Source: an uncultured Pseudoxanthomonas sp.
Lineage (GTDB): Bacteria; Pseudomonadota; Gammaproteobacteria; Xanthomonadales; Xanthomonadaceae
Assembly (NCBI GenBank): GCA_937975725.1
Contig: CALJUL010000105.1
Span: forward strand, 1-21,550
Direction of reading: 5' to 3'
Length of the DNA stretch: 21,550 bases
A program made the translations under genes and the position numbers. The notes beneath the pieces were generated by a model, which saw only the letters and a program-made list of their open reading frames with translations, searched no databases and had not been told where the DNA came from. Shown here piece after piece: positions 1 through 21,550 of this stretch; position 1 is the stretch's first letter, and each line of letters opens with the position of its first letter.

Positions 1-1
1 C

Positions 2-481
2 ACCGGCTTCATGGTCGGCCGCAAGTACGAGAACGCCGGCATCGCCAAGGACGGGGCGAAGATGGTCACCGCGGTGGCGTGTTCGTCCGTGCCGAAGTTC
101 ACGGTGGTCATCGGCGGCAGCTTCGGTGCCGGCAACTATGCCATGTGCGGCCGCGCCTACGGCGCGCGCTTCCTGTGGATGTGGCCGAACGCGCGCATCA
201 GCGTGATGGGAGGCGAACAGGCGGCCAGCGTGCTGGCCACGGTGAAGCGCGACGGCATCGAAGCCGCCGGCAAGGCGTGGACGCCGGAAGAGGAGGACGC
301 CTTCAAGGCGCCCATCCGCGAGCAGTACGAAACCCAGGGCAGCCCGTGGTACGCCACCGCGCGCCTGTGGGACGACGGCATCATCGACCCGGCCGACACC
401 CGCCGCGTGCTGGGGCTGGGCATCTCGGCCTCGCTCAACGCGCCGATCGAACCGGCGAAGTTCGGCGTGTTCCGGATGTAG
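2..481 (+). CDS. mccB: Methylcrotonoyl-CoA carboxylase beta (carboxyltransferase) subunit, C-terminal fragment; the 5' end lies outside the window
   Basis: The frame is open from the window edge. The translation ...[42 protein letters not shown]...[13 protein letters not shown] is typical of acyl-CoA carboxyltransferase subunits. The liuC, mccA and HMG-CoA lyase context supports the MCCase assignment. TAG stop at 479-481. Confidence 0.85.
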
Positions 482-491
482 GAGACAGTCC

Positions 492-1085
492 GTGCGACGC
501 CTTGCCCTGGCCCTGTGCTGCGCCCTGCTCGCCGTCGCGGGCGCCTGCCGGCAGGCCACTCCCGTCGCCACGGAGCAGGCGCCGGCGCCCGCCGCCGCGC
601 CCCTGATCGAACTGGCACGCGGCAGCGAATGGGACGGCTTCGACAGCGTGCACATCCCGCCGCAGGGCCCGGCCACGCTGTACCGCCTCGCCCACGAAGC
701 ACGGGACGACACGATCCGATTCCACCACGAGACCGCCACGCTGCCCCTGTCGCCTTCCACCCGGGCTGCCCTGCGTGCGGAGATCGAACGCCTGCAATTG
801 TTCGCGTTGAAGGACCACTACGGCGGCGACGTCGAAGACGGCACCCAGTGGCTGCTGCGCATCGTCGACGGCGACCGCACGTTGCGCGTGTACTGCGACA
901 ACGCATTCCCGCCGCCGCTGGAAGCCTTCGCCAAAGCCGTGGACGCCGGGCTCGAACACGACGGCCTGCAACGGATCGCATGGCGCCGCATGGACGAGCG
1001 CGAACCCCTGCCCCTGCAGGGCGCCCTGCGCCTGGCCGTGACGCCCATGGAGGCGTCGCCGGCCGCGACCGGCGCGGGCGGATAG
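492..1085 (+). CDS. Hypothetical secreted protein or lipoprotein
   Basis: GTG start 10 nt after the mccB stop. The N-terminus MRRLALALCCALLAVAGAC looks like a signal peptide with a lipobox-like AGAC. Composition is not that of an off-frame high-GC ORF (D/E/H/Y/W/F are present). No domain recognised. Confidence 0.55.
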   Translation: MRRLALALCCALLAVAGACRQATPVATEQAPAPAAAPLIELARGSEWDGFDSVHIPPQGPATLYRLAHEARDDTIRFHHETATLPLSPSTRAALRAEIERLQLFALKDHYGGDVEDGTQWLLRIVDGDRTLRVYCDNAFPPPLEAFAKAVDAGLEHDGLQRIAWRRMDEREPLPLQGALRLAVTPMEASPAATGAGG

Positions 1086-1299
1086 CGCCGGCCCCATCCG
1101 CAGTCTTCGCGCCGTTGCTCCCGGGCGGTCGAGAAGCAGCCCTCTTCAGCCATGTGAGCGCGGCGTGCACATGCCCGACTCCACGGTGAACCGCGGCCGC
1201 CTCCGACGGGCGGCGCGGCCAATTGGCCGTCCCGGTCACAGCGCGCGCAAAGCGCAGCGGCGATAGTCCCGGGCTCCTGCCGCCCGGAGCATCCCCTGC

Positions 1300-1833
1300 A
1301 TGTCCATCTGGAAAGACCAAGGCCCCGCGAAGAAAGACGCCGCCGTGCCGCCGCCGGAACCCACCCCGATCACCGCGCGGGACACGCCGGCGGCCGACTT
1401 CTCGCCCGCCGTCACCGCGCCGCCGGGCACCCGGCCGGCCGAGCGCCCGGCGCAGGAGGCGCTGAAGGAATCGCTGATCGCCGCCGACCTGACCATCGAA
1501 GGCAAGATCGAGGGCACCGGGCACATCCGCATCGCCGGCAAGTTCAAGGGCGACGTCAACGTGCAGGGCGACCTGACCATCGAAACCGGCGCCAAGCTCA
1601 ACGGCAGCGTGCGGGCGAAGAAGGTCATCATCGCCGGCGAACTGGAGGGCAACATCGAGTCCGCCTCGCGCGTGGAACTGCTGTCGTCCGGCGTGCTGAT
1701 CGGCGACGTCAAGGCCGGCGCGCTCACCGTCGCCGCCGGCTCGCGCATGCGCGGCCAGGCCGAATTCGGCTGGGACGAAGCCTCGGCCAAGGGCGGCAAG
1801 GCCAACGCCACGGAGCCCGGCGCGGCCGCATGA
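1300..1833 (+). CDS. Bactofilin (DUF583, polymer-forming cytoskeletal protein) with a Pro/Ala-rich N-terminal tail
   Basis: The core LTIEGKIEGTGHIRIAGKFKGDVNVQGDLTIETGAKLNGSVRAKKVIIAGELEGNIESASRVELLSSGVLIGDVKAGALTVAAGSRMRGQAEF shows the characteristic beta-helical bactofilin repeat pattern. GGAG lies 10 nt upstream of the ATG at 1300. Confidence 0.8.
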   Translation: MSIWKDQGPAKKDAAVPPPEPTPITARDTPAADFSPAVTAPPGTRPAERPAQEALKESLIAADLTIEGKIEGTGHIRIAGKFKGDVNVQGDLTIETGAKLNGSVRAKKVIIAGELEGNIESASRVELLSSGVLIGDVKAGALTVAAGSRMRGQAEFGWDEASAKGGKANATEPGAAA

Positions 1834-2192
1834 GCCAGCCGCGCCCCGGCAGCGCCGGCGCCACCCGCACCTGCCCGCACTGCAAGGCGACGATCCTGGA
1901 GAGTGCGGCGGTCTGTCCCGGCTGCCGCCATCACCTGCGCTTCGAGCCGGGCGCGGGCGCGGGCGCCATGTCTTCGCTCACGCCGCTGCGGATCGAAGGC
2001 ACCCTGCAACCGCCGGCGGAAGACGCCGCATGGGAGTACAGCGTGGTGCTGTCCATCCGCAACGACCGCGGCGAGGAAGTCACCCGCCAGGTGGTCGGCG
2101 TCGGCGCGATGCAACCGCACGAACGGCGCAGTTTCGTGCTTTCTGTCGAGCTCAATCCCGCCGCGGCCAAGGGCAAGCGCATGCGCCACTGA
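1830..2192 (+). CDS. Zinc-ribbon domain protein with an uncharacterised C-terminal domain
   Basis: CPHC-x12-CPGC near the N-terminus (TRTCPHCKATILESAAVCPGCRHH). The ATG at 1830 overlaps the bactofilin TGA (ATGA, 1830-1833). The C-terminal ~70 aa has normal composition (WEYSVVLSIRNDRGEEVTRQVVGVGAM). Confidence 0.6.
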   Translation: MSQPRPGSAGATRTCPHCKATILESAAVCPGCRHHLRFEPGAGAGAMSSLTPLRIEGTLQPPAEDAAWEYSVVLSIRNDRGEEVTRQVVGVGAMQPHERRSFVLSVELNPAAAKGKRMRH

Positions 2193-2258
2193 CCTCTTCC
2201 CGCCCCTCCCGGCGGCCGGATACACTCGATGCCGACAAGGATGCCAGCAGGGGGCAGG

Positions 2259-3956
2259 ATGATCGTCGGTATCGACTTGGGGACCACGCATTCGCTGATC
2301 GGCCTGCACGGAGACGCAGGCCCGCACCTGATACCCAACGCACTCGGGAAACTGCTGACGCCCTCGGCCGTCAGCGTCGACGAGGACGGCACGCTGCTGG
2401 TCGGCGATGCCGCGCTGGACAGGCTCATCACCCATCCGCAGTCCAGCGTCGCCAGCTTCAAGCGCTGGATGGGCTCGCGCCGCGAAACCCGGCTGGGCCA
2501 GCGCGCCTACTTGCCGGAGGAACTGTCGGCGCTGGTGATCCGCTCGCTGCTGGACGATGCGCAGGCCGCGCTCGGCAGCCGGCCGCGGGAAGCCGTCATC
2601 AGCGTGCCCGCCTATTTCAGCGACGCCCAGCGCCGGGCGACGCGGCGCGCCGGCGAACTGGCGGGACTGCGGGTGGAACGCCTGATCAACGAGCCCACGG
2701 CCGCGGCATTGGCCTACGGCCTGGCCGAGCGCCTGGACGAGGCGCACGTGCTGGTGCTCGACCTGGGCGGCGGCACCTTCGACGTCTCGATCCTGGAACT
2801 GTTCGACGGCGTCGTGAAGGTGCATGCCAGCGCCGGCGACAACTTCCTCGGCGGCGACGACTTCACCGAGGCGATCGAGAAGCACTGGCTGTCCGAACAC
2901 CACCTGCGCCGCGAAGCCCTCAAGCCGCAGGAAGCCAGCCAGCTCCGCCAGCGCGCCGAGGCGGCGAAGCGCCAACTGGCCACGAGCCAGTCCACCGAGC
3001 AGGCCCTGCACGTCGCCGGCAAGGCGTACGCCCTGCGGCTGGACGAGGCCGGCTTCGACCAACTGGTCGCCCCGCTCGTGCAGCGCATGCGCAGCCCGAT
3101 CGAACGCGCCATGCGCGATGCCGGCCTGCGCGGCGCCGACCTGGCCGAAGTGGTGATGGTGGGCGGCGCTTCGCGGATGCCGCAACTGTCCAGGCTGGCG
3201 GCGCGCCTGCTCGGCCGCCTGCCGCTGCGGCACGTGGCGCCGGACGAGGCCATCGCCCACGGCGCCTGCGTCGCCGCCGGGCTGAAGGCGCGCCACCAGG
3301 CGCTGGAGGAAATCATCCTCACCGACGTCTGCCCGCATTCGCTGGGCGTGGCGATCAGCATGGAACTGGGCCAGGGACTGCGGAGCCACGGCCACTTCGA
3401 CCCGATCATCGAGCGCAACAGCACGGTGCCCGTCAGCCGCATGCGCGAGTACTACCCGATCCACGACCAGCAGACCGCGATCACGCTGCGCGTCTACCAG
3501 GGCGAGAATCCCTGGGCCGAGAACAACATCGCGCTGGGTGCGCTGGAAGTGCCGGTGCCGCCCGGCGCGGCCGACGAGCGCGGGGTCGACGTGCGCTTCA
3601 CCTACGACATCAACGGCGTGCTGCAGGTCGAAGCGCGGGTCAAGAAGACCGGCATCGTGCGCGAACTGCTGCTGATGCAGGACGACGGCGGCCTGACCGA
3701 GGAAGAGGCCCGGCAGCGTCTGGCCGAACTGGCCGAGCTGAAGACCCATCCCCGCGACGAACAGCCCAACATCGCCGCCCTGGCGCGCGCCGAACGCCTG
3801 TATACGGAGTCGCTGGGCGAGGAGCGCCGGCAGGTCCACGCGCTGATCGTCGACTTCCAGGCCGTGCTGGCCACCCAGGACAAGACCCTGGTGGCACGCC
3901 AGCGCGCGGCCTTGCTGCAGGCGCTGGATACGCTGGAGGCCAGGGAACCGCTATGA
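2259..3956 (+). CDS. hscC: HscC-type (non-DnaK) Hsp70 family chaperone
   Basis: Hsp70 ATPase motifs are present: GIDLGTTHS, INEPTAAALAYG, DLGGGTFDVS, VGGASRMP. Several blocks match my recollection of E. coli HscC: HASAGDNFLGGDDFT, ILTDVCPHSLGV, PIIERNSTVPVSR, RVYQGEN, DVRFTYDINGVLQVE, LKTHPRD. I prefer the start at 2259 (MIVGIDLG) because AGGGGG lies just upstream. In-frame ATGs at 2229 and 2241 are alternatives. Confidence 0.85.
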   Translation: MIVGIDLGTTHSLIGLHGDAGPHLIPNALGKLLTPSAVSVDEDGTLLVGDAALDRLITHPQSSVASFKRWMGSRRETRLGQRAYLPEELSALVIRSLLDDAQAALGSRPREAVISVPAYFSDAQRRATRRAGELAGLRVERLINEPTAAALAYGLAERLDEAHVLVLDLGGGTFDVSILELFDGVVKVHASAGDNFLGGDDFTEAIEKHWLSEHHLRREALKPQEASQLRQRAEAAKRQLATSQSTEQALHVAGKAYALRLDEAGFDQLVAPLVQRMRSPIERAMRDAGLRGADLAEVVMVGGASRMPQLSRLAARLLGRLPLRHVAPDEAIAHGACVAAGLKARHQALEEIILTDVCPHSLGVAISMELGQGLRSHGHFDPIIERNSTVPVSRMREYYPIHDQQTAITLRVYQGENPWAENNIALGALEVPVPPGAADERGVDVRFTYDINGVLQVEARVKKTGIVRELLLMQDDGGLTEEEARQRLAELAELKTHPRDEQPNIAALARAERLYTESLGEERRQVHALIVDFQAVLATQDKTLVARQRAALLQALDTLEAREPL

Positions 3957-4798
3957 CGCTGAGCGCCTGGGAAGTCCTCGGCATCGAGGAAACCGCCGAC
4001 AGCCGGGCGATCCGCCGTGCCTATGCCGCCCGGCTCAAGGCCACGCGCCCGGAGGAGGACGCCACCGCGTTCCAGTTGCTGACGGATGCCTTCGAATGGG
4101 CCTGCGCCGATGCACGGCGACTGCAGAACGAACAGGCCGCCGCCGAACGCCCGTCGGCCGGTCCCCCATCCACGGAACCGGAGCCCTCCGTCCCGGCCCC
4201 GGACGCCCCGCTGCCGGAACTCGGGAAACCGCTGGACGCCGAACCCGCCCCGGCCGACGGCAGTGCGCCCGCGACCGCGGACGGAAGCGAAGGCGAGGAA
4301 CGCAGCTTCGCCTTCGGGCCTTTCTTCGAGGCGCTTGCCGAGGAGATCCGCAAGCGCGATCCCAAGCACCTGCGCGCGTGGCTGGATGCACATCCCGAGC
4401 TGTATTCGCTCGAACTCAAGTGGGCGCTGACGCCGCACGTGTTCGACACCCTCGCCCACAACGCGAGCGTCCTCGATCCGCACCGCGGGCATCTGGAAAC
4501 GCTGATGCACTTCTTCGGCGTGGACGCGCGCCTGCGGCGCCATCCGGCCTTGGCGCCGGCACTGGATTTCCTCGAACTCGGGCAATGGCGCGAACAGAAA
4601 CCGGCGGCTTCGTCGCAAAAGGCGCCCATGCCCGCAGGCTGGGAGAACCTGGCCAACGTCATGGACGAATCCAGGCAAGGCCCACCCCCGCCGCGCAAGC
4701 CGCTCCAGGGGACCTGGAGCGAGAACCTGGCGAACTACTGGTGGGTGTTCATCGTCCTGATGGTCATCGGCAAGTTGAGCGCCTTCTTCAGCCAATGA
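3953..4798 (+). CDS. J-domain-like, C-terminally membrane-anchored protein (DjlC/YbeV-like Hsp70 partner)
   Basis: The ATG at 3953 overlaps the hscC TGA (ATGA). The N-terminus WEVLGIEETADSRAIRRAYAARLKATRPEEDATAFQLLTDAFEWA follows the J-domain helix II-loop-helix III pattern. An acidic Pro/Ala linker and a globular region follow. The terminal hydrophobic helix YWWVFIVLMVIGKLSAFF forms a tail anchor. This is the last 281 codons of the spurious 922-aa ORF 2030..4798. Confidence 0.75.
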   Translation: MTLSAWEVLGIEETADSRAIRRAYAARLKATRPEEDATAFQLLTDAFEWACADARRLQNEQAAAERPSAGPPSTEPEPSVPAPDAPLPELGKPLDAEPAPADGSAPATADGSEGEERSFAFGPFFEALAEEIRKRDPKHLRAWLDAHPELYSLELKWALTPHVFDTLAHNASVLDPHRGHLETLMHFFGVDARLRRHPALAPALDFLELGQWREQKPAASSQKAPMPAGWENLANVMDESRQGPPPPRKPLQGTWSENLANYWWVFIVLMVIGKLSAFFSQ

Positions 4799-4837
4799 AC
4801 GCCGCCGCCGCAGGCGGCTGTCGACGGTAGGCCAAGA

Positions 4838-4857
4838 CGCGCTGACGCTTCAGCGCG
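4838..4857. terminator. Hairpin between convergent genes; possible bidirectional terminator
   Basis: CGCGCTGA-cgct-TCAGCGCG is a perfect 8-bp stem. It sits between the J-like gene stop (4798) and the stop of the minus-strand gene (4850-4852), which it overlaps. There is no clear U-tract. Confidence 0.3.
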
Positions 4858-5098
4858 CAGGGGGATCGCAGTTGTCGCAGCCGCCGCAGGCGCTGCCGCC
4901 CCCGCGTTGCGACGGCGGCGCGATCCAGCGCCCGAGCGCGCGCAGCCATGGCGGCCGGCCCTCGCGCAGCAACGGCAGCGCCAGCGCGACGCGGGCCTTG
5001 CGCAGCGGGCCGGGGAACTGCTTCTTCAGCACCACCCACGCGCTGACCGCCACCGCGACGGCGATGACGGCGTACTGCAGGGCGAGCGGCAGGTCCAT
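4850..5098 (-). CDS. Small FeoB-associated membrane protein with a C-terminal Cys-rich motif
   Basis: This is the last 82 codons of ORF 4850..5860. MDLPLALQYAVIAVAVAVSAWVVL is an N-terminal TM helix and the C-terminus carries ...GGGSACGGCDNCD. The ATG lies 2 nt downstream of the feoB stop, with GGAG ~10 nt upstream. It resembles the small Cys-rich proteins found after feoB. Confidence 0.55.
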   Translation of the reverse strand: MDLPLALQYAVIAVAVAVSAWVVLKKQFPGPLRKARVALALPLLREGRPPWLRALGRWIAPPSQRGGGSACGGCDNCDPPAR

Positions 5099-5100
5099 GC

Positions 5101-6963
5101 TCAGCCCGCTCCCAGCGCGCGGGCGACCTGGTAGGTGACCAGCGAGGCGGCGTAGGCCAGCGCGAACAGGTACAGCGTGGCGTAGCCCATCTGCTTCCAC
5201 GAATTGGTCTCGCGCTTGATCGTGGCCAGCGTGGAGATGCACATCGGCGCGTAGATGTACCAGACCAGCAGCGACAGCGCGGTGGCCAGCGACCAGCCGT
5301 CGCTGATCAGCGGGGTCAGCGCCTGCGCGGCCGCGTCGTCGTCGGCCGCCGACAGTGCATAGACCGTCGCCAGCGAGGACACCGCCACTTCGCGCGCGGC
5401 CATGCCCGGGATCAGTGCGATGCAGATCTGCCAGTTGAAGCCCAGCGGCGCGAAGAACACCGCCATCGCGTGGCCGATGCGGCCGGCGAAGCTGTAGTCG
5501 ATCGCCGGACCCACCGCGTCCGCCGGCGCGGCCGGGAACGACAGCAGCACCCACAGCAGGACGGTCAGCGCCAGGATGATGCCGCCGACGCGCTTGAGGA
5601 AGATCATCGCGCGTTCCCACAGGCCGATCAGCAGGTCGCGCGGATGCGGGATGCGGTACGACGGCAGTTCCAGCAGCAGCGGGTGCTCGCTCTTGTCGCG
5701 GCGCCACTTCTTCATCACCCACGACACCAGCAGCGCGCTGAGGATGCCGGCCGCGTACAGGCCGAACAGCACCAGGCCCTGCTGGTTGAACACACCGATC
5801 TGCTTCTGCGGCACGAAGGCGCCGATCAGCAGTGCGTACACCGGCAGGCGCGCCGAGCACGTCATCAGCGGCGCGACCAGGATCGTCGCCAGGCGGTCGC
5901 GCGGGTCCTGGATGCTGCGCGTGGCCATGATGCCGGGGATGGCGCAGGCGAAGCTGGACAGCAGCGGGATGAACGAACGGCCCGACAGCCCTGCCGAGGC
6001 CATCATGCGGTCCAGCAGGAACGCCGCGCGCGGCAGGTAGCCGCTCTCCTCCAGCGCCAGGATGAAGGCGAACAGGATCAGGATCTGCGGCAGGAACACG
6101 ATGACGCCGCCGACGCCGGCGATGATGCCGTCCACCAGCAGGCTGTTAAGCGGGCCTTCCGGCAGCGCGCCGCCGACCCATTCGCCCACCGCGCCGGTGC
6201 CGGCCTCGATCAGGTCCATCAGCGGCGTGGCCCAGGCGTACACCGCCTGGAAGATCAGGAACATCACGACGATCAGCGCCACCAGGCCGAACACCGGGTG
6301 CAGCAGCCAGCGGTCCAGCGCGTCGTCGACCTTCGCGGTGCGCGTGGGCATGGCCACCGCCAGCGCCAGCAGCCGGCGCGTCTCGGCGTGCAGGTCGGCG
6401 CCTTCGGCGAGCCGCGCGCGGGGCTCGTGCGGCTGCGCGGCCATCGCGTCGATCGTCTCGACCAGCGCGCGCGCGCCGCCGTGGCGGACGGCGACGGTCT
6501 CCACTACCGGCACGCCCAGTTCGCGCTCCAGCGCCGCCAGGTCGATGGCGATGCCGCGGCGCTGCGCGGCGTCCATCATGTTGACCGCCAGGATCATCGG
6601 CTTGCCGAGTTCGCGCACTTCCAGCGCGAAGCGCAGGTGCAGGCGCAGGTTGGTCGCGTCGACCACGCAGACCAGCACGTCCGGCGCGGTTTCGCCGGGA
6701 TAGAAGCCGCGGCACACGTCACGCGTCACCGCCTCGTCCAGGCTGGCGGCGTGCAGGCTGTAGGCGCCCGGCAGGTCCAGCACCGCGTAGCTGCGCCCGG
6801 ACGCGACCGAATGCAGCCGGCCTTCCTTGCGCTCCACGGTGACGCCGGCGTAGTTGGCGACCTTCTGCCGGCTACCGGTCAACTGGTTGAACAGCGCCGT
6901 CTTGCCGCAGTTCGGGTTGCCGACCAGGGCCAGGCGCAGCGTCGACGCATCGGCCGCGCTCAT
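5101..6963 (-). CDS. feoB: Ferrous iron transporter FeoB
   Basis: N-terminal G-domain LALVGNPNCGKTALFNQLTG...VANYAGVTVERKEG, followed by a long polytopic membrane domain. 620 aa. The start overlaps the feoA stop (6960-6963). Confidence 0.95.
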   Translation of the reverse strand: MSAADASTLRLALVGNPNCGKTALFNQLTGSRQKVANYAGVTVERKEGRLHSVASGRSYAVLDLPGAYSLHAASLDEAVTRDVCRGFYPGETAPDVLVCVVDATNLRLHLRFALEVRELGKPMILAVNMMDAAQRRGIAIDLAALERELGVPVVETVAVRHGGARALVETIDAMAAQPHEPRARLAEGADLHAETRRLLALAVAMPTRTAKVDDALDRWLLHPVFGLVALIVVMFLIFQAVYAWATPLMDLIEAGTGAVGEWVGGALPEGPLNSLLVDGIIAGVGGVIVFLPQILILFAFILALEESGYLPRAAFLLDRMMASAGLSGRSFIPLLSSFACAIPGIMATRSIQDPRDRLATILVAPLMTCSARLPVYALLIGAFVPQKQIGVFNQQGLVLFGLYAAGILSALLVSWVMKKWRRDKSEHPLLLELPSYRIPHPRDLLIGLWERAMIFLKRVGGIILALTVLLWVLLSFPAAPADAVGPAIDYSFAGRIGHAMAVFFAPLGFNWQICIALIPGMAAREVAVSSLATVYALSAADDDAAAQALTPLISDGWSLATALSLLVWYIYAPMCISTLATIKRETNSWKQMGYATLYLFALAYAASLVTYQVARALGAG

Positions 6964-7205
6964 GCCGCGGCCCCGTTGCGCAGGCGGATGCGGGCCGCTT
7001 CCGAGCGGCGCAGCGCGAAACGGGTGAAGCCCACCTGCACCAGCAGCGGCTCGGCGCCCAGCGGGCCCTTGGCCACGATCTCGACCTCTTCGCCGTTGAC
7101 GAAGCCCAGCTCGCGCAGGCGGCGGGCAATGCTGTCCTGGGGGCCACGGTCTTCGACGGAGTCAACGATGGCCGGGGTGCGCCAGGGCAATTCGATCAGG
7201 GTCAC
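6960..7205 (-). CDS. feoA: Ferrous iron transport protein FeoA
   Basis: 81 aa. ...IVDSVEDRGPQDSIARRLRELGFVNGEEVEIVAKGPLGAEPLLVQVGFTRFALRRSEAARI matches the FeoA SH3-like pattern. GTG start at 7205. Translationally coupled to feoB. Confidence 0.9.
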   Translation of the reverse strand: MTLIELPWRTPAIVDSVEDRGPQDSIARRLRELGFVNGEEVEIVAKGPLGAEPLLVQVGFTRFALRRSEAARIRLRNGAAA

Positions 7206-7216
7206 GCGCGGATCTC

Positions 7217-7241
7217 AAATGCGAACTATTCTCATAATAGC
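7217..7241 (-). promoter_or_regulatory. AT-rich, Fur-box-like dyad upstream of feoA
   Basis: This is the only AT-rich patch in the 108-bp feoA/liuC divergent region. The minus strand reads TATTATGAGAATAGTTCGC, which matches 12 of 19 positions of GATAATGATAATCATTATC by my hand alignment. It contains the dyad CTATT-n5-AATAG. feo operons are commonly Fur-regulated. Confidence 0.3.
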
Positions 7242-7313
7242 ATCGCCGCAGCGCAGGAAGGCGGCGCCGGGCCGTGCCGCTATCATTCGGCCACCTTGCA
7301 CGGAGTGGCTGGA

Positions 7314-8117
7314 ATGACGGAATCGTCCCGGAACGGGCCCCTCGCGGTGCTGCGGCAGGGCGCGGTGGCCCGCCTGCGGCTGGAGCGCCCGGCGCTGCAC
7401 AACGCCTTCGACGCCGGCCTGATCGCCGCGCTGACCGCGACGCTGGAAGGGCTCGCCGCCGACCCGTCGGTGCGCGTGGTGGTGCTGGAAGGCAGCGGCG
7501 CCTCGTTCTCGGCCGGCGCCGACCTGCACTGGATGCGCGGCATGGCCGCGGCCGGCGAGGCCGAGAACCGGGCCGACGCCCTGGCCCTGGCCCGGCTGAT
7601 GCGCACCCTGGACGAACTGCCCAGGCCCACCGTGGCCCGCGTGCACGGCGCGGCCTTCGGCGGCGGCGTGGGGCTGGTGGCCTGCTGCGACATCGCCATC
7701 GGCACGCCGGAGGCGAAATTCGGCCTGACCGAAAGCAAGCTGGGCCTGCTGCCCGCGGTGATTTCGCCCTATGTCGTCGCCGCCATCGGCGCCCGCCAGG
7801 CGCGGCGCTACTTCGCCACCGCGGAGATCTTCGACGCCCCCGAGGCGCAGCGGATCGGGCTGTTGCACCAGGTCGTGCCGGCCGACGCCCTGGACGCCGC
7901 CGTGGACCGGCAGATCGCTCTGCTGCTCAAGGCCGGTCCCCTCGCCTGCGCCGGCGCCAAGCGGCTGGTGCGCGACGTCGCCAGGCACGGCGACCGCGAC
8001 GCGCTGGACCGGGCCAACGCCGAGCTGATCGCACGCCTGCGCATTTCCCCGGAAGGCCAGGAAGGCCTGACGGCCTTTCTCGACAAGCGCGCGCCCGCCT
8101 GGGCGGCGAAGGAGTGA
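7314..8117 (+). CDS. liuC: Enoyl-CoA hydratase family protein, probably methylglutaconyl-CoA hydratase
   Basis: Crotonase-fold signature: VVVLEGSGASFSAGADLHWM ... ARVHGAAFGGGVGLVACCDIAIG. It sits among the mccB, mccA and HMG-CoA lyase genes. The ATG at 7314 has GGAG 9 nt upstream. An in-frame TTG at 7296 is the alternative start. Confidence 0.8.
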   Translation: MTESSRNGPLAVLRQGAVARLRLERPALHNAFDAGLIAALTATLEGLAADPSVRVVVLEGSGASFSAGADLHWMRGMAAAGEAENRADALALARLMRTLDELPRPTVARVHGAAFGGGVGLVACCDIAIGTPEAKFGLTESKLGLLPAVISPYVVAAIGARQARRYFATAEIFDAPEAQRIGLLHQVVPADALDAAVDRQIALLLKAGPLACAGAKRLVRDVARHGDRDALDRANAELIARLRISPEGQEGLTAFLDKRAPAWAAKE

Positions 8118-8121
8118 ACCC

Positions 8122-8514
8122 ATGATCGACCATCTCGGCATCCAGGTCGCCGACTACCCGCGCAGCCGCGCCTTCTACGAGACCGTGCTCGCCACGCTGG
8201 GCTACGGCGTGGCGATGGAAGTGACCCGAGCCATGAGCGGCGGCTACGAAGGCTGCGGCTTCGGCCCGCCGGGGCGCCCGCACTTCTGGGTGGGCGCCTG
8301 CGGCAACGGCGCCGCCAGCGGCAGCGTGCACATCGCCTTCGCGGCGCAGACCCGCGCCCAGGTGGACGCCTTCCACGCCGCCGCCCTGGCCGCCGGCGCG
8401 CGCGACAACGGCGCCCCCGGCCTGCGCCCGCACTACCACCCCCACTACTACGGCGCCTTCGCCATCGACCCGGACGGCCACAACATCGAGGCGGTGTGCC
8501 ACGCTGCCGGATAA
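8122..8514 (+). CDS. VOC (glyoxalase/bleomycin-resistance/dioxygenase) family protein
   Basis: MIDHLGIQVADYPRSRAFYETVLATLGY ... HIAFAA ... HPHYYGAFAIDPDGHNIEAV is the typical VOC pattern. AAGGAG lies 7 nt upstream. The start is 4 nt after the liuC stop. Confidence 0.8.
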   Translation: MIDHLGIQVADYPRSRAFYETVLATLGYGVAMEVTRAMSGGYEGCGFGPPGRPHFWVGACGNGAASGSVHIAFAAQTRAQVDAFHAAALAAGARDNGAPGLRPHYHPHYYGAFAIDPDGHNIEAVCHAAG

Positions 8515-8515
8515 A

Positions 8516-8961
8516 GGATTTCGCCACGGATTTCACGGATGAACGCGGATAAGGCTTTACTGCACAAGGAACTGACCGATCATGTCCTGGGAGCGTTCTA
8601 CGATGTCTACAACGCTCTCGGACATGGTTTCCTGGAAAGCGTCTACGAGAATGCGCTGGCGATGATCCTGGAAGAAAACGGCATATCGGTGACGAAGCAG
8701 CACCCGATCGACATCGTCTTCAAAGGGCGTTGCATCGGTCAATTCCGCGCCGACCTGCTGGTGGAGCATTCGTTGATCGTCGAAATCAAGGCACAAGCGA
8801 ACCTGATGCCCGTCCATGAAGCGCAATTGCTGAACTACCTCAAGGCCACCGGCCTTTCCGTCGGGCTGCTGCTGAACTTCGGTCCCCGCCCGCAGTTCAA
8901 GCGCCGCATCTTCACCTCCCGCCCCATCCGCGTCGATCCGCGCAAATCCGTGGCCGAATCC
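8516..8961. mobile_element. Inverted-repeat-bounded, low-G+C unit carrying the GxxExxY gene (putative selfish or MITE-like insertion)
   Basis: Left end 8516-8550 is GGATTTCGCCACGGATTTCACGGATGAACGCGGAT. The reverse complement of the right end 8926-8961 is GGATTCGGCCACGGATTTGCGCGGATCGACGCGGAT. About 30 of 36 aligned positions match. Each end carries three CRCGGAT heptads. The unit fills the whole VOC-mccA intergenic gap. Confidence 0.4.
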
Positions 8962-8962
8962 C

Positions 8963-8970
<8 letters not shown>
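8539..8970 (+). CDS. GxxExxY protein (PD-(D/E)XK nuclease superfamily)
   Basis: Eponymous motif GFLESVY within [16 protein letters not shown]-(D/E)XK-like core is present in [16 protein letters not shown]. 143 aa. G+C is clearly lower than in the neighbours. The last 8 nt overlap the mccA start. Confidence 0.85.
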
Positions 8971-10944
<1,974 letters not shown>

Positions 10945-10956
10945 ACCCCTGCTGAC

Positions 10957-10992
10957 GGTTGCCCGGCCGGTCGGGCCGGCAACCTTGCTTGC
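10957..10992 (+). terminator. Putative intrinsic terminator after mccA
   Basis: GGTTGCCCGGCC-ggtc-GGGCCGGCAACC forms an ~11-bp stem with one bulged C, 13 nt after the stop. It is followed by TTGCTTGCGGCCTTTCC, a partial T-run. Confidence 0.5.
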
Positions 10993-11268
10993 GGCCTTTC
11001 CTCGCCCGGCCCCGATCCGGCGCCCGGTCGGCTGTTCCTCCGCCAGCCCGTCCCACGCTTTCAGTCCTTACTTCCCGACACCCTGATCCCCGGCCGCGAA
11101 CACGCGCCGGCAGATCCGCCGTGGCCGGGCACGCCTCGTCATCGATCAGGACACCGCGGGATCGCCGGTCCCGCCATCGGCGCCGTGCCGGCAAATGTTA
11201 GTGGTCAAAATTTTTGATGGAGCCAATATTTCTCCCCCCCGACCTCCGCCGAACACAGGACACGCCCG

Positions 11269-13515
11269 ATGACCCGCCGTTCCTACGCTCCCTCCGCTCC
11301 GCGCCGCACCCGCCTGATGCACGGCATCGCCCTGGTCCTGATCGGCGGCGGCCTGCTCGGCAACGCCCACGCCGCCGACGCCCCGATGGCGGGCCAGGAA
11401 CGCGCGCCGCAGGAGTCCGCCACCACGCTGGACGGCATCACCGTCACCGCCAGCAAGCGCTCGCAGTCGCTGCAGAAGGTGCCCTTCAGCATCGCCGCGG
11501 TCAGCCGCGAGGAACTGGACAACGCCGGCGCGCGCAACTTCACCGACCTGATCGCCGCCACGCCCAGCCTGTCCGCGTTCCAGACCGGCAGCGGCCGCTC
11601 GCAACTGAGCATGCGCGGCGTCAGCGCGGGCGCGTCCTCCGAGGACGATCCGCAGACCCAGGAGACCGTCGGCCTGTACGTGGACGACGCGCCGGTCGCG
11701 GTCAACGGCTTCAACCCCGAGGCCGGCCTGTTCGACCTGGAGCGGGTGGAAGTGCTGCGCGGCCCGCAGGGCACGCTGTACGGCGCCGGCGCGATGAGCG
11801 GCGCGCTGCGCATGGTCACGCGCAAGCCGCAGATGGACACGGTGGAAGGCAGCCTGGAGACCGGCGTGGCCGGCATCCACAACGGCGGCACCAGCCACAG
11901 CGTGAAAGGCGTCGTCAACCTGCCGATCAATCCGGCGGCGGCGATCCGCGCGTCCGCCTACACCGACCATTTCGGCGGCTTCATCGACAACCTGGGCACC
12001 GGCGAGGACGACATCAACCGCAGCACCACCCGCGGCGCGCGCGTGGCGCTGCGGCTGCTGCCCAGCGACCGCTACACCGTCGACCTCAGCGCCTGGGCGC
12101 AGAGCCTGCGCGACCACGGCCGCGGCATCGACGAGGGCGGGCTCGCCCGCAGCAGCCTGTCGCCGGAAGGCTCACGGCAGCGCTTCAACCTGTCCAACCT
12201 GACCGTGACCGGCGAGTACGGCTGGGGCAGTCTGGTGTCGTCCACCTCCTACATGGACCTGGACGTGCTCAACCGCTGGGCGCTGGACAAGACCCTGGAA
12301 CTGTTCACCACCGAGCTGCATTCGGCGCTGGCCGACACCACGCGGCTGCATTCGCTGTCCCAGGAACTGCGTGCCGTCTCCGGCAACGACGGTCCGCTCA
12401 AGTGGCTGATCGGCGGCTACTACGGCCAGCGCATGCGCGGCTACACCAACGCCTGGCCGGTGCCGGGCTGGGACGATGCCACCGGCCTGGTGTCGGCGGA
12501 TTTCGGCGCGCCGGACGACTATCCGTTCTGGGGCATCCAGAACGTGCGCACCCGCGAGGTGGCGCTGTTCGGCGAAGCGACCTATGGCTGGAAGCAGTGG
12601 GACTTCACCGCCGGCCTGCGCGCGTTCGACTGGAGGATGAACCGCTGGCAGTACCAGTCCGGCTTCTTCAATGGCGGCGCCACCTCCAACGGCCGCCAGC
12701 ACACCCGCGAATCCGGCATCAATCCCAAGTTCAACGTCGGCTACCGGGTCAACGACCGCCACCTGGTGTACGCGCAGGCGGCCAAGGGCTTCCGCTACGG
12801 CGGCGTGAACCAGATCATCCCCATGAACCTGTGCGCGCAGGAACTGCTCGACAACCAGTTGTCGCCACGCGCGGCCTACGGCTCGGACCACCTGTGGAAC
12901 TACGAGATCGGCCACAAGTCGCAGTTCCTCGACCGCACCCTGACCCTCAACAGCAGCGCCTACCTGATCAAGTGGAGCGACGTGCAGGTGCGGCGCGGCC
13001 TCAACTGCGGCGTCAACTACCGCGAGAACGCGGCCGGCGTGACCACCAAGGGCTTCGAAATGGAGCTGGCCTGGCGCCCGGTCGCCGGCCTGGCGGTCAA
13101 GGCCGGCCTGGGCTACACCCACGCCACCCTGGACGCCGACATGAGCGCGCTGTCGGCGCACGCGGGCGACCGCGCGCCGTTCGTGCCGCGGGTGACCTTC
13201 AACACCTCGGCCGAATACGGCTTCCCGGTCGGCAGCGGCGTGGACGGATTCGTGTGGGGAAGCTGGCAGTACGTCGGCCGCCGCCAGACCGACTTCAACC
13301 CCGACCTGTCCACCTACCGCGAGATGGACGCCTACCGCACCGCCGGCCTGCGAGGCGGCCTGCGCTGGGAACAGGTCGAGCTCTCCGTGTTCGTGCAGAA
13401 CCTGACCGACAGCGGCGGCGTGGTGCGGCAGGTGGCGTCCACGCCGTTCTATCCCGACGGCGCCTACCGGATCACGCCGCGGACCACCGGCCTGAGCCTG
13501 CGCTACACGTTCTGA
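11269..13515 (+). CDS. TonB-dependent outer-membrane receptor
   Basis: Signal peptide ...LLGNAHAADAP. Plug region TLDGITVTASKRSQSLQKVPFSIAAVSREELDNAGARNFTDL ... RVEVLRGPQGTLYGAGAMSGALR. Beta-barrel ending in the terminal ...GLSLRYTF. AGGA lies 8 nt upstream. An internal Met (MHGIALVL) is an alternative start. Confidence 0.9.
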   Translation: MTRRSYAPSAPRRTRLMHGIALVLIGGGLLGNAHAADAPMAGQERAPQESATTLDGITVTASKRSQSLQKVPFSIAAVSREELDNAGARNFTDLIAATPSLSAFQTGSGRSQLSMRGVSAGASSEDDPQTQETVGLYVDDAPVAVNGFNPEAGLFDLERVEVLRGPQGTLYGAGAMSGALRMVTRKPQMDTVEGSLETGVAGIHNGGTSHSVKGVVNLPINPAAAIRASAYTDHFGGFIDNLGTGEDDINRSTTRGARVALRLLPSDRYTVDLSAWAQSLRDHGRGIDEGGLARSSLSPEGSRQRFNLSNLTVTGEYGWGSLVSSTSYMDLDVLNRWALDKTLELFTTELHSALADTTRLHSLSQELRAVSGNDGPLKWLIGGYYGQRMRGYTNAWPVPGWDDATGLVSADFGAPDDYPFWGIQNVRTREVALFGEATYGWKQWDFTAGLRAFDWRMNRWQYQSGFFNGGATSNGRQHTRESGINPKFNVGYRVNDRHLVYAQAAKGFRYGGVNQIIPMNLCAQELLDNQLSPRAAYGSDHLWNYEIGHKSQFLDRTLTLNSSAYLIKWSDVQVRRGLNCGVNYRENAAGVTTKGFEMELAWRPVAGLAVKAGLGYTHATLDADMSALSAHAGDRAPFVPRVTFNTSAEYGFPVGSGVDGFVWGSWQYVGRRQTDFNPDLSTYREMDAYRTAGLRGGLRWEQVELSVFVQNLTDSGGVVRQVASTPFYPDGAYRITPRTTGLSLRYTF

Positions 13516-13613
13516 GCGCCGCGGCCGCCACCGCGCGGAATGCGGGCGGACGCGCCATCGCCGTCACGGCGAGCCGCCCGCTCGGGTCCGCGCATTTGTG
13601 AGATAAACCATCC

Positions 13614-14621
13614 ATGTCCCGGAGGCGCCTCGTGACATCCCTTTTCTCCGCCGCACCTTGCCGATGGCGGCGCGGTGCGTGGTCGTGCCTGCTGCTTGCC
13701 GCCAGTTCCCTTCCCCTGCCCCTCCTGGCCGCCATGCCCGACACCACGACCCGCCCGCAACAGGCACCGTTGACCCTAGACGACATCCTGGCCGGCAGCC
13801 AGCCGCAGGAATGGGAACCGCTGGACCCGGACAACACGCTCTACCTGGAACTGCCTGGCGGCCGGGTGGTCATCAAGCTGGCGCCCGACTTCGCCCCGCG
13901 CCACATTGCCAACATCAAGGCGCTGGCGCGCGAGCGCTACTACGACGGCCTGGCGATCGTCCGCGCCCAGGACAACTACGTGGTGCAGCTCAACGACCCG
14001 GACGCCGAGGACGAAGGGAAGCGGCGCCCGATCCTGCACGCCGCCCGCACCCTGCCGGCGGAGTTCAGCGTCGCCGCCGCCGGCATTCCCTTCCAGCCGC
14101 TGCCCGACCCGGACGTATACGCACCGCAGACCGGCTTCTCGCGCGGCTTCGCCGCCGCGCGCGACCCGCAGCAGGACCAGGCCTGGCTGACCCATTGCTA
14201 CGCGGCGGTGGGCGTGGGCCGCAACCTCGATGCCGATTCCGGCGGCGGACCGGAGCTGTACGTCGTCATCGGCAGCGCGCCGCGCCACCTCGACCGCAAC
14301 GTCACCCTGGTCGGCCGCGTGGTCCAGGGCATCGAACTGCTCTCCACCCTGCCGCGCGGCACCGGCCCCTACGGCATGTACGCCGATCCGGCCCAGCGCG
14401 TTCCGGTCCGCGCACTGCGGCTGGCGGCGGACCTGCCGGCAGCCGAGCGCACCGCACTGGAAACCCTGCGCACCGATTCGGCCTCCTTCGTCCGCCTGAT
14501 CGAAGCGCGCCGCCATCCGCCGGGCGACTGGTTCGCCTACCGGGCGGGCCGCGCCGACGTCTGCAACATCCCGATTCCCGTCCGTCCGCTCCGCACCGCG
14601 CCGGACACGCCCGCCCCATGA
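13614..14621 (+). CDS. Secreted cyclophilin-like peptidyl-prolyl isomerase family protein
   Basis: N-terminal signal-like segment. [44 protein letters not shown] follows the cyclophilin pattern (G.v.i.L....AP..v.N...L.....YDG..f.R....f..Q). Confidence 0.65.
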
Positions 14622-14715
14622 CCGGCACCGGGGCGAGGCGGTGTGGCGGGGGCTCGGGACCGTTCCCGGCGGGCGGACTTCCGCCCTTCCCTTGCACGCC
14701 TCCGTCGACCGAGCC

Positions 14716-15366
14716 ATGAAGAAAAAGAAAGCCGGCAACCCCGCTCCCGCGCCGGCCATCGCCGCCCTCCACGAGGGCACCGCCTCCATGCGCCGGCTCG
14801 CCCTCGGCGCGCACCTGCGGCAGAGGCGCAAGCAGATGAAGCTGACGCTGGACCAGCTCAGCCAGCGCAGCGGCCTGTCCACGCCCTTCCTTTCGCAACT
14901 GGAACGCAACCTGGCGACGCCCTCACTGGTCTCGCTGCTGGCCCTCACCCGCGCCCTGCAACTGGACGTGCAGGCCCTGCTGCAAGTGCCCGGCGAACGC
15001 CACATGGTGTGCCGCGCCGGCCAGCGCCCGCAGATCCGCACCGACTCGCCTGCGCGCTACTTCGACCTGTCCTCGGCGCTGCCGATGCGGCAACTGGATG
15101 CGCTGATGATGGAAATCCCCGCCGGCCACGTCTATCCGCTGGACCAGCGCAACGGCGAGGAATTCCTCTACGTACTGGAAGGCGAGCTGTACGTGGAGGT
15201 CGGCGAGGTCAGGACCACGCTGAAGGCCGGCGACAGCCTGCATTTCAACTCTCAATTGCCACACCGTTCCGAGAACCGCAGCGAGCGGACGGTGCGGCTG
15301 CTCTACGTCGGCACCCCCAGCGTGCTGCGGGACGCGCGGGGCGACCTGCCCGGCACGCCCGCCTGA
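14716..15366 (+). CDS. XRE-family HTH transcriptional regulator with a C-terminal cupin domain
   Basis: HTH segment LGAHLRQRRKQMKLTLDQLSQRSGLSTPFLSQLERNLATPSLVSLLALTRAL. Cupin segment GEEFLYVLEGELYVEVGEVRTTLKAGDSLHFNSQLPHR. An internal Met at 14788 is an alternative start. Confidence 0.8.
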   Translation: MKKKKAGNPAPAPAIAALHEGTASMRRLALGAHLRQRRKQMKLTLDQLSQRSGLSTPFLSQLERNLATPSLVSLLALTRALQLDVQALLQVPGERHMVCRAGQRPQIRTDSPARYFDLSSALPMRQLDALMMEIPAGHVYPLDQRNGEEFLYVLEGELYVEVGEVRTTLKAGDSLHFNSQLPHRSENRSERTVRLLYVGTPSVLRDARGDLPGTPA

Positions 15367-15670
15367 GGCCGCGCCGGGCCGCGGCCCGGGCTCCCCAAAC
15401 CCGGTGCCGCCCCCGTATCCTGTCGCGCAGGGCGACCGGGCGGCGGCCCCCGCTCGGCCCGCGCCACCGGGTCCGGCGGGTACATCCGGCCGGCGCTGCC
15501 GTTTTCCGTCCTCTTTGCCGTATTGCTGAGGACAAGGGAACAAACCACGCCATGCCCGACGCCGTCCACGCGCCAGACCACATCGAGCGAAACCGGCCAT
15601 GCGCGCCGGCAACCGGCGCCGGCCTGCCACCATGCGCGGCACCGGCCGATGCGCCGTCGGAGCGCCGGCC

Positions 15671-16564
15671 ATGAGCGACTTCGTCAGGATCGTGGAAGTC
15701 GGGCCGCGCGACGGCCTGCAGAACGAGAAGGCGCTCGTCCCCACGGCAAGCAAGGTCGAACTGATCGACCGCCTGTCCGCCACCGGTCTGTCCACCATCG
15801 AGGCCACCAGCTTCGTCAGCCCGCGCTGGGTACCGCAACTGGCCGATGCCGCCGAGGTGTTCGCGGCCATCCGCCGCCGCCCCGGCACGTCCTATCCGGT
15901 GCTGGTGCCCAACGAGACCGGCTACGAACGCGCGCGCGCCGCCGGGGCGGAGGAAGTGGCGGTGTTCACCGCGGCCTCCGAAGCCTTCAACCGCAAGAAC
16001 ATCAACGCCGGCATCGACGAGTCCATCGAGCGCTTCCGTCCGGTGCTGGAACGCGCCGCCGCCGACGGGGTGAAAGTACGCGGCTACGTCTCCACCGTGC
16101 TGGGCTGCCCCTACCAGGGCGAGGTGCCGGTCGCCGACGTGGTGCGCGTGGCAGCGCGGCTGCACGCCCTGGGCTGCTACGAGATCTCGCTGGGCGACAC
16201 CATCGGCGTGGGCACACCGCGCAAGGCGGCCGGCATGCTGCGGGCGGTGGCGGCGGAAGTGCCGATGCCGGCGCTGGCGGTGCATTTCCACGACACCTAC
16301 GGACAGGCGCTGGCCAACATCCTGGCCTGCCTGGACGCCGGCGTGCGCGTGGTCGACGCGGCCGTCTCCGGCGCCGGCGGCTGCCCCTACGCCAAGGGCG
16401 CCAGCGGCAACGTCGCCAGCGAGGACGTGGTCTACCTGCTGCACGGCCTGGGCCTGCGCACCGGCGTGGACCTGCCGCTGCTGGCCGAAACCGGGCGCTG
16501 GCTGGCCGGCCTGCTCGGCCGCGAGACCGGCAGTCGCGCCGGCAAGGCACTGGGGGCGGCATGA
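15671..16564 (+). CDS. liuE: Hydroxymethylglutaryl-CoA lyase
   Basis: VRIVEVGPRDGLQNEKALVPTASKVELIDRLSATGLSTIEATSFVSPRWVPQLADA ... HFHDTYGQALANILACLDAGV ... GGCPYAKGASGNVASEDVVYLL are the canonical HMGL motifs. GGAG lies 8 nt upstream of the ATG at 15671. The upstream extension to 15599 is Arg-rich and was rejected. Confidence 0.9.
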   Translation: MSDFVRIVEVGPRDGLQNEKALVPTASKVELIDRLSATGLSTIEATSFVSPRWVPQLADAAEVFAAIRRRPGTSYPVLVPNETGYERARAAGAEEVAVFTAASEAFNRKNINAGIDESIERFRPVLERAAADGVKVRGYVSTVLGCPYQGEVPVADVVRVAARLHALGCYEISLGDTIGVGTPRKAAGMLRAVAAEVPMPALAVHFHDTYGQALANILACLDAGVRVVDAAVSGAGGCPYAKGASGNVASEDVVYLLHGLGLRTGVDLPLLAETGRWLAGLLGRETGSRAGKALGAA

Positions 16565-19164
16565 ACGGCGGCGACGCACGCGAAACGGACACCGCACCCG
16601 CCGGCGCCCCGCCGGAGCAGGCCATCGACGTGGCCGCGCTCGCCGCCGCCCTGCAACGCGCCGCCGACGACCCGGCCACCGCCGAGGCGCAGCGCGCCCT
16701 GCTGCTGCAGGCCCGCACCGCCCTGATCGCCAAGCAGCGCGAAGCCGCCACCGAGCGCTCGCGCTACCGCAACCTGTTCGACGCCGTGCCCGATCCGGTC
16801 AGCATCATCGCCGAGGACGGCACCGTGCTGGACCTCAACAAGGCCGGCATGCTGGCGTACCGCCGCGCCCGCGACGAGATCGTCGGCAACAACATCAACG
16901 TGCTCAACCCGGACCTGCCGCGCGACCACCTGGTGCCGGTGTGGGAAACGCTGAACCGCGGCGAGACCTACGTCATCGAGGTCACCAACATGCGCGGCGA
17001 CGGCACCCGCTTCCCGGTGGAGGTGCACTCGGCCAACATCAACTTCGACGGCCACAAGAGCATCGTGGCGGTGGCGCGCGACATCAGCAGCCGGCGCTTG
17101 GCCGAGCTGCGCTACCGCGAGCTGATGGAGACCATCGACAAGGGCATCGTGGTGCACAACCGCGACCTGGCCGTGCAGTATTGCAACGGCGCGGCCATGC
17201 GCATCTTCGGCATCCGCGAGGACCAGCGCGTGGACCAGGAACTGGCGCCGGAGCGCTGGCACATGGTCGACGAGCACGGCCGCGAGATGCAGCGCCACGA
17301 ACTGCCCTCGCAGCGCGCCCTGGACCAGGGCCAGATGGTGGAAAGCGTGCTGCTGGGCATGTACCACCGCGAGCGCAAGCAACTGATCTGGCTGACCGCC
17401 ACCTCGGTGCCGCAGTTCGCCCCGGGCGAGAGCGCGCCCTCGCAGGTCACCACCCTCTTCAGCGACGTCACCGAGCTCAAGCGCGACAGCGCCCTGTTCG
17501 ACCGTGCGCAGTCGCTGGCGCACATCGGCGGCTGGGAATGGGACATCGGCCGCGACCGCATGTACCTGACCGACGAGGCGCAGCGCATCCTCGGCGCCGC
17601 GCGGCCGCTGGTGACGCTGGAGGACGTGCTGGCCTGCCTGCGCGAGCCCGACCGCCGCCGCCTGCGCGGCGCGCTGGACCTGGTCACCGCCGGCGGCAAG
17701 GGCTTCGACCTGGAACTGCAGGGCACCCAGGCCGACGGCCACCCGTTCTGGATCCGCGTGATCGGCGACGCCGAGCCCGGCGACCCCGGCGCCTCGCACA
17801 TCAGCGGCACCATGCAGGACATCTCGCAGGACAAGCAGGCCGAAGAGATGCTGCGCATCCAGGCGCGCACCGACCCGCTTACCGGGCTGATGAACCGCGA
17901 CGCGGTGCTGACCGAGCTGGGCGCGCGCCTGGCCGATCCCGAGCGCTCGCGGGTGGCAGTGCTGTACATCGACCTGGACCGCTTCAAGATGGTCAACGAC
18001 GTGCTGGGCCACAACGCCGGCGACGAACTGCTGGTGCAGTCCTCCGACCGCATCCGCGGCGCGGTCGGCACCGAGGGCATGATCGCCCGCTTCGGCGGCG
18101 ACGAGTTCCTGGTGATCTGCGACGCCGGCGAGGACCCGCGCCTGCCGGAGAAGCTGGCGCACGCGGTGCTGGGCGCGTTCGCCGACGCCTTCCGCTTCGG
18201 CAAGGACGAGTTCGCCATCACCGCCAGCATCGGCCTGGCGGTGGCGCCCGGCGACGGCCTGCGTCCGCAGCAGCTCATCCAGAACGCCGACATCGCGATG
18301 TACGACAGCAAGCACCGCGCGCGCAACGGCTGGCAGAGCTTCACCCAGGAACTGGCGCAGCGGCAGCAGGACCGCCTGCAGATCGAGACCCAGTTGCGCC
18401 GCGCCGTGGACAACGACGAGTTCCGGCTGGTCTACCAGCCGCAGGTGGACCTGCGCAACGGCCGCATCGTCGCCGGCGAGGCGCTGATCCGCTGGCAGAA
18501 CCACCAGTTGGGCGAACTGCGTCCGGACGTGTTCATCAGCCACGCCGAGACCACCGGCGACATCGTGCGCATCGGCAGTTGGGTGCTGCGCGAAGCCTGC
18601 CGCCAGATCGCCGCCTGGCGCGACCAGGGGCTGGGCATCGTGCGGGTGGCAGTCAACGTGTCCTACCGCCAGTTCGCCGGCGACAACCTGACCGACCGGC
18701 TGCGCGCGATCCTGCATGAGTTCGACCTGCCTGGCGCGGCGCTGGAACTGGAATTCACCGAGCGCGTGCTGATCGAGGACGCACCGGCCACGCTGCGCAC
18801 CTTCGCCGACCTGCGCCAGTTGGGCGTGATGCTGACCATCGACGACTTCGGCGAAGGCTACAGCGCGCTCAACTACCTGCGCCGCCTGCCCATCCACGGA
18901 CTCAAGCTCAGCCCGCTGTTCACCGAGGGCGTGCCCAGCAACCGCTCCGACGTGGCGGTCTGCCAGGCCGTCTCCGCCATCGCCCGCAGCCTGGGCCTGG
19001 GCCTGGTGGCCGAAGGCGTGGAATCCGAGGCGCAGCGCCAGTTCCTGCTGCAACTGGGCGTGCCGGTGGGCCAGGGTTTCCTGTTCGCCCCCGGCCTGTC
19101 TCCCGACGAGTTCGCCCGCCGCCTGGCCGAAACCCCGCTGGAGCAGCGCCTCTCCCACGCCTGA
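16561..19164 (+). CDS. Cytoplasmic multi-PAS GGDEF-EAL protein (c-di-GMP cyclase/phosphodiesterase)
   Basis: The ATG at 16561 overlaps the lyase TGA (ATGA). PAS-like modules are visible (YRNLFDAVPDPVSIIAEDG..., ETIDKGIVVHNRDL..., GGWEWDIGRDRMYLTDEA...). The GGDEF motif is intact (ARFGGDEFLV). EAL-domain motifs are present: EALIRW, DDFGEGYSAL, VAEGVESEAQ, GQGFLFAP. No TM segment seen. Confidence 0.9.
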   Translation: MNGGDARETDTAPAGAPPEQAIDVAALAAALQRAADDPATAEAQRALLLQARTALIAKQREAATERSRYRNLFDAVPDPVSIIAEDGTVLDLNKAGMLAYRRARDEIVGNNINVLNPDLPRDHLVPVWETLNRGETYVIEVTNMRGDGTRFPVEVHSANINFDGHKSIVAVARDISSRRLAELRYRELMETIDKGIVVHNRDLAVQYCNGAAMRIFGIREDQRVDQELAPERWHMVDEHGREMQRHELPSQRALDQGQMVESVLLGMYHRERKQLIWLTATSVPQFAPGESAPSQVTTLFSDVTELKRDSALFDRAQSLAHIGGWEWDIGRDRMYLTDEAQRILGAARPLVTLEDVLACLREPDRRRLRGALDLVTAGGKGFDLELQGTQADGHPFWIRVIGDAEPGDPGASHISGTMQDISQDKQAEEMLRIQARTDPLTGLMNRDAVLTELGARLADPERSRVAVLYIDLDRFKMVNDVLGHNAGDELLVQSSDRIRGAVGTEGMIARFGGDEFLVICDAGEDPRLPEKLAHAVLGAFADAFRFGKDEFAITASIGLAVAPGDGLRPQQLIQNADIAMYDSKHRARNGWQSFTQELAQRQQDRLQIETQLRRAVDNDEFRLVYQPQVDLRNGRIVAGEALIRWQNHQLGELRPDVFISHAETTGDIVRIGSWVLREACRQIAAWRDQGLGIVRVAVNVSYRQFAGDNLTDRLRAILHEFDLPGAALELEFTERVLIEDAPATLRTFADLRQLGVMLTIDDFGEGYSALNYLRRLPIHGLKLSPLFTEGVPSNRSDVAVCQAVSAIARSLGLGLVAEGVESEAQRQFLLQLGVPVGQGFLFAPGLSPDEFARRLAETPLEQRLSHA

Positions 19165-19277
19165 GGCAGGAGCGACCGTCTCCTCCTTCGCCCGTTGCCG
19201 ACCGATAGCCGTACCTCTATGCTGCCCACCAGTAGCAGGTGGGGTACCCGCTACACATCACACCACAGGGGAAAACG

Positions 19278-19889
19278 ATGTCTCCATTGTTTCGCGGCCT
19301 GCGTTCCGCTGGCTTGGCGGTTATCGCGTGCCTGACGCTGTCCGGATGCCTGTCGATGAAGTTCTACGTCGACCCTGCCTTGCCCACGATCGCCAAGAGT
19401 GAACTCGTGCCGCCGTCCCCGCAGCATCCTGCCCACGTGCTGTTCGAGTTCCGCAGCAAGGGCAGCGCCAACACCACCGCCACCAGCCAGCTACGCGGTC
19501 AGGTCGTCGCCGCGGTAGCCGAATCCGGCCTGTTCTCCAGCATTTCGCCCGCCGCTGGCGACACGGACGCGGGCCAATTGAAGATCGTGATCGACAATGT
19601 GCCCCTCACGGAGAATGCAGCCGCCAAAGGTTTCGGTACCGGCCTGACATTTGGCTTGGCTGGTTCGCAGGTGACCGATGGGTATACCTGCGTGGTCAGC
19701 TACACGCGTGGCGACAAGACCACCACCGCTACCGTGAAGCATGCATTGCATTCCACCATCGGCAACCACTCCGGCCCTGCCGGCCTCACCGCGATGCCTG
19801 CGCAGGACGCAATCAACCAGGTTATGCAGCAGATGGTCTGGAATGCGCTCAAGGAACTCAACGACAAGCAGGCATTCGCTTCGGAGTAA
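19278..19889 (+). CDS. Hypothetical lipoprotein
   Basis: MSPLFRGLRSAGLAVIACLTLSGC is a signal peptide with a good lipobox (LSGC). AGGGGA lies upstream of the ATG at 19278. G+C and third-position bias are lower than in the flanks. No family recognised with confidence. Confidence 0.65.
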   Translation: MSPLFRGLRSAGLAVIACLTLSGCLSMKFYVDPALPTIAKSELVPPSPQHPAHVLFEFRSKGSANTTATSQLRGQVVAAVAESGLFSSISPAAGDTDAGQLKIVIDNVPLTENAAAKGFGTGLTFGLAGSQVTDGYTCVVSYTRGDKTTTATVKHALHSTIGNHSGPAGLTAMPAQDAINQVMQQMVWNALKELNDKQAFASE

Positions 19890-19893
19890 CCGT

Positions 19894-20463
19894 ATGCGCA
19901 TCCGTTTTCCAATCGCCTACGCCGTGCTGGCCAGCCTTACGCTGGCCGGCTGCGTCTCGGCACCTGCGCCGAAATACCAACCCAGCGTGGACAACAGCGC
20001 CCTGGTACTCAAGCATCGGCCGATCGTCGACGTCGGTCCATTCACCGCCGCGGCAGGGGTGCAGAACCGGGCGCTCAGCATGCGCGGCTCGAAACTCCAG
20101 GGTGGCGCCGACGGCACGTATTCCACCTATCTGCGAGATGCGCTCATCACCGAACTGCAGGTAGCCGGTGGTTATGTGCCCGGCAGCAATCTGCGCATCG
20201 AGGGCGAGCTGACCCATAACCGACTCGATGTCTCGGGCATCAAGGTCGGCAAAGCTGAGGTAGGTGCACGCTTCATCGTGCGTCGGGGCGACCATGTGGT
20301 CTACGACCGCACCTTGCAAATCGAGCACACGTGGGAATCCTCGTTCATTGGCGCCTTGGCCATCCAGGCCGGCATCGATAATTACGGAACCACCGTACAG
20401 AAGCTGATCGGCACCCTGCTGGCCGACCCCGAGTTCATCTCGGCGATCCAGCCAGTTAGCTGA
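19894..20463 (+). CDS. Hypothetical lipoprotein (possibly YajG-like; weak impression only)
   Basis: MRIRFPIAYAVLASLTLAGC is a signal peptide with a lipobox (LAGC). The start is 4 nt after the preceding lipoprotein gene's stop. The layout LRIEGELTHNRLDVSG...ARFIVRR...ESSFIGA...VQKLIGTLLADPEF loosely recalls E. coli YajG. Lower G+C. Confidence 0.65.
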   Translation: MRIRFPIAYAVLASLTLAGCVSAPAPKYQPSVDNSALVLKHRPIVDVGPFTAAAGVQNRALSMRGSKLQGGADGTYSTYLRDALITELQVAGGYVPGSNLRIEGELTHNRLDVSGIKVGKAEVGARFIVRRGDHVVYDRTLQIEHTWESSFIGALAIQAGIDNYGTTVQKLIGTLLADPEFISAIQPVS

Positions 20464-20469
20464 AACGGG

Positions 20470-20491
20470 GGTGGTCCTGCAAAGGACCACC
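20470..20491 (+). terminator. Perfect hairpin after the lipoprotein pair
   Basis: GGTGGTCC-tgcaaa-GGACCACC is an 8-bp perfect stem starting 7 nt after the stop at 20463. There is no U-tract, so the terminator function is uncertain. A TAGAAT (-10-like) hexamer follows at 20508-20513. Confidence 0.3.
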
Positions 20492-20530
20492 GCTCCCCGG
20501 CCTCCGCTAGAATGACGGTCACCCTCATTC

Positions 20531-21313
20531 ATGCGTACTCTTATGCAGCTTTCCGACATCCGCGCCGTCGTCACCGGCGGCGTCTCCGGCCTGGGCCTGG
20601 CCGTGGCCCGCCACGTGGTTGCCCACGGCGGCAAGGCCGCGCTGTTCGACGTCAACGACGACAAGGGCGCGGCGGCCGTCGCCGGACTGGGCGAAGCCAA
20701 CGCCCGCTATTTCCGCACCGACGTCACCGACGAGGCCGGCGTGGCCGCCAACGTCGCCGCCGCGAAGGACTTCCTCGGCGGCCTGAACGCCGCGATCAAC
20801 TGCGCCGGCATCCTCGGCGCCGGCCGCGTGCTGGGCAAGGAGGCGCCGATGCCGCTGTCCACCTTCCAGGCCACGGTGATGGTCAACCTGGTGGGCAGCT
20901 TCAACGTGGCCAAGGCCGCTGCGGACGCGATGCAGCACAACGCGCCCAACGCCGACGGCGAGCGCGGCGTGATCGTCAACACCGCCAGCGTGGCGGCCTA
21001 CGAAGGCCAGATCGGCCAGGCCGCGTATTCGGCCTCCAAGGGCGGCGTGGTCGGCATGACCCTGCCGATGGCGCGCGAACTGTCGCGCTTCGGCATCCGC
21101 GTGATGACGGTGGCGCCGGGCATCTTCTGGACGCCGATGGTCGACGGCATGCCGGAAGCCGTGCAGCAGTCGCTGAGCGCCTCGATCCCCTTCCCTTCCC
21201 GCCTGGGCAAGCCGGAGGAATTCGCCGACCTGGTCGCCTACATCCTCGGCAACCCCTACCTCAACGGCGAGACCATCCGCCTGGACGGCGCGGTGCGGCT
21301 GGCGCCGAAGTAA
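20531..21313 (+). CDS. SDR-family 3-hydroxyacyl-CoA dehydrogenase (HADH2 / 3-hydroxy-2-methylbutyryl-CoA dehydrogenase-like)
   Basis: Rossmann motif VVTGGVSGLG. NAAINCAG. Catalytic region NTASVAAYEGQIGQAAYSASKGGVVGMTLPMAREL...IRVMTVAPGIFWTPM is very like type-2 HADH. An alternative start at 20543 gives MQLSD. Confidence 0.85.
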   Translation: MRTLMQLSDIRAVVTGGVSGLGLAVARHVVAHGGKAALFDVNDDKGAAAVAGLGEANARYFRTDVTDEAGVAANVAAAKDFLGGLNAAINCAGILGAGRVLGKEAPMPLSTFQATVMVNLVGSFNVAKAAADAMQHNAPNADGERGVIVNTASVAAYEGQIGQAAYSASKGGVVGMTLPMARELSRFGIRVMTVAPGIFWTPMVDGMPEAVQQSLSASIPFPSRLGKPEEFADLVAYILGNPYLNGETIRLDGAVRLAPK

Positions 21314-21330
21314 AACGGAAGTTAGGGGAC

Positions 21331-21401
21331 AGGAGTGAGGAGTGAGGAAAAACATCGCTCCCGCTCTCCCCCTCGCTCCTCACTCCTATCCACTCACTCC
21401 T
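21331..21401. repeat. Heptamer-based palindromic intergenic element
   Basis: The left arm AGGAGTGAGGAGTGAGG (21331-21347) contains GGAGTGA twice. The right side carries CTCCTCACTCCT (21376-21387), the exact reverse complement of 21331-21342. A second, degenerate copy CACTCACTCCT lies at 21391-21401. TCGCTC recurs four times in between and after. Confidence 0.6.
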
Positions 21402-21412
21402 CGCTCTTAACC

Positions 21413-21550
21413 ATGAAAGCTTTCGACATCAAGAAAGGCAACGTCGTCGAACACAACGGCGGCGTGTACCAGATCCGCGACATCGAGCGCAGCTCGCCGC
21501 AGGGCCGCGGCGGCAACGTGCGCTTCCGCTTCATCATGTACAGCGTGCCC
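21413..21550 (+). CDS. yeiP: Elongation factor P-like protein YeiP/EfpL, N-terminal fragment (continues beyond the window)
   Basis: My own translation from the ATG at 21413 is [46 protein letters not shown]. This is the EF-P KOW-like N-domain pattern, of the YeiP type (..GRGG...F). Confidence 0.8.

Follow-up and report, generated by a model that had tools for sequence, protein, structure and literature searches.

The pairing of the Escherichia coli Hsp70 HscC with DjlC and DjlB reportedly has its source in the work of Kluck et al. in 2002. DjlC and DjlB are membrane-anchored co-chaperones of HscC (YbeW), and the sporadic distribution of HscC has been attributed to horizontal gene transfer (PMC8215388). 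The clients or partners described for bactofilins include PbpC, the M23 peptidase LmdC (PMC10945521) and, for Helicobacter pylori CcmA, Csd5/7 (PMC9507126). BacA of Caulobacter crescentus is a canonical bactofilin with an N-terminal membrane-targeting sequence, and MFSKKKK is the membrane-targeting consensus of bactofilins (PMC12448750). In the window, that is, the whole stretch of 21,550 nucleotides analysed here, genes for a bactofilin and an HscC-type Hsp70 lie close together, each followed by the gene for a partner protein:

11–481, + strand, 3′ end of liuB (methylcrotonyl-CoA carboxylase beta subunit), left anchor of the interval
492–1085, + strand, putative lipoprotein, 197 aa, with a weak DUF6438 match only
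1300–1833, + strand, bactofilin, 177 aa, PF04519
1830–2192, + strand, Zn-ribbon protein, 120 aa, with invariant cysteines
2193–2258, + strand, spacer between the pairs, 66 nt
2259–3956, + strand, HscC-type Hsp70, 565 aa, PF00012
3953–4798, + strand, tail-anchored J-like co-chaperone, 281 aa, DjlC-type J-domain
4850–5098, − strand, DUF6587 (Pfam), right anchor of the interval
5101–6963, − strand, feoB (Pfam), right anchor of the interval
6960–7205, − strand, feoA (Pfam), right anchor of the interval
7296–8117, + strand, liuC, enoyl-CoA hydratase (Pfam), right anchor of the interval

The preliminary description was accurate in placing four ORFs on the + strand at these positions, with ATGA start/stop overlaps at 1830–1833 (bactofilin stop, Zn-ribbon start) and 3953–3956 (Hsp70 stop, J-like start). 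It had also given 66 nt between the pairs, a distance that holds with an Hsp70 start at 2259, and this start yields the 565 aa called in all close homologues. The G+C content of the cassette (0.70–0.735) is similar to that of the remaining window and host-like, and the cassette interrupts the liu cluster between liuB and feoBA/liuC, both as previously claimed.

The Hsp70 (PF00012, E = 7e-122) did not reach the NCBIfam cut-offs for either DnaK or HscA. Its identity to E. coli HscC was 44% along the full length (558 residues, E = 2e-151), against 36% to DnaK. It carries the HscC-specific indels and grouped within the Lysobacterales HscC clade in a rough neighbour-joining tree, and its earlier assignment to the HscC clade instead of DnaK was thus borne out. 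Like E. coli HscC, it has a dedicated J-type partner encoded adjacent to it and no grpE or dnaJ nearby, as the preliminary description had also stated. The J-like gene lies directly downstream of hscC and is translationally coupled to it by the ATGA overlap, whereas the djlC and hscC genes of E. coli are convergent. The DUF1266 and Sel1 genes neighbouring E. coli hscC are absent from the cassette, and tblastn searches among 80 HscC loci matched YbeU in none, YbeR in one and YbeT in four.

The J-like protein consists of a J-domain (residues 1–65), a disordered linker (66–120), a conserved helical domain (121–215) and a C-terminal transmembrane helix (255–280). Its PF00226 score of 17.9 bits is under the cut-off of 27.8, and that of E. 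coli DjlC is likewise low (19.3 bits). The domain is 42% identical to the J-domain of DjlC (hhalign probability 96%), and the predicted structure (pLDDT 79) matched J-domains with a Foldseek probability of 1.0 and an rmsd of 1.4 Å to 5nro_B. The protein also shares with DjlC an N-terminal J-domain, a single C-terminal transmembrane helix and a similar G-K-[LI]-x-x-x-F-S tail, and its description as a tail-anchored DjlC relative was thus supported. However, it has 281 aa in contrast to the 475–483 aa of DjlC and DjlB, and only the J-domain aligns with DjlC. Correcting the earlier reading, the triad where HPD or HPE would stand is RPE; E. coli DjlB and DjlC carry HPE, whereas most HscC-linked J-like proteins (45 of 68) have RP[D/E]. 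Residues R32, P33 and D36 were invariant among 19 homologues. In Tim16/Pam16-type J-like domains, the histidine of HPD is missing. The J-like protein resembles these in keeping the J-domain fold with the canonical histidine replaced, but unlike them, HscC-linked J-like proteins retain the proline and the acidic residue. The replacement does not vary within the family and predominates among HscC-linked partners, and it may therefore mark a co-evolved active interface instead of an inactive J-like domain. The hscC and J-like genes form a near-universal pair: in 68 of 80 species-representative loci, spanning Gamma-, Beta- and Alphaproteobacteria and Clostridia, the start of a J-like ORF falls between −60 and +250 nt relative to the hscC end.

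The bactofilin matched PF04519 over profile positions 1–97 of 98 (E = 3e-24). Its disordered N-terminal tail starts MSIWKDQGPAKKD, and residues 58–154 form a beta-helical core. Like BacA, it has the full PF04519 core, a dedicated partner gene and a short N-terminal tail of hydrophobic and lysine residues (MSIWK...KK), which may correspond to the membrane-targeting consensus (PMC12448750). In the Zn-ribbon protein, a CPHC-x10-CPGC ribbon at the N-terminus is joined by a variable linker to a four-strand beta domain (approximately residues 50–108), which is followed by a basic C-terminal tail; the matches of the protein to Zn-ribbon profiles were all sub-threshold. The CPHC...CPxC cysteines, W68-E69-Y70 and G90-V91-G92 were invariant among 34 homologues, and the fold of the AlphaFold model (pLDDT 77) found no match in the PDB (best E = 0.3). 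In contrast to the bactofilin partners described previously, this 120-aa cytoplasmic Zn-ribbon/beta-domain protein has no transmembrane segment and no peptidase or peptidoglycan-synthase domain, and no link between a bactofilin and a zinc-ribbon protein was found in the literature searched. A word-index search returned 2640 Zn-ribbon homologues, reduced to 347 representatives of 50%-identity clusters. In all 65 related loci with enough upstream sequence, the gene directly preceding the Zn-ribbon gene encoded a bactofilin, and the 4-nt overlap, through which the Zn-ribbon gene is translationally coupled to the bactofilin gene, was also present in Xanthomonas, Rhodanobacter and Pseudoxanthomonas wuyuanensis. 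The pairing is obligate and, to date, known mostly from Lysobacterales; the Zn-ribbon protein represents a previously undescribed obligate partner of bactofilin.

The interval holding the cassette is a variable slot in a Lysobacterales synteny block. Homologues of liuB with 86–97% identity flank it across Lysobacterales (PF01039 matched the full gene in loci L002 and L007), and the order DUF6587-feoB-feoA-liuC was kept in loci of Pseudoxanthomonas, Silanimonas, Lysobacter and Dyella. Unrelated cargo in the interval includes the lipoprotein gene of the window, an SDR, a zeta-toxin/KfrB-like ATPase, a GGDEF protein and FTR1-type permease genes, the last named from N-terminal sequences only. The lipoprotein gene had been suggested to belong to the cassette, but it was absent from Pseudoxanthomonas sp. 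Root630, L179 and L182 and had no tblastn match in 80 HscC and 80 Zn-ribbon loci; it is strain-specific cargo of the same slot and part of neither pair.

Each linkage scan covered the best 80 loci, and the counts are those of the loci scanned. The two pairs were adjacent in 5 of 80 HscC loci, all from Lysobacterales, and in about 6 of 80 Zn-ribbon loci. The recurrence of the bactofilin and Zn-ribbon genes near hscC in distant taxa, which a shared module had implied, was not observed: no bactofilin lay within 8 kb of hscC in approximately 59 loci outside Lysobacterales, even with tblastn relaxed to E = 5. Among 21 Lysobacterales hscC loci, liuB adjoined hscC in 10 and the bactofilin/Zn-ribbon pair in 5, indicating that the interval, not the bactofilin, is the common factor. 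The slot contained only the bactofilin and Zn-ribbon genes, between liuB and DUF6587-feoB, in L016, L098, L099, L103, L109 and L139, and the Zn-ribbon proteins of P. wuyuanensis L016 and of L098/L099 are 90–91% identical to that of the window. Conversely, it contained only hscC and the J-like gene, again between liuB and DUF6587-feoB, in Silanimonas (L018/L023) and Dyella (L025/L090). Each pair also stands alone at other sites, hscC-J in S. nitritireducens, Stenotrophomonas, L010, L011 and L181, and bactofilin/Zn-ribbon in X. theicola, Rhodanobacter and most metagenome loci. Where both occur, the bactofilin/Zn-ribbon pair precedes hscC-J in the window lineage and L100–102 and follows hscC-J(-J) in L019, L021, L024 and L122, and two unrelated genes separate the pairs in X. 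translucens.

Since adjacency is restricted to Lysobacterales and the pairs vary independently there, the single undescribed module of four genes proposed in the preliminary description is not supported. We consider it probable that two autonomous pairs, each translation-coupled internally, lie side by side in the cassette and are neighbours because both reside in one variable slot of the block liuB...DUF6587-feoB-feoA-liuC. Ancestral synteny with differential loss is the simplest explanation of the adjacency, and within the slot the pairs have probably each been lost, reordered and joined by other cargo independently. Nevertheless, the pairs lie adjacent on one strand in several genera (Pseudoxanthomonas, Lysobacter, Xanthomonas translucens and MAGs), in three or more arrangements, and two divergent HscC lineages, sharing only 57–60% identity, are involved. 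In the Pseudoxanthomonas sublineage, neither the order of the four genes nor the 66-nt spacer changes across J-like variants that are only 60–65% identical. Such adjacency is far above random placement in a 4-Mb genome and could reflect selection for proximity, not only shared ancestry. A facultative partnership restricted to Lysobacterales would fit these observations: the J-like protein would recruit HscC to a membrane-bound bactofilin/Zn-ribbon scaffold, which HscC would remodel or use as a platform, and selection would therefore keep the pairs adjacent. The predicted location of both the bactofilin, through its N-terminal tail, and the J-like protein, through its transmembrane helix, at the inner membrane is consistent with this, as is a spacer in which no terminator was found. 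We regard this partnership as unlikely, given that close relatives carry each pair alone in the same slot, that either pair stands alone elsewhere, that HscC-J is found widely among taxa where no bactofilin is linked to it and that linkage of hscC to liuB is commoner than its linkage to bactofilin. Moreover, the co-localized cases all lie in or trace back to a single ancestral synteny block and thus are not independent events.

A recent transfer of hscC-J, landing by chance beside the bactofilin/Zn-ribbon pair in the window lineage, would agree with the sporadic distribution of HscC attributed to horizontal transfer (PMC8215388) and with the presence or absence of hscC-J differing between the close relatives L098/L099 and Root630. 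However, the G+C content is host-like, the window ORF list lacks integrase, transposase and repeat signatures, and the rough tree did not place the hscC-J of the window outside Lysobacterales. Because the HscC tree roughly follows Lysobacterales taxonomy and hscC occupies the same liuB–feoB interval in Silanimonas, Dyella, Rhodanobacter and Lysobacter, old residence is indicated and a recent chance arrival is very improbable. We give still less credence to the idea that the four genes are a stress island or a system for conflict or anti-phage defence, with a polymerizing scaffold and a chaperone as sensor and effector, although Hsp70-containing conflict systems, with GTPases and tubulin, have been proposed (PMC7159879), HscC is sporadic (PMC8215388) and some relatives have a zeta-toxin-like gene in the interval. 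The conflict-type function suggested earlier found no backing in PADLOC, whose defence models matched none of five proteins. The cassette has no effector, GTPase, tubulin, nuclease or mobile-element gene, its G+C content is that of the host, and the bactofilin/Zn-ribbon pair is conserved lineage-wide (57–91% identity), unlike a diversifying defence gene.

Considering the two pairs as autonomous, we propose the following scenario. By analogy with E. coli HscC–DjlC, the J-domain would be held at the inner face of the cytoplasmic membrane and dock on the nucleotide-binding domain of HscC, triggering ATP hydrolysis, with the Asp/Glu of RP[D/E] possibly pairing with the conserved equivalent of DnaK-R167. 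HscC may thereby be loaded onto membrane-proximal clients with no need for GrpE. The N-terminal tail of the bactofilin may attach a bactofilin polymer to the membrane, and the Zn-ribbon protein, kept at a fixed ratio by translational coupling, may serve as a dedicated bactofilin adaptor or regulator.

The junctions follow the division into pairs, with 4-nt overlaps inside the pairs and 65–150 nt between them. The search of the spacer revealed neither a consensus promoter nor a terminator, and read-through co-transcription is thus possible. The spacer contains a conserved −10-like box, TACACT (2221–2226), and a Shine–Dalgarno-like AGGGGG (approximately 2247–2252) before the HscC start codon, and its 3′ half is nearly invariant in four type-B loci. 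The TACACT region may be a promoter of hscC itself. In loci lacking the bactofilin and Zn-ribbon genes (S. nitritireducens L004 and L011), hscC is preceded at an equal distance by a comparable box, TAGACT.

The apparent four-gene system of the window consists of two ordinary, separable operon-like pairs, bactofilin with a Zn-ribbon protein and an HscC-type Hsp70 with a J-like protein. The four open reading frames were located where the preliminary description had placed them, and both ATGA overlaps were confirmed in the sequence, at 1830-1833 (bactofilin/Zn-ribbon) and 3953-3956 (Hsp70/J-like), with a spacer of 66 nt between the two pairs.

1300-1833, + strand: bactofilin (ORF list; Pfam E = 3e-24)
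1830-2192, + strand: Zn-ribbon protein, 120 aa (ORF list; Pfam Zn-ribbon match sub-threshold)
2259-3956, + strand: Hsp70 (HscC-type), 565 aa (ORF list; Pfam E = 7e-122)
3953-4798, + strand: J-like protein, 281 aa (ORF list; Pfam J-domain match sub-threshold)

The cassette is flanked by liuB on the left and by DUF6587-feoB-feoA and then liuC on the right, and the G+C content of the window is approximately 70%. An Hsp70 start at 2229 was dropped in favour of 2259 on the basis of homologue lengths and a conserved SD sequence. A contig identical to the window is present in a bioreactor-sludge MAG (GCA_002343845.1, DDSQ01000075.1).

The preliminary description proposed that the four genes form one undescribed module, with both pairs expected to recur within a few genes of each other in distant taxa. 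However, among 80 HscC-type loci, sampled with one genome per species and covering Lysobacterales, Pseudomonas, Burkholderiales, Alphaproteobacteria, Clostridia, and Myxococcota, the bactofilin/Zn-ribbon pair occurred within 8 kb of hscC in only five, all of them in Lysobacterales and all in the order hscC-J(-J)-bactofilin-Zn-ribbon, the reverse of that in the window. The approximately 59 HscC loci outside Lysobacterales contained no bactofilin match, not even a marginal one. When the Zn-ribbon loci were used as the starting point, of 37 informative loci, 3 had hscC downstream of the Zn-ribbon gene, and 2 of 22 had it upstream. Furthermore, the same chromosomal slot carries the bactofilin pair alone (liuB-bactofilin-Zn-ribbon-DUF6587-feoB) in P. 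wuyuanensis and in two metagenomic loci, L098 and L099, whose Zn-ribbon proteins are 90-91% identical to that of the window, and the Hsp70 pair alone (liuB-hscC-J-DUF6587-feoB) in Silanimonas (L018, L023) and Dyella (L025, L090). Each pair was also found alone at other chromosomal sites. Co-occurrence is thus confined to Lysobacterales and the pairs vary independently; the preliminary description had itself named both outcomes as refuting its proposal, and listing the four genes as a new module would be unwarranted. The lipoprotein gene that had been tentatively added to the cassette was absent from the related loci compared and does not belong to it. The main value of the analysis is negative, in that the supposed four-gene system falls apart into two pairs; its retained by-products are the obligate pairing of bactofilin with the Zn-ribbon protein and the finding that most HscC-linked J-like domains carry RP[D/E].

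To explain why the pairs adjoin in the window, we propose the following scenario. Both pairs reside in one conserved yet variable interval of Lysobacterales chromosomes, extending from liuB to DUF6587-feoBA-liuC, and an old residence in this slot was probably followed by loss, relocation, and local reordering. In the Lysobacterales hscC loci (n = 21), liuB lay immediately upstream in 10 and the bactofilin/Zn-ribbon pair nearby in 5, and the order of the four genes and their 66-nt spacer are kept within the Pseudoxanthomonas sublineage. HscC of Lysobacterales fell into two lineages in a rough NJ tree, namely clade I, which has a short J partner and includes the window, other Pseudoxanthomonas, Silanimonas, and S. 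nitritireducens, and clade II, which has J partners of ~500 aa, often in 2-3 copies, and roughly tracks taxonomy. The slot contents and the HscC tree fit such a history, and the earlier view that the cassette is no recent acquisition is supported by its host-like G+C content and the conservation of the slot. Inspection of the slot in the window (482-1299) and in six compared loci (L019, L024, L090, L102, L136, L031) showed that, besides the two pairs, its cargo in various genomes includes a lipoprotein (in the window), an SDR, a zeta-toxin/KfrB-like ATPase, FTR1-type iron permease genes (assigned from the N-terminal sequence alone), and a CHASE3-GGDEF gene in Xanthomonas.

Same-strand adjacency of the two pairs occurs in three arrangements and in two HscC lineages, which exceeds what random placement would give and speaks for a facultative functional link between the pairs within Lysobacterales. 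We regard such a link as unlikely. The position of feoAB inside a leucine-catabolic cluster shows that genes kept together in this interval need not share a function. In its most specific form, in which HscC and the J-like protein of Lysobacterales, tethered to the membrane, would be dedicated to remodelling or client-loading a membrane-bound bactofilin/Zn-ribbon scaffold, the repeated adjacency would reflect selection for co-expression beyond inherited synteny. This possibility is improbable in our judgement; if true, it would provide the first defined substrate for HscC and the first chaperone-based regulator for bactofilins. The suggestion of a conflict-type system found no support: a scan of all five proteins against PADLOC-DB 2.0 gave no match at E <= 0.1, effector and mobility genes were absent, and the G+C content is host-like. 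The high conservation of the bactofilin pair also opposes a defence reading, and the Hsp70 conflict systems of the Aravind laboratory need GTPase and tubulin partners, both of which are absent here.

The assignment of the Hsp70 to the HscC clade rather than to DnaK was upheld. The protein shows 44% full-length identity to E. coli HscC (E = 2e-151), against 36% to DnaK; its scores fall short of the NCBIfam equivalog cut-offs for DnaK (408 versus 648 bits) and HscA (391 versus 708 bits), and in the NJ tree it clusters with genes of the HscC type. HscC proteins measure 550-580 aa and have a short C-terminal tail (PMC8215388); the window Hsp70 comprises 565 aa from 2259, its homologues are also called at 565 aa, and its C-terminus stops at the same point in the alignment as that of E. 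coli HscC. Several indels define HscC (Mayer, 2021; PMC8215388): lobe I of the NBD has a deletion (DnaK 76-101), the GrpE-signature loop is lost, a small stretch is missing near DnaK D211, and loop L1,2 of SBD-beta carries an insertion. All of the HscC indels tested were found in the window Hsp70, as a 24-column gap facing DnaK ~78-101, a gap facing DnaK ~285-292, a 4-residue gap after DnaK IEIDEVDG, and an insertion, SMELGQGLRSHG, against DnaK ET-MGG, the last comprising 9 residues compared with the published 4-8 (PMC8215388). ATPase stimulation solely by its own DjlC-type partner and GrpE independence are putative properties of this HscC, with as genomic correlates the coupled J-like gene and no grpE nearby in the ORF list and the gene calls of the locus.

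A J-like ORF starts at or just past the end of hscC in 68 of the 80 HscC loci, so HscC and its J-like protein constitute a widespread, tightly coupled two-gene unit, of which the window pair is an ordinary member. The preliminary description of the partner as DjlC-like and tail-anchored agrees with the 42% identity of its J-domain to DjlC residues 3-47, an hhalign probability of 96%, and a predicted C-terminal TM helix (residues 255-280, pLDDT >90), whose hydrophobic tail YWWVFIVLMVIGKLSAFFSQ lines up with the DjlC C-terminus. With 17.9 bits against Pfam PF00226 the J-domain falls below the threshold, and so does E. coli DjlC itself (19.3 bits). In the AlphaFold model (pLDDT 79), the J-domain is followed by a disordered linker, a well-predicted helical domain, and the TM helix; the J-domain helices agree with solved J-domains (Foldseek probability 1.0), and Foldseek recognised the J-domain alone, with no PDB match for the helical middle domain. 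The window protein thus resembles DjlC/DjlB-type co-chaperones in its N-terminal J-domain and single C-terminal TM anchor but differs in carrying an RPE triad and in missing the DjlC-type middle region, hhalign of the family against E. coli DjlC being confined to the J-domain, with no homology over the ~400-aa middle region of DjlC. Its middle domain (~residues 120-190) does, however, recur at 30-36% identity in the J partners of ~500 aa that accompany HscC in Lysobacterales and Pseudomonas. At 281 aa the window protein is unusually short for an HscC partner. In clade II loci, hscC is followed by tandem paralogous J-like genes (2-3, ~500 aa; L024 5065-9357, L019 2537-4849, and L027, L030, and L032 from Stenotrophomonas), which parallel the djlB/djlC duplication of E. 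coli, whereas the window lineage has a single 281-aa partner.

The HP[D/E] triad lies between helices II and III of the J-domain and is HPE in DjlB/DjlC (PMC10410713). In the window protein the triad is R32-P33-E34 (window 4046-4054), and R32, P33, and D36 are invariant in 19 close homologues. Among the 68 J-like genes adjoining hscC, the triad was RPD in 35, RPE in 10 (RP[D/E] in 45 altogether), DQE in 10, from Massilia/Duganella-type genomes, and HPE in one, and given this prevalence of RP[D/E], E. coli DjlB/DjlC with their HPE appear atypical among HscC partners. The equivalent of DnaK R167, the residue that contacts the HPD Asp in the 5NRO complex, is kept in all five Hsp70s aligned. A large J-domain survey filtered out non-HPD sequences (PMC10410713), and the RP[D/E] and DQE variants of HscC-linked J-like proteins may therefore be undescribed; literature searches for HscC with RPD found nothing. 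The prevalence of these variants bears on HscC activation and on its insulation from the co-chaperones of DnaK.

The bactofilin matched PF04519 (E = 3e-24; 85.6 bits, cut-off 27.9) over profile positions 1-97 of 98, covering the full beta-helical core. Its N-terminus, MSIWKDQGPAKKD, does no more than resemble the MFSKKKK consensus, and polymerisation and membrane binding via an N-terminal MTS are putative. A bactofilin gene lay directly upstream of the Zn-ribbon gene in all 65 loci with at least 600 nt of upstream sequence, out of 80 metagenomic Zn-ribbon loci, and the 4-nt overlap is repeated in genomic examples. Bactofilin and the Zn-ribbon protein are an obligate, translationally coupled pair that is specific to its lineage. 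A word-index search gave 2640 homologues of the Zn-ribbon protein, the best 120 of which were all at least 60% identical, with Pseudoxanthomonas, Xanthomonas, Rhodanobacter, and Arenimonas as the genera named among those 120. The family is narrow, because an exhaustive HMM search retrieved only 347 representatives of 50%-identity clusters. The model of the protein (pLDDT 77) shows the Zn ribbon first and then a beta domain of four strands; a Foldseek comparison of this model with the PDB yielded no structural relative, the matches being weak ones to Ig-like/GH2 domains (E >= 0.3). An FxLYD match at the C-terminus was not significant (E = 0.078). Family members share a conserved basic C-terminal tail, ...R-x-R-H; the divergent long members (200-266 aa), searched for informative fusions, had only Pro/Ala/Ser-rich tails. 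Literature searches for bactofilin with a zinc ribbon or with Hsp70 found nothing. Researchers on bactofilins gain a candidate obligate partner, a 120-aa Zn-ribbon/beta-domain protein.

A TACACT box at 2221-2226, which precedes the hscC start codon by 32 nt, is kept in window-like loci with the order bactofilin-Zn-ribbon-hscC-J, such as that of Pseudoxanthomonas Root630, and TAGACT boxes lie at the same distance from hscC in two loci without an upstream Zn-ribbon gene. Judged from this positional conservation, the box is a candidate -10 element and hints that hscC-J may have its own promoter. A consensus promoter/terminator scan of 400-5200, at 70% G+C, gave nothing usable.

Several features lie beside the cassette. 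An 82-aa DUF6587 protein, which has a hydrophobic segment at its N-terminus and the Cys-rich motif CGGCDNC at its C-terminus, is encoded at 4850-5098 (- strand); its gene adjoins feoB in nearly all feoB-bearing related loci, though not in Dyella (L090), and the protein is a possible FeoC-like accessory to Feo. A PDDEXK_3-family gene at 8539-8970 (+ strand), flanked by the glyoxalase and MCCase alpha-subunit genes of the liu cluster, falls inside a G+C dip to 0.65 (8001-9500) and is present at this position in locus L179 and absent from Root630. The MCCase alpha subunit is split into 400 aa and 173 aa in the MAG's own gene calls, compared with 663 aa in Root630, which may reflect a frameshift or an error of assembly. 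Between 19001 and 20500, G+C falls to 0.62-0.64, compared with ~0.70 elsewhere in the window, and this DNA could be foreign or otherwise atypical. A JGI contig (Ga0069787_10164544, L003) carries the same cassette at 4733-10613 with 100% identical proteins; beyond feoB, it has fatty-acid desaturase, acetyltransferase, and DUF2145 genes in place of feoA-liuC, suggesting a strain-level rearrangement or a chimeric assembly.
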